From: Camelus ferus
Taxonomy: Eukaryota
NCBI RefSeq assembly: GCF_009834535.1
Contig: NC_045720.1
Location: 1,426,001 to 1,490,000, forward strand
Direction of reading: 5' to 3'
Length of the DNA stretch: 64,000 nucleotides
The notes beneath the pieces are model-generated. The model saw only the letters and a program-made list of their open reading frames with translations. It searched no databases and was not told the origin of the DNA. The translations under genes and the position numbers were made by a program. How positions within the stretch are numbered: position 1 is the first letter of the stretch; each line of letters begins with the position of its first letter. Below, piece by piece: positions 1-64,000 of this stretch.

Positions 1-414
1 GGGGCACTAGCTCCCCGCTTTGCTGCGGGGGGTGGGATCCAGGCCCGGGGTGCGGCACCAGTGCCGGGAACCGGGCGCAGGCACAGGCAGCGTGGCAGGG
101 TACAGGTGTGGGCAGTGTCTTGTTAGGTCTGTGTAAGTTCCTTCCAAGGTTGGCCACGCAGGGGCCCCGTGAAAAGGACGAGAGGGAAGCAGGCGGCTTG
201 CCCAAGGCCTCACTGCTGGGAGGCCGCAGCCGAGGTCAGAGCCCAGGCCCCTGTCCCTGAGCCCAAGGACTTCCCAGAAAGGTCTTTGCTCCCTGGGTCT
301 GTGGGAAGCGTCTTCAGAGGCTGTTCCCTGCACTTTTCTCACCCACGGGGCTCCCTTCCTGTGAAGCCATTGGCTGTTCCAACCCAAGCAAGGCCAGTGT
401 GGGCCAGGGCCAGG

Positions 415-482
415 GCCAGGCACAGTGCCCAGTGTGTAGGAGGTACATAAATATTTGTGCAGTGAGTAAATAAATGAATGAC
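415..482 (+). mobile_element. L2 LINE 3' end fragment
   Basis: cacagtgcccagtgtgtaggaggtacataaatatttgtgcagtgagtaaataaatgaatga resembles the L2 3' terminus. Confidence 0.65.
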
Positions 483-1162
483 TTCAGTGCATGGGGCCCT
501 CACTGTCTCCTGTTCAAGCAGCCCTCCCTTACCTGTCTCTTGTTTGCAGACTGAGCACATCTGCCAGGGTCCTGGTGGCAAAGGTGCCAAGGCCCAGCTG
601 GCCCACTGGCCAGGCCTCTGCAGCAGAATCAGCAAGGTGGTGCTGCCCTTGGGCAAGCCCAGCTGGCTTCTCCAGGCCTGGGGCACAGTCCTGCAGGAGC
701 CACCTGCCCCCCAGCGACACAGGCCCTCCAGGTGGCAGGCTCCAAGCTGGGCACTGCTGGCACAGGAGGCACAGGGGACCTGGTGGTGGTGTAAACAGGA
801 CAGCGTAGGGGGGAGGTGAGGTGGGGAGCTAGCCCCCTGAGGCCTGGACCTGGCAGAGAAGCACCGCCTCTGCAAGCAAGCATGGCCTTAGTGGTCCCCT
901 GCTTCCCTGTTCAGGTTGGGAGTGTGGCCCTGGAGCCACCCTGCTCCAGCCCCTACCGGTGGACCTCACTCTCTGGAGCCCTAGAAGGGTAACAAGAGGG
1001 AACAGGTGTGGCCAAACCTGTCCACGGTGCAGGCAGGCAGGTGAGAGGATGTGCTCAGTCAGGCCCATGCTGCCTGTAGAGGAGTCTTCCAGTGCTTGGC
1101 TGGAGCATCCCCAAGTTTGCAGGAGCCCCGAGGGGTGCATGGTCTTGGCCACAGGAGGGGGC

Positions 1163-1625
1163 TGCTAACCTGAAACAACAGAACAGCCAGTTAGTTTACC
1201 AGAAAAATGGGTTTATTCAGGAATAGCAAAGGATTGCAATTTGGGATACGCGGAGAATGCAACTATGGTAAATGACAAGCAAGTCTGGTAAAGCAAAGAA
1301 GAGGAAACCCTTTTGTAGAGGAGAAGGGGGAGTTGGGAGGGGCTGTTCTAAACGAACAGTCCATTGGAGGAAACTGGAGTTGGGAATCCCACGCATAGTG
1401 GCTTTTCACTGGCTGAGCTGTGACTGCCTCTCATTGGCTTGGCTGTTGCCGGGCTGGGGGAAAATCTTCCCTCCTACCCTGGTAGCAGTGTCAATTCCTG
1501 CCAGAGATGTAGAGAAGGTCTCTTCCTGCTGGGCTCCGTATTGACTGGAGGGGTATGTGCACGAGGGGTCCCCCTTCCGGCCTCCTGACTCCATCTTAGG
1601 AAGTCTCCCTTTAGTAACTTTCTCA
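1163..1625 (-). mobile_element. Solo LTR, probably ERV1 class
   Basis: TG...CA-bounded, lower-GC block; tttatt at 1212-1217 (AATAAA on -); ctcctgactccatcttag motif typical of reverse-oriented ERV1 LTRs; no clean TSD found. Confidence 0.65.
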
Positions 1626-2614
1626 GGGTGCTGGTGGTGCCGCTATGGGCGCAGGTCCACACCCACCCTCTGTGCCCGGCTTCTGGCGGCAGCTCTACCC
1701 CCACACACCCACCTTGCCAGCGGCGGGCGCTGGAGGGAGCTGGAGTCTGGAGGGCAGAGCCGTGTAGGCTCTGCATTAAACAGGATAACGGAGAGGGAAA
1801 TTCCACAGCCAGCTCTGCCCAGGGTGCACCGAAATTACCATGGCGTGTTGCTGGAACAGAACCCAAGGGCACCATCTCAGAGGGAGCCGCTCCCACACAG
1901 ACGTTCCCTGACATGCTGTCCCTGTTCACCTTGGCCCTTGCTCTGGCTGGTGAGCTCTTATTCACCCATCCTGGCCCACCTCCAGTGCCCCTCACTGGGG
2001 AGCTAGCAGTGCTTGCCACCCACTCCATGCCTCAGCCCCAACCTATGGAGGAGGGCAGGCCGGGCTGTCCCAGGTGTGCTCTGCAGGATGCTGGCAGCTG
2101 GAACACCCTTGTTTATCCGGTTCCTCGCCTTCTCTCTCCTGGATAACACCAGCTGCCCATGCTCAGGGGCACAGGCTTCCTGCATCCTGGCTCCTTGCTG
2201 CCCAAACCGGCCGGAACCGGAGTAGCCACCCCTCTCAGGGACCCAGGGTGAATTATCCCTAACCTCCATCTCCTCTTGGGGAACCCCAGCCTGAGACTTG
2301 GACCCTTCAACATGATGACAGAAAGCCGGTGTTCTCCCCGCTGCAGGGAAGTGGAAGGCTGTAGTGCTGAGGCAGGTGCCGGGCTCTGAGTGCGAAGGAA
2401 GGGAGGGAAGAGGTGAGACTGGCCAAGGGCAGCGGCCAGAGCAACTCGGGACACCAAGCTTTCTACTCGGGACACTGCAAGTCCCACCAGCCCCATCTCT
2501 CCAGCTGCCACTGAAGCCCTTTTGGAGGCTCTCTGCCCCCGAATGGGCCAGCCTTTCTTTGCTTCTCCAACACTAGCTGTGGGCCCAAAGACCAGAGCAG
2601 CTTCCGTTCTTTGT

Positions 2615-2704
2615 GGTCAGGACTAAAACTCAGCATGTGACCAAAGCCCGGACTCAGGGTGTGACCAGGGTCAGGGCTCAGCCTGTGACCAGGTCCGGAC
2701 ACAG
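2615..2704 (+). repeat. Degenerate 24-bp minisatellite (about 3.5 units), consensus GGTCAGGGCTCAGCCTGTGACCAG
   Basis: Units at 2615-2644, 2645-2668 and 2669-2692; the same unit occurs inverted at 41861-41980. Confidence 0.8.
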
Positions 2705-4181
2705 GAGTCCTCCTTGGTGTGACAGCCACAGGAACACCCCTTTCCCAGCCCCACCAGACAGTGAGGGGCCTGCGTTCAGTTCTGGGTCCTCACCACCCCT
2801 TCCCCAGCCCAGGGCTGGAGGAAGGGTAAGAAGCAGGGAGGGGAGGGAGGAAGGGGGAGGCGGGAGCAGGACTCAGCCTCCTGTTCAGGTGGAGGCCTTG
2901 AGGTTCATAGCTGTGGTCAAGGTCTTTTCCTGGAGGCTGGGATCAGGGTCCCCTAGGCTGGCAGGGTCCAGGTCAAGTATCCAGTCCAGGGCCTCACTGC
3001 TGCCTGGGTTTCCTCACTTGCCCTGCCCACCTGCGGACAGGGAGCTCCGTGTCTCCCTCTCAGCCATGCTGGCGAGTGGAGGCCAAAGCCAGGCAGAGGA
3101 GGCCATGCGTTAATTGTGGCCTTGGGTGGGAGTCCGGGCCTTAATTGGAGAACACCCAGCTTGTAAAAGAGTGAGTTTCAGGTGCCTGATTAGGTTAAGG
3201 AGGGCGGTGCCATCCTTGCGCCCCGCTCCTGGGCGGCTGGTGCCCCACAGGACTGCACAGTGCGTCACCACACTCAGTCCTTCCCGTATCACCCTGCTGG
3301 GGGAGGAAGTGCTCACAGATCCCCAAGAAGATAGACCTCAGCTGAGCAGTTGTGCCCACTGGGTGAAATCCACTTGTCTTTGCCTGTCAGAGTTCCGGGA
3401 ATTCACCCGCTTGCCTCTTGTTCTGCACTGGCTCCTCCTCTTCATTCAGGGCTCTCCCTCCTCATCCCTACTTCAAAACGCAGCCCACCTGGTGCCTTCT
3501 CCAGGCAGGGGCTGCTGGGGCTGGTAGATCAGTGCTGTGCACAGGGCCCCCAAGTGTGTCACCAGACTGACCTCTGTTAACGCAGGTCCCCTGTTCTCCT
3601 CAACCCCCAGTCTCTCGTCCCTGCACGCCTGGCACCCACTGCCCAAGCCTGGCACTGAGTGGAAATCAGCAACTCCTGAACAGACGACCATTGGTTGCCT
3701 GGGCCAGGGGGTACCCAGAGCCCCAGCCTCTCTCTCTCTCCCACAGCCTCTCTACTGCACCCACACAAGACCAAGGCCGGGTCTGGCCTCCCCCACTGGC
3801 CTCTGAGCTGGGCCTAGGGCCAGCCCACTGCCTGGAGCTCCACACACAGCACACGTCTCAGGGTCCCAGTATGGGCTCCATCTTGCCCTTCCCGCCACGT
3901 CCCCTCGAAGCGAGATCAAGGAGATTTCTCAGGTCTGGCTGAGGGCTGAGGTGGAGTTGGGAAAGGCACTCTGGCCTCAGAGTCCAGTTTCTATCTGAGG
4001 ACAGCTCCAGGCAAGGCTGGGCTTCATGCCAGGGAAGCTGGTGGCTGCTGGGCAAGGCCGAGTCACAGCCATGACCTGTGGCGGCAGGAGGTCGTCGAGC
4101 TGGGAGGGATGATGGAGTGGGAGGGGTAGAATGGAGTGAATAGTGTGGATGAAGCTGAAGGGTGTTGACTGAAGTAGAGTA

Positions 4182-4295
4182 GATGGAGTGGGTGGCATGG
4201 ATGGAGGAGAGCATATGGAGTGGGTGGGGTGGGTGGCGGGGATGGAGGAGAGCATATGGAGTGGGTGGGGTGGGTGGCGGGGATGGAGGAGAGCA
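4182..4295. repeat. 41-bp G-rich minisatellite (2 perfect units plus partials)
   Basis: gatggaggagagcatatggagtgggtggggtgggtggcggg at 4200-4240 and 4241-4281. Confidence 0.9.
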
Positions 4296-5515
4296 CAGTG
4301 CAGGGCACGGAGTGGACAGCAGGATTGTTCAGGCAGCATCCATCCCATCTCAGTTCACAGAGTCGCACCAATTTGAGAGGAAGTGATCAGAGCTCTGGTT
4401 TCTTCCCCACCCTTAGCTCTGAGGGGCTGGGGCAAATGGGAGCCCACATACCATATGGCCAAAAATACGAAAATTCTAAAAGAAGCTTTAAAAAAGTTAA
4501 AATAAAATATCATTGACAAATATACCATCTAAATAAACTGGACAGTCCGTTGTGACTTTAAGTCCCAGGCTCCTTGGCTGCACAGAGAGACCCTGGCCCC
4601 AGCCCAGGACCTGCCCCCCACCCGGCACGGCAAGGCCCCAGCGAGTGTGCAGGTGGCTCCCAGCCTGTGCACCAGCTCCACCTCCGCCCCTCCCAGCAAC
4701 CACCCAGAGCCACCTGCGCCCCCAGCGCCTGAGTCCATCCTTTGTGGGCGGATGCAGAGAGACCCCACAGGGGCCCTGGGAAAGAACCCAGCAGATACCT
4801 CTAGGGCACAGGCCAGGCCCGGACGGGGAGGGCCCGAGGCATGAGAGTCCGCCCTGGAGGCCGACGGGGAGGCCAGCTTACTCAGAGAGTGGGCGCGGTG
4901 GGACTCTCAGCAGACTGTGGCCCAGTCAGAGTTGCACCCAGAGGGTGGCTGTGGTCCTTGGGAAGGGGACTGTAGCCGCGAGGAGAGAGAGCCGCTGTGG
5001 CCCTGGGAGGGGATGAGTGGAGACACCAGGAGATAGGAGCACCCACCCCTCGGCCTCTGGAATCCCAGGCAGACCCCGATACACGAACTGGAAGCAGCCC
5101 ACTGAGCCGGCTGTTTCCTGCACCTGCCCCCACCCCCCAGGGCGCCCTTGTCACCCATGGTCCTCTAAGCCTGGCCTGAAGGCCTGATGGACAGCAATTC
5201 AGCTCCGACTGGGACGGTGGGGTGCGCCTCTGGCTCCGTCCGGCCCCGTCGGTTGGCCCCACAGCCCAGCAGAACCAGCACCCCAGGAGCTCACTCGGAA
5301 CGCGGAGTCTCAGGTCTCACCTGGGTCTCCAAGTCAGAAGCAGCATTCTACTGGAGCCCCAGGTGATGTATGTGCACACCACAGGTTGAGCCACGCTGGT
5401 CCAAAGCCAGTTTTCAGCCTGTGGTGCCTCAGTTTGGGGCCTCCCTGTCTGCCTGGCCCAAGGGAGAGGCACAGGGGAGGCGGCCGCTGAGAGCGCTCAG
5501 GAGGCCTGTGTCCCC

Positions 5516-5658
5516 CCAGACCCCAGGGCAGAGCCGTGACCCCCGGACCAGACCCCAGGGCAGAGCCGTGACCCCCGGACCAGACCCCAGGGCAGAGCCG
5601 TGACCCCCGGACCAGACCCCAGGGCAGAGCCGTGACCCCCGGACCAGACCCCAGGGCA
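5516..5658. repeat. 32-bp perfect minisatellite (4 full units plus partials)
   Basis: ccccagggcagagccgtgacccccggaccaga at 5521, 5553, 5585 and 5617; no spacers. Confidence 0.97.
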
Positions 5659-5725
5659 AGGCTGTGCCGCCTTCTGAGAGCCCCTGGGGCCTCTGGGGGT
5701 GGGACAAAGGGAAGCCCAGGCAGCA

Positions 5726-5807
5726 TGAGTCAGGCTGGCCGTGCTACCCAAGCTCACCCCCAGCTAAATGACCAGGTCTGCCCGCACCGGGGAGCTGGCA
5801 TATAAAG
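5726..5807 (+). promoter_or_regulatory. Promoter of the upstream Ly6 gene: AP-1 site and TATA box
   Basis: TGAGTCA at 5726-5732; TATAAAG at 5801-5807, 54 bp before the ATG. Confidence 0.7.
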
Positions 5808-5854
5808 GCACCTGGGACCGGCTGCCCCCAGCTCCAGCTGGCGGGTGCCCCACG

Positions 5855-8800
5855 ATGAGGCCACTCCTGGTGTTTCTGCTTCTGGCCGCTCTGTGCACTG
5901 TCCTGGGTAAGGGACGCTGACCTAGGTGGGAGGGACAAGGACAGACAGGTGCCAGGCAGGACTGGCTCCAGTCTCAGGGTCTGCGGCAGCAGTCTGGGTG
6001 GGGGCTGCAGGGTTAGGGTTAGGGAGCGAGGGGGACCCCTTGTGGCTGCTCCCTGACCAGCCAGACGCAGAGAGGTTTGGTGTCCCTTTGGGCATAGTTT
6101 CTGGCAGATCTACCTCTTACGGGTGAAAGGCCCCGGGGAGAGGTCCAAGGCTGCCACACTCAGGCCGGCAGCGGGACGCGGGTTCCCGCCAGGGTGGTCA
6201 GTTGTCCTGTTTCCTGGGACAAAGGGGATTTCTGGGAGGTGGGACTCTCGGTGCTAAACCAGAAAAAGGAAATGGTCACCCCCATCTCCAGCCCCAGCTC
6301 TGCCCCTACCTGATGACCTGGCTTTATGACCTTGAACAAGAGCACCTGCTGCTTTGGGGTCACCGGGGAGTGGGTGAGGCAACCTGTGATTATCAGCTGG
6401 ACGATCATCACGCAGGGATAATTAGCCCCATCCGCTCCCTCTGGGCGTGGGGTTGGCGTGGGGAAGGGTGGCGCCAACTCTCCGGGGAAGCCCTCGGGGT
6501 GCGAGGTGGAGGGGAAGGGGGCCTGCAGCTGGGAGGAGGCGCCTTGGGGATCAGTCTCAGACTGGGGAGGCTGGAAAGACAGATGGAGGGGACGCTCGGG
6601 CAAGGGTGCGAGGCCGGCCGCGTGGACTGGGCAGTTGGCAAATTCACTTCTCAAAAGAGAGCTGGGTGCAGAGGTGAGGCCTGGGACTCCTGCTGCAGAC
6701 TCCCTGTCCACCGGCCTGGGGTGGGGTGCACCAGCAGGCCCCAGGCATGGAGGGCCAGAGCCTTTCCCTCCTGGTAATAAACAGCCCTTAGCACCTACTG
6801 TGTGCAGAATCCTCAGAGCCTCAGTCCTCCAGCCCAGGCCACAGTCCTGGGCCTGGAGCCCCCGTGAAGGCAGGAGGGGCAGGAGCCCCATGCTTCGTGC
6901 GAGCGTGGGATCATCCACCCTCTTCCGGCAAGGCCGAGCAGTCCACTGCCATTAGCCTCATCTTGTAGGTGAGGACACCGTGGCCCAGAGAGGGACAGGG
7001 ACAGTGAAAAGTAGGACCCAGATCGCCTCTGAAGTCGACCCTCCTCTGTCCCCAGGGGGCCACCTCCAGACCCCCAGGCACCACCTACACCCTCTCTCCC
7101 GCTGCCAGACCAGCACCCACACACACAGGGCCCGCGGGGAGCGTCAGTCACAGCTGCCAATCCCGAGCCCCTCAGCCTGTCCCAGGGGACCAGGAGCACC
7201 TGTAGTGCGAGGGAGGGAGAGGAGGCGCTCAGCCTAGCCCCTCCCAGGCCCCCAGGCCCCCCAGCCTGATGGCTGCCCCAGCCCCAGCCCAAGCTGACTG
7301 CTGGCCCTGTGCCTCCTCTCCCCCAGTCCGGGCCCTGCGCGGCCACGTGTGCTGTGGCCAGTGCTCCCCGACCGACAGGTTCTGTGTGATCACGCGGGCC
7401 ACTGAGTACCTGCGCTGGCCCCGCCGCCGGCCCGGTCTGGCCAGCCAGCAGCCCCCTGCCCCACCCAGGTCCAGACCCTTAAGGACAGCACACCCTCCAG
7501 TAGGAACCCGGCAGTGGGGCCCAGCCTGGGCGGTGGGTGGCAGGGACTACCGTTCATCTTTTTCTGTGCTACTCATGTGTCCATTGTGAGGGTCAGTTAA
7601 GAGAAGCTCCTGCAGCCACCCAGCAAAGCTGTCACAGCGGGGCCGACGTGGGATTCCCAGTTCAAGTTTGAAGGGGTCCATGTGAAATATTTGGGAGGGA
7701 GGGAGCAGGTGGTACTCAGATTTGGACACAGGCAGAGGGATGCCTGAAGGCCTGGCCTGCGTCACAGCCCCGCAAGGCAGCAGGGCAGCCTAGCCGGCGG
7801 CGTGCCTCTCCGGGGCTCCAGCCTCACCTCCCGCTGTGCTGGACCTTTTGCCCACCTTTCCCCGCCACACCTGGAACTGCCGTCTCCAGGTTCCCCGGGC
7901 TGCCAGCCTCCACCACACCCCCAAAACAGGCCCAATCCTTCTTCCAACCTCCCAGGACCCCCTCTTCAGGCCTGAGCCGCTGCACTGGGGCCCCGGCTCT
8001 TGAGTGAGGGCTGATGGTGACAGTGACAGGCAGGGTCAGGGTGCGGGCGGGGCCCCAGGAGGGCAGGGTCAGGGGTGCAGGGGGTGGTCCTGGAGCAGCC
8101 AGTGCAGGGACAAGGGCCCTCTGGCAGGTTCGGGGCTGGGCGATGGCAGGTGCTCGTAGATGATCTTGGCACCACCCAAAGTGCCTCCCCGAGCTGTGGC
8201 TTTCTCATCTGGCTGTGGGGATGGTAGTGGGGGTGGTGAACGCTGGCTGGCTCCCTTGGGCAACACTGGGGAGACGGGGTGGTCTCTGGGCCTCGGCTTC
8301 TGTGGATCCGATGGTGAGGGGGAGTCTGAGACCACGGTCCCTTGGAGGTCCTCACAGCAAACAGCCAGGCCCTGCTGGACACTGTGCCCAGTGTATCAGT
8401 CCATCTTCTCATTCAGTCCTCCAACAGCCCCAGCCAAATATCCCAATTCTCATGCCAGGAAGCTGGAGCTTGGAGATCCCAGCAAGGATGTGGCCATGCT
8501 GGGCAGTGTCACCAGCACCTGCTACATCTCCTTAGCAGTAACTCAGAAATGGGTTAGATATGGTTCCCAAACCGAACTCATGTCCACTCACCTGCGTGCA
8601 GCAAAGCCAATCTACTGACACCGGCTTGTGGTGAAGGAACGTGCAGCATTTATTTACAGGGTGTCAAGCAGGGAGAATGGACAGCTCGTGCTCAAAAGCT
8701 CCGAACTCCCCAATGGCTTTCAGGGAGGATGAGGGCCTCAGGGTGGGTGATGAGCTCGTGGATGTTTCTGATTGGTTGGTGGTGAGGTAACAGGGGGATT

Positions 8801-10376
8801 TTCTAGAATTGTGACCTTCTGGTTCCAGCCAGTCTGGGGTCGAGTGCTTATGGTCGGCATATAGTCGTCACCCTTCACTGGGTGGGGTTCTTAGTTTCTG
8901 CAGAACAACTTGAAGGTATGTGTCAGACTGTTACCTGTGTCCCTTCAGGAGGAACCAGGAGCCATGTGACTCTTGTCCTAATTGTCCTGCTTGAGTCTGC
9001 CCTTTGGAACTCAGGGAAGCCAGCGAAGAAGCAGGGGCATGGAGAGGCTTGTGCCTGGCAGGGCCTGGCAGGGCCCCGCGGGGTCCTGCTGGTTCCACCA
9101 GAATCGCCCCTGTTACACTCTACCCACAGCAACACAACTCCTTATGTAGATTACTGAGCAGAGCAGCAACTAATGACCGTATCGCTGCCGGGTGAGAGGT
9201 AGAGACATGGCCCTGTCCGGTGTCCCGCCTGGCACTGCCCCAGGGGGTATGTCCCCAGAGGTGGCCTCCCAGGGGGAGACTGCTGCCCACCCTAGAGAGT
9301 TAGCCTTTGCTCGAGGCCCCGCAGTTGGTTGCAATGGCCTCTGGTCAAGGAACAGCCTTGATCCACTGGGAGCTGGTGGCTCTGTCTCTCTGCTTGGCCA
9401 AGGCCTCAGAGGGCCATGTCCTTCTTGGCCCTGGTGGCTCTGATGCCCCGCTCCCTAAACACTGCTCCTAACTATGCTGTCTAAAAGCGGACGTTTATGC
9501 AGCCCGCTCTCAGCGCTACTCATGACTGAACCCACTTAGCCCCCAAGCAATTGCAGAAGTTGGTTCTCTTTTTATCCACATTCTCCAGACGAGGAAGTTG
9601 AAGCACCTGAGGATGACCCTCCAGCCCTCTCTGACTTCTGGGCCAGCTGCAAATAGGAGTCCCTTTGTCAGGGTCACAGTTTCAAGCACGTTCTGAGTAG
9701 GAAGGGTGAAGGGGAGCAAGGCATGCTGAGCCAGCACTCCTGGGCTCTGAGCCGCCTGCACTGTTGTCTCAGGAGCCTGGCTCAGCCGCCCCAGTGTCCA
9801 CAGAGGAGGCCGTCCTGCCCAAGAGCCCTGCTCACCCTGAGGGGCTGCTGTCAGCCCCGCCTCCCTCTCCAGCCCCTTCCCTTCCCTTCCGGATGTGAAG
9901 CTCAAAAGGCAACTGAGGCCGCCCTGGGCCTTTTAATCCTCTAGCCACCACTTCCTCAGGCTTTTCAGTCCCAGAAAGGGACCGGGGCGAGCAGGGCCTG
10001 GCATTTCCTCTGGGCCCTGAAACCCAGAGCGGAGAAGAGCTCCCACACATCTGCCAGAGAGAAGGGGAAGAGGGGCTGGGCGTGGGGCCTCACCATCCCA
10101 AGGGCTGGCTGGCTGGGTGGCCACAGAGCACGCCGCCCATGGGCACTCGCCCCTCTCTCTACAGCCAATCCCGGCGGCATCCTGGTCATGAAGTCCTGTG
10201 CCCCGACGTGCCCCAACAGCACTGTGTCCTCCGATGGCCGGGCGCTGTCCGTCTACTGCTGTCAGGGCAGCCAGTGCAACCGTAGCGCGGCCATGGGCCT
10301 GACGGGCAGCCACGGGGCCCTGTGGATCAGCGCCTTGGCCAGCCTGTTGTGGGTGCTGCTCCAGGCTGCCTGGTGA
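5855..10376 (+). pseudogene. Ly6/uPAR family GPI-type gene with disabled exon 2 (Ly6g6g/D730001G18Rik-like by synteny)
   Basis: Exon1 5855-5906 MRPLLVFLLLAALCTVL+G|GTAAG. Exon2 7327-7401 (V)RALRGHVCCGQCSPTDRFCVITRA+A is followed by CTGAGT instead of GTGAGT; LRCHVC has become LRGHVC and the exon is only 75 nt. Exon3 10165-10376 (T)NPGGILVMKSCAPTCPNSTVSSDGRALSVYCCQGSQCNRSAAMGLTGSHGALWISALASLLWVLLQAAW* is intact. AATAAA at 11167. Confidence 0.8.
8561..9097 (-). mobile_element. Solo LTR (ERV1-like) in intron 2 of the upstream Ly6 gene
   Basis: Contains aagccaatctactgacaccggcttgtggtgaagg...catttattt...ctcaaaagctccgaactccccaatggctttcaggga and ends ggccccgcggggtcctgctggttcca, as in laurasiatherian ERV1 LTRs read in reverse. 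Confidence 0.75.
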
Positions 10377-11166
10377 GCCCACCTGCTACAGACCGGCCCT
10401 GGGTCTTGCCTGACCCCTCTCAACCTGGACGCAGCTGCCCAGGGTCCGTCTCCAGCCTGCGCTTCCCCCAGCCCCCGCACACCCCCACCTCCCTGCCATT
10501 CCTCCCCACCTCCCCCGGGCCGCACCAACCCCTCAGGAGGGAAGCTCTCCTCCTGCCTCGGGGAACCCACTGATGAGGGAAGAGCTGCAGCCCCTTCCGA
10601 GGGTGGGAAGTGCCTCAGTTCTCCCCAGCACCCTCCACCCTGCTCCAGGGCCTTGCTCTGGGGGTTCCTCTCCCTCAGACTCTGCCTCAGAGGACCCCCT
10701 GAGCTCCGTGGCCATAGGGCCCGTCCGCTGCCTTCTGTGGCCAGAGCTGCCTGAGCTGGGGCGGCAAGTCCGAGGGCCGGGCTTTCAAACCGCCCACCAG
10801 CTACTCCCGTGTTCACGCATATTCGTTCACCCTCCCTTGGCCCACCCACGCTTCCTGTCCGCGGGTCAGCTGGTGAGTTCATTCATCACAGACCTCCCCC
10901 CACAACCCCGAGGCTTCCCTGGAGCCGGGCACCCAGGGGAGAGCCAGCAGGACCCGCCTCCCAGGGCTCTCATTCTGGGGCTCCGTGTGCAGAAGTCCAG
11001 GGAGGGGATGGGGCTTCTGGAAGGCCACGGGCAGCCCTGCCAGCTCCGGCCAGGTGAAGACGGGCCTTTTCATTGTTCCCCCGGCCGCCCTACTGTGGGA
11101 TGGGCCACAGAAATGTGGGCGTCCTTCCCCCCAGGGGCAGCCCCCTCCAGGATGTGTAGAGAGGAC

Positions 11167-11172
11167 AATAAA
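11167..11172 (+). terminator. Poly(A) signal of the upstream Ly6 gene
   Basis: First AATAAA after the exon 3 stop. Confidence 0.6.
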
Positions 11173-12269
11173 GCTTCAGAGCTGCTCCGAGCTCATTCTT
11201 GGCGCTGGCGAGCCCGCAGGGCGTTTTCTCGTCCTCGAGCTTGGGAACCTCCTGGGCCTTGGAGGTGGGCGGGGGCCCTTTATGGGTTGGGGGTCCTTGC
11301 CGCGCGCGCTCAGGCAGGGGAGCAGCCCTTCCCTCACTCTCTAAGAAGCCGCGTCTGTGCCGAACGCCCTTGGCCTGCATGGCCGAGACGCGCTTTCGGC
11401 AAATCTCAAGTTGCAGGTTGACGTGGCATTCCCTGGGGAGCCCTCCTGAGCCTCAGCGACCCCCAGCATAGATGGTCAGCTCTGTGTGATCCTCCCTCCG
11501 CTGTCCTACACCCCTTGCCCGGGCGCACCAGGCTCCCAGGGCTCTGAGTCTCCTCCCAGGGCCAAAAGTCCCCACGGCTCCAGAATTTTGCTCCCCTGCA
11601 CCTCTGCCCAGGGCCTTTCCTCAGGAAGCCCCCTACCTGCCCTGAAGGGAGGAAGGCCCTTCCTGTTTCCCGCAGCCACGTCTCTGGACCCCTGCAGCCG
11701 GGGTGGCCAGCCACCGCTGGTCTCCTGTGCCTGTGACAGGGCTGTCCTGGCCATTCCATGGGGGAGCGGGCTCCGGAGACATGCAGGGAAGCAGAGGAAC
11801 CACTGTCCTGGCGGAGCCTGCCCTCTTGTGGGGCTTCTGTCCGCTGTTTGCACCTTGGACCGTTTGGAGGACAAGACGGGCTGAGAGTGCCCTGCCTGGA
11901 GACAGAATGTGGGGGTTCCCTCAGGGCCGCTCTGAGCCTCCAGCACAGTCTGCCTGCACAGCCACCGGGGGGCCCAGGAAGAAGCTGTCTGGGGATGCAC
12001 GGGGCGGCCATCCGGCGGCAGAGTTGGGGCTCAGGCTGGGGCCACCCCACCCAGCCTTAGAAACTTGGGATTTCTTTTCTTAAGAAAAGTGGTAATTTCC
12101 TTTCTTCACTCTCCTGTCTGACGAACCTCCCCTCTGGGGCAGGCCCCACCCCTATAAGCCCCAACGGAAAATCACCCAGATATCCCATGATGACACAGGG
12201 CCACCTCCACCAGGAGCGGCTGCACCCAGAAGTTGGGGCAGGGGCAAGGAGGCTGTCTCCAGATACAAG

Positions 12270-12305
12270 TCTCCTCACTACAGATGAGGAAACTGAGGCG
12301 CAAAG
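12270..12305 (-). mobile_element. MIR core fragment
   Basis: cagatgaggaaactgaggc. Confidence 0.6.
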
Positions 12306-14085
12306 CGCTTTCCAGGCCCCCAGCGCCCAGAGCCTGCGTTCTCTTCACAACCCCCTGCCAAGCTACCCCACAGTCATAAATCGAGAGACACTCAGAGAGC
12401 CCCTACTTATACCAGGATCATAGGTGCTGAGACACCACAGAGACAGAGCAGACATGGGGACCACAGCTGGCCAACCGACAAGACAGCAGAGGCCCGCGGT
12501 GTCTGCCAGGGTCTGGGGAGCAAGCTGGGTGCTGGAGGGCTCACCTGCCTCCCTGAGGGCGAGACTGTGGCTGTGATCTGGCCGTGGGAGGGCAGCAGGA
12601 TAGCAGGTGCAAAGGCCCCAAGTCAGGGAGGGGCTAGAGGGACTTCCTGGAGACCGTGGATGGGCAGCGGAGGCGCCAGCAGAAGCAGGGGGGCAGGGAG
12701 GCTGGCTCTGCCCCTGAGCCCCCTGCTCCTGCTGCCGGTGTAGGGTGGAGCATCTTTGGGTAGCGTAGGGGTGAGGCCGCCTATCGAGGGCTCAGGCTGC
12801 GACCTGTTATTCCTGAAACACCCGAGGGAAGGCCGGGCTGGGAGGGCAGGGAGGCAGAGGCTTGAGCTCAGGGAGTTGGGCTGAGATGCAAAATGCATGG
12901 AGTTTATGGCAGCTCCAAGGCTAGAAGCTTAGACGTCAGGAAGCCAGTCAGAAAGGGACCCTTAGCCCCAACCCTTGCACCTACCCTGGGGCTCCAGTCA
13001 GAGCCACCTCATCTGTTCTGGGCACAGCCTGGGGGGTCTGGGCCTCCCTCCAGCCAGCACCTCGGCTTCCCAGGGGGCCACCCATGCTCCCTTCTTACAT
13101 AACATGCCCAGGTTGGGATGACACAAACCTCTCGATCGCCTAAGCCCTTGTGATTGTAGTAATGAGCTCCTGGCAGATTGGGCCCCAACTCCCTGCCCTG
13201 GGGGCCTGTCCCCACACCCAGAGCGGGCTGCCACAACATGCAAACCCACGGACCAGGACTGGTGCCAGAGTCGGGTCCCCGGGGCCACCAGGCTAGGCAG
13301 AGAGCGGCTGAACTGAGCTGCTCCAGACTCCAAGCTCGGCAGCCACCCGAGGCCCGGAGGAGCAGACACCTGGTCTCTCAGCTCCCCGGCCACGTGAGGA
13401 CAGCACCACGTGGCTGCTGGAGACGCAGCCAGGCCGGGTCTCGTCGTCCTGTATCCAGACGAGCATCAGGAACCTTGTCTGTAAGACTGCAGGGTTTGGA
13501 TAGAGGTTGTCCACGTCTGAAATCGGGGTCTCACTGGAAGACAGACGCCCTTTCCCACACATACTTGGGGGAACCATAGTCCAAATCCAAGAGTTTCACC
13601 CGGTGTTTCCGCAAAACCTTTCTCAGAACTTCCAGGCTGCCCTGGCAGTGTGTTAGTGGGGCGTAAGGAGCGGCAGCACCAAGGGGCAGGGGGCAAAGTG
13701 ACTGGGGCGGGGGGTTGTCAAGGAGAGGAATTCACACTGCTCCGTGTGAAAGGTAGTGGTGCCAAAGACAGACAGACAAACCGACAGAGCCCACGATACC
13801 CTCAGGTGTTTATTTCCCTCTTAAGGGTTAGGATCAACGATGTCCCCCAAACTCCCTTCACATATAATCTTAAGTAAAAGAGAGTGTCTGCATGTCAAGT
13901 GTCGCAAATCCCAGAGCTGCCTGCCTGCAGACCTCAGGCTCTAGAGTCCCGCAGGTTTCACGCCATGGTCTTTGAGAATTACTGTTTCCTCTTGTCAGGG
14001 GCAGGTGTGAGAGAAGGGATAAATGAGAAAGGGAAGAGGAGAGAGGAGGGAGAGAAACATGGCTGTGACTGTCTCCCAAAGGACA

Positions 14086-14227
14086 NNNNNNNNNNNNNNN
14101 NNNNNNNNNNNNNNNNNNNNNNNNNNNNNNNNNNNNNNNNNNNNNNNNNNNNNNNNNNNNNNNNNNNNNNNNNNNNNNNNNNNNNNNNNNNNNNNNNNNN
14201 NNNNNNNNNNNNNNNNNNNNNNNNNNN
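14086..14227. other. Assembly gap abutting a (GGAT)n tract
   Basis: 142 N. Confidence 0.99.
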
Positions 14228-15940
14228 GGATGGATGGGTGGAAGGTGGGTGGATAGAGGTGTGGACAGGTGTTGGGAGCAAGTGAGGGCAGAGAAGCGAG
14301 GGAGGAAAGTGAAAAGAGCCTGTGCTCACCGCCCCAGAGCCTACGCCTGTGCTGCCACGGAAGGGCACAGCTTGTACCCTGAGGGCTTCATCACCGGCTC
14401 CCCAGGCCGCTGTCTCTTGGGGACACTGGCCAGAGAAGCTGGCAGTCGGCGCCCATGCAGGGCCCTGTGGAGTGGTGCCCAGTGCTGGTCCTAGGTGCCG
14501 GTGTAGCCGGGGCCCTGTAGGGCCTCTCGCAGGGCAGTTTGTCTCTCTTGGCCCTCGGAAACCTAGGGCTCCAGTCTGGCCATTCCCAGAAACAGGCTGC
14601 GCCCCGAGGCAGGGAAGGGCTGCCTATGTGGCTCCTCCTTGGATTTGCCATTTAGCAGAGCAGGAGAGAGGAGACCCGCAGGTAGGAGAGGCCAGCGTAG
14701 CGGTGCAGAGCCAGCCTTGAACTCCAGCCTCTAGCCCAGGCCAGGGACACCAACTGTGTCCAGAAGCCCCACCGGCGGCCAAGGTCCCAGGGGCTGATCT
14801 AGGATAGGTGGGGGCCACATCAGGCCCTGGGATGCAGGTGAGAGACCCATGTCGAGGCCTGGGGCTCTGGGTGTGAAGGTGGCTCTCACGCGTCAGGAGG
14901 GAGCAGAGGGGAGGCCTGGGTGTGTGGGAAGCGCCCCAGGCGGGGGGCCAGGCCCAGCTCTGGCTCCCACTAGCTGGCTGGGTGTCCCTGGGGAGGCCCT
15001 GCCCTCTCTGTGTCAGGGAGGGAGGCCCCACACCTGTGTGTGACTAAAAGGGACAGAACAGGCCCGAGGGAGACACTGCATCCCTCGGCTGCCTGACTCA
15101 CAGGGCAGTCACCTCACCCCAGGTGGGGAAGAAGGGAGACACGGGAAAGGAGTAGGGCCCTCAGGGCCAGGCAGGGCCTCTGACCCAGGCCTGGCTGCTG
15201 TGGCCGGAGGCCCTGCCCTGCTCCACCCTGGGAGCGCTCCCCCAGGCCCCTCGGCCCACGCAGGGTTCACATCGTGTCATGTGTCCATCCCCATCTCCCT
15301 AGTCAGGGGCCCTGAGGGTGGGCTGGACCGCGTCTCTCAGTCTCCATCACACCCTCTGTGCCTGACACATGTGGGTCCTTCTCAGACGCTGCTGGTGGAA
15401 CGAGGGAGCGGTGAGCGGGCGCCGGAGGCGGGGGGCACACTCCGGCGCTCGGGCTGCAGCCTGGGCCAGCGCTGCCCCTATGGTGACCTGAGGCCGCAGA
15501 GGCCGGGCCCGGCCCAAGGCTGGGGTGCCTGACCCGGGCCTGACTTGCCCGCCCTGGTGCCCACCCTCAGTCCAGGGCAGGGCCTTCCCAGGGCTGCACT
15601 TTCTGAAGGCCTGGGGTGGCCGCTGTGCTGGCACTTCCCTCTCTGGGCCATGCTCCCGCTTCGCGTAACCCTGGTGGTCCTGACAGCTGGGAGGTCTGGG
15701 CCTCACTTCTGCCTCCACACACCCTGGGCTTAGAGAAGGGGGAGAGGGCTGGAGGAGGGGAGGGGGCCTGGGCAGGAGAACCTGGGCTGCAGGCAAGGGC
15801 CTGGGCTTGTCCCGCGCCTGGCTCCCTGGCCAGCCGAGTTCAGGAGGCAGGCAGGGTTTGGGGGGCAGGGGTGGTGGTATTCTCAGCCCCGCACCCCTTC
15901 AAGTCCTCTCCTGGGCATCACGCCTGCTGGTACAGTCAGG

Positions 15941-15980
15941 CCTAGGGACCTCGGGCTGGGACCTAGGGACCTCGAGCTGG
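15941..15980. repeat. 21-bp tandem duplication
   Basis: cctagggacctcgggctggga / cctagggacctcgagctgg. Confidence 0.8.
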
Positions 15981-18529
15981 CTGGGAGGGCTCAGTTTCCA
16001 GAAAGCAGGAGCTCTCCTCAGCCTGCGAAGGAGGAGGGAAGGAGGGGCCGGCAGTGATAGAAAGTCCCAGGTTCTGCCCACTCCCGGGGTGACCACTCCC
16101 GGCCCCCACTGGCCCCCACTTTCTCACTAATAACAGGTGTTGGAAGGGGACCAACTTCAGGGCTCCTCTCTCCATAAAGGCTCCTCTCTCCCCTGAATCC
16201 TGCCTCTAAGACCGTGGCCAGGTCACTGCCTGCAGGAAGCCTTCTCAGACTGCACTCTCCTGATAACCTGCAGTTCTCTGAAAGCTCCTGCCACTGGCAC
16301 CACCCACTTTCTTCCACAAGTAAATTGTGTTTGGGGTTGATGCCTCTGCTAGGAAGCCCCCAGGAGAGGCAGCTCACGTCCTGGTGGGCAGCCCTGCCAG
16401 GGGCAAAGGCCTCCTTCCCACGAAACAGAACCCAGCTGCCACCTCTGCTCTGGTGTCTAGCCCTGCTTCCAGGGCACACAGCCACCATAAAGCCTGAAGT
16501 GCCCCATGGAGGTGGACCAGGGGTACAGGGGCCTCGTCCAGCCCCATGAGTGGGGAGCCCACTGCCCCGGGGCCTCACACCAGACCACTGCTCCCAGTTG
16601 GCCTGACACCTGTGGGTCCTGTGGCTCCACTGGGCCGAAAACAAATCCAGTCCCCCAAACCTGTTTTTCCAGCAGCTTCAGCTTCCATGCTCCTTAGCCC
16701 AAGTGAGTCACCCCTCCCCACCTGGCATCCCCTGCCCTCTTCCAGTCACCACTCTGTCACGGAGCCCTGCGTGCTGCTTCTCAAGGCCTCGCGGGCACCT
16801 CCCCGTCACCTGCCAAGGAGACTTGTGCCAGAAGAATGTGGGGAGGCCTCGGAGCTCAGGGTGACTCTCTCCGTGGATGAGGGCCCGGGGACCCCCACAT
16901 TACCTGCCTTATCAATCTAGACCCCAGCTGCCCTAAACGAACCCCAGGGAGCCTGGGACTAGCCAGCCAGGTAGGTGGCCTCGCCGGGCTTGGAAGGCTG
17001 CTGTGGGGCTCCTCAGGGACTCCCGCCTGTCCCCCTCACTCTGCCCCCCAGGGTCCCAGAAGGCACCTCAGCTCCACCTTCCACCTTTGGGCAGGTCCCA
17101 CTGGTCCAGTAAGCATCAAGGAGGGCAGCACCTCCTGGGACCCCCAGTGCCACGAGGTGGCCCTGACCTGACTCCATGCGGTGGGGAGAGGTGAGGCCCA
17201 CCTCTGGAGCTGCTTCCCCAGGAGCCTGCCAGGAGGAAAGGCCTGGGGGTCTGGAGCCCAGACCTGATCTGTGGAGCCAGTTCTCCAAAGAGCCATAGTC
17301 TGAGCCAACCCCAAATCTCCAGCCCAGGGCCACCCTCCCTGCGGCAGATCCTGCCTCATCAAACCTTCTGGGATGTGTCCATCGGCAGGGATGGCCACTG
17401 GCGCAGGCCCAGGGCTGGTCTCCTTCTGTACTCCGGCCCCACTCACCATCAGCACGGCCTACCAGGGAAGGGACAGGGACCCAGGGCAGGGACAGGTCAG
17501 GGCCTCCGTGCATTCCACCCCACCACCCACAGGCTCTGCCCAGCACAAGAGAAAAGCAGTGGGAGTCCCAGGGCCAACACGGAGACCTGCAGGGAGAGGG
17601 GCAGGGTGGTGCGGAGGGATGCTGTTCTAAGAGGCCCAAGTCCCTCCTGTGAGCACTGCAGGGGGGAAAGGTGGGGGGTCTTCCCAGCACCCCCAGACGG
17701 ACTCCACACCAGGCGGGACTCTGCGCTCCTGGCCTGGCCTGGAAGAGCACATAGCCTTTGTTGACCAAAACAGACACAGAGAGCAATGGTCACAAGGCAG
17801 AATGCAGGCAGGGTGCTGGGGGTGGCTGAGCTGGAGCACCGAGGATGGAGCACTTGATGGGGAGGGTCCTGGGGCCCAGAAAGCTGGGACGCATGGCTGG
17901 TGATATGATAAGGGCTTGAGGTTTTGCCTCCACACCCCGCCCCTCCCCCCAGCAACCCAGCCCCTGCCCCTCCTCCGAGAGGTCTTGCTGGACTTCCCCT
18001 CCTGCAGCCGGCCCGGTCCGCACTCACCTCTCTGCAGCCACATCCAGCACCCAAGCGCTGCCCTGAGGGCCTCCTTTCTCCCTGCCCCCCAGGTCCAGAC
18101 ATCTCAGTGGGCATTTTGCCTCCCTGGGATCCTTTTCCCAGGGCCCCTGGGGGTCAAACTAGCAACCCTGAGCCTGAAGCCCAGAAATGCAGGGCCAGCG
18201 CCTCCTCAGGCCCCCGGGCCCCGGGGCACAGCACTGGGCACCCCCAGGGCACCAGCACAAGCTTGGCACTCTGTGACCCTATCTGAGGGTGGGAGTGTTA
18301 GGTCAGAGGCAAAGTGACCAGTGCCAGGCAGAGGACAGAGAGAGGAGGACACCAAAGCAAGCCGCAGAGCCAGCTGAGGCCTCTGTCCACAGCCCAGAGA
18401 GGGGGAGGCCGCTGGGGACAGAAGTCTCTCCAGCTGGCAGGGTGGGAGTGTGCTGGGCTGGGAGGGTGTGGGCCAGCCAGGTTGGGGCAGGTCCCTGCCC
18501 CTGCCCCTCCCCCCAGCACCTATCCCAGC

Positions 18530-18535
18530 TATAAG
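18530..18535 (+). promoter_or_regulatory. LY6D TATA-like box
   Basis: TATAAG about 50 bp upstream of the ATG. Confidence 0.6.
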
Positions 18536-18581
18536 GCCTCCCGAGAGGAGGGGCCCCCACTGCTCCCAGGGACGTCCCAAG

Positions 18582-19938
18582 ATGAAGACAGCGCTGCTGT
18601 TTCTTGTTGCCTTGGCTGTGGCTGCTGGTCCAGGTGAGGGGCTGGGCGGGGGCTGGGTGGGCCAGACCCTGGAAGCCTGGAGTGTTCACCTCTAGGCTGG
18701 GAGAACCCTGGCATTGTGAGGGCTGGAAAAAAGTGAACCCTGCATCTTGACTTAGAGGGGTCACAGACTTACAATATTTCAGGATCAGTGAATCTTAGAA
18801 TCAACCCAGAGAATCTGATGTCTGAGTTGTCTTGAGATGCCTCTCCCAGGGGAAAGACAGATACCTGGGACCCAGTCCCTGACCCTTCCAGGCCCCAGGG
18901 CCCTCCCAGGCCAGCCCTTCCTCCCGCAGGCTCAGCGTGGCCAAGCTGACAGCTCCCAGGGCCCCAGCTCAGCCTCAGCTCCTCACCATGGGTGGCCTGT
19001 CCAGAGACTGCCCTTGGGGTGGGGACAGCAGCCAGGTCCTGCAAGCAGAAGTGCCCGAGATCTCTGACCGCCCTGGAGAAGGGCCTCCAGCACAGCCCAT
19101 GGCAGCCGCCTCCTCACTGTTCCTCCAGAAACGCCCGGCACCGGACACCTCCTCTAGGTGGGGCCCCAGCTCCAGCAGACAGGGGCTGTCACCTCCCGCT
19201 GCCTGAGGCTGTGTGCAAGACATGAGCTCTGGAAGAGCCCAGGGGCCTCAGAGGGGACTGGCCTAGGGCAAGGGTGGCAGAGGGCTCTGTCCAGGAGGGG
19301 CCTTTTCAGGCAGTGGACCCAGGTCTCCCTGTCTCCCTGGGAGGCCTCCCTGGGGCCCGTTGAAACCCTGACACCCTCACCCTCAGCCCAGGCTCTCCGC
19401 TGCCACGTGTGCTCCAGCTCCTCCAACTGTAAGAAACCTCAGACCTGCCCAGCCAGCGCGAACTTCTGCAGGACCATGACCAACGGTGAGTGACTGGGGG
19501 GAAGGGAGACGGGCCCCTGCAGGACACCCTAGACCTCTGTCCAGGTGTCCCAGGGGGCCATCCCTGGGGAGATCGGTGAGAGATCTCGGCGATGGTTCAG
19601 TCAAGGTGGCGAAGGAAGTTGGGAGCTGGGACTTGCGGGGCGGGGCTGGGAGGGGCTGGGGTGGAGGCGGTGCCTGTCCTGACCACGCCCACCCGCTCTC
19701 AGTGGAGACCCTGTCTGGGAACCTGGTGGAGAAGGACTGCGTGGAGTCCTGCACGCCCACGAACAGCATGCAGGGCCAGGTCAGCAGCGGCACGGCGGCC
19801 ACCCTGTGCTGCCGAGGCGACCTGTGCAACGATAATCTGCAGAGCGCCGCGCCTGCCCGCGCCCTGCTCACCAGCGCCACCCTCGGCCTGGCGCTGGCCC
19901 TTTTCCTCCTCATCTTCATCTCGGCCCCCAGCCTGTGA
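18582..19938 (+). CDS. LY6D: Lymphocyte antigen 6D (128 aa, GPI-anchored LU protein)
   Basis: Exons 18582-18633, 19387-19485, 19703-19938, all GT-AG, phase 1. MKTALLFLVALAVAAGPAQALRCHVCSSSSNCKKPQTCPASANFCRTMTNVETLSGNLVEKDCVESCTPTNSMQGQVSSGTAATLCCRGDLCNDNLQSAAPARALLTSATLGLALALFLLIFISAPSL; 10 Cys. Confidence 0.97.
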
Positions 19939-20228
19939 TGCCCAGGGCCGATGGCCCCGCACCTTCGTCTCCCTGTCCTTCTCCCTGCCCAGGATGGAGG
20001 CTCATACACCCCAGGCTGGGGGCTCCCTCCGAAGGTTAGGGACGGGAGGTCGCGCGGCCTGAAGATCTGATCGCTTGGAGCCTCCCCTTCCCTGGCAGGG
20101 GAGGACGCACAGCCCTGAGCCCCAGGGATGCGGGACGGGGGTGGGACAAAAGGAATTCTGCTCTTTCCTGACTTCATATTCATTCTGCTTGGTTTCCATT
20201 TATTTTTCTACTCAAACCCCTGCATGGG

Positions 20229-20234
20229 AATAAA
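20229..20234 (+). terminator. LY6D poly(A) signal
   Basis: AATAAA about 290 nt after the stop. Confidence 0.75.
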
Positions 20235-23200
20235 TGACTGAAAATCAGTGTGGTCGTGTCTGCGCTATTCCAGGAGTAGAGGGTGTGCTGCAGGGGCCAT
20301 CCAGATACACAAGCCCACAAGTCCTGGGGCTCATCACCCAGGGCCATTCTTGGCAGTGTGCATGATGCCTGAAGTGCCAGCGTCAACCCTCACCCTTCGG
20401 GAGACAGGACCCTCCCCAGGCACCTCCTCTGCAGCCGCAGAAGAGAAAGGCCCTCCCTGGGGGAGGCCTGGGGGAGGCCTGAGTGGGAGCACTGGGCAGA
20501 AGGCTGCAGTGCCCCTGGGAAGCCTCCAGATGTTTGTCAGGGGAGCAGAGATGGCCACTCAATCTTCACCACACAGCACTCTGCCTGCCTGAGACCACCC
20601 GGTGGAACCCCTCCCTGCAGGCGGCCCCGCCCCCCTGCCAGCCTCTCCCCACTACTCTATGAACAAGCCCTACCTGCCACGCCTGCTTAGGGTGGCCCCG
20701 GTCCCATTATGTCCTGATCAGGTGACTTTGAGCAACATGCTCCACTTCAGGAGCCTGGGATTCCGACGCATGACCGTGGCACCCACCCCGGGAAGCCACC
20801 GCGCTCCAAAGTCACCTGAGGCAGAGGTCAGAGGCTGCAAGTCTCTCCTGCTCCGAGCTCCCAGGGGCTGTGATCCCACCGTCGCTCCTGCCTCCGTGGG
20901 AATATTCCGAGCGCCAGCGCGCCCCCCCCCCCCCCCCGTGGCCACAGGAGAGCCGGGCATTGTGAGGAGCTGCCCACCGGGACGCCTCGCCTCTCACTGA
21001 GGGCCCACTCTGTGCCCTCGGCACCCGGACACCCGGGGCAGGGAGTGGAAAGGCAGGGTTGGAAATGCAGGCCATGGAGGTCGGGCAGAGGGGCAGGGGC
21101 GCCCAGACCGCTTCCTACCATTCCACATCCTCCGGAGGTCCCAGAGCAGGCTGGCTGTGTGGCTAGAATTTGAATCCATTGGCGAGGGGGGGAGGGGAAA
21201 CATCAGCCTCAGGGGAGGGGAGGGTACTCTGTGTTGGTCCAGCTCAAGACAGGAAGGAGGCAAGTACCTCCTGGTGCCAGATTCCAGAGAAGAACCCTCC
21301 CAGGGTAGGGTAAGAGGAGGCTGCCACCACCTGCGGTCAGGGAAGGCTCTGCAGCGTGGCCATCCCTAACGGGACAACGGAGGCCACGTGGGCCCCAGGA
21401 GAAGCCGGGAGGTGGGAGGCACCTGCAAATTCCTGGGAGGGCCAGCCATCCCCTGTGGCCAGAGCAGTGTCCTTGAGCTGGCAGGACCCCAGACTGAAGG
21501 TCACAGGTTGCAGAGGGACCTTCCAGGGTCCCAAGAACTGTCCAGGCTTCCAACCCATCACTGCCCTCCAGCCTCCATCCTCCCGAGGTCCCCATCCCAG
21601 TCTTCCAGCCTCCTGGCTGCCTCTCTGTGACCCCACTGGGCAGCCCATGCACCCCTTCAACTGTCCTAGACCCAACATGACCCCCCACCCTGACACTCAC
21701 CCTGACCCTAACTCTCGCTCCAAGGTGACAGGCCAGAGGCAGGGTCTGCAAAGATGAAGGATGGGCTGCCCTGACCCTGTGACTGGACAGAGAGGCTGGG
21801 GGAAGGTGCTGACCTCATCATGGATCCAATGTTGAGTCTCCTGGCCCAGCTGGGACACCAAGAGGCAACTGTCTCTCTTTAATGGAAATGTTAAAAGCAG
21901 TCAAGCACAAAGGTAGTTTTTCAGGGGATTTTGCAAAAGCAACTGAAGGTGCCTTCTGAGAAGGGCTGCCCAGCCCCTCCCTGCAACCTGCTGAAAATAG
22001 TTACTGTTGCCACAGCCGGGTTTGGCCTGTACTTCTCACCAGACAGGAAGGAGCAGTAGCTCGTGGGGTCAGAGGGACCCTTGGGCAGAGATGATTCGGG
22101 GCCTCCCTTGGGCCAACTGGGCCCCCAAGTTCCACAGAGGAGGTGGAGGGGCAGCACCTGCTTGCAGCTGACTCCTCTGGCCAGCCACCTTTACTCTCTC
22201 TGGCTCTTCGTGGACAAGCAAGACTGGGGAGGGGTTGCCATGGTCCCTCCTCCTGGGGAGGTCACCAACTCCCTAGCCACACTGCTGTTAGGGCGGCTGC
22301 AGCCAGGAGGGACCAAGATGGCCACGTATCTCCCTTCCATGTAGCTCCTGCCTGCTGAATTGAGGGAGTCCTAGAGAGGAGAGGGGCGCAGCGGAATCCT
22401 GGACCCTGCATGGTGCTGGGGGTGAGGGGCTCCCAGTCCAGTTGGCCACCTTCTGCCCTCTCCCAGAAACAATGCATGCCAGGCCTGGGCCAGGGGACAC
22501 AGTGTGGAGGGAAACAAGGATGGGAGCCTCTCAGGGGAGACCACACCTGTCTTGGACAGTCACTTGGGCTCAACTGGGGTGAGGAGGAGCCCTGGCCTGG
22601 TACTTGGCTGAGGGATGGTGGAGACCAGGGGCCCAGCCAGGAGCAGGAGGGGTAGGGGCCCCATGTGGTCTGAGGACCTGGTGAAGGGCAGAGCTGCTTC
22701 CCAGGGCCGCTGGATGGTGACCCCTCCCCCCCACTGCTCCAGCCTGTGTCTGCGTCTCCAGTACCTACATTAGTGGCCTCACACGGTGCCATGATCAGAC
22801 ACACCCATGTCCTCAGGTCTTTGCCCAAGTGTGGCCCATGCATGGAGGCCTACCCTGATCCCCCACCCCCACTCCCCACAACCCTACTCTAACTTTTATT
22901 TAAAGTGTACAACATGGTGGGTTTTAACACGTTATATGCCCATGAAACAGTCATCAGAGCGAGACAGTGAGCACGCCTATGACCCCCAGGCCGCCTGCAG
23001 CCCCTCCGAGCGTCCCTCTGCCCTCCCACATCGCCACTGCTCAGTGCACAGTGCTACTCACGACAGCTCAGACCTGGGACGCACCAACTACAGATGAGTT
23101 GACACTTTCTGGAATTTGACATAAATGGATTCTCAGAACATGTGAGCATTTTGTCTGTTTGTGTGTTTTGCCATCTTCTTTCACCCAGAGTGCTCTCCAG

Positions 23201-23563
23201 ATGCATCCGCACTGCGGCGCGTCTCAGTCGTTCACCCTGTCCTGTTGCTGGTAGTGTTCGGTGTACACACACAGCAGGGCTGGCTCCTTCACGCACGGTT
23301 GGTGGACATTCGGGGTGTTTCCAGGTTCGAGCTCTCACAAATCATGTTGCTGAGAACATTCGTGCTCAAGTCTTCGTGTGGACAGATGGTTTCATTTCCC
23401 TTGTGTAAAACCTAGGAGTGGAGCGAATGGGTCAGACGGTTCATGTGCACCTCAGTTCTGAAGGGCTGTCAGCTGTTCTCCAAAGTGGCTGTTCCTTTTG
23501 CACCCCTGCCAGCAGTATCAGAGCATTCCAGTTGCTCGACATCCTCGTCAACACTTGCTGTTG

Positions 23564-23884
23564 TCAGCCCTTAATTTTATTTTATTTTATTATTTTCATT
23601 TTTTTTAAAGAATCAACAGAATGCAGTAATCCAAGCCCAATAAAGTGATCCAATAAAGGACAGTCACATGTGCTTACACATATTCAAGAAATCAGTCATC
23701 TGAGTTATAAATAATTAGTTCATTTGTGTCCTTTCTTTTAAGATTCCACATAAAAGCAATCTCATAAGGCATTTTTCTTTCTCTTTCTGGCTTTATTTCA
23801 CTTAGAATGGCCATCTCCAGGTCCATCCATGTTGCTGCAAATGGCATTATTTTATTCTTTTTAATGTCTCAGCCCTTAATTTTA
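23564..23884 (-). mobile_element. Short 5'-truncated retroposed L1-derived insertion with 16-bp TSD
   Basis: TSD tcagcccttaatttta at 23564-23579 and 23869-23884; T-rich tail 23580-23606; L1 3'-region sequence at about 23705-23868. Confidence 0.9.
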
Positions 23885-26194
23885 GACATTCTAACATGTG
23901 TGTAGTGGTATCTCGCTGCTGTCTCAGTTTGCATGTTCCTAATGAACGGGAGATACTGAGCATCCTCTGTTTTTTACGCCTTTGTGTTTCTTCAGTCAAG
24001 CATCTGTTCAGATCCTTCTGCTCCCTTGTTCCCTCTGGGCTGTTCATCTTATTTGTAAGAGTGATAAATGCATTTTAGATACAACTTCTTAGGCGGATGT
24101 ATATTTTGCAACTGTTTTCTTCCAGCGTGGCTTGCCTTTTCATTTTGATAACAGTATTTTGTAGAGAGTGGAAGTTTTTTATTTTGATGAAGCCCAGTTT
24201 ATTGATTTCTTCTCGTAGAGTTTGTAGATTGTAAGAACTTTTTGCCACACCCAAGGTCACCAAGATTTCCTCATGTTTTCTTATAGACTCTCTATAAGTT
24301 TAGCACTTCGGTGAGGTCCACAATCCACTTGGAGTTCATTTTTATGTCTGGTGTGAGGTCCAGCTTGAAATTCAATTTTGCTTATGTCCACCCTCATTGG
24401 CTGAAGAAGTTATCCTCTCTGTGTTGAAATGACTTAGTACTTTGTCAAAACTCAGTGACCTCATTCGTGGGATCTGTTTCTGGGCTCTCTGTTCTGTTCC
24501 GTAGGTCTGTATGTTTATTTTGACACCAGAACTATGCTGTTGTGATCATATTAAGACCTAAAATCAGGTAGTATGAGGCCTCCAAATTTTATCTTTTTTT
24601 TTCTTTTCAAAATTGTTTTGGCTATTCCAGGTCTTCCTCATTTCCATATAAATTTTAGAATCAGCTTGTTAATTTCTACACAAAAAGTCCTTGGGGCATT
24701 AATTGGGGTTGCATCTAATCTGTAGATCAGTTAGGGGAGAACTCACATCTTAACACTGAGCATCCTGGTCGATGAATTTGGCACACCTTTCCATCTCACG
24801 AAGGCCTTTTGAAATTTATTTCAGCAACGTCTCTCAGTTCGCAGTAGACAGGGCTTGCACAGCTTTTGTCAAGATGCCTCCCAAACTAATTCACAGCACA
24901 GAACGCTATTGATAGATGCTATCTGCAGTTCTCAGTGATCCATTGTTGGTTGTCAGTATATAGAAATACAATTATTTTTTGCATATTAACTTTTTACCCT
25001 GTAATCTTGCTAAACCGACTTAGTTCCAGAAGGGCTTTTTTGTTGTTGTGCATTTCCTGGAATTTTCTATTTATTTCCGTCTTGTCTTCTGAAAAAATAG
25101 GGGCAGTTTTATTGCTTCTCCTTCTGTCTTTGTGTCTTTTTCTTGCCTTATTGCACGGACAGGCTCCTAGTACGAAGCTGAGTAAGGATGACCGGAGAGG
25201 ATGTCGCTGCTCTGTTCCTGAGATTAGGGGGAAGCATTCAGTCTTACACATTGAATATGATGTTAGCTGTAGGGTTTTTGCAGAAGCCCTCTATCAGGCT
25301 GAGGAAGTTCCCTTTTAGTCCTAGTCTGCTGAGAGGTTTTGTTTCTTTTAAAATCAGAAATGGATGTTACATTTTGTCAAATATTTTTTTCTGCATCTAT
25401 GTAGATGAGCATCTTTGTGACACTGTGAATCACACTTACTGATTTTCGAACTTTAAACCAATCTTGCGCTTTGTCATTTTGTATTTCTGTTTTGGTATTG
25501 TTGGATTTGTTCAATACACTTTTGTTTATAATTTTTACATCTGTGTTCATGAGGGATACTGGTCTGTAGTTGCTGGGGTTTTTTCCCTGTAATGTCTGTG
25601 TCTGGGGTTGGTATCAGGGTGATGATGCTCACCACCCAGGTGAGTGGGACGTATTTCTTATTTTTCAGGAGGGATTGTATAGAGTTGATATGGTCCTTTC
25701 CTCAAGTGCTTTGCAGAATGCACTTGCGTTTTCTCTGTGGGAAGATTTCTAACAACATGTTCAGTGTCTTCAAAAGACAGGGGGATAGTCAGGCTACATA
25801 GTTCTCGTCCATTTCATCTAAGTTTATAGAATTTATTGGCATCGTGTCATTCATAATATTCCCTTATTACACTTGTAATATTGTTGTGACCTGTTGTAAA
25901 GCTCTCTTTCTCATTCCTGATGCTAGTGATCTGCTCCATCTCTTTCCATCTGAACAGTCTGGTTAGGGGTTTAAAAATTATGCTGATGTTCTCAAAACTC
26001 CGCAGTTTGATCTCTATTCATTTTCTTCTTCTATTTCCTTGGCGTTTTTCCTTTTATGTTTATCATTTCCTTTATTTTGTTACTTGTGGTTTAATGTGCT
26101 CTAGTTTCTAAAGGTGGGATCACAGATCATTGTGTCATTTAGAGCCAAAACTTTCCCTCTAAACATCGCTTTAGCTGCATCCACTAACTTTGAT

Positions 26195-28030
26195 ATTTTT
26201 TTTTTATTGAAGTAGAGTTGATTTACAATGTTGTGTTAGTTTCTGGTGTATAGCAAAGTTATTCAGTTATACATATACAAATATTTTTCTCAGATTCTTT
26301 TCCACTATAGGTTATTACAAGGTATTGAATATAGTTCCCTGTGCTGTACAGAAGGATCTTGTTGTTTTTCTATTCTATACATAGTGATTTGTATCTGCTA
26401 ATCCCAAACTCCCAATTTATCCCTCTTCATCTTTCCCCTTTGGTAATCATAAGTTTGTTTTCTATGTCTGTGAGTCTGTTTCTGTTTTATGAATAAGCTC
26501 ATTTGTATCATTTTTTAGATTCCACATATAAGTGCTGTCATGTGCTATTTGTCTTCCTCTGTCTGACTTACTTCACTTAGNNNNNNNNNNNNNNNNNNNN
26601 NNNNNNNNNNNNNNNNNNNNNNNNNNNNNNNNNNNNNNNNNNNNNNNNNNNNNNNNNNNNNNNNNNNNNNNNNNNNNNNNNNNNNNNNNNNNNNNNNNNN
26701 NNNNNNNNNNNNNNNNNNNNNNNNNNNNNNNNNNTCCTCTGACAATGGACATTTAGTTTGAGTTCATGTCTTAGCTATTGTAAATATTGCTTCTATGAAA
26801 ACTAGGGAGCAAATATGCTGTCAAATTAGAGTTACNNNNNNNNNNNNNNNNNNNNNNNNNNNNNNNNNNNNNNNNNNNNNNNNNNNNNNNNNNNNNNNNN
26901 NNNNNNNNNNNNNNNNNNNNNNNNNNNNNNNNNNNNNNNNNNNNNNNNNNNNNNNNNNNNNNNNNNNNNNNNNNNNNNNNNNNNNNNNNNNNGTATTATT
27001 GTTTGTGGATTTTTTAATGATGGCCATTCTGACTGGTATGAGGTGATACTTTATTGTAGTTTTGATTTGTATCTCTCTGATAATTAGTGATATTGAGTAT
27101 CTTTTCATGAGCCTATTGGCCATCTGTATGTCTGTTTTGGAGAAACGTCTGTTTAGGTTTTCTGCTTTTTTTTTTTTTTTTTTGAATGGGTTGTTTCTTT
27201 TTTCTAAATTTTTATTGTCGTTATTGAGTTGTATGAGCTATTTGTATATTTGCATATTTTGGAAATTAAGCTGTTATCAGTCACATCATTTGCAAATATT
27301 TTCTCCCAGTCCATAGGTTGTTGTGTTGTTTAAGGTTTACTTTGCTGTTAAAAAGCTTATAAGTTTACTTAGGTTCTGTTTGTTTATTTTTACTTTTATT
27401 TCTAATGCCTTGGGAGACTAACCTAAGGCAACACTGCTATGATTTATGTCAAGGAATGTTTTACCTATGGTCTCTTTTAGGAGATTTATGGTGTCCTGCC
27501 TTATGTTTAAGCTATTTTGAGTTTATTTTTTGCGGCTGGTGTGAGGGTGTTCTAATTTCATTGATTTACAGGCAGCTGTCCAGCTTTCCCAGCACCACTT
27601 GTCAAAGAGACCATCTTTTCTCCATTGCATATTCTTGCCTCCTTCATCGGAGATGANNNNNNNNNNNNNNNNNNNNNNNNNNNNNNNNNNNNNNNNNNNN
27701 NNNNNNNNNNNNNNNNNNNNNNNNNNNNNNNNNNNNNNNNNNNNNNNNNNNNNNNNNNNNNNNNNNNNNNNNNNNNNNNNNNNNNNNNNNNNNNNNNNNN
27801 NNNNNNNNNNNNNNNNNNNNNNGGGAGGGTTGTGCCTCCAGCTTTGTTCTTTTTCCTCAGGATTGCTTTGCAAAATCTGAGTCTTGTGTGATTCCATATA
27901 AACGTTAGGATTACTTGTTCTAGTTCTGTGAAAAATATCCTGGCTAATTTGCTAAGAATCACAGTGAATCTGTAGATTGCTTTGGGTAGTGTGGCCATTT
28001 TGACAATAAAACCCTTCCAATCTGAAAGCA
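26195..28030 (-). mobile_element. Younger cetartiodactyl-type L1 (3' end plus ORF2 C-terminal remnants), interrupted by gaps
   Basis: Poly-T then attgaagtagagttgatttacaatgttgtgttagtttctgg; ORF2 peptides [33 protein letters not shown] and [14 protein letters not shown]; N gaps at about 26581-26733, 26836-26992 and 27657-27822. Confidence 0.9.
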
Positions 28031-28394
28031 TAGATATGTTTCCACTTCTGTATAGTCATCGTCAGGCCTCCACAGCCCACCCGCTGGGCAGCTCTGTCCT
28101 GTGACATCTAGCTGCTTCGATCTCCACGAACCCTCCTCTTGTCTCCTCAGTCCAGGAGACCTTGGGCTTGGTTTGGGCACTCCCGCCCCTGCGCTGCGGC
28201 CGGACCTCCTTCATCTGTCCCCCTGCGGTGCAGGACCACCCCTCTGCTGCCTGTTATGCAATAGCGGGGAACCACTGTTTCATTCATTTTGCCCCATTTT
28301 CCAGTTGTTTAAATGCAAGGCGGTAAATCCAGTTTCCATGAACTCACCCTGACCTGATGCTAAAGCCCACAACACTCTGGTTTTGGCCCACACG

Positions 28395-28505
28395 TTTATT
28401 TTACACCCCGTTAGAGTGTGAGCTTCATGAGACCCAGAATATTTGGGAAAGTTTCTGTTTTATCCTCAACTCCCGGCACCTGTTGCATCTCAGTAACTAT
28501 TTGGC
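28395..28505 (+). mobile_element. L2 3' fragment
   Basis: ttagagtgtgagcttcatgagacc...cggcacctgttgcatctcagtaactatttg. Confidence 0.5.
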
Positions 28506-29019
28506 AATAGGGTGACCAACCATCCCAGTCTGTCCAGAAAGAGCGCCCACTCAGCTCTGGAGGCTAACTGCCTAGGGCCCCCCAAAATAGTTCGTCTCTT
28601 TTAAAGAAAAAAAAAAAAAGAACTTTTAGGGCCAAAGGAAAACGCCGCATGTTTTCTTTTCTTTCTCACATTAGGAGAAAAAGAAAAATGTAGGGCTCAG
28701 GGAATCTTACATTTTGGCTTAACCATTATTCCCGTGGGAGGGGCCCATGAAATAAGAGGATCCTTTCAGACTTGCTTTTCCACTTTGTTAGGTGGGAACA
28801 GGGGTGGGAACCGAAGCCCAGACATGCCCGGTAATGTGCCGAGGTCACATAGCAGGTAAAGCGGGACCCAGAAGCCTGAAAAGAAAGCGTTAGCGCCCCG
28901 CCTCCCACCCCCGCAGCTCCACGTAACCCACCTGCAAAACTGGGGGGTGGGGGCGGCCGCTGGGGTGCGGGGCCGACTACGTAACGCTGCGGGGTGAGTG
29001 GGCGAAGTGCATCTGGTGG

Positions 29020-29420
29020 AAGAAGGAGGGAGGGAGGGAGGGAGGGAGGGGCAGAAGATTCGGCCCTCCGTGCAGGTGGCCCGTGACGTGTCTGGATGGT
29101 GCACCTGCTTCTGAGGTCGCGTGGGTTTCCGGGCATGGTTGGCTGTCCGCGGTGTCCAAGCGTCGGGACGCCGGGGCTGGAGCCGCGGTGCCCGCGGGAG
29201 ACCGGAGCCGTCGAGCAGGGGGCGGGCGGGGCAGGGGGCGGGGCGGGGCGGGGCGGGGCGGGGCTTGCGGGGCGGTCACGCGCGGCGGGCGGCTCTGCCG
29301 GGGCGGCGCTGCGGCGCTGCCACTGCGGGGCTCGGAGGGACGCGCTGCCAGGCGGGCGCGGCCGCGGGTGAGTCCTGGGCGCAGCGGGGGCTCAGTGCGG
29401 TGAAGGTCACCACAGCTGAG
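29020..29420 (+). promoter_or_regulatory. LYNX1 CpG-island promoter and probable non-coding first exon
   Basis: CpG-dense; (GGGA)n at about 29027-29050; tandem GGGGCGGGGC GC boxes at about 29218-29262; donor GTGAGT at 29368. Confidence 0.75.
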
Positions 29421-29867
29421 GTCACCCGGCAGCCTCCCCTCCCAACTTGGGACTGCAGTCTCGGGGGCAGGGCTCACCGGGAAGGGGCGGGAAGCGCTGG
29501 AGCCGCAGGCCCGGCCTTACTCAGACCTTGGACATCCCGAGGTTGACGCCCGGAAAATGGGTCATAGAAGATGGATTTGTTGTTCTCGGGAAGGAGAGAG
29601 TCTAATTTAGTCGCCAGGGCGAGGAACCGAGGCTCAAATATCCCCGCCGGAGGAGGGGAGTCGTAGTCCAGATCCTCCCCCCAACCCCTTCCCAGAGAGT
29701 GGGCATCTCCCTTCCCAAACACCAAATCCAGACAGGGCCGTTCTGTTGTCTTCCCCAAGTGCCCTCCTGGGGGGCATTCGAAGCGCGTCCCCCTACAGGC
29801 TGGACAGAGCCCATGGCTGCCTGGAGCTCCACAGTGGCGGAGGACCCAGGGCGCCAGGCAGGGCTCT

Positions 29868-29932
29868 GGAGGTCTCCCTGGGAGAGGGGCCCAAGCTGGG
29901 AGGTCTCCCTGGGAGAGGGGCCCAAGCTGGGA
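29868..29932. repeat. Perfect 31-bp tandem duplication in LYNX1 intron 1
   Basis: ggaggtctccctgggagaggggcccaagctg x2. Confidence 0.95.
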
Positions 29933-30570
29933 CCTGAAAGTATCAGGAAGTGGGGAACCCACTCAGGCACGTGCCAGAAGCAAGGGGAAGGGGAATAGTG
30001 GGGATAAACCCACTCCTCCGGCGTCCTGCCCTGGCCGGTCATCCTGTACCCCGCCCTGGGCTGTGAGACGGCTGTGTGCCAAACTCCCATAAGGCCCCTG
30101 CATCAACCATCCCCGGGGTAAAGTGTGGGTTTTGGCCTGGCATTCAAGGCCCTCCAGCCCCCTAGTCTCCCCTTGACACCCCCACCCCACCCCTTCTCTG
30201 ACAGTGCCTCTTTCCGTGGCCTCAGTTTTGCAGGCACTGCTCTCTCTGGTTGGAAAGTCCCACCCCTGCTTCCTTCTCATCTCATTTTGTCTCCTGCTCC
30301 AGGAAGCCTTCCCCAACTCCCAGGCTGAGTTGGGTGGCTCCTCTGGCCACCAGCACCCCTGCCCAAGTCCCCTTGTGGGTCCCTCAGGCCCACAGTGACC
30401 ACCGGTCCTCGTCCCCCTCTGTGCAGGGCTGCAGTGCCTCCAGTAGACCAGGAGCTTCCAGAGGGCAGGGGGTGGCCCTGCCCACTATGCACCCTGCCCC
30501 AACCCCGGCCTGAGTTGAATCAAGGACCAGCTGCTGTCCACTTGTCCACTCTGCCCTCTCGCCTCCAGCC

Positions 30571-31333
30571 ATGGCACCCCTGCTCACCCTGCTCCTGGTG
30601 GCCCTGGCTGGCCTGCCTCTGGGTAAGATGGATGGAAGACGAGGAGTGGACCAACCCCCTTTGGGGGCAGGCAGGCTGCAAGTGGGGAGGGAGGCCAGAA
30701 TGCCTGGGGGCCACCTCTCCTTCCAGCTGTTCTGCTCTGGGGAGGGTGATGGAACCAAGGGGCTGATGGGCTAGAGGCAGGGCCTCTCCCTGTTCTGTGA
30801 CCCCATCCCCTGGCCCCAAGCCCAGGCTCTGGACTGCCACGTGTGCGCCTACAATGGAGAGAACTGCTTCAACCCCACGCGCTGCCCGGCCATGGTCACC
30901 TACTGTATGACCACACGCACTTGTGAGTCAGTGGGGTGCTCTGCACAGCCCTCCCTGGGGAGCATAGGGGCCTGCTTCTCCTGCCCTGCGAAGTGTGGGG
31001 GAGGCTGAGGAGGGAGGCTCCCATCTGCCCCAGGATCCCCCGGGAGCCCCCGGCTGAGGGGAACCTGGCCTAATGGCCCTGCGAGCTGGGGTTGGCCCCT
31101 CTCAGGGTCCTGACCTTCCCCTCTACCCCTCTGCAGACTACACCCCGACTAGGATGAAGGTGAGCAAGTCATGTGTGACCAGCTGCTTTGAAACCGTGTA
31201 CGATGGCTACTCCAAGCACGCATCCACCACGGCCTGCTGCCAGTACGACCTCTGTAACGGCGCCAGCCTCGCTGCCCCCATGACCCTGGCCCTGGCTCTT
31301 ATTCTCCTGGCCACCTTCTGGGGTCTGCTCTGA
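30571..31333 (+). CDS. LYNX1: Ly6/neurotoxin 1 (116 aa GPI-anchored nAChR modulator)
   Basis: Exons 30571-30622, 30821-30922, 31137-31333. [116 protein letters not shown]. Confidence 0.98.
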
Positions 31334-34300
31334 AGCCCTGTCCTGTCTGCCGCAGACCCACTCAAGGACAAAACTCTGAGCAGCAAGGCCCCATCCTCTC
31401 TGCCTGCACACCCCACCCACCCTCTGCCCACCCTGAGACCCCCCCCAGCCACACCTGGCACTATCTGCAAGAGGACTCCTGAACTTCCCCAGCCACTGCA
31501 GGGCCTGCTTCTGGTCATGACCTGCCGTTTTCAAAAGGCTATTGTGGGACCACACTTCCCAAGGCATCTGGCCTTGCTGGGGCAGCCCAGCCCCTCCCCT
31601 GTCCAAGGATCGGGGCATCAGCAAAGTGTGCTGTTTATGAGTCTTCAGTTGGCCAGAAAACACTGATTTGAAGGGAGATGTGCACACCTTCCTGGGAGAC
31701 ATGCTCACCTTCCTGGCCGCCGTGGGAGCAAGGCTCTGTCCTGAAGGTGTGCTGGAGGGAAAGAGGAGATTAGGGACCCAGGGGGTGGAGGACAGTCCTA
31801 GGAGGAGGGCTCTCCAGGGCCCCAGGAGGGCTGTCTCTGTGCCTCTGACAGAGGCCAGGAGCTGCCCAGGGCAGATGAGGCATGGAGGACTGAGCCAGGA
31901 AGGCCTTTGTCCCTGTCAGCATCCCAGGGAGGGGTCCCAGGCCCTCATGTCCAGGCAGCCCTTGGCAGGGGAGGGGCTAGCTCAGCCTAAAGAGGCCCCT
32001 GAGGCCCCTCCAGCCCCGGGAGCTGGTTCTGGGTCCTGTGAGGGCTCTGTCCCTTCCTGCTCAGCCAAATCCTTGAGCTTTGCCACTCCCCACCCGGCAC
32101 TGCGCGCATGCACAGGGCCTGAGCCCGGACAGGCCAGGCTATATTTGATTGAGCCTGAGAGCTGATCCCAGGGCTATTTTGGGCCAAGAGGGAAGGGTGC
32201 AGAGCGGTGACCGCCGGAGGCCTTGCCTTGGGCCCTTGCAGGCCGTGGCAGAGCGCACCCCTTTACAGAGGGAGGGAACTTGGCCGAGGGAAGGAGGAGA
32301 TACGCCCACCTAAGTCAGACAGCCGGGTTGGGGGGCCGCGGGCAAGGCGTATCCTTGACCCGGAGTGAGGTGCCTTCTCCTGGACACTCCGGGCTGTGGG
32401 CGGCAGGGGCGGGCTGGGTCCGTGGGACGGAAGGGGAATGTGGGGTCTGGGGAGGAGGGCAGGGGGAGGTGGAATCCCAGGAAGGAGGGAGGGAGATGTG
32501 GGGTTGAGGAAAGAAGGGAAGAGGACTGGGTTCGTGGATGGAGGGTGCTGAGGGCCACTCCCTCCCCGCGCAGCCTGGATTTCCTCTGCATCCTTGCGCT
32601 GAAGGACCAGTGTCCACACCTGGCTTCTGGCAGGCCCCTCTGGTCTGGCCTGCGGGCCTGGCCGGTAGCAGGATCCTGACTGAGCGAGTGCGAGGTGCGC
32701 TGGCCTTGGCCTTGGCCTGGAAGGCCGTGCCAGCCAACGTGAGGGTTTCCGTGGGCCGCTTGACCTCTGCCTGCCAGTGGAGAGGGTGGGAGCAGCACAC
32801 CAGCTGGAGCTCAGGGAGTGGCTCTCATACGCCCCCAATCCAGCCGGGAGTTGGGACCCCCCAAGGGCCCAAGAATGGGCGTTATTTTAAGGGCACCCAC
32901 CCCAGGTGAGCCCCCCTTCCCCAACAGGTTGGGGAAGCATGTGTTTGCCCAGCATCTGCCCTTCTGGGTAAGGGTGGCCCAGGGAGCCGGGGCCTTCCAG
33001 TGAGGCCCGGCAGGATGTGCTGCGTTGTGTCAGGGTCAAACAGCACCTGAGGCCACCTCACTTGACCAGTGACCCCTGTTCCGGTGTCCACTGAGGGACC
33101 TGAGGAGCTCCTTCAAGCTGGCCTCGCCCAAGAGGGCAGGATGGTGGCAGATGCCCACGTCGGGGGCTGTCCCTGGAACTCAGAAGCCTTTGGCCCCAAA
33201 GCATGGCCTCTGTCAGGGGAACCAGTGCTGAAAATTCCCTCTTGAGAGCTTCCCTCCAGGACTGCCAGACCTCAGGGTACCCTCGGCAGGCCCGGGCTGG
33301 ACTTCCCAGAGGGCCAGGAGGCAGAAGGAGCTGCACCCCAAGGATGGCTGACAGCAGGCCAGCTGCCTCCTCCCCTTAGGCCCCGACAGGAGCGAGCCCC
33401 TCCCTGGAGGGGGGCTGGGAGGAAGCTAGAGCCCACCCCTGACCCCCGGGAGTGGTCTGCCTGAGGGAAATGGCCGCTGAGTTGGCTGCAGGGCCAGCTC
33501 AGCTCCAGTCACTGGTGGGGAGGGAGGGCAGCCGTGGGCAGACTGCCCTCCTGACTCAGTGGGAGAGGCCTGGGGAACGGCTGCTGCCCTGCCTGTGCAA
33601 GCACTTTGTCCCGGGTCTGGTCTTGCCTCCCTCCCCCCCCAACCCAGTGGGTGTGGGAGTAGACCCCTGCCTGGCCACCTGTGGGCTTCTGGGGTTGCTG
33701 AGAGCAGGGACCCAGCAAAGGCTGGGCAGGTGTGGTGTTGTGGGAGCATCTTACACCTGCCTCCTGCATCCGTCTGTCCATCCCTCCGCCACCCTGACCC
33801 ATCCCATCCCGTCCCAACACTCACCTCCCTGCCCCCGGCCCCGGGGACCATGCGGCCCACCCCTCCCCCGTAGACTGGGTTCCTCGTGGCCTGGCTGTCT
33901 TCCGAAGCCAGCACAGGGCCCCCAGGTGTTCGGCTCCTGCCCAGGCCAGGCCCCCTAGTGGGAGGTGCGTGGCGCTGCAAAAAGGGGACTCAGCAGCGCC
34001 CTTAGAGTCAAACAAGAAAACTCAGGCGGGCTGCGTCTGCAAGGGTGGGAGCTGACGCCTGCCCAGCTTCCCCGCGTTCCGGAGCTCAGCGCCTCCACGA
34101 CAGCCCTGCAAGGTAGGAGCCGATAGCATGGCCCTTTCGCAGATGAGGAAACTGAGACACGGAGAGGTAAGATGGCAGCCCCCCAAGGCGGGCCAGACCC
34201 CTTGCCCCGCAACTGCACCCCCGCCCCACTGTGGAGAGGAGAGGAGTGCCGGGAAGGAGGCTTTCTGAAGTTTAAGACCCTCTTAGCATGTTAAGTACTC

Positions 34301-34959
34301 AAAGCAGCCTAGAGCCAGGAAAGCTTAGGAGGAGAAACTGGAAACAGGAGGTTTGAGAAGCCGTGCAGGCCAGAGTCAGGCACCTAGACCTGTGTCAGGA
34401 TGCCGGGCCAGGGGTGGAGAAGCAGAGAGAGGAGGCAGAGGGGCACCAGGCACCCCCGGCTTGCCTGGCCCGGACCCGTTCCCCACCTGTGTCGGGACCG
34501 TGGGTCCCTGTGGGGACCTCTCCGACAAAAACAAGAGCCTGTGCAGTACAGGCAGGTGCCCAAGCTCTCCTTGTAGCTCCTTGTGCAGCCTGCATGTCTC
34601 AGGAGTGGCTCCTTGACTCGGCAGACGGCACCTCCCATGGATTCTCGCGTTGTCCATTCACCTGGGGTGAGGCTGAGAAGGTGGTGCTGCAACTTCGACC
34701 TGGGGACGGGTCAGGTCTGGCCCCGTTGCGTGAGGACGGCGTGAGGAGGGTGTGAGCTCGCCGCTCTGCCCCTGCTGGAGGGGAGGCCAGACCAGCTGCT
34801 TCCCCACCCGCCTTTGTACTGGCTGATCTGTGGTGATGAACGTGTGTTTTCTTCCTGATTCTAAAATTCTGCAAAAGGTGAAAAGAAGCTGAGAGGCCTC
34901 TGTATTTTTAATGCCCCCACACCCCCGGCAAGCCTTGTTGGGTCTTGTAGCTCCGGCTG

Positions 34960-35090
34960 ATCTGGGGCTGGTTGTTCACATCTTTGAGCCTCAGTTGTCT
35001 CATTGATAAAATAGTTCCCACTAAGCTGGGGCCCCGTGAGCATCAACGAGGCTGTGGGTATAAGGGCCTATCCCGGGGCCTGGCACACCA
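34960..35090 (+). mobile_element. MIR fragment in the LYNX1 3' region
   Basis: tctttgagcctcagttgtctcattgataaaat...gtgagcatcaacgag...ggcctggcacac. Confidence 0.6.
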
Positions 35091-35755
35091 GAGGCCCCAG
35101 ATGGACAGACTGATGGGTGGACGGATGGACAAATGGATGGATGTGCCCTTTCCCTTCTACCCCACTTCTCAAGATCCGACTACTTCCCAGGGCCGTGCCC
35201 CTGCCAGCAGCTGATGCCAGCCCCAAACCCTGACCCTGACCCTCACTCACACTGCTCCCTGCAGAGTCTCATGAGCACCTCCTGGAGCCAGTGAATGAAC
35301 TGGCGAGTACGTGCATCTGCTTTCTGTCCCCACCAGCCACCCGCCTGAGCGCCACCCCGCCTCTGTGGTCTGGTTTGGCTGGTCCTGCTGGCTCTGTCGG
35401 TCTTTGACTCCTGTCCACCCTGGCTCATCCAGCCTTGACATCAGAGCCAGCCCTGACCCAAGGCAGGGGAAGACCCACAGGAGGGGAGCCACAGGGAGCG
35501 GCAGGAGGCTCACTGGGCGCGGCCTCGTTTCCGGTTGGTCGTGGGAGTGAGGCCGACCTACCAACTCATCCAGTGGCTCCTTGAGAAAGCTTGGGGAGGG
35601 AGGTGGAACCCAGGAACCCACCCTACCACCTGGATTTCTGGCTCCTGACCCTGGTTCTTCCCAACTGCCTGGGAGCAGGGTCTGATTCTGCCCAGCCCCA
35701 GGAGCCACCAGATCGAGGGGTGGCCGAAAGCCACTCGGGCTGCCAGAGCAGACAC

Positions 35756-35761
35756 ATTAAA
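35756..35761 (+). terminator. Probable LYNX1 poly(A) signal (ATTAAA variant)
   Basis: First AATAAA/ATTAAA I could find after the LYNX1 stop; implies a 3'UTR of about 4.4 kb. Confidence 0.5.
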
Positions 35762-36499
35762 GCTCTCCTGGGCCGGAAGGGCTGACCCCCTTGGGGTGGC
35801 CACCTGTACGGCCCCCACGGTGCCCCAGACCCCACCTCTAAACCCCCAGCTTTTGGCAGAACTGTGTGGCTGGTTCCTGGCTCCCATGAAGCCTGGCTCT
35901 TGCTCTCAGGAGGGCCCTTCTGGGCTGTCACCCATCATAGGGACCCTCTTAATACCGGGGCCCTTTCTGCTCCCCACCCCCCAGCACTGGGCAAACACGC
36001 ACAGGTCCTGGGCCCTGCAATACGGTCATGATAATAACCAGGGACCAAGGTCCCTCGTGGCTCCCAGAGAGGCAGGCAGCTCACAACCGCCCCTTTTAGA
36101 GGGAGGCCCACTTAACAGGGAAACTGAGGACCATACGTTCTGGCTCTCTGGACGCAACTGGTCACCTAGCTCACCCCCGGGGGCGTGCTGGTGAAGGCCT
36201 CTGGGTGGGCCCAGCTCTGAACTCCTTTGCGTGTTAGGGGTGGGGCTGGGCTCGCTGGCCTGTGCCAGACTCTCCTTCCTGCTCCCCCAAGGAGACCAGG
36301 GGCTGTGTGCTGTGTGCCAACCGTCTTATGCGATCCCCAATTTTATACTTTGGGGACCAGGAAAGAAGTTCATGAGATTAAGCTAGGCTCTCCGGAGACC
36401 ACACAGCCATCAGCCTTGGGGCCAGGCTGGACCCCAGTGCTGTCCGGGCCCCAGTCCAGCTCCTCAGCTGAGCTGGCTGCGGGGTGACTGTGTGGGGAC

Positions 36500-36530
36500 C
36501 AGGCGGGGCGGAGCAGCTGCAGGTATAAGA
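36500..36530 (+). promoter_or_regulatory. SLURP2 promoter: GC box, E-box, TATA
   Basis: aggcggggcggagcagctgcaggTATAAga, about 50 bp before the ATG. Confidence 0.7.
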
Positions 36531-36572
36531 GCAGCCGGGCGCCCTGGGAGCCAGACCTCTCCCCAGGAGAAC

Positions 36573-39384
36573 ATGAGGCTGCTCCTTGGGCTCCTGTTGG
36601 CAGCTGCCTTGAGCCTGGAGCTAGGTAAGTCGGGGTGGGGGTGGGGGGGCGGGACCACTTTCCTTCCAGATGTCTTACTGGGCTGTGACTCCCACCTTGG
36701 GGGAGCCCACTTCCTGTCCCCTCCCCCCTCTCCTGGGGCACCAGACTTCCCCCTCCACCAGCCCCTCCGCCTGTGACACCAGGCACTTCCTGGACCTGCA
36801 GGGAAGTCATCTGAGCCTCACACTGTCCTTGTCCCTGCAAGGGCTGCCCACTTCTCAGGGCTCTGCCCTCCCCCAACTACCTCCACAGGCCTCCCCACTC
36901 CAGCAGTGATCCCCCACACCTGAGTTTGAAGGCCTGCCCTGTTTCCTGGGTCCTCCCTCTCCTGGCTCCCTCCTACCTCCCCTGTAGGTGGGATCCTGGC
37001 CTCTCCCCTCTCCACTCCAGGCTTCCTTATAGGGGCAGCTTCCCCACTGCCATCACTTCAGTCTTCCCTGGCTATGCCCACATCCGTGGATGCTGGCTGC
37101 ATCCTGACCCAGCTTCCAGCCCTTCGCTCAGAGGTTGGCCTGAGGGCATCCTCCCAGATGTCCGAATAGAGCCAGCAGGGCTCCCCTGATCCAACCCCCA
37201 CCAGACCCTGCTCTCCCAGCCCTCACCTGTTTCCCCTTCTGGGTCAGCACTCCCTCACCAGCCACATGGCCCTAAATGAGATGGACAGAGGAAACGTCTG
37301 GACGTCCCTGGCCCAGGCACAGCGCTCCCCCTCCCAGTCTCTGGGATCTGTCCACTGTCTCTACCCGCAGGGACCCTCCTAGGGGCCTCTGACTGTGGGA
37401 AAGGGGCCAGGCCTCACCACTGACCCCTGAGAACTGCCCCTAGGTCATCAGGGTGGATGTACAAGGAGGGGATGCCTGCAGGAGTCTGAGCTCAAGGCAG
37501 GGAAAGCCCTGGTCACCACCAGGGCTGGGTCACAAGGACTGGGTGGCCTCCTCTCCGTCCCTGGGCTCAGCCCAGTTCCAGGGGATCACAGAAGCCTGCC
37601 AGGTGCTATGTCCACGGAAACATCACTGACCAGAGACCCTGCCCTGCCTGAGCAGCTGGCCTCTGAAATCCCATCTGCTCTCACACACAGCAGGCCTCAG
37701 GCTGGGGTCACTGCCTTTCCAGTTGGAGAATGGGGGGTCAGAGCCCTGTGGCCCTCTTTCAGGGACCCCATAAGCCTCATCGTTGCTGGTGTCCTCTCCC
37801 TGTCACCCAGGGGCAGCACAGCCTTCCCTGGGCCTCACACTGGCCCAGGCTTAGTTAACCAAGCAGCACCCAGAGTGGGAGGTGAGCTGCCTGCGCGGGG
37901 CAGGACAGGAGCCTGGTCTGCTGCCCCCAAAGCCACCGCCTCTGTCCATCCTCCGTCCTCCGTCCTTCCGTCTCTCCCTCCCTCCCTCCCTTCCTTCCAC
38001 TAAGCTCCCCTGAGCCCTGCTAGGCACAGAGGAGGGGTGCATTGTGGTGGATGGTCTGGGGGCACCTTCACATCTGGGGCAGTGGGGGTGGGGAGGGAAC
38101 CCTGAGACCAGGTCACGTGGGAGCAAGGACAAATCGCCAGCACCTCACAGTGGGCAGGTCAAAGGGGCAGCATCAACTCTGCCCTAGAAGCCCAGGAGGC
38201 CTTCTTAGAAGAGGCGGCATCTGAGCCGGGGCCCGTTTCACCTGGAAGGGCAGGACAGCAGAGGCAAAGCAGGGAGGCATCTGGGAGGGTGAGCAGGGAG
38301 GAAGGGAGGCAGGAACTGGTTATCTCACTGGGACACCCCTGGGGCACAGATATCTCAGTTTTTCCGGTGACACCACCCTGCCCGTCCATGAGGGTCCCTG
38401 CCATCTGCCACCCCAATCGGCGCTGCCAGAGTCTGCGAAGTGCTTACGCAGCTTATCAAAGCACCATCGGGTTTGACGTGAGGGTGGCTTCAGTCATCTT
38501 TTTGGGGCCTTGTGACATTTGCTGCCCACATCGGTGGGGGGCGGGGGATGGGACACCGACCAGCCGACTCCAGCCGCAGCGCTGACCCCAGCAGGGCGGT
38601 GGCCCGTTACACCCTGAGCGTGATCACTTGTATCCTGCAATGACCAGTCCCACAGGGTAACAGAGCAGAGGGCCCTGGGCTGAGGCTTGGTACCTGGTGA
38701 CCTTCTCCCCAGCCCTCTGTCTTGGAGGTCTTGAGGGGTGAGGCACCCCAAGATGAAGGACAGGGGCCCCCGAGAATGGGAATTGGTGCTGGGTGAGAAG
38801 AAAGAGTGCCATCATGCGGGAGGTACCCCCACCTGCGTCCCTGTCTGTGTGTCCGTCCATCCTTCCCTCTGCCTGCAACTGTAGCCCAGGCCTTGCAGTG
38901 CCACCAGTGCAAGGGCTTCGGAGGATGCGCCCAGAAGTCCAAATGCCCATCCAGGTCCAGCCACTGCATCAGTATCGCCACCCGTGAGTAGGGGATGAGG
39001 AGCAGGCCGGCCACGCCCTCCTCAGTGAGTGGGGAGACCCAGGCTCAGAGGGGGTGGAGACTGACCCAGCTGCTGGGCAAGTCAGTCCCAGGGCAGGGAA
39101 AGCCTCACCCAGCAGCTAAAGCGGGAGGCCGGGTCCACCCGGGGTGGAGGAGGGAGCTGACCCACGTCTCGGTGGTAGGTGGGGCAGTGGGTACGGGCAG
39201 CTCAGATCCTTGGGTTGTCTGCAGGATTTCTCTCCTGTCCACCCCAGGGGCCCCCAGCAACTTCCCGGACCTGCCTCTTGTCACCAAGATGTGCTACAGA
39301 GGCTGCCCTGACATCAACACCCTGGGCCTGGGCCCCTACGTGTCCATCGTCTGCTGCCAGGCCAGCCTCTGCAACCGTGACTGA
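36573..39384 (+). CDS. SLURP2: Secreted Ly6/uPAR-related protein 2 (95 aa, no GPI tail)
   Basis: Exons 36573-36624, 38885-38983, 39248-39384. [95 protein letters not shown]. Confidence 0.96.
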
Positions 39385-40124
39385 CCGCCCCCGCTGCCCC
39401 CAGCTGCTCCCCCGCCCGCCTCACAGAGCTCCCAGCCAGTCCGGCCCCCAGCAGACACTACTCCTGAGGCAGCCGGGAGGGCACTGGGGCTGGGGGCGTG
39501 GGAGGGGCGCCCCAACTCAGGGCAGGAGTCCAGGAAGCCCAGGGACCCAGAGGCTATGCTGGGGTGGGTCAGAGGAAGGGAGGCCATGGCAGGGAATGGA
39601 AGGAGAGAACACAGATACCCTAGAGGCGTGCCGGCCCCCACCACGCGCACACACATGTGCACGTGCACAGCCAGGCGCACACACACACCTGGGCAGCTGC
39701 TCCTAGAGAAACCTGCTCCTCCTTGGCCCTGGAATCTGTGCTGCTTCACAGCCCCCGCTGCTCCTCCCCTCCTGCCTCGCTTCTTTCTCCCAGATCCCCC
39801 TCCTCTCTGCCAAGCCCCTCTTGCCCTGAAACCTTTCCCCCGCCCCCCCCACAGGAGTCCCTCCAGCCCTGTGACTGTTCACCTCAGGGTAGACACAGGG
39901 AGGCCTTAAGCTGATGTCTGTGATGGTCACTCACTCACTGAGTGAATGTTTAATCCTGGCTGCAACCAGGCCCCAGGCTCAGCCTTGGGCTGCAAGGTGG
40001 AGGAGACCCCCCAGGTCACCCCCAGGCACCCCACCTGGCCCTCTTCTGGGCCCTTGTTCGCACGGAAGAAAACATAGACAGGCCAGTGAAATTGTGCAGC
40101 CGGCGGGCAGGGAGAACCGATGTC

Positions 40125-40139
40125 CCAGCAGAGGGTGAC
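40125..40139 (+). promoter_or_regulatory. Possible CTCF site between SLURP2 and LYPD2
   Basis: CCAGCAGAGGGTGAC; motif match only. Confidence 0.3.
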
Positions 40140-40429
40140 CAGCACCAAGGCACATGGAGGGCCCTGACCAGGAGACACAGAGAGGGCTGGGGGCCCCAAC
40201 CAGCCCCTCTGCGGGCCGGACTGGCATCCCTAATGGTGGTCCTTCATGTCGGGGGGACAATGTGCAGGAGGTGGGGAGCTGACCGCCACAGAGGAGAAAG
40301 CAAGCCGACTGCTGCCACCCGCACGCCTGCTGCACTGAAAGCCATTCCAATTGAACCAAAGTTTTAAGCGTCAAAAGAAAGAGATTCTTTTCAGATGATG
40401 GTTCAGAATAGAAAGCGAGACGCGTCCTC

Positions 40430-41180
40430 CAAATGGCTAAACACAGTTACTGTCTGACCAGCAGCCCTGTCGCTAGGCATCGACCCGAGAAAGGGACACG
40501 GCAACGTGTCCATAACAGTCACAGGGTGGCCCCTGAACTGACGAATGAATAAACAAACGTGGTCTCTCCAGACAATGGGCTATTTTTCAGCCACGGAAAG
40601 AAACAAAGTACCGACAAGCAACAACACGGGTGAGAGCATGACACTCAGGGAAAGACAGGTCCTGGGGTTCGTTTACGTGAAATGCCCACAGCGGGCAAAT
40701 CCACAGAGACAGAATGCAGATCAGCTGTTTGCAGGGGCGGCAGGAAAACGCGGGATGGGGTGGCAGCCAAAGGGTTTCTTTTTGAGATGATGAAAATTTT
40801 CCAAACCTGACCCTGATGGTCGAACATACCTGTAAATAGGCCCAAAACGCTTCACACGGGTGAACTGCGTGGTATGTGAAGTAGATCCAATAAAACTTAA
40901 AAATTAATAAGAAAAAAAAAGGTTTCAAGAAAAACAAGGCCCAAAATCCTGGTTGAGACAGATTCACGAGGAGGTAAAAATTTAAAACAAAGTGCGTGGA
41001 AAAAAATGCCATAAACAGAACTAAAAAGCAGAAGGTGGGTGAAAAACAAGGCGGATTTCTCTTCCACATGAAGGATACATACAAGCCCACGCAGGTAGCG
41101 TGCTCAGCGAGACAGAACTTCAGCCATACTCCCAGTCAGAGGGGAGCAAAGCAAAGGAAGCAACATTTTAAATCTTGAGC
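40430..41180 (+). mobile_element. Old L1M 3' fragments
   Basis: gaatgaataaacaaacgtggtctctccagacaatgggctatt...gatgatgaaaattttccaaa...ggtatgtgaagtagatccaataaaac followed by an A-rich tail. Confidence 0.8.
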
Positions 41181-41860
41181 CAAACAAAAAAGTGGCAAGC
41201 AATGATGCCACAAGGGCAGGGAGTCCCCCCTCTGTGTGCCCTTGTGGGAATCCCTGTAGCCTCTTGGAGGGCCAGTCGGCACCATCTCTGAAGCTGTAAG
41301 GTGTCCCTAGGGTTTTGTTGAATGCAGGCTCCCGAGATGTCACCCAAACACCTGGAGCGGGTGGGAGACGGGTTTAGAAGCCCTGATCACCCGACGCCAG
41401 GAGCGCCCTGCGCGCGCGGGAGCCAGCCGGGCGCTCAAGGGGATGACCGGCCCCCGTGTGTGTGCCCCACTGCTGCGAAGAGGAGGCGTGAAGACCGTGC
41501 AGCGGAAGAAACTCACTGCAGTGTTCTGAGCAGAAGCCGAGTCCCCCGAGGGCCCACTAGTACAGGGAGTGACGCCCCAGGGCCACTCCGCTGGGTCCTG
41601 CTGGAGGGAGAAGCAGGTCACAGCTGCTGCCCCGGGAGCCGTCTCACCGTCCCTGTACTTTCTTTGCAACCTAGAGACGTGGCTTTAAGAGCCCTCAGTC
41701 TGCTCTGCCAGACGCAGGAAGGGGACTGGTAGGCAGAAGCTCAGGTGGGAACCCCTCTCAGCCACCTGGGGGGTCCTTAGAGACAGTGCAGAGGAGACCA
41801 CCCCACAGGCAGACTGGTGGGGAGGCCATGCCGAGCAGACGGAGAAGCACGGCCCTGGTC

Positions 41861-41980
41861 CTGGCCACATGCTGAACCCTGACTCTGGTCACACATTTAG
41901 ACCTTACCGTCATCACAGGCTGAACTCTGACCCTAGTCACACTCTGAGCCCTGACCCCGGTCACAGGCTGAGCCCTGACC
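41861..41980 (-). repeat. 24-bp minisatellite, 5 degenerate units (same family as 2615-2704, inverted)
   Basis: The reverse complement of 41957-41980 is GGTCAGGGCTCAGCCTGTGACCGG, 23/24 identical to 2669-2692. Confidence 0.85.
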
Positions 41981-43887
41981 TGGAGGCTCCTGGAGGAACT
42001 GAGGGGAGGGTGTGGGCCTCTCAGCATGAAGCGTCCTAGGCTGGGCCACATTCCTGCTCGCCCTGAGCGGACAGCAGCAGCTCTGCAGACAGGTTCAGCC
42101 TGGGCTTCCCCAGTGGCGGCCTGGCAGAAACTCTAGGAGGAGCAGATGCCCAGGGGCCAGGTGTGTTCTGAAAGGAAAGCGGAGGTGGGGCCCCTGCGCC
42201 TGAGGACAGGAGGTGTGGTGTCGGCTTGGCCTCCGCAGGAGGAATTGGGCTGGGCCGAAGGAGGAGCCGGGGCGTGCGGGGCGCTGTCTAATCCGGCATC
42301 CCCCCCCCACCCCCCCGCAGCGGGCCGCCCGCTGAGGCAGACTCCGACAGGCCCGGCTGCTGCCTTGGCTTCCAGCCAGCCCTGGCCGGGTGACCTGCCT
42401 GTCAGCTGGCTGCTGGAGCCTCCGATCCTGCCCCTAGAGCAGTGGTTGGCACTGTGCCCGGTGGTTCACTGTAGTGAGAACTTGGGAGCCAGCAGGCCGA
42501 GTGTCTGACGCAGTCTGGGCATTAGGGGAAGGCTAGGTGCCTCCCACCCACACTGGAGCCCCAGCCAGTGCCCAGGGAGACACAGGCCTGCTCAGTCTAG
42601 GGTTAAAGACCAGACCCCAGATGGAGCTGATCCCCCAGGACCTATATGAGGCCATGGGGCGGGGTCAAGGTCCCCAGACAGAATTTCAGCCTCAGGAGGC
42701 AGGGGCGGGAGGAGCAGGACCAGTCTTGCGTGGCGAGGTTTGGACCCTTGGGGGGAAGACGCAGGAGTCGAATGGGGCCGCAGGGGAGCCCCGAGTGAGC
42801 CAGGGCACAGCCCAGCAAGACCGCTGCCTTGACACCTGGGCCCTGTCGACACCCGTCCCCAGCCCACCCAGGGTTTGCTCTGGCAGCTGCGAGGCCTGGA
42901 GGAGGGGTGAGAGGGTCACAGGCGGGACTCCTTGGAAAGGCTGAGGAGCAGGCCCCATGGTCCGTGTGGGGGTCGGGGTTAGAGAGCAGTGCCTGGAGCC
43001 ACACTCCAACCCCAGGACCCAAATCCACCTCTCCGCTCTCTGAGTCTTGGGCGAGGGTCTTGCTGTCAATTTCCTGCCCTGCAATGGGGCCAGGTGAGCC
43101 CTGCCTGAGGGGCAACCCCCTCAGCCCCATTACCAATCAAGGTGTGCCTGTCCCTGCAGGGGACACCAGGTTTAGTGTCCCCAAGGTGACCCTGCCCCTA
43201 CCCCACTGCCCGCCATCCAAGACCTTTCTGTTGACCCAGCACTTTTCCTGTCTCTGTCCCCTTAAGCCTCAGAGCACATTCTGGCTGGTTGTCCAGGCGG
43301 TCAGCGCCTGTGTCACTACACCCCACATGACCGCTCCAGAGAAGCTGGGTGCTGGGGCCTGGGGCACCCTGGAAGGATTCAAACCCAGACCCACTAGGCC
43401 AGGAACCTGCCCGGGAGGTAGAAGTGGGACCCAAGGCGGAAGGGGCGCCTGACAGAGGCAGGAGTTGGGGTGCAGGGAGGCCCCACCCTCTGGAGGGGAG
43501 TGTCTTCCCTAGATGCAAAGGCCAGGGTGTCCCAGGTTAGGGGATGAGGGGGAGGGCGGAGAGCCCCAGGCTGAGGTAGTTACAAGGGGGTAAGGACCCC
43601 CCAACCCTAAGCTGGGGGGGGTCTTGAGGGTGTGGGGAGGGGCCCAGAGTGCAGGAGGTGGAGGAGTGAGGGAGGAGCAGGGAGGGGCCTGGGGGAGGAC
43701 CACAGAGGAGTGGGGCATCCAGGTGCAGGCAGGTGGGGCCCAGTAGGTGGGTAGGCGGGTCTCTGCACCTCTGCCACCCACGGGAAAACTGATCCCGCTA
43801 ATCTATTTGGCTGACCAGTCAGGTGGCTGCACTGGGTGTTTGTCATCCCTGCCAGGCAGGCCTAGCACCAGCTGCGGGGACCGGACC

Positions 43888-45874
43888 ATGCGGGGGACAT
43901 GGCTGGCGCTGCTGGCGCTGGTGCTGGCTGCTGGAGGCGGTGAGCTCGCTGAGGGGTGCAGGCACCTGGTAGGGGACAGGGGGAGAAGGAGCGCAGGGAG
44001 GATGGGGGGAGGCGAGCGAGAAGGGAGAGAGGCGGTGGGGTGGGCCAGGGACAAGGGGCCCCAGTGCATTCAGGTCACCCACAGCCCAGGTGTGAGTGTG
44101 GAGGAGCACGGCAGGAAGGGCTGAGACTGGCCAGGTGGTTGGTGGCCAGGACCCTGGGTGCCGGCTGGGGAGCCGCCCTTCATCGAGGGCGTGGGCACCA
44201 GGAAGGGCCTTCTGCTGGGAAGGGCAGGCAGGGTCAGGATCCTGCTCCCTGGGTCCAGGGCTGAGGTGCTGAGGCCGGTCTCAGGAGGTGCCTCGGGACA
44301 CCAGGGAGGTGCCGAGGGCAGGGGGAGCAGGAGATGGGGAAGAAGGAAGCAAACCCAGACACATCGGGGGACTTAGGGTCTGAGAGAACACCTGGGGGAG
44401 GTGTCCCAGGCCCCTGGGGACCCACGCCCTATCAGAAAAGGGGCTGGGTGGAGCAGGCCCCAGCCAGACGGTTCTGCCCATTTCCTAGAGGGGGAAACTG
44501 AGGTCATCCCGAGAGACAGGCAGCACTCAGCGGGGGCCGAGTGGCCGCGGCCTCGCTGTGCGCCAGGGGCTGCTCGGGCTGCCATGATGGGGCTGGGGCA
44601 CCAGAGCTGGAGGAAAGAGGACCAGCCTGCTCCCCCTGCCCCTGCCAGCCTGCGCCCTGACCCGCCTGGGTCCCACCGGGTGTGGCTCTTCTCCCTCCCT
44701 TGTTACGCTGGCACCATGTACCTCCCTTGCCTGATCCCTGATCCTCACGGCAGCCCTTTGAGTCCTCCACTTTGCTGACGCGGACCCCGAGGGGCTGGCC
44801 CGCCTCCCCACCCCTGCCAGGCCCCTCACCGCAGGGGCACCAGTGCCTCGGTCTCCCTGTGCACCCCCAGCACTTCCGAAGCTGCATCATCTCTCCCTTG
44901 GCCGTGGCGGGCACACTCTGCCTCAGGGCGGGGGCCCCAGCTCACACGCAGCTCTTGAATCTTCCTGGAGTTCTGGCCGGTGGGCGACTGGACCCTGAGT
45001 GGCGTTGTCCCCCTCAACCTGGGTCTCTGGGTCAGAGGGCTTGGGAGGGGCAGGGCCTGCCTGATCCACCCCTCATCTCTCCTTCCCCAGTGGGGGCCCT
45101 GCAGTGCTACACCTGCCACGAGCCCAGCAGCCTGTCCAGTTGTGTCACTGCCGTCACCTGCAACGCCAACGAAACCATGTGCAAGACCACACTCTACTCC
45201 CTGGAGATGGGTCAGTGGGGCTGGGGGGGGGGGTGCAGGGCTGGGGTCCCAGGGGCAGGGCTGCCTCGACCCAGTCGCTGCTGGCCAGCCCTGGCCCCCA
45301 GTGGGCAGCGAGCAGCCATCACCCTAGTCATTTCCAAAAAGGGCTTTGGGTCCAAGCAACCGGGACTCTCCCCCTCCCCGTTCTCTCCCTTCCCTCCCGT
45401 AACAGGGAAATCTTCAGTCTTGCTTGGGAGTCACTGGGAGGGAGGTGCCCCGTCCAGCAAGGCGTCCTGTGCAAGTCGCTGGGCACCCAGCGCACAGTAG
45501 GCGCTCAGCCTGCAGTGGTGGGAGGAGAGGGGGCTGGGTCACGGAGAGGCTGAGACCGGTGTGGCGGCCCCAGAGTGGGCGCTGTGCGAGGTGGCCGGGC
45601 TGGGGCTTCGGAGGCCATGGAGGACGTGGCCACAGGCCAGCCTGACACTGGTACCCCTGTGCCCCCAGTGTACCCCTTCCTGGGGGACTCCACAGTGACC
45701 AAGTCCTGTGCCAGCAAGTGCGTGCCCTCGGACGTGGACGGCATCGGCTTGACCCGGCCCGTGTCCTGCTGCAACACTGACCTGTGCAACATGGATGGGG
45801 CGCCTGTGCTGGGCAGCCCCTACGGCCTGGCCTTCACCCTCCTGCTCATCCCCCTCTGGAGCCTCGGCTTCTAG
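43888..45874 (+). CDS. LYPD2: LY6/PLAUR domain containing 2 (125 aa, GPI-type)
   Basis: Exons 43888-43939, 45091-45210, 45669-45874. [125 protein letters not shown]. Confidence 0.96.
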
Positions 45875-48329
45875 AGCCCCGCCCTCCAGCCTCGAGCAGC
45901 CACGCTCTGAGTGCCACTGAAGAATATGGGCCCTCACCTGCACCAGGCCTCCTTGAATCTTTTTTCTGTGGGGAGCTGCCCGTTAGCGGGGGAGAGGGGA
46001 GCGCCCGCTTCATCTCCAGCTCCATCACTCAGTCGGCCTCTGCCCGGCCCCGCCACCCAGGCTCTCTCTGGAGCTCTCTCTCTCCTCGCCCACATTGCCA
46101 CACCGTCTGTCCATCTGCCCTCCGTCTCCCCTTGGTGTGTAAGTGAGGAAGGTCACTAGTCCTGGGACACCCACACAAACCAGGCAGGGCTCTGCCCTCC
46201 TGCCTCCAGGTCCTGGGAGCTCTGGGGGCCTGCCTGGGGCAGGGCAGGAAGCGGGACCCCACGGGCAGGGGGAGCACCACGTCCGCCAGGACTGGGGCAG
46301 GGGTGCCTTCTCAGAGGAGGGGGCATTAAGGCCGACCTTGAATGACAGAGAGATTGGCTGGGTCGAAGAAGGCAGGCCAGGCCAGGTGAACAGCAGGTCC
46401 AATGGGGCCAAGAGTGACCCTGGACCTGGGATTACTCCGTGAAGTGCTCGCTGCTCTCTGGCCTGGCCCCAGACAAGCCTGACCTGTGGTCGGGCCTGTG
46501 GTGACACAGCCTCTGTGTCATGCGGCAGAGGGTGCGGAGAAGGGGAGGCGGGCTCCTCTGGAGAGTCCACCTGGCCCCACCCTCACCAACCTCCACTCCC
46601 TGGTGCCCAGGGCCGCCAAGCTCCAATGCAGAAGGGACCTTCATTTCACCGTGGCCTTGGGCCAGCACCAAAGCCTCCAGACCACCTCCCAGAGGCCCAC
46701 TGCCTGATGGGCCTCTTGAAGTGCCCCCGACCCCCACCCCGCCACACACGTGGTCCTACACATGCTCAGCACAGGCTCAGGCACCTGGGGAAGGACAGAC
46801 TGAGGACAAGCAAGACATGGGCCCCTAGCACCTGGGGCCCACCCTTTCCCCCTCCCCTCCCTGCTCTGAAAGCTTCTCCTAAGCTACTGGGCAAGGGGGC
46901 CCCCTGGGCTGGGAGGGGCGCACGGCACCCAGCATCTCCTGCCAGGCTGAGGCGGGGCTGCAGAGCTGTCCTCTGGCACCACAGGGGTGCCGACAACCCT
47001 GCGTCTAGGGAGCCCCCTCCGTCAGCCCTCACCCCCTTCAGCCGTTCCCTGCTCCTGGATGGAGTCCGGCAGCAGCGGGACCTGGGGCAGATCAGTCCTG
47101 GGGCGAGGACCCGTGGTTGGGCACCAGTGGGGGCACCCCACACCTGTGGAAGAAGAGGCCGGTGGCTTAGAAGGTCCCCTGTTCCTTGGGCCCCAGGGAC
47201 TTCACACCTCTGCTTCCTGTGGGCAAGATTTGCAGTCTGAACAGGCTCCCAGAGGCCAGGGCCCCCGCAGACCACCTGCCTGGAGAGCTTCTTGGCAGAC
47301 CCCCAGTGCAGCAAGGGCCCAGGAACGTTCAAGCACGGTCTTGGATGCCATGTTTTGGGCTACGACTCGGAGTTTTGACTTTGTCAAGGGGGAGACACTG
47401 TCCTCAGGCCTGCTTTTCTCCTGTCTCCCATAAAAGTGGAGAGCGGGGGTCACTTGGCCTTAGAGCCTGGATTGAGACTCAGGAAACACACAGACCACCC
47501 TACCAACGTGGGAAGGCTGTGTTCCCCTCCTGGATACCCACCCCCCCCGAGCACCCTCCCTGCTGTCCTCCACCTCTGAGGTCTTCCGGCTCCTTCAAAG
47601 CCAGGGCAAGGGCCCTTTCCAGGTGGTCTCCCCCTGTGGTACTCTGTGTCTCCTGTCCTGGAGCCCAGCCCAGCCTGCTTTGTGTGTGGCACACCCACCC
47701 CGCCGCTGCTCTGTGTCCACCTCCACTGTGACCTTCACTCGCTAGCTGATGGTCCTCGGCCTGGTTTACACACAAAAGAAGGGGGTCAGGATGGCTCATG
47801 AGCAGACCTGGCCACACAGGAGATCGGGGAGCCAGGAGCCACTCCGTCTATCAGGCTCCAGGCCAGACGCTCCCTGGCTCCTCTCGCAACACCCTGGGTG
47901 CGTTTGTGGACTCAGCCCGGGGGAGGGGCAGTGCTGTCTGTGCCCACGCCTGCCGGGTGTTGCCCGATTGTTTGATTTGCAGTAACCACAGTCTCTCCCT
48001 TTGCAAACAACGCCCTCCCTTTGTTCCCTTCCATCCACCTCTCAGGCCACGAGGCCAGGTCACTTCTGTCCTTGCAACTGCCCTGGGGCCCTTGTCCTGT
48101 CATACAAACAGAAATCCAGTCTGGAGGAATGAGAGAGCCACCCCAAGGCCATGCACGGAGACAGCAGAAAAGGCGAGACAAAAGCCTAGGCCTCCTGGTG
48201 CCAGCTGGAGCTCCTCCCAGTATGTCACCCTGTCTTGAGATTGGGCCGTGACTCCCTACCCAACAGCAGGGCCCAGCCACCCACCCTCCATACAGCATAT
48301 ACCCCTCCACCTACCACCTACCTTCCCAA

Positions 48330-48490
48330 CCAGCCAGCCCTCCATTCATACATTGTCCATCCGTTCATTCCTCTCTCCACCCACCCACTCTCTCAAACAT
48401 CCATCCACTCAACAGTCTTTTCAACCACTCATCCATCCGCCCATGTATCCTTTCATCCATCCATCCATCCACCCATCCACACAACCACTC
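48330..48490. repeat. Degenerate (CCAT)n tract
   Basis: catccatccatccacccatcc and decayed flanks. Confidence 0.7.
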
Positions 48491-49160
48491 ACTGAGCCCT
48501 CAGAGGACAGAGAAACCAGAGAGGCTGGGATACCAGAAAGGACTCTGGATGACTGGGCCCTACGGACAGGAAACGAGAGATCCCACCAAGAGGAGGAGCA
48601 CAGCAAGGCCGTGGGCCTGGGGAAGTGCAGTGGGAGGGCCGGGCAGGCCAGGAGGTGGGTGGTGGGGTGGGTAGAGCCCTGTTGTCTGGGGCCCAGAATC
48701 AGGAAACTCAGGCTTGGGCTAAAGCCATTTATGGGGAAGGGGCTGGCAGTGAGGAGGGGGCCAGTCCAGGGCCCCACACTCATCAGCCTGAAAAGAGTGT
48801 GGTGGGCCCACACCACCCTCACACTCCCCCAGGCACTCACCTCCACACCTGGCATGACACCCCACCTCTGGGCCTCTGCTCTGGAGGGTCCCTGGGTCAG
48901 GTCTACACCAGGAGGGGTTGTCTGGGTGTGGAGATTGGCCTTGGCCTCGTTAGGTTTCAAATAGACGTGAGTCCAGGCCAGGGCCCGCCAGAGGGGCCTG
49001 CACTTCCCGTGTGGCCCCCCTGCGCCGCAGACAGGCTGCAGGGAGGGGTGCCGGGCGGGCTCCAGCACCAAGGGGTCCTGTTCCCCAAGGCGTAGGAGTG
49101 CTGTGGCCACCCACACAGCCTCCCGCCAGTGCCTCCCACTTCTGTCCTGTGCCATCCGAC

Positions 49161-49218
49161 TGACTCACATGCCACTCCCACCACCACCCAGAGTAGGAGC
49201 CTGAGCGCGGGGTATAAA
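49161..49218 (+). promoter_or_regulatory. SLURP1 promoter: AP-1, CACCC/KLF-like motifs, TATA
   Basis: TGACTCA 49161-49167; ccaccaccc; TATAAA 49213-49218. Confidence 0.7.
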
Positions 49219-49267
49219 TCCCCATGGGAGGCCGGCAGAGGCCTCTCTCGCCTCCTGAGCACGAAGA

Positions 49268-50367
49268 ATGGCCTCTCCCAGGGCCCTGCCACCGCTGCTG
49301 CTGCTCGCTGCGCTCTTGGGTGCACACTCTGGTGAGTGCGGCAGGGGTGGCTGTGGAGGGGTCCTCGCCTGGCCCACCTCCTCAGTGGTGAGGGGGCGTC
49401 CGAGGGCTTTGAGTGGAAGCCCTCCTTAGGCCCACTGGGCTCACCTCCCTCACCCTAAAAGAGCCTCCTGGTCCTGAGCCTGGCTTCACCGGGGTGAAGG
49501 GGGCAGGGGTCACAGCCCGTTCTCCAGGCAGGAAAACTGAGGCTCGGGTAGAGAGATGCAGTGTTCAGGTCTGCCGCCCCCAGCCCCAGGCTTGAAGGGT
49601 CTCAGCGAGGCGAGCCCTGTCTCCCGGGGAGGGACAGGGGACGCCCTCCAAGCAGACCTGTGGGGATGCCCCAGGGGAGGGCCACCCCCATCTCTTCTCC
49701 AGCCTCCTTCCTGCCTCCAGGACGGATCTCAAAGTCAGGTGATGAGGGTCTGCCCCTACCCTTCACCCAGGTGAGGCCTTCAGGTGCTTCACGTGCAAGC
49801 AGCCCACGCCCATTTCTTTGTGCAAGAACATCACTCGCTGCAAGCCGGAGCACACGGCCTGCAAGACCACACTGGTGGCGGTGGAGTCAGGTGAGGCTGG
49901 GGGGTGTTGGGGGCGGGGGTCCAGCAGGCTGGCTCTGAAGGGCTGCCCAAGGGCTGCATCGGCCTCGGCTCTGGGCTTCCATCCCAGGGCCACACCGCGG
50001 ACCCCAGCAGGGCACTGGTGGGGCACGGAGGACTCCCCAGGCCTGCTGTTAGTTCAGCGGTCTCAAGGTGGCGGGGGAGGCGGTGGGAAGGTCAAGGTGA
50101 GGTGCATGGAGGCGGGGATGGCGCTGGGCAGTTGGGGGCTGGCTCTGACCCCTGCCCGCCCTGGCAGAGTTCCCCTTCGGCCAGAGCCCTGTGGTGACCC
50201 GCTCCTGCTCCAGCTCCTGCACGGCCACTGACCCGGACAGCTTTGGGGTCAGACACCCCGTCTTCTGCTGCTTCCGTGATCTCTGCAATTCTGTGGGGGC
50301 CGCCAGGCTCAGTGCCGGGGCCCTGGCCACTCTGGGGGCCACACTCCTCAGCCACCTCCTTCCCTGA
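49268..50367 (+). CDS. SLURP1: SLURP1 ortholog, 127 aa, with a C-terminal hydrophobic (GPI-signal-like) extension
   Basis: Exons 49268-49331, 49771-49890, 50168-50367. MASPRALPPLLLLAALLGAHSGEAFRCFTCKQPTPISLCKNITRCKPEHTACKTTLVAVESEFPFGQSPVVTRSCSSSCTATDPDSFGVRHPVFCCFRDLCNSVGAARLSAGALATLGATLLSHLLP; syntenic between LYPD2 and THEM6. Confidence 0.96.
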
Positions 50368-52462
50368 AGAGCCTGGCTCTGCCAGTGGCCACCACTGCTG
50401 GCACGCCTCCATGGCCCAAGCTCCCTGGGCCTCAGGTTACCCGTGGGACCCTAGGGGAGCTTCCCAGGTGGGCCTGGGTCTTCCCAAGTGCGTGGGAGGG
50501 GGTGTGGAGTGCTGCACCCACCAATCTCCATGGGCCTTAGTCTCCTCCTCTGACAATGGGCCTGTTACACCCTCGGCCCTGGGGACAGCTGAGATTCCAC
50601 GAGATTGTGTGCACGGAATACTAAGGCCGCCCAGCTTCCCCAAGGCCCCCCGGGCTGCTGAGAGGTTCCCAGGGGCCAGCCTGCCAGCCGGAGGAGCAGC
50701 AAGTGTCCTCGGGGGCTGAGCACCCCCCAGGGCCCAGGGCCCTTGGGCCCCAGGAGAGCCCGCCTCAAGCTCCTGCTTCCCCCTCACATGGCTCCCAGCT
50801 GTCCCCGGGTGTGACCTGCTCCAGCCCCACTGTAGGCAGGCGGAGGCAGGAGCCTGAGTGACCCCAGGGGCGTCGATGCCCCTCTCCAGGCACAAGTTCC
50901 CATTGGGCCTTCTGGGCCGGGCACTTTCCAGATTCTATGTATGGCCAAACTTCCAGACAGCCCCACTGGACCCTGCATTTGGAGGCAAGAAGCCAGAGCT
51001 ACGGCCTCCCCTCGGGGTCTGAGCAAGCCCAAGTCACTCCACCTCAGCTTCACCAGCAGAGCCACAGGGAGGGTGCCTTCGGGTCTCCGAGGCGGGAAGG
51101 GCAGATGGGAGAGGCTTGGCAGCTGCCCATCCCCCAGGAAGGCTGGTGGGCGGCCAGGGGCACCTGCAAGGCCTCCGCTCTGCTCAAGCGTGGCCAGCAG
51201 AGGGCGTGCGCCCCTCAGGCTCCTCCCAGGGGCAGCCAGGTCAGGGTCTCATACCCCAGACACCCAGAGATCGGCCACCAGGTCCTCTCCATCCCATCCT
51301 CTGCCCTGGCTCTCCCTGCCACCTGCCCAGGACTGAGACACGCCCCCATGGTATGTCCTCCAAACATAGACTGAGAGCCTCCTGTCCTCCTGTCCCCCTG
51401 CCCCCTCGGCTGGGGTGCATCTCCCTGAAGTGGACAGAGAAGTCCCCATGCCCCGGGGCACAGCCACACTCAGCCCAGACGCCCTTGAACATCTTGAACC
51501 ACACCCCCCTGGTCGCCCCCCACACACATGGTGCCAAGCAGGGCAGACTACGCCCAGGCACCCCAAGCAGGGCTCCCCAGCCCCTGCCCTGCTCCAGGGT
51601 CCCAGCCAGCCACTCAGAACCACTGGCTGGACCTGCCTGGGCCTAGACCACCTGGGGGCACCATTTCCTGTCTGCAGTCCCATTTGTAACTTGTCCCGGC
51701 TGACAATGGTCAACTCAGACAACTGCCATGACCCCCTCAACCCCCCTGCCTCGTGGCCCACAGCACCTGTGCCAACGTCTCTTAAGTGAAGAGAAACAGA
51801 CATTTGACGCGGCTGCCACTGGCTCAGGGCAGGCGTGAGGCACAGCCTGAGAGGCCCCAAGGCCCTCAGACCTGGCGGGAGACGGAAAGGGCAGCAGACC
51901 ACTGACCTGCCATGTGCTTCTCCACTCCCACTGCCCCATCCCTGAGTGCCTGCTGCAAACACAGCTGCTTCCAACTGCTCTTTCTCAAGTCCGCCTGGGC
52001 CCTCCTGGGCAGAAGGTCAGGGCACAGACACCCCCCTCACTCACCTGCCCTATGTCCTCTCAGGGGGCCCTGCAGAATATCCCTGTGCTCCGCCCCCACC
52101 CATCCCCCCACCCATGAAGGCCCACTGACCTGTGTCCCCACGTGCCTCCCCCGACTCTGCCCAGTGATCCCCCAGGGGCCTGGGGGCCCAGACCCAGAAT
52201 CTGGGGCACAACCTCGCAAGCCCCTGTGGAGGGCTGTGGATGAGGAGGGCCAGGGGCTGGAAGAGGCTTTGGGCAGCTCCTTTCTGGCCTTGGTCCCATG
52301 TTCCATGGACCAGGGACGAGTCCTGCCCGGGCAGCCTGGCCCCAAAGTTCACGTAACAATTTGGGCAACACCCCCCTCCACAGCTGTAAGTGGCCCGCCG
52401 CTTCCCTGGCGGGGGTGGGCCTCAGAAATGGGGCCTCTCCGGCACACTCACATTTAACACCC

Positions 52463-52489
52463 TTTAATCCTGGGCTTTCTTTAAATAAA
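52463..52489. terminator. Back-to-back poly(A) signals: ATTAAA (-, THEM6) and AATAAA (+, SLURP1)
   Basis: tttaat 52463-52468 and aataaa 52484-52489 in a short AT-rich island. Confidence 0.6.
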
Positions 52490-53853
52490 ATGGCAATATT
52501 GCAGCTTTCCCATGGCAGCTGTAAGGTGGACGACAGCGTTGGGACGGCGTGGGATCGGGGCGTGGCTGCGCTCTTGGCTCCAGCTGGCAATGGGGTTTCT
52601 GGAACGGGGCGGCAAGGAGGCAGTTCCAGGCCCCAGCTGCTCTGCCCTGTCCCAAGGGCCGGCGGGGGCAGCTGCAAGCAGGCACCCTGCCCTGGGCAGT
52701 CACACACATGGCAAGCAGCAATCCTACACCCAGGGACCTGACCTCAGTGTCTCCAGCCAGCCAGGGACCAAGGCCCGCCTCACTTTGCCCCTGGTGCTCT
52801 TGGAGGCTCCGGGCCAGTGCCTGCTTCTCTCCAGTTTTCCCTTTCTGCAGCTGCAAGTCAAGGGACTGGGCAGGAGCGGGAGACCTCAGCCACCATTGCA
52901 GCAGGCTGGTGAACCCATCAGGGAGCCCCAAAAGCAGCTGCCAGGACCCAGCAGCCACGAAGACCTCTCTCCAGCCTCAGCCTATCAAGAGAGGCAGCTC
53001 TTAGAGCAGGAAAGAAAAAATCAATAGCGGGGCCAGATGTCAGGCAAGGACAGCCCCAGTGGGTGGACAGTCTGGGGTGCTGCAGGCCCAGATAAAGCAG
53101 GGCCCCGCCCAGCGTCACAAGCACGGCCTTATGGGTGCTGAGGGGTGCAGACAGGTGAGGGCACCCAGGCAGATGCCCACCTCCCATCCCTCCTCAGCAG
53201 CAGACCCCAATTAGGACACCCCCAGCTATGGGAGCTACCCACCTCCACAGGGGCCCCTGCGCCAATGGACCTGCACTGGCCTCAGCACACTCTCTGGGGC
53301 CGCAAGTCTCTGCCGCAGCCCCTCCCCCTCCCTCCCTCCCTCCCCTGCAGCTCCCGGCTGTCCCTGAGTCAGGTCTCGAGGCCCTGGCCTGGCCAGCCTC
53401 AGCTCTGCTGTGCCCCCAACAGCAGCTTAGACTCCAAGCTCCGGCAGGGCTCAGGGCAACTCGAGGTGGTCCCCTGCTCCAAGCACTCAGGCCCTTGGAA
53501 GCCTGGCTCACCTGCAGGGCGGGCCATCCCCCAACGCCCACAGGCTGCAGGCCAAGGGCCAGGGGCCCCCACTTTGCCCATCAGCACTGCCCTGAGGGCA
53601 GAGCTGGTCTGGGTGCCTCTGTCACCCCCATCCCATGCTCAGTGCAGGATGAGGCATAGAGGGGCATGGATAATGGGGGCGGGGGAGGGCCCTGAGCATG
53701 TGAATGGGGCCAGGCTGGTTGCCAGGCTACTCCAGTTTGGAGAGAGCCTAGCCCAGCCAGCCCATTCTCCACTCTCTGCTGGCGGCAGGCGGGGAAGGAT
53801 AGGCAGTTGCCCCCAGGCCAAGGCTGGTGGGCAGGGCAGGCCAGCTGCAGTGG

Positions 53854-56541
53854 TCACTCGTCCTTGACGACATCGCTGAGCCCACTCTCGGCCCGGAGCA
53901 GCTGGCTGCTGGCCTCATTGTAGGCAATCCAGTGCTGCAGGTCTTCCGGCAGCTCAGGGGGCTCCACCTGCAGGGGAGAGCAGGGTGAGACTCCCACAGG
54001 CCACCCGCTGCCCTGTGGATGAGCCGCATTGTGGGGAGGGGGACCCAGCCCGGTTGCTGCCCTCACACCTCTGCGCCTCTGCTCATGCTGTTCCCTCTGC
54101 CTGAATGCTGCTCCCCAGCCCCAAGGGGATGTCATCCTCCTCCCCTTCCAGGTATCCCCTCCCTGACACCCTCCCAGGCCCCTCGGTGCTTCCTCTCCCC
54201 CATCCTAGCTCTCGAGACACCACCCTGCCTTTGTTGGGCCTGTCTTCCCCAAGCCCAAGCCCTCTGCATGTCCCCAGAACCAGGGCAAAACCCTCTGAGG
54301 CCAGCAGCGGGTGGAAGGAGACCCAGAGTGACCAGAGGCCTGTGGGAACAGAATCCAGAGTAGAGTGACTGCTGGGAGAGCCCTGGGCAGGGGCTTGTCT
54401 GAGCCCCTCTCGTTTTCAGTGCACCAACGGGAGCTGGACTCCACCTCCCGGGTCAGCTCTGAGCCTGACCACCACCACTGCCAGCCCTCCTACTCAGCGA
54501 CACCTGCCACCTCCCTGCCAACCCGGCCATTTTGTGATGGGGCCAGGTGACAGGCTGGGCCAGGTGGAGGGGTCTGAGGCCCTGCAGTGGGGCTTTGGGG
54601 GCTCTCAGGGAGGAAGGAGCGTCAGGGGGGCTGGGCAGAGGTGCACAGAGCCAGGTTACTGGGCGAGTCTGGGCAGAGCTGGGCCTGGCTCTTGGACGCA
54701 TCCTCCTCCCAGCCCAGCTGTAACGACCAGAGCCAGACTTGGCTGCAGCCAAGCTCTCCCCACAAGGCCACACTGTCCATGTGGATCCCTGGGCACTGGA
54801 CTCAGCCTGCCCCACACTAAATCCCAGGTTGCATCTGGGACCCTCCCGCCCCAAGGGCTCAGGCTGGGTGACTCCTGGCCATGCCCTGGCCCTCCTATCT
54901 GTGGCTGGGTATCGTCGGGGCATCCCTGCCATGCTGTGGTATGAACCCCCTCACCTCTCATGTGGACCTCACCCATCAGCCCACACCTGACCATGTGGCA
55001 CCCTCCCCTGAGGGAAAGTGGTCTTGACTCCCTCTCCTCCATCTTTCGGTCACAGCACTCAGCTCATCAATTTAAGGCATCAGTGGCCACCTGCTGGCCT
55101 CCGGACACATGCAGGGACACACAGAGCATCTCTGGGGGTGTGGGGTGGGGAGAGACCCAGGCCCTGTGGGGGTGTTCCTGACTTAACAGAGACAGAAAAC
55201 CAGGGGGCTAAGCCTGTGGCCTGCTGTGCAGCCTCGGGCAGCTCCCATCGCCTCTCTGAGTCTCAGTTTCCCCACCTCTGATATAAAGGAAAGGCTGGCC
55301 TCTTAGATTAAGGTGAGGCTGTGTTCCTCTGCTCTGGTCCAGGGCCAGAGATGGCAGTGCCCTGCCTGAGAGCACCTATGGGTCTGGGAGTCCCTAGCTC
55401 TGGCACGGAGGCTCCAGGCACGTTTTTAGGAACCTGCTTGCAGCAGGAGTCTGCTCCAGCAGCCATCACCATGGCGGCATCCCCAGGGCCCGGCTGCCAT
55501 GCAGCAGTAGCAGGCCATGCTGTACCAGGAGGAGCAGGCCCTGGGGAAAGGCCCTGAGCCTCAGGCAGATGCTGTGGCCTTCTTCTCTCCACCTGCAAAA
55601 GGCAGAAGGGCCTGCAGCTCTCTGGGACTCAATCCCCACCCCACACCTAGGTGATGGTGACCCAGCCCCTTAGCTCTAAGCTAGGTGAAGGGAATCCCAG
55701 GTCCTTGAGAACTCCCAGAAACCTCCTGCACAGACAACCTCCCCCTCCTTCCTCCATCTTCCATTCAGAACCAAGGACCGGTGAGGCTGACTCCACACTC
55801 CGACTGAATCTGACTATGAAAAGTTGATCAGGGGACCTGGGAAGGTCCCAGTAAGAACAGCATCAGAGAAAAAGGCCCTGGGTCCAAAAGAAAGGGCTGG
55901 AGCAGTACTTAGCAGGGCAGAGGCACTTGAAGGAGGGGTAGGCACTGGGCCTTCCCAGGGCTGGGGGCAGGGATCAGGAGTCCTCCGGGTCGGGCGGAAG
56001 GAGTGAACTCGGGGCGGGGGATGCTCACCCTGCGCTTGCACAGGTGCTGCACGACGCGCTCCGGGGAGGTGCCCAGCACGTGCTGGCGAGAACGCACCAG
56101 CGCGCACACGAAGCCGTCTCGTAGACTGATGAAGCGCGCCTCCAGGTAGAAGGCGCGGTCGTCCCAGCCCAGCAAGCGGGTGCGCACCTCGAACGGCTCG
56201 AGCAGGCGCAGCGAGCGGCGGTAGCGCGCGCACGAAGCGGCCAGCACGGCGCGGGCCCCGAGAGAACGCAACGCCCCGAGCACGCCGCAGCGGGCCAGGT
56301 GCGCGGCGCGCGCCACGTCGGCCTCGCGCAGGTAGCGCGCGTTGTTCATGTGCAGCAGCAGGTCCAAGTCCGAGGGCAGCACGCGGCCCGCGAAGCTCTG
56401 CTCAGCCAGCAGGTCGCGGACGCGCGGCTGCAGCAGGCGCGCGCGCAGCACGGCGCACGGCACGCGCACCAGGTACCAGCCATCCAGCAGCGCGAAGTAG
56501 GCGAGCGCCAAAGCCAGCACCGCCACGAGCAGCCCCAGCAT
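53854..56541 (-). CDS. THEM6: Thioesterase superfamily member 6 (208 aa)
   Basis: Exons 56541-56029 (171 codons, [29 protein letters not shown]...[18 protein letters not shown]...HLCKRR|GTGAG) and 53967-53854 ([37 protein letters not shown]). Confidence 0.98.
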
Positions 56542-57000
56542 CGCGGCGGCGGCGGCGGCGGCAGCGGCGGCGGCAGCGGGCGCGGCGCGCGGCGAAGCCC
56601 TCAGCACGGGTGCCAGCTGTGCGCGCGGCGCCGGAGCCCGAGCGCTGCCACCCGCGCCCCGCGGGCCCGCCTGGGAACCCGCGAGAGCGGCGCGGCCGGA
56701 GCGAACCACCTCGCGAGGCCGGCTGAGGGGGAAAAGCGCCCGAGGTCGCTGGCGCCGCAGGCTGGAGCCCCGCCCCGCCCCCCCCCGACTCTCAGTGGTC
56801 CGTCCCATCCCCCGCCGCTAGCGCCGCTTTCGCTTTTCCCCGGGGCAGGCGGGGCACGGGGCGGCGCGCCGAGGGCCACAGCGGCCTCTGGCGGCCACGC
56901 CCCGCTCTGCAGGCGCAGGAGCTTCCCGGATCTCCCACAGCGTCGCGCCCTTGCTCGGAGCGCTAGCCGCCCTGCGCCTCTCCGTGGCTCCGGTAGAGCC
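55990..57000. promoter_or_regulatory. THEM6 CpG island/promoter with GC boxes and a candidate CTCF site
   Basis: CpG-dense; cgccccgccc at about 56770; TGGCCGCCAGAGGCCGCTG on - at 56879-56897. Confidence 0.75.
56542..56580 (-). repeat. Interrupted (GCC)n tract immediately 5' of the THEM6 ATG
   Basis: gct gcc gcc gcc gct gcc gcc gcc gcc gcc gcc gcg ATG. Confidence 0.85.
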
Positions 57001-58329
57001 TGACTGGCCCCAGGGATTCCGCCTCTAATCTGGGAGGGTCAAAGTCTCCAGCACGTCCGTGGCTTAGGCTGTGGAGTTCTGCATGAGAAATGGACTCAGC
57101 CCGGTCCCCGGTGGCGCTGCTTGGAGACTACAGGAAACCAACCCTCCTCTGCTCCAGAACCTCCAGAGCTCCCGACTCCCGCAGGGCGATAGCCCCAGCG
57201 CGTGTGCGGCGGATTCATCAGAGCCTGGCCCCAATACACCTTTTCAGTCCCAGCCTGTAACCTCACTAACCCTTCCCACTCATTCATCCCTCCCCACCCC
57301 TCCACCCCCAGGATCCTGATAACCATAAACTCATTACCAAGCATTCCCACCCTTTATCCCTTTAGAAACTGGGATGGAGCGGGAGGAGTTGATAAATGTA
57401 AATGACTCAGCAGTGGATTCAAAGGCTTCTTGCCTTAGGCACTTGGGACGCCTGTCCAGGGGAATGTGGCACACAGTCACGTGTCCTGCCCCTCTTCTCT
57501 GCAGGACCAAAGGGGGAAGGCCCAGAGAAGGCCTCGCCAGCTATCCCAGCTGGCCTCCAGGGCTCTCCAACGACTGCATCTGTCTGTGACCCCAGTGGCT
57601 GCCTACTTAGGTCTGTGCTGGAGTCCGGGGATGGGTGGGTTTAAGGAGTTACTGAGTGATTTCTGGGGACCAGTGGCTCTGAGAACAGGTCCGGCAGCAG
57701 CTGGACCGAGCCAGCTAGGCTGTAGTTCAGTCCACACCTGCCTGGGCCTGGGGTTTCAGGGTTCTCGAAGGACCCTTGGAGGAAGGAGCCCCGGGGCCAG
57801 CCCCGTCCCACAGTCCACGCTGGGGCTGGGCGGCCTCCCGCACCTTGGTCAGACCTTTGGGGCAGAGGCTGTTTTTTGCTTTTCTGGCTTTGCTTCTGGG
57901 GCCGGCAGCTGGGCAGAGGGGGATCCGGTTTTTCCTGAGTCCCTGGATCTGCTCGGACGCTCCCGGGGGCAGGGAGCTCATTCCCATCAGATGCGCTAGG
58001 AAAGCCCTGGCACACTGTGCACACTTGTCCCCGTAATGCTCTCCCTGGCCTGGCTCGGCCCTGAGCTGTCCGTCCCAGGGGTGGGCTCACTTCTCAGATC
58101 CAACGGAATGACATGTCCTCAGAGCCCCCTTGGCTGCCGCTCTGAGAATGCAGCCTTCTGGTCACCCACCTCGTCTAGTCTCCCCGCGGCTAGAGACCTG
58201 AGATGTCCGAGTGGGCTAACGAGTGGGAAACTAGCCCAGAACGTACAAGACCCCTGCCCCACCCTCCTCACAGCCAGTACGCCCTCCCCCTGCTTCCTCC
58301 TGAGCTTGTATCCAGGCTGCTGCCCAACA

Positions 58330-58370
58330 CACGGGCGCGCACGGACACACGCGCACACACGTGCACACAC
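58330..58370. repeat. Alternating purine-pyrimidine (CA/CG) tract
   Basis: acacacgggcgcgcacggacacacgcgcacacacgtgcacacac. Confidence 0.6.
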
Positions 58371-58975
58371 TGCCTTATGCTGTTCCCTCTGCCGGGGGAC
58401 CCTCCCCTCCCATCTTCCCCTTCCCTGACGCCTAGACTGGGCTGGATCCCCAGAGCCCCGGTCTTACTACTCATGGATGTGATTCCGTAGGCAGGGGGTG
58501 CTGTCTCCCTGCTGGACCTTGAGGCCAGGAGGCCAGAGCCTGGTCTGCCTCTTTGATTGCCAAATCCTAGGGCCAGCAGGATGCCGGGTGCACTAAGGGC
58601 GCTCAGAACGCAAGAATGCTGAAGGGACCAGCGCCTCCTCCATCTGCCATCCTGCGGCTTCAGTCTCATACAATGGATGCACGTATCTTGTGGTGGGTCA
58701 TTGGCAGTTTATCAGGGGATTGGAAGGAGTCTGGGCACCGGCCCTGGAATCCCCTCCCTCGGCCCTGGCTTGGAGTATCCCAGCCCGCGGAACCAAGCAG
58801 GGTGGGGGAGCAGCGGAGGGGTGCTCCTGGGTCTCCTTGGTTCCTCGAGGACCCTGATGTCTGGGTAGCGCCGGACATCGCTGCCAGAGGCAGGTCCGGA
58901 GCCTAAGTTCTAGTGGCCGCCTCCTGGATTGGAGGCTGCAGAGCCAGGAGGAGCAGGGGCTCAGGATGCTGACCC

Positions 58976-59599
58976 TTAGAACAGGAGCAGCGGAGCGAGC
59001 AGCTGGAGTGCGGCGGCCCAGCCCCTGGACCCGGCCCCACCCAGGCTCCGCCCCGCCCCCAGACCCGCCTCCGGCCCCGCCCAGGATCCCAGGCGCGCCG
59101 CGCGAGGCGCACAGAGCCTGGCGGCTGCCGCTCGGCAGGTCTTCTGGCCCAGCCCGTTCGGGTTCCAGGGCTTGCGCGCGGCCCCGCACACCTTGGTCAC
59201 CGTGCCGTTGCCGTGAAGGGGTAGCCTGCGGGCGGGCCAGAACCGGGGTGGCGAAGGCGCCAGACCTCTTTGTCCGCAGTGTGAGCCCACTGTGGGTCTG
59301 AGACTCCGGTCCATAAAAAGGGGGTGATCACCCTAGTAGATGATGGCTCTGCCACAGCCCAGGGACGGAACCCGGCGACTCCTTTTCCCCCAGGTGACTC
59401 TGAGGGAGACTGAACCACTTGTTCCCAGAGTGGCTGGCTGCTCGCTGGGGCTTTTTTCTGGGTGCTGCCTGCCCTGGGGCAGGGCTTCCACAGCACTCTG
59501 TGGTGGTGGTGACGCAGGCCTGGGCCCTGAGGGTGCGTGGTGCTGTTTAGGCAGCAGGCCATTACCGGTCCAGGCACTGGGCACAGGAGGACCCCTCAC
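58976..59599 (-). pseudogene. Relic SLURP1/LYPD2-like Ly6 paralog (exons 2 and 3)
   Basis: Exon2 from 59599: cccccag|GT GAG GGG TCC TCC TGT GCC CAG TGC..., conceptual GEGSSCAQCL(fs)PVMACCLNSTTHPQ(fs)AQACVTTT. Exon3 59225-58976: cccgcag|GC TAC CCC TTC (1-nt del) -HGNGTVTKVCGAARKPWNPNGLGQ..., ending in the hydrophobic tail WAAALQLLAPLLLF*. Confidence 0.75.
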
Positions 59600-60024
59600 C
59601 TGGGGGCTATCCAGCCCCACAGCCTTTGTGGGACAGCTGGATGGGGTCCCGGCTCTGCACCCTGCAGCTGTGGGCACTTGGGCAGGAACTCTGAGTCTCT
59701 CTTGACTTAGGAAGGGCCCCTTGGGATTCCCCAGGGCCTCCTTGTCCCCACCCGGAGACCCACACTCCTCCCTGTCCATCTAGCTTGACTCCTCGCTGCA
59801 GCTGGAGTCAAGTGGTGGAGGGCGGGGGCATCCCCAGGGAGCCAAATGAGTCATCAGCCTGGGGGGAGCCAACCAACCTGAGCCCTGGAGGGGCCAGACG
59901 GATGGTCTGGCTGAGCCAGAGTCCTCAGGGGAGGGCAGCCTGGGACTGGCTGTGGCTGGGAGCTGGGGCCAGGGCAGGAGACATCCACTCAGGAGTCCTG
60001 GTTTGGGGTGGAAGGAGCCAGCTC

Positions 60025-60280
60025 TGTGACCTCAGGGCAGCTCTTCACCTCTCTGAGCCTGTTTCTACTGGGTTTGGAGCTTCCACCCTCAGCAGTTCTA
60101 ACCAGCTGTGTGATCTTGGGTAAGTTGCTTCACCTCTCTGTGCCTCAGGTTCTCCTCTTGCAGCCCTACCTCAAAGGGGGTGGTGAGGAATGGATGAATG
60201 ATGCATGGGAGGCCCACAGACAAGTGCCAGGCTCGGGCTGAGGACACGCGTGTCTGCTGTTGTTGTCACCCATTATTACA
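60025..60280 (+). mobile_element. MIR (two core copies)
   Basis: ccagctgtgtgatcttgggtaagttgcttcacctctctgtgcctcagg. Confidence 0.8.
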
Positions 60281-60289
60281 GATACAGAT

Positions 60290-60530
60290 GGGTCAGGACA
60301 GTGTCTTTCACGTGGAGGATGCTCAGCAAATGGCATCTTGAAAACAAAAACACGTCAGTCTGCCCGGAGGAGCGCCTCAACCACCACGGGGTCTCTGTTC
60401 CTTACTATGGGGAGAGAGACGTTTAAAAAGCAGTTTCCCGAAGAGAGTGTGACCCAGATGTGCAAACTCACAGTACGCACCAGCTTATTTGTGCCCAGGA
60501 AGCACCACAAAGACGGGGAAAACAGTGACA
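60290..60530 (+). mobile_element. Old L1M fragment
   Basis: aaatggcatcttgaaaacaaaaacacgtcagtc...ccttactatgg resembles the L1M 3' region. Confidence 0.45.
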
Positions 60531-61099
60531 GAGCTCATCTTAGGCTTTGAGGAGTGGGTTCTGTGCTGTCTTCTTTCTTGCCTTCCCGCAGTTTCTGAAG
60601 ATTAGACAGTGTGGCGCGAGTGAGGGACCCTGGGACACCCCTGCCCTGATGTGCTGGGTCGGGAGCGGAGAGGCTCCTGTGTTTCCTCCATCCTGGGGTG
60701 AGGGAGGGGCAGGGCCAACCCCCTCAGGCCCTCAGCTCGAGGCCGTGTGACCTCAGGGACAGCTCAGGAAGTGAGATGATGCCCCAGGTGGCAGGGTGCG
60801 GGGAGCCCCGCCAGGACGCCCGCCTCTCGGGGCCTGCCTGCTCTCTCCTCTCAGCCTGGCCCCAATAATTCAAACCTGGAGCCCAGAACAGGGTCTAGGG
60901 GCCCAGGACACCACTTCACCTCCACGAGCCACAGCCCCAAGAATGAGCATCTTGCCGCAGGCATGGCTACTGCGTGGGCTGCGAGGGCTCCGACCCCTGC
61001 TTGTCATCACCACAGTCCCTCTCTCTGGACCTTGGCTCCTGGGGAGGCCTCCCTGGCCAGCCCAGTGTTTTCAATCCTTGTCTCCTGCTTTGTTTTTTG

Positions 61100-61310
61100 A
61101 TACTGGCTCTTACCACTGGCGTGCTGCACATTTCCGTGTTTATCCTGTTCATCGGACTCCACTGTCCTGTAAGCTCTGTGGCCTAGGGGTGGTGCTAAGA
61201 TGTCAGAGGGAACAGGGAGAACTCAGCCAAGCCTGGGTGACAGCTGTTTCTGCAGTGTCTGCAACAGTGCCTGGAATGAGCAGGTGCCCTGTAACTATTT
61301 ACTAAGCGGA
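61100..61310 (+). mobile_element. L2 3' fragment
   Basis: ctccactgtcctgtaagctc...gtctgcaacagtgcctggaatgagcaggtgccctgtaactatttact. Confidence 0.6.
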
Positions 61311-62633
61311 TAGAGCACATGGTTTCCTCTGCGGTCACCCAGGCAGGGTCAGCAAGCCTGGGAGGGCAGTTTCTGGGGTCAGATCACTGCCGGAAGCCCA
61401 GTCCTGCATGCTGTCCAGTCACCAGGCCACTGCTGGCCCAAGCTCCAGCCTCAGGCCCCAGGTCCCACACCGACCCCTGACTACTGGGCCTGAAGCTCTG
61501 CCTGGGGGCCTCCAGTTCTTCACACCCTCCCAGCAAACAAAGACCCAGCTCTGGACCCTGAGCCCTGGACCGGGGTCGGGCTAGGTCTGTGTGCTGCATG
61601 TGCCCTGGGCCCCAGAGGGGCGGACACGTGAGCAGGGTGGGCTGGGCCGGAGGCCGGAGCGGGTAGGCAAGAGCACTTGTGGTGACTTGGGCACTGGTAG
61701 CGGGAACAATACCCTCCTGACATCACCACCCGGGACACTGGGCTGTGTGGGGATGGCTGGGCCCCTGGCCTGGACTCTTTGGTTAGTGTGACCCTGCCCC
61801 CACCGCTGCTGGGTTCCTGTCCCCTCCCTAGAGCTCCAGGAACAGGGCTCTAATCTTGTCTCATCCACCACCCAGTGCCTGATGTGGGCCAGAAATGTCC
61901 TGTGCAGGTCGGTGCCAACCTGGCCCAGGACTCCCAGCGCTGGCCCAGGCCCCTCCCTCCCCCCAAGGGGCGGGGCAGGCTGTGTTTTCAAAGGGGCTTT
62001 CGCAAGGATGGAAAAGGCCAGGCAGGGGCCATGTCCTCTGGGGGGTCCCCTGGACTCACAGTTAGTTACCCTAGAAGGAGCCCCAAGCAGTGTGATGGCG
62101 GCACCCTAGAGAGACGGAGCGACCTGCGGTCAGGATGGCGGCCAGCCCAACACTGGGGACCTTTTTGTACTATTTGACTGTGGAGAACTTACAACAAACA
62201 AAATAAGAAACTAAAGAAACAGACAGAGGGGTGTCCTCAAGCTGAAAGCGGAAGACAGAGCAGGTGCCCTGGGAGCCTCATGGCTTAGCAACGTCTCCCA
62301 CTAGGAAATCCCTCCACTCCTTGAAGTCTCTGGGTCAGTCCTCACAGCAGAGAGAGGTCACAGTGGGCATCTGAGGCTCTGAGAGTTTGAGAAACATGCA
62401 AGAGCCGGGAGGCCCCAGGGACGCTGCCCTGCCTCCTGCAGCGACGTCTTTCCTTCCAGGAGTCAGACGTTTGCACCTTCCCTGGGCCGGAGCTCTCCCC
62501 ATGCAGCCAAGGGCACAGCCACAGCCACAGATGTGGGCCCAGGTGATGACCCCACGCAGCCCTGGACCCCAAACCTGACCTCAGCCTGAGCGCATGCAAG
62601 GACAGGGGCTCTTTGCAGTCAAGCCAATGGACC

Positions 62634-62639
62634 TTTATT
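62634..62639 (-). terminator. PSCA poly(A) signal
   Basis: tttatt on + (CTTAATAAA on -), about 520 nt downstream of the ancestral PSCA stop. Confidence 0.7.
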
Positions 62640-63158
62640 AAGGTGTGTGCTGGGTCGCTGCTCCCCCGTGAACATGGGGAGCTGGTCCCCGCTCCGAGCT
62701 TCGTCTCTTGAGGTTCCCGGGACCTCACACCCTGGACTCCGTTTCTACTTAGAACCTTTCATCTCAGCAGGGCCCTCGTGAGAGCCTCCTCCATGCTGGG
62801 TGCAGGGGGCACGACAGGCAGGACCTGGCTTAGCTCATGGAGGGGGCAGGCGGGAAGACTTCCTGGAGGAAGAGGTGCCCGAGCGAGGGTTAAGGGGTGG
62901 GTCAGAATATTGGGCAGTGGAAACAGCTGCAGCCCAGAGCCCAAGGGTCTGACAGGCCATCTGCAGTCTGCTCCACGTCACTAGAGACCAGCCTCCTGGG
63001 CAGTAGGGGCCGGGCAGGAGTCCTGGAGGGAGCAAAGGAGAGCTGCAGAGGGCAGAGGGCCATAGCCCGACCTGAGTCAGGGTCCGGGTGTGTGTAATCA
63101 GTGCCCCAGGGACTCTGGGCACCACTGCAAGGCATGGGGCCTGCGGCCCTCCCAGATG

Positions 63159-64000
63159 CTGCAGCTGTGGGGCCCCAGAGTGGCAGCCCACTCAGAGCAG
63201 GGAGCAGCGTCAGAGTGACGGCTGCTGGCCACGGGGCGTGGCCCCACTAGCATTGCACAGGTCGGCGGAGCAGCATGTGACATTTTTCTTGCCCACGCAG
63301 TAGGCCTCTGAGTCCTCCACGCAGTGCGCGCTGCAGCCCTTGCTAATGACGGTCACGAGGCCCACGATGCTTGTGGGGGAGGGCAGAGGACTGCTAGGCT
63401 AGGGCCGGGTCCTGGAGACTCACCCACCTGGCCTTGCTCCAGCTCCCAGGGCGTCCCAACTGTCCCTACTCTAAAACTCACCCTGGATGGACATTGAGAC
63501 TGCAAGCAGAGTGAGGGCAGGGATCTGGTCTTGTCCCTGTCCACGTGTCCAGGGCACCCAGACCTGCTGGTACTAGAAGTGGGTGACGAATGAGTGGATC
63601 AGGGGTGGGTGGATGGATGGCTGATAGATGGATGGATGCATATCCATTGAGGGGATGGGTAGATGAGGGGTGGGATGGGGGATGGGCAGATGGGGGCTGA
63701 GCGCTATATCCGCGTGCGGACAGAAGAACCAGTGGGCAGGGGGACAGGCGGGCAGAAGGATGAACAGTTCAGTGGCAGAGACCTAATGCCAGATTCTTTG
63801 AGTTCCTATCAATGGAGGGAAGGCGTAGGGGGTCTAAGGGGATGGTGCTGGGGGCGGGGCAGGGTCACAGGGAGAACTGCGGGGACAGCGGGGCCACTCA
63901 CGGGTGCGCTCAGTCTGGCACTGGGTCTTGGATTGGCTGCAGTTCTGCACCTGCTGACAGTCCTTGTTGCTGATCTGGGCCTGACAGGAGCAGCACTGCA
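63159..64000 (-). pseudogene. PSCA: Prostate stem cell antigen, exons 2 (partial) and 3, with inactivating lesions
   Basis: Exon2 >64000-63902: LQCCSCQAQISNKDCQQVQNCSQSKTQCQTERT+C|GTGAGT. Exon3 from 63370: (R)IVGLVTVISKGCSAHCVEDSEAYCVGKKNVTCCSADLCNASGA. The acceptor reads cacAA; a 1-nt deletion at about 63240 gives TPRGQQPSL* (stop 63210-63212). Confidence 0.85.
63590..63700. repeat. Degenerate (GGAT)n tract in PSCA intron 2
   Basis: gggtggatggatggctgatagatggatggatg. Confidence 0.75.

What the first reader, a model, noticed from the sequence alone, without database searches (positions are those of the whole stretch)
50168..50367. SLURP1 here looks GPI-anchored, not secreted
Seen: after CCFRDLCN the frame continues SVGAARLSAGALATLGATLLSHLLP*: small residues (candidate omega site S/G/A), a short spacer and a hydrophobic end, like the GPI tails of LY6D, LYNX1 and LYPD2. 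Established: human SLURP1 ends ...LCNSEL* and is a secreted alpha7-nAChR modulator mutated in Mal de Meleda. Inference: the ancestral SLURP1 was membrane-tethered and secretion arose by truncation in some lineages, which changes its signalling range from paracrine to cell-autonomous. Other ungulates may share the tail.
Basis: partly seen in the sequence, partly recalled or inferred. Interest (0 to 1): 0.7.

Follow-up and report, generated by a model that had tools for sequence, protein, structure and literature searches.

The report
Camel SLURP1 keeps ancestral GPI-type tail
The camel version of SLURP1, a skin and cornea signalling protein known as "secreted" in people and mice, still carries a 25-residue tail that looks like a membrane-anchor (GPI) signal. 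That tail is the ancestral mammalian state, has been kept under selection in many orders and was cut off independently at least a dozen times, but whether it is really used as an anchor signal remains untested.

Summary
Exon 3 of a three-exon SLURP1 gene (50168-50367, +) reads on after CCFRDLCN for 25 codons to a TGA. The 127-aa product is identical to the NCBI Camelus model.

An open 25-codon run is not remarkable in itself. The evidence comes from comparison:
- The same tail, in the same frame and ending at the same stop, occurs in ruminants, hippo, moles, shrews, pangolin, elephant seal, squirrel, beaver, kangaroo rat, gundi and pika.
- Its dN/dS is 0.24-0.60, below 1 under every codon model tried.
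- A dugong remnant and a marsupial SLURP1 with a classical GPI-type tail put the tail at or before the placental ancestor.
- Primates, myomorph rodents, hare, degu, tree shrew, cetaceans, most carnivores and afrotheres lost it through different lesions, at least 14 events.

GPI competence is plausible but marginal. There are small omega candidates (S103, G105), a 24-residue signal and a predicted helix. Total hydropathy is slightly above CD59's, but the hydrophobic core is weaker than in LYNX1, LY6D or LYPD2. No GPI predictor or experiment was available.

The idea that SLURPs descend from GPI-anchored forms through a stop codon is already published. I found no paper noting intact tails in living mammals.

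The parts
49213..49218 (+). TATAAA motif about 50 nt upstream of the start codon; putative core promoter
   Evidence: Read directly from the sequence; not tested further.
49268..49331 (+). SLURP1 coding exon 1: start codon and most of the signal peptide (MASPRALPPLLLLAALLGAHS...)
   Evidence: GT donor at 49332-49333. The product is identical to P0021.
49771..49890 (+). SLURP1 coding exon 2: end of the signal peptide and the first half of the LU domain (Cys27 to Cys52; N41-I-T sequon)
   Evidence: AG acceptor, GT donor at 49891-49892. Pfam UPAR_LY6 and Toxin_TOLIP match residues 24-103.
50168..50289 (+). Exon 3, LU-domain part, up to the C101-N102 motif
   Evidence: Columns invariant across 19 orthologues.
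50290..50364 (+). 25-codon C-terminal tail, S103 to P127: the candidate GPI-attachment signal
   Evidence: Homologous 25-aa tails occur in at least 12 mammalian families. There are no indels among 9 species. dN/dS is 0.24-0.60 and below 1.
50290..50298 (+). Candidate omega region: S103-V-G and G105-A-A (small omega residue, small omega+2 residue)
   Evidence: Rule-based scan, using the pattern described in PMC10491789.
50320..50364 (+). Moderately hydrophobic end, ALATLGATLLSHLLP; predicted alpha-helix
   Evidence: Hydropathy measures. AlphaFold2 helix at residues 111-125 with block pLDDT 63-71, while the rest of the model is poor.
50365..50367 (+). TGA stop, at the position shared by all long-tail mammals; still alignable in lemur and dugong
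   Evidence: Nucleotide alignment.
50615..50626 (+). Site where other mammals have the AATAAA polyadenylation signal. Camel reads GGAATACTAAGG, a 5-nt loss relative to Budorcas
   Evidence: Alignment. No common polyadenylation hexamer on the + strand until 52484.

Best explanation
This is the last coding exon of the camelid orthologue of SLURP1. [quoted passage not shown] The most likely function of that pro-peptide is as a GPI-attachment signal of marginal hydrophobicity. On this reading, the signal peptide is removed after about A24 and the LU domain folds with five disulfides. GPI transamidase then cleaves at S103 (or G105) and transfers the domain onto a GPI anchor, removing the last 22-24 residues. 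Camel SLURP1 would then be displayed on the outer leaflet of epithelial cells, like LYNX1 or LYPD2, and become soluble only after shedding. Shown here: the gene model, orthology and synteny; the tail's wide conservation; purifying selection on it; its ancestral status; and its repeated independent loss. Inferred: cleavage and anchoring, cell-surface localisation, and any change in the range of cholinergic signalling.
For: Orthology:
- The product is identical to the NCBI Camelus SLURP1 model.
- The gene lies between the LYPD2 last exon (45767) and a THEM6-like 4HBT_2 ORF at 55909-56805 on the minus strand.
- It sits inside a placental SLURP1 clade (support 98/98). That clade joins the marsupial sequences at 100/98 and is separate from the LYPD2 clade at 99/97.

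Conservation:
- 25-aa tails with the same stop occur in camelids, ruminants, hippo, moles, shrews, pangolin, elephant seal, squirrel, beaver, kangaroo rat and pika. Gundi has 22 aa.
- There are no indels in the 75 nt among 9 species, whereas the 3'UTR just after it is full of gaps.
- Vicugna has an identical tail.

Selection:
- My ML codon model with shared branch lengths gives omega 0.285 for the tail and 0.123 for the LU part. The likelihood-ratio statistic against omega=1 is 49.
- IQ-TREE on the tail alone gives omega 0.24, 0.31 and 0.60 under F3X4, F1X4 and equal frequencies. The statistics are 30.7, 24.1 and 6.5, so p is at most 0.011.
- In neutral simulation the observed hydrophobicity and lack of charge are reached in at most 0.1% of runs. 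No Asp or Glu occurs in any of the nine tails: none of 2,000 neutral runs was free of them, and P=0.024 even under a uniform omega of 0.285.

Signal anatomy:
- There is an N-terminal signal peptide.
- Omega candidates are SVG and GAA, 24 and 22 residues from the C-terminus, with a short spacer containing Arg and an uncharged final 15 residues. This fits the pattern given in PMC10491789.
- The ProtScale window-9 Kyte-Doolittle sum is 21-22. The experimentally established GPI protein CD59 scores 17.7 (PMC9520029 Table 2; my recalculation gives 17.3-18.7).
- Truncated or internally deleted tails score 5-8.
- The tail is the only moderately confident part of the AF2 model and is helical.

Ancestry:
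- Marsupial Dromiciops SLURP1-like (P0076) ends in a classical hydrophobic GPI-type tail, with best 15-residue mean 2.59.
- The sauropsid sister sequences from lizards also have such tails.
- Dugong has a TAG at tail codon 4. It is followed by an in-frame remnant, with one 6-nt deletion, that runs to the ancestral TGA.
Against: - The hydrophobic core is weak. The best 15-residue Kyte-Doolittle mean is 1.49 in camel, against 2.02 for LYPD2, 2.49 for LYNX1 and 2.78 for LY6D in the same window. It contains Gly, Thr, Ser and a conserved His or Arg four residues from the end.
- The spacer (about 7 residues) and the hydrophobic stretch (15 residues) are at or below the low end of the 8-12 and 15-20 ranges quoted in PMC10491789.
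- The omega candidates follow the last disulfide-bonded Cys almost directly, without the polar linker seen in many GPI proteins.
- The tail has been lost at least 14 times independently, so it is dispensable in many lineages.
- dN/dS is two to three times higher than in the LU domain.
- With a uniform omega of 0.285 the retention of hydrophobicity is only borderline (P about 0.05).
- No dedicated GPI predictor, transcript data or protein chemistry was available.
- All source databases call the protein 'secreted', although that is a name transferred by homology.
Confidence: 0.55

Rival explanations
1. Decaying relic. The tail descends from a GPI signal but has become too weak to be processed efficiently. 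On this view the protein is mostly secreted with or without the tail, or part of it is degraded in the ER. The purifying selection seen would only keep the tail harmless.
For: The placental tail is much less hydrophobic than the marsupial one (best 15-residue mean 1.49 against 2.59) and than the neighbouring paralogues. There are at least 14 independent losses. Omega is higher than in the LU domain. Property-specific constraint is only borderline.
Against: Omega is significantly below 1 under every frequency model. Frame and stop have been kept for roughly 100 million years (from general knowledge of mammalian divergence times) in at least 12 families. Acidic residues are completely absent. 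Total hydropathy is not below that of CD59. From general knowledge, uncleaved GPI signals usually cause ER retention, so a useless tail should be selected against rather than conserved.
Confidence: 0.25
2. A different function for the tail. It could be an amphipathic helix with a Leu face and a small-residue face (A/G/S/T spaced at i and i+4). Such a helix might act as a pro-peptide, a peripheral membrane-binding or oligomerisation element, or a partner-binding segment that stays on the mature protein.
For: A helix is predicted at residues 111-125. Sequence-level conservation (the pattern GALAxLGAxLLxHLLP across orders) is rather high for a GPI signal, which normally needs only physicochemical properties.
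Against: No such function is known for any Ly6 protein. The layout (small residues, then a spacer, then a hydrophobic end exactly at the C-terminus) is the family's standard GPI layout, and the marsupial orthologue has a classical one. Repeated loss leaves the LU domain intact.
Confidence: 0.13
3. Alternative 3' processing. In vivo, a cryptic donor or another 3' exon removes the tail codons, so the dominant camel protein is short and secreted.
For: A GT at 50312-50313 (CTCA|GTGCC) lies at the point where the Moschus model P0049 leaves the tail. The camel lacks the conserved polyadenylation signal, so its 3' end is uncertain.
Against: The tail is contiguous with the LU-coding part of exon 3. 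The NCBI models of Camelus and Vicugna and about 20 other species use the uninterrupted exon. Protein-level selection on the tail means it is translated. The aberrant models give long unrelated extensions, not short forms.
Confidence: 0.05

Closest known systems
[quoted passage not shown]
   Same: Orthologue. It has the same three-exon structure, the same position between LYPD2 and THEM6, 10 cysteines and 65-72% identity. The LU domain is conserved up to CCFRDLCN.
   Different: The human type ends SEL after CN and the hamster type ends after 10 residues (SGDPGLVTGL). Both are too short for a GPI signal, and these proteins are found in body fluids (PMC4839075). Camel has 25 residues with a hydrophobic end.
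LYNX1 (GPI-anchored) and SLURP2 (secreted), neighbouring genes in the same cluster
   Same: They are a tethered and a soluble three-finger nAChR modulator. Window LYNX1 has a 24-residue tail after CN, about the same length as the SLURP1 tail. Window SLURP2 ends CNRD.
   Different: The LYNX1 tail is much more hydrophobic (best 15-residue mean 2.49; sum 36) than the SLURP1 tail (1.49; 21-22). In SLURP1 the two states are orthologues in different species, not two genes in one genome.
LYPD2, the adjacent paralogue
   Same: It is the nearest cluster by protein-language-model features (score 0.96). It has the same overall length and the same layout of signal peptide, LU domain and hydrophobic tail.
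   Different: It forms a separate clade (99/97). It has the PSDVDGIG motif where SLURP1 has ATDPDSIG, and a more hydrophobic tail.
Loss of the membrane-anchoring region in snake three-finger toxins and other Ly6 genes (PMC10421932)
   Same: It is the same kind of evolutionary event: a stop or frameshift ahead of the anchoring region turns a tethered Ly6 protein into a secreted one, and this recurs in the family.
   Different: That paper treats the SLURP1/LYPD2 subfamily as lacking the region. Here the region is intact in many placental SLURP1 genes and was lost many times within one orthologue group.
CD59 GPI-attachment signal
   Same: It is a Ly6-fold protein with a weakly hydrophobic GPI signal that is nevertheless used. 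Its hydropathy sum is 17.7 (PMC9520029), against 21-22 for camel SLURP1. The Pfam CD59 profile aligns weakly through the tail to residue 120 (26.5 bits, below the 33.9 cut-off).
   Different: From memory, not tested here: CD59 has a longer polar linker before its omega site, and its local hydrophobic core is somewhat stronger.

Membership tests
SLURP1 orthologue group | Single LU (Ly6/uPAR) domain with 10 cysteines behind a signal peptide | tested here: met
   Pfam UPAR_LY6 (E 7e-14) and Toxin_TOLIP (E 2e-14) match residues 24-103. Cysteines are at 27, 30, 39, 45, 52, 75, 79, 95, 96 and 101.
SLURP1 orthologue group | Conserved position in the Ly6 cluster: LYPD2 upstream on the same strand, THEM6 downstream in convergent orientation | tested here: met
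   LYPD2-type last exon at 45767. 4HBT_2 thioesterase ORF at 55909-56805 on the minus strand (E 4e-25). THEM6 next to SLURP1 is described as ancient synteny in PMC10421932.
SLURP1 orthologue group | Groups with named SLURP1 proteins rather than LYPD2 or other Ly6 genes in a tree | tested here: met
   Placental SLURP1 clade 98/98. With marsupials 100/98. LYPD2 clade separate at 99/97. The alignment has only 90 columns, so deeper forks are unresolved.
SLURP1 orthologue group | Secreted, with no membrane anchor (the property in the gene's name) | tested here: inconclusive
   The sequence carries a GPI-type tail. Neither secretion nor anchoring could be tested.
GPI-anchored proteins | N-terminal ER signal peptide | tested here: met
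   Hydrophobic N-terminus LPPLLLLAALLG, aligned with the signal peptides of the orthologues. No dedicated predictor was run.
GPI-anchored proteins | Omega site with a small residue, omega+1 not Pro, omega+2 small | tested here: met
   S103-V-G and G105-A-A, using the rule in PMC10491789. 7 of the 13 long-tail species scanned have an S/A-x-G triplet at the first tail position; elephant seal, squirrel and gundi do not.
GPI-anchored proteins | Hydrophilic spacer of about 8-12 residues, then 15-20 hydrophobic residues ending at the C-terminus | tested here: inconclusive
   The spacer is about 7 residues and contains Arg. The last 15 residues are uncharged but only moderately hydrophobic (best 15-residue mean 1.49). 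The hydropathy sum of 21-22 is above CD59's 17.7 but below LYPD2 (27), LYNX1 (36) and LY6D (41).
GPI-anchored proteins | Positive call by trained predictors (NetGPI, PredGPI, big-PI) | not testable with these tools
GPI-anchored proteins | Release by PI-PLC, detergent-phase partitioning, and dependence on GPI transamidase | not testable with these tools
   Needs experiments. No paper on SLURP1 protein from a long-tail species was found.

The most novel reading that the evidence does not exclude
[quoted passage not shown] It was converted to a freely secreted factor at least 14 times independently, in primates, myomorph rodents, hare, degu, tree shrew, whales, several carnivore families and afrotheres. 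That would make the human and mouse 'secreted' state a derived minority condition. It would also offer a natural replicated experiment on switching a three-finger modulator from tethered to diffusible.
Probability: 0.45. Interest if true: 0.7.

Novelty: new member of a known kind. Interest (0 to 1): 0.5.

Why it matters
SLURP1 biology rests on human and mouse data, where the protein is soluble. This covers Mal de Meleda, corneal immune privilege and alpha7-nAChR modulation. If the protein is membrane-anchored in many other mammals, three things follow:
- The family name and the automatic 'secreted' annotations would mislead for those species.
- Livestock and other non-rodent models may differ from humans in the range of this cholinergic signal.
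- The repeated, independent truncations give a comparative handle on why a tethered three-finger protein becomes diffusible. The same step is thought to have preceded snake three-finger toxins.

The question is cheap to test by transfection with PI-PLC release. Even if the tail is inactive, a conserved C-terminal extension under purifying selection needs an explanation.

Tried and rejected
- The first homologue search used exon 3 alone (65 aa). It was limited by the length filter to proteins of at most 113 aa and so under-sampled long forms. It was repeated with a 110-aa hit and then with an alignment.
- DNA for the squirrel orthologue was not retrievable because the file was too large.
- My first exon regex missed four loci and was replaced by a TDPD...CC anchor.
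- The first IQ-TREE parsing failed and was fixed.
- Nei-Gojobori counts gave higher ratios (pN/pS 0.68 for the tail, 0.46 for the LU part) than ML. I report both, and I treat the equal-frequency ML value (0.60, p=0.011) as the conservative bound.
- The AlphaFold2 model was poor (mean pLDDT 43), so no fold search was run. Only the helical tail is mentioned, as weak evidence.
- Table S2 of PMC9520029 (hydropathy of all human GPI signals) is not held. Galian 2012 and Adermann 1999 are not held either. The reference distribution is therefore limited to five published values plus the in-window paralogues.
- Assembly or annotation artefact was rejected, because the same frame and stop occur in many independent assemblies.
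- 'Chance open frame in the 3'UTR' was rejected on the selection tests.

Full report
**1. What is at the coordinates**

The interval 50168-50367 is the third and last coding exon of a three-exon gene on the + strand.
- Exon 1 (49268-49331) encodes the start codon and most of a signal peptide.
- Exon 2 (49771-49890) and the first part of exon 3 (50168-50289) encode a Ly6/uPAR three-finger domain with ten cysteines.
- All junctions are GT/AG.
- After the family's terminal CCFRDLCN the frame continues for 25 codons (50290-50364), SVGAARLSAGALATLGATLLSHLLP, to a TGA at 50365-50367.
[quoted passage not shown] It differs at one residue, outside the tail, from that of Vicugna. The window is therefore camelid DNA, and the gene model is the public one.

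**2. It is SLURP1**

- A scan for the LU-domain end motif finds last exons of LY6D (19807), LYNX1 (31235), SLURP2 (39352, ending CNRD), LYPD2 (45767) and this gene, in that order on the + strand.
- Downstream on the minus strand is an ORF with a 4HBT_2 thioesterase domain at 55909-56805 (E 4e-25). This fits THEM6, which PMC10421932 describes as an old neighbour of SLURP1.
- Pfam finds UPAR_LY6 and Toxin_TOLIP at residues 24-103.
- In a tree of 46 LU domains the camel protein lies in a placental SLURP1 clade (98/98). That clade joins two marsupial sequences (100/98) and is separate from the LYPD2 clade (99/97). The alignment has only 90 columns, so deeper forks are poorly resolved.

**3. The tail is not a chance read-through**

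Twenty-five open codons in GC-rich DNA would not be remarkable alone. The evidence is comparative.

Among 74 proteins recovered, a homologous tail of 25 residues ending at the same position occurs in these groups:
- camelids;
- ruminants (Budorcas, Capra, Cervus);
- hippopotamus;
- moles (Talpa, Galemys; a shorter form in Condylura);
- shrews;
- a pangolin;
- elephant seal;
- a ground squirrel;
- beaver;
- kangaroo rat;
- pika.

A gundi has 22 residues.

I fetched DNA for eight long-tail loci plus three truncated ones.
- The nine long-tail sequences, including camel, align over the 75 nt without a single indel and share the stop codon.
- The 3'UTR immediately after it is full of gaps.

**4. 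Selection on the tail**

| Method | Tail | LU part of exon 3 | Test against omega=1 (tail) |
|---|---|---|---|
| My codon-model ML, species tree, shared neutral branch lengths | omega 0.285 | omega 0.123 | LRT 49 |
| IQ-TREE, F3X4 | omega 0.24 | omega 0.10 | LRT 30.7 |
| IQ-TREE, F1X4 | omega 0.31 | omega 0.32 | LRT 24.1 |
| IQ-TREE, equal codon frequencies | omega 0.60 | omega 0.52 | LRT 6.5, p=0.011 |
| Nei-Gojobori pooled pN/pS | 0.68 | 0.46 | not tested |

- In the shared-branch model, equal omega for the tail and the LU part is also rejected (LRT 20.6).
- The tail is therefore translated and under purifying selection, weaker than in the folded domain in the shared-branch and counting analyses. 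The size of omega depends on the model.
- Choosing species because their tails are intact biases counts of stops and frameshifts. It should not bias dN/dS much.
- I simulated evolution from the consensus along the fitted tree. With omega=1, the observed hydrophobicity and low charge were reached in at most 0.1% of runs.
- With a uniform omega of 0.285 the retention of hydrophobicity was borderline (P about 0.05). The total absence of Asp and Glu in all nine tails had P=0.024.

**5. Ancestral state and losses**

- In dugong a TAG sits at tail codon 4. The sequence after it still reads in frame, with one 6-nt deletion, as ARPG..ALAMLGTTLLGRHPS up to the ancestral TGA. Elephant also stops at codon 4. 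The tail therefore predates the split of Afrotheria and Boreoeutheria.
- The marsupial Dromiciops protein named SLURP1-like (P0076) groups with placental SLURP1. It ends in a classical GPI-type signal...KPSALLRLTVLASFLCLISLLGMVP, with a best 15-residue hydropathy mean of 2.59.
- Lizard sequences in the sister group also have such tails.
- The Tasmanian devil model has a different, polar end, which I could not check at the DNA level.

Short or disrupted tails carry different lesions in different lineages:

| Lineage | State of the tail |
|---|---|
| Lemurs and loris | TGA after Ser103, plus a 28-nt deletion in the sifaka (Propithecus, the only one with DNA) |
| Catarrhines | SEL then stop |
| A titi monkey | SELGA then stop |
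| Tree shrew | Unrelated 21 residues |
| Myomorph rodents | 4-nt deletion and stop after 10 residues |
| Degu | Stop after 7 residues |
| Hare | Stop after 7 residues |
| Cetaceans | Stop after 17 residues |
| Feliforms | 21 residues, now polar |
| Bears | In-frame deletion, 15 residues left |
| Dogs | In-frame deletion, 12 residues left |
| Mustelids | Frameshift |
| A fur seal | SM then stop |
| Paenungulates | Stop at codon 4 |
| Tenrec | Stop at codon 7 |
| A sengi | Stop at codon 9 |

Because elephant seal, gundi and pika keep the long form, the losses in their relatives are separate events. I count at least 14 independent events. Some models could still be annotation errors.

**6. Is it a GPI signal?**

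The layout matches the pattern summarised in PMC10491789: a small omega residue, omega+1 not Pro, a small omega+2 residue, a spacer, then a hydrophobic stretch at the very C-terminus.
- Candidates are S103-V-G and G105-A-A, 24 and 22 residues from the end. A spacer containing Arg108 follows, and the last 15 residues are uncharged.
- The length equals that of the in-window LYNX1 tail (24 residues).
- I reproduced the measure used in PMC9520029, the sum of window-9 Kyte-Doolittle scores over the signal. For CD59 my value is 17.3-18.7 against the published 17.7.
- On that measure the camel tail scores 21-22 and the other long tails 15-31. Truncated or deleted forms score 5-8. LYPD2, LYNX1 and LY6D from the window score 27, 36 and 41.
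- By a local measure the camel tail is weak. Its best 15-residue mean is 1.49, against 2.0-2.8 for the paralogues.
- The spacer and the hydrophobic stretch are at the short end of the quoted ranges.
- AlphaFold2 with a 19-sequence alignment gave a poor model (mean pLDDT 43). Its only moderately confident part is a helix at residues 111-125. PMC10421932 uses such a helix as the mark of the membrane-anchoring region.
- The nearest cluster by language-model features is LYPD2 (0.96). This is a lead only.
- No GPI predictor, transcript evidence or protein chemistry was available.

I therefore rate 'functional GPI-attachment signal' at about 0.55. 'Real, ancestral, selected C-terminal extension' is close to certain.

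**7. What is known**

- Reviews treat SLURP1 as secreted and lacking the anchoring region throughout (PMC6600238, PMC4839075, PMC2686098, PMC10421932).
- PMC3339605 lists bovine Slurp1 as 126 aa without comment.
- PMC6502960, citing Adermann 1999 and Yan 1998, says that in SLURP genes a stop codon precedes genomic sequence that could encode a GPI-attachment consensus, so membrane-bound forms came first.
- In six literature searches, five of them on SLURP1, I found no statement that living mammals retain the open, conserved tail. I also found none that the truncation happened many times, and no experiment on SLURP1 from a long-tail species.
- The sequences themselves are public, under names that say 'secreted'.

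**8. Verdict**

The ancestral tail and its repeated truncation are supported. GPI anchoring is plausible but unproven, and the consequence for signalling is inferred.
- I class it as a new member of a known kind: a Ly6 protein with the family's usual GPI-type architecture, in an orthologue group thought to be secreted.
- Interest is moderate, because the test is simple and the result would change how SLURP1 is viewed outside primates and mice.

Noticed in passing
window 50615-50626 (and 52484): Camel SLURP1 lacks the AATAAA that most of the other mammals aligned have about 165 nt after the stop. Camel reads GGAATACTAAGG where Budorcas has GGAATACATAAATAG. No AATAAA, ATTAAA or common variant follows on the + strand until 52484, about 2.1 kb downstream. 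The 3' end of the camel transcript is therefore uncertain.
   Followed up: partly
proteins P0078, P0092, P0216 (Sus scrofa): Pig SLURP1-like models look degenerate. Several conserved cysteines are replaced (for example SSSG where others have SSSC, and CLTREQRP where others have CFTCEQP). The end motif is FCS instead of LCN. Two different C-termini are annotated, one still tail-like (PTGAARLSARALATLGPTLLGHLFL). This may be a pseudogene or a fast-evolving copy in pigs.
   Followed up: no
window 63252-63275 (minus strand): A Ly6-type last exon ends ...CCSADLCNASGATPRGQQPSL then stop, with no hydrophobic tail. It is PSCA-like by position beyond THEM6.
   Followed up: no
window 10257-10280 and downstream: Another Ly6 last exon has a clear GPI-type tail (...CNRSAAMGLTGSHGALWISALASLLWVLLQAAW).
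   Followed up: no
window 50308-50315: CTCA|GTGCC inside the tail coincides with the point where the Moschus model (P0049) leaves the tail for a long unrelated extension. It may be a cryptic donor or a gene-prediction artefact.
   Followed up: no
proteins P0058-P0066 (cetaceans): Most cetacean models share a tail cut at 17 residues (...GALAPRGP). Most also have CCS instead of CCF in the end motif, and their lengths vary. The gene may be decaying in whales, as several skin genes are.
   Followed up: no
window 55909-56805 (minus strand): ORF with a 4HBT_2 thioesterase-like domain (E 4e-25), consistent with THEM6 convergent with SLURP1.
   Followed up: partly
loci L003 (JGI metagenome 3300043088) and L007, L009 (Logan runs): Mammalian SLURP1 exon 3 sequences (beaver-like, shrew-like, muroid-like) turn up as short contigs in metagenome or other sequencing runs and were called as prokaryote-style ORFs. 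They are host DNA in those data sets.
   Followed up: no

Follow-up and report, generated by a model that had tools for sequence, protein, structure and literature searches.

THEM6 is a stable marker beside the SLURP1 homologs (Koludarov et al. 2023, PMC10421932). The non-mammals surveyed have LYPD2 and SLURP1 in facing orientation, with LYPD2 immediately before THEM6 (PMC10421932); lizards have kept LYPD2 upstream of THEM6 (PMC10421932), and whereas the two genes face each other across THEM6 in reptiles, they lie in tandem in mammals (PMC10421932). The order in human 8q24 is PSCA, LY6K, SLURP1, LYPD2 and onward (PMC6600238). Here we describe a locus of the camel, at 58976-59599 on the minus strand of the stretch analysed (hereafter the window, 64,000 nucleotides), which is probably the fossil of a gene of the SLURP1/LYPD2 branch at its ancestral position, left behind after a second copy took over and functionless now. 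An earlier note on this DNA had read these letters as a dead, inverted SLURP1/LYPD2-like paralog, and had raised the prospect of an undescribed gene in other mammals. The literature searched yielded no description of the relic, which is an unannotated addition to a well-known kind of gene.

Gene map of the window and position of the relic

The DNA is that of a camel, with 99.8% identity to Camelus bactrianus (99.76% for window 63999-53000 against the chromosome). The gene map of the window was built from a scan for the CC..CN hallmark combined with the ORF listing, and comprises the following features.

10257, plus strand: Ly6-like exon 3
19807, plus strand: LY6D
31235, plus strand: LYNX1
39352, plus strand: SLURP2
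45767, plus strand: LYPD2 (exon 2 at about 45105, exon 3 at about 45671)
50266, plus strand: SLURP1 (exon 2 at about 49779, exon 3 at about 50173)
53.85-56.5 kb, minus strand: THEM6
56026..56541, minus strand: first coding exon of THEM6, used as synteny anchor (ORF translation 99% identical to Camelus THEM6)
63275, minus strand: PSCA exon 3

The relic adjoins THEM6 within the TOP1MT-linked Ly6 cluster and has PSCA on its other side, a location in keeping with the subfamily. It is read from the same strand as both flanking genes and from the strand opposite to SLURP1 and LYPD2, and 2.4 kb separate its end from the conserved THEM6 ATG downstream. The map thus confirms what had been claimed of the locus, that it lies between THEM6 and PSCA and is inverted with respect to SLURP1 and LYPD2.

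Several other features of the window were recorded. The THEM6 ORF runs for 89 codons 5' of the conserved Met (56542-56808, minus strand), including a run of 12 alanines; the NCBI model of camel THEM6 uses the upstream ATG and has 293 aa, THEM6 of most mammals having 208 aa. The PSCA exon 3 reading (63213-63398, minus strand) gives ..CCSADLCNASGATPRGQQPSL and then stops, with no hydrophobic tail reached, and at the PSCA site the C. bactrianus record calls a product of 236 aa that has no Pfam match. An additional Ly6 exon 3 at 9945-10373 (plus strand), 5' of LY6D, reads ..CCQGSQCN.. and continues into a hydrophobic tail. A short ORF at 1058-1195 (minus strand), reading ..LFCCFRLAAPSC.., matches camel SLURP1 exon 3 with E 0.012 in the window ORF set, and may be either a chance match or an extra scrap of Ly6 exon 3 near the start of the window.

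Exons of the relic and their lesions

All letters quoted in the earlier note were found where it had placed them, and the acceptor strings of camel SLURP1 and LYPD2 are exactly those it had quoted. The parts of the relic, in the order of its own strand, are as follows.

59490..59599, minus strand: exon 2 relic (inner end at about 59490), with acceptor cccccag, its ag at 59601-59600, followed by GTGAGG
59226..59489, minus strand: former intron 2, about 260 nt, ending in acceptor cgcag
58976..59225, minus strand: exon 3 relic, with acceptor cgcag and start GC TAC CCC TTC AC

Exon 3 carries the clearest homology. In blastn, the acceptor and the first 41-45 or so exon bases (59239-59185) are 80% identical over 56 nt to the corresponding part of LYPD2 exon 3 of Pipistrellus (E 5e-8), and the sole gap in this alignment falls at the site where a base had been described as lost, so that the reading of exon 3 with a 1-nt deletion is borne out. 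When the exon was scored against nine intact LYPD2/SLURP1 exons and compared with its dinucleotide shuffles, z was 12, none of 500 shuffles being as good; with the marsupial relics described below as targets, z was 6.9. When the window's 1778 ORFs were queried with an LYPD2 exon 3 peptide, the relic ORF was the top non-gene ORF, ranking after seven real genes (E about 0.1). Because of the match to Pipistrellus LYPD2, the shuffle test and this ranking, exon 3 is, judged from its sequence, a true Ly6 exon, above chance, and its homology (E 5e-8, z 12) supports the assignment to the SLURP1/LYPD2 branch of the Ly6/uPAR family made beforehand. The opening of the exon fits the subfamily pattern (Y/F)PF....(V)T(K/R).C, and the camel relic was also matched by tortoise exon 3 in tblastn (E 3e-4, in the 10-kb interval). 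At the DNA level the exon start shares 62-70% identity with LYPD2 (first 74 bases) and with the marsupial relics, and 53-58% with SLURP1; the camel's own LYPD2, at 62%, is not closer than the LYPD2 of other species. As for its lesions, exon 3 misses 1 base after 59213, after which the frame is open up to the TAA at 58978-58976, an open frame of 82 codons persisting. Cys7 and Cys9 have both become Arg, the Asn of the closing ..CN has become Ala, and a G/A-rich insert, inside which lies a short 12-nt repeat (59052-59082), precedes the hydrophobic tail.

Exon 2 is the more heavily decayed in its reading. Its Cys codons lie at 59585-83, 59576-74, 59553-51 and 59516-14, the first of these being a TGT that is a candidate for Cys1, with an ambiguous alignment; the position of Cys4 is taken by His (59535-33), TAA occurs in frame at 59564-59562 and at 59549-59547, and a search for a GT donor found none remaining. 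The acceptor with the first codons, cag|GT GAG G, is identical in relic and SLURP1, and N-x-T follows Cys3 in both. Taken alone, camel exon 2 gave z = 0.9 in the shuffle test, with 119 of 500 shuffles as good, which means that the three-frame reading is flexible enough to have arisen by chance. The window segment 59720-59397 is, however, orthologous to a segment of the fox (L002 6624-6931; 64% identity over 327 nt, E 3e-25) that does resemble a Ly6 exon 2 (shuffle-test z of 3.1 for intact genes and of 3.4 for the marsupial relics) and that reads ..PVEHTACLT... The putative identity of camel exon 2 is thereby rescued, and only by this orthology to a Ly6-like segment. The letters and the acceptor of the three-piece exon 2 reading proposed earlier are as quoted; the reading needs two changes of frame and, given the score of the exon on its own, is weaker than it had been made out to be.

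The former intron 2 is comparable in length to that of camel SLURP1 (about 280 nt) and LYPD2 (about 450 nt), and its acceptor and polypyrimidine end align with intron 2 of bat LYPD2. Of the three-exon layout, the acceptors of exon 2 and exon 3 match those of SLURP1 and bat LYPD2; no donor remains, and no exon 1 was identified. A candidate exon 1 put forward earlier at 60920..60950 (minus strand; MLILGAVARG, donor G|GTGAAG) was rejected: its 10 codons are too short for a signal peptide, and it has no alignment to fox by blastn at E below 1e-3, the fox blocks skipping this stretch. Scanning 59600-62900 for an ATG with a hydrophobic core and a phase-1 GT donor gave nothing convincing.

Taken together, exon 2 has two in-frame stops or, read otherwise, two frame shifts, exon 3 has lost one base, the donor is lost and CC..CN is broken, so that the stop, frame shifts, lost Cys, missing exon 2 donor and broken CC..CN for which the locus had been called dead are all present. 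Cys codons are kept for Cys2, Cys3, Cys5, Cys6, Cys8 and Cys10, with 4 of the 10 Cys positions lost or replaced, and the camel relic does not show the LU hallmark of 8-10 Cys in three-finger spacing with a closing CC-x4-CN. Protein searches do not detect the camel reading. Neither the camel exon 3 ORF nor an X-joined reading of exons 2 and 3 matches any Pfam family, even at E 10, and the UPAR_LY6 match that the earlier note had suggested as a check on its reconstruction did not appear; such failure is expected for a decayed copy, and family membership therefore rests on DNA homology and synteny. A phmmer search of the PDB with the camel reading returned chance matches only (e.g., uL4m, E 0.07). 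With the 94-aa ORF as query, neither a word-indexed search of 5.8 billion proteins nor phmmer against 1.84 billion representatives gave matches, this ORF being too decayed a query for large protein searches to work. An HMM built from the seven exon 3 peptides of the window scored the relic ORF at noise level, because the HMM is dominated by Cys that the relic has lost. At the nucleotide level, a blastn search of the window with the relic as query did not pick up camel LYPD2 or SLURP1, Rfam gave no match for the relic, and the C. bactrianus record has no gene called at its site. Camel-fox identity is 64% in the relic against 67-82% in the adjoining intergenic blocks; since the relic is not above its flanks, there is no sign of constraint. 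On these sequence grounds the relic is a pseudogene that currently has no function, and it is a non-processed one because the position of intron 2 is kept.

The PSCA-THEM6 interval in other genomes

THEM6 with 10 kb on either side was compared in ten genomes, located via THEM6 proteins and including eight mammals besides camels. No gene is called in the PSCA-THEM6 interval of camel, fox, elephant, Hipposideros or naked mole-rat, and an intact ortholog was found in none of the eight mammals sampled (fox, Tasmanian devil, brushtail possum, naked mole-rat, elephant, macaque, Pipistrellus and Hipposideros). Outside the camel, the site holds the following relics and gene, in addition to the fox segment described above.

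L005 about 2895-3010 and about 4212-4400, on the THEM6 strand and upstream of it: Tasmanian devil relic, exons 2 and 3, uncalled, SLURP1/LYPD2-like
L008 1441-1524 and 2686-2805, on the THEM6 strand and upstream of it: brushtail possum relic, exons 2 and 3, uncalled, SLURP1/LYPD2-like
L009 3817-4981 (gene call at 1-4999), plus strand, directly upstream of THEM6 (10001, plus strand): intact 125-aa gene of the tortoise Gopherus evgoodei, called with PF00021

The possum relic reads LNTAKCKNTSTCSPGHIACLTREHSVDA and YPFTGNIKSYEASQASNPDSIGQKHPQTCCYTDLCNSVNT*, and that of the devil, with shifting frames, ..PVDIAKYRSITTCPPGHTACLTREHSID.., YPFTGNIT.., TMACEDSCQTSTPDSFGSRP and TCCYSKALNQ. In Pfam the marsupial relics score 27 bits for Toxin_TOLIP (cut-off 21.2) and 24.3 bits for UPAR_LY6 (cut-off 24.8). 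At its start, exon 3 of camel, devil and possum alike has the codons TTC ACA GGC AAC (F-T-G-N), which occur in none of the intact panel genes, and in the best tree the camel, devil and possum relics form a group with support 75/84. The Gopherus gene belongs to a family named LYPD2-like in turtles, Chelonoidis among them, and a python. Homologous exons upstream of THEM6, which had been named as a check on the relic, thus turned up in fox, devil, possum and tortoise; elephant, macaque and Pipistrellus showed no recognisable relic exon, and in Hipposideros about 3.1 kb corresponding to window 61447-58332, the whole relic included, are deleted (L006 8206-8284). In the naked mole-rat, a stretch about 1.9 kb upstream of THEM6 and on its strand (L010 8100-8138, E 0.025) reads GRKHP*SCSLQDL, which resembles GQKHPQTCCYTDL of the possum and may be the last rodent trace of the relic. 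Two suppositions of the earlier note gain no support from this comparison. The prospect of an undescribed mammalian LU gene is not borne out in the eight mammals sampled, which yielded no intact copy and, in fox, devil and possum, broken relics. As for a position without a named gene, the turtle counterpart is already annotated 'LYPD2-like', and sauropsid LYPD2 stands before THEM6 (PMC10421932).

In two bats, Pipistrellus nathusii (L003 14394-14856) and Hipposideros armiger (L006 17473-17980), the first Ly6 gene downstream of THEM6 is of LYPD2 type. No SLURP1 exons were matched between THEM6 and this gene in either bat, and SLURP1 may have been lost or moved there.

The spacing of Cys codons in exon 2 bears on when the gene died.

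Cys2-Cys3: 24 nt in five intact genes, 20 nt in camel, 23 nt in fox
Cys3-Cys5: 36 nt in five intact genes, 34 nt in camel, 35 nt in fox

Both intervals are out of frame in camel and fox alike, which would fit a gene death that preceded the camel-fox split, with extra small deletions in the camel. A single deleted base common to both species was considered and set aside, the alignment being ambiguous at the level of bases; the shared frameshift rests on net lengths. In the marsupial relics the Cys3-Cys5 stretch is in frame, and this, together with their differing lesions, argues that they decayed separately from the placental copy.

Origin of the relic

The reading that we prefer, a gene that stayed where its ancestors stood and died there, starts from an amniote ancestor that would have had an LYPD2-type gene directly upstream of THEM6. 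Working copies would then have arisen in mammals beyond THEM6, and the original upstream copy would have decayed; judging from the tortoise gene, what it encoded would have been a small GPI-type three-finger protein. In neighbour, side and strand the relic corresponds to sauropsid LYPD2, as represented by the tortoise gene and the lizards of PMC10421932, and in the sampled placentals working LYPD2 and SLURP1 both lie across THEM6 from the relic. From this we infer that mammalian LYPD2 most likely stems from the locus of the relic, which would then be its parent and not an old paralog apart from it. Phylogeny, which the earlier note had also listed as a check, groups the relics in the best tree and places them with no one of the SLURP1 and LYPD2 lineages in particular: AU tests that joined the relics with SLURP1, with mammalian LYPD2 or with sauropsid LYPD2 gave p 0.24-0.42 and rejected none of them, the tree, built without sauropsid SLURP1, being a polytomy.

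A variant with a small chance of being right is that the relic represents a third, separate SLURP1/LYPD2 member of early mammals, which may be intact in some unsampled lineage (monotremes, American marsupials, xenarthrans or some Euarchontoglires); in a weaker form it says that a duplicative jump over THEM6 gave rise to mammalian LYPD2. An intact third member would, if it exists, be an undescribed mammalian LU protein. Unlikely, and nevertheless still live given the AU tests and the SLURP1-like motif of exon 2, is that the relic goes back to an inverted copy of SLURP1, alone or together with LYPD2, made across THEM6 in early mammals; it would then not be the ancestral LYPD2 locus, and the tortoise gene would share its place without descent of that position. 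The exon 2 motifs of the relics (CKNTSTCSPGHIAC in possum, ..SITTCPPGHTAC in devil, PVEHTAC in fox) are closest to CKNITRCKPEHTAC of SLURP1, and a tree uniting relics and SLURP1 is not rejected (AU test, p 0.42); the start of camel exon 3, however, shares more with LYPD2 and the marsupial relics (62-70%) than with SLURP1 (53-58%), and because the tortoise, and according to PMC10421932 the lizards, keep an intact member of this subfamily at the site and on the strand of the relic, retention is a simpler account than duplication of SLURP1.

Descent from LY6K is very unlikely. In human this gene occupies the PSCA-THEM6 interval on the strand of the relic, so that position and strand would fit, and the support is positional alone; every significant match, in a panel without LY6K sequence, is to exons of LYPD2/SLURP1 type (YPF start, TVTK.C, ..G.G). 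We give little credence, too, to a recent, camelid-specific partial copy of LYPD2 upstream of THEM6, which the data already contradict. The best single DNA match of the relic is indeed to a placental LYPD2 exon 3 (80%, 56 nt), but camel LYPD2 is no closer (62%) than others and yields no blastn match to the relic in the window, the fox has an orthologous exon 2 segment, and the marsupials have relics with F-T-G-N at the same site. It is equally hard to credit that the locus is alive, through some unconventional reading or by co-option as a regulatory element of THEM6 or as a non-coding RNA. It does lie 2.2-2.8 kb upstream of the THEM6 start, and the 82-codon frame of exon 3 is open; against this stand the stops and frame shifts of exon 2, the missing donor and exon 1, the 4 of 10 Cys lost or replaced, a conservation no better than that of the flanks, and the want of an Rfam match or a gene call in C. 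bactrianus. Finally, chance resemblance of GC-rich DNA within a Ly6 cluster, which could point to the absence of Pfam, PDB and large-database protein matches, to the noise-level score with the exon 3 HMM, to the z of 0.9 for exon 2 and to the frequency of long open frames in the window, is refuted for exon 3 by its shuffle test (z 12, 0/500) and its acceptor-including match (E 5e-8), and is opposed by the syntenic relics of three other mammals and by the intact tortoise gene, so that we dismiss it.

Under the preferred reading of an ancestral copy that decayed in place, a broken copy at the reptile-type address in camel, fox and two marsupials would be physical evidence that a copy was made and the original decayed, and its lesions could be used for dating the rearrangement of LYPD2 and SLURP1. 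For annotation, the relic is a warning that Ly6-like exons in the PSCA-THEM6 interval are not to be called as a gene; on the biology of the camel it has no evident bearing.

The camel relic was compared with its closest known counterparts. SLURP1 lies downstream of THEM6 on the opposite strand, and its exon 3 (FPFGQSPVVTR) is farther from the relic, although the fox and marsupial relics show the SLURP1-like motif P-x-H-T-A-C (..C.P.H(T/I)AC) in exon 2. Mammalian LYPD2 is the closest intact mammalian relative of relic exon 3, sharing the YPF start, TVTK.C and ..G.G. It differs in being functional and in its place, beyond SLURP1 across THEM6 and on the opposite strand where the relic is upstream of THEM6; its GD(S/A/V)T is GN(G/I)T in the relics, and exon 2 of the relic is not LYPD2-like in detail. 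The marsupial relics occupy the same site and strand and are likewise broken, but they are far better preserved, and their lesions are unlike those of the camel, exon 3 being incomplete in the possum, whose Cys1-Cys2 region is also gone, and the frame being shifted in the devil. The turtle gene, in turn, is intact, with ten Cys, CC..CN and a GPI-type tail, whereas the camel copy has stops, frame shifts and Cys losses and is without a donor or an exon 1. The start of tortoise exon 3, YPFFGNITVSKSC, is 42% identical over 26 residues to the camel YPF(T)GNGTVTKVC, and the tortoise LYPD2-like gene shares with the camel relic its site, its strand and its layout of exon 2 and exon 3.
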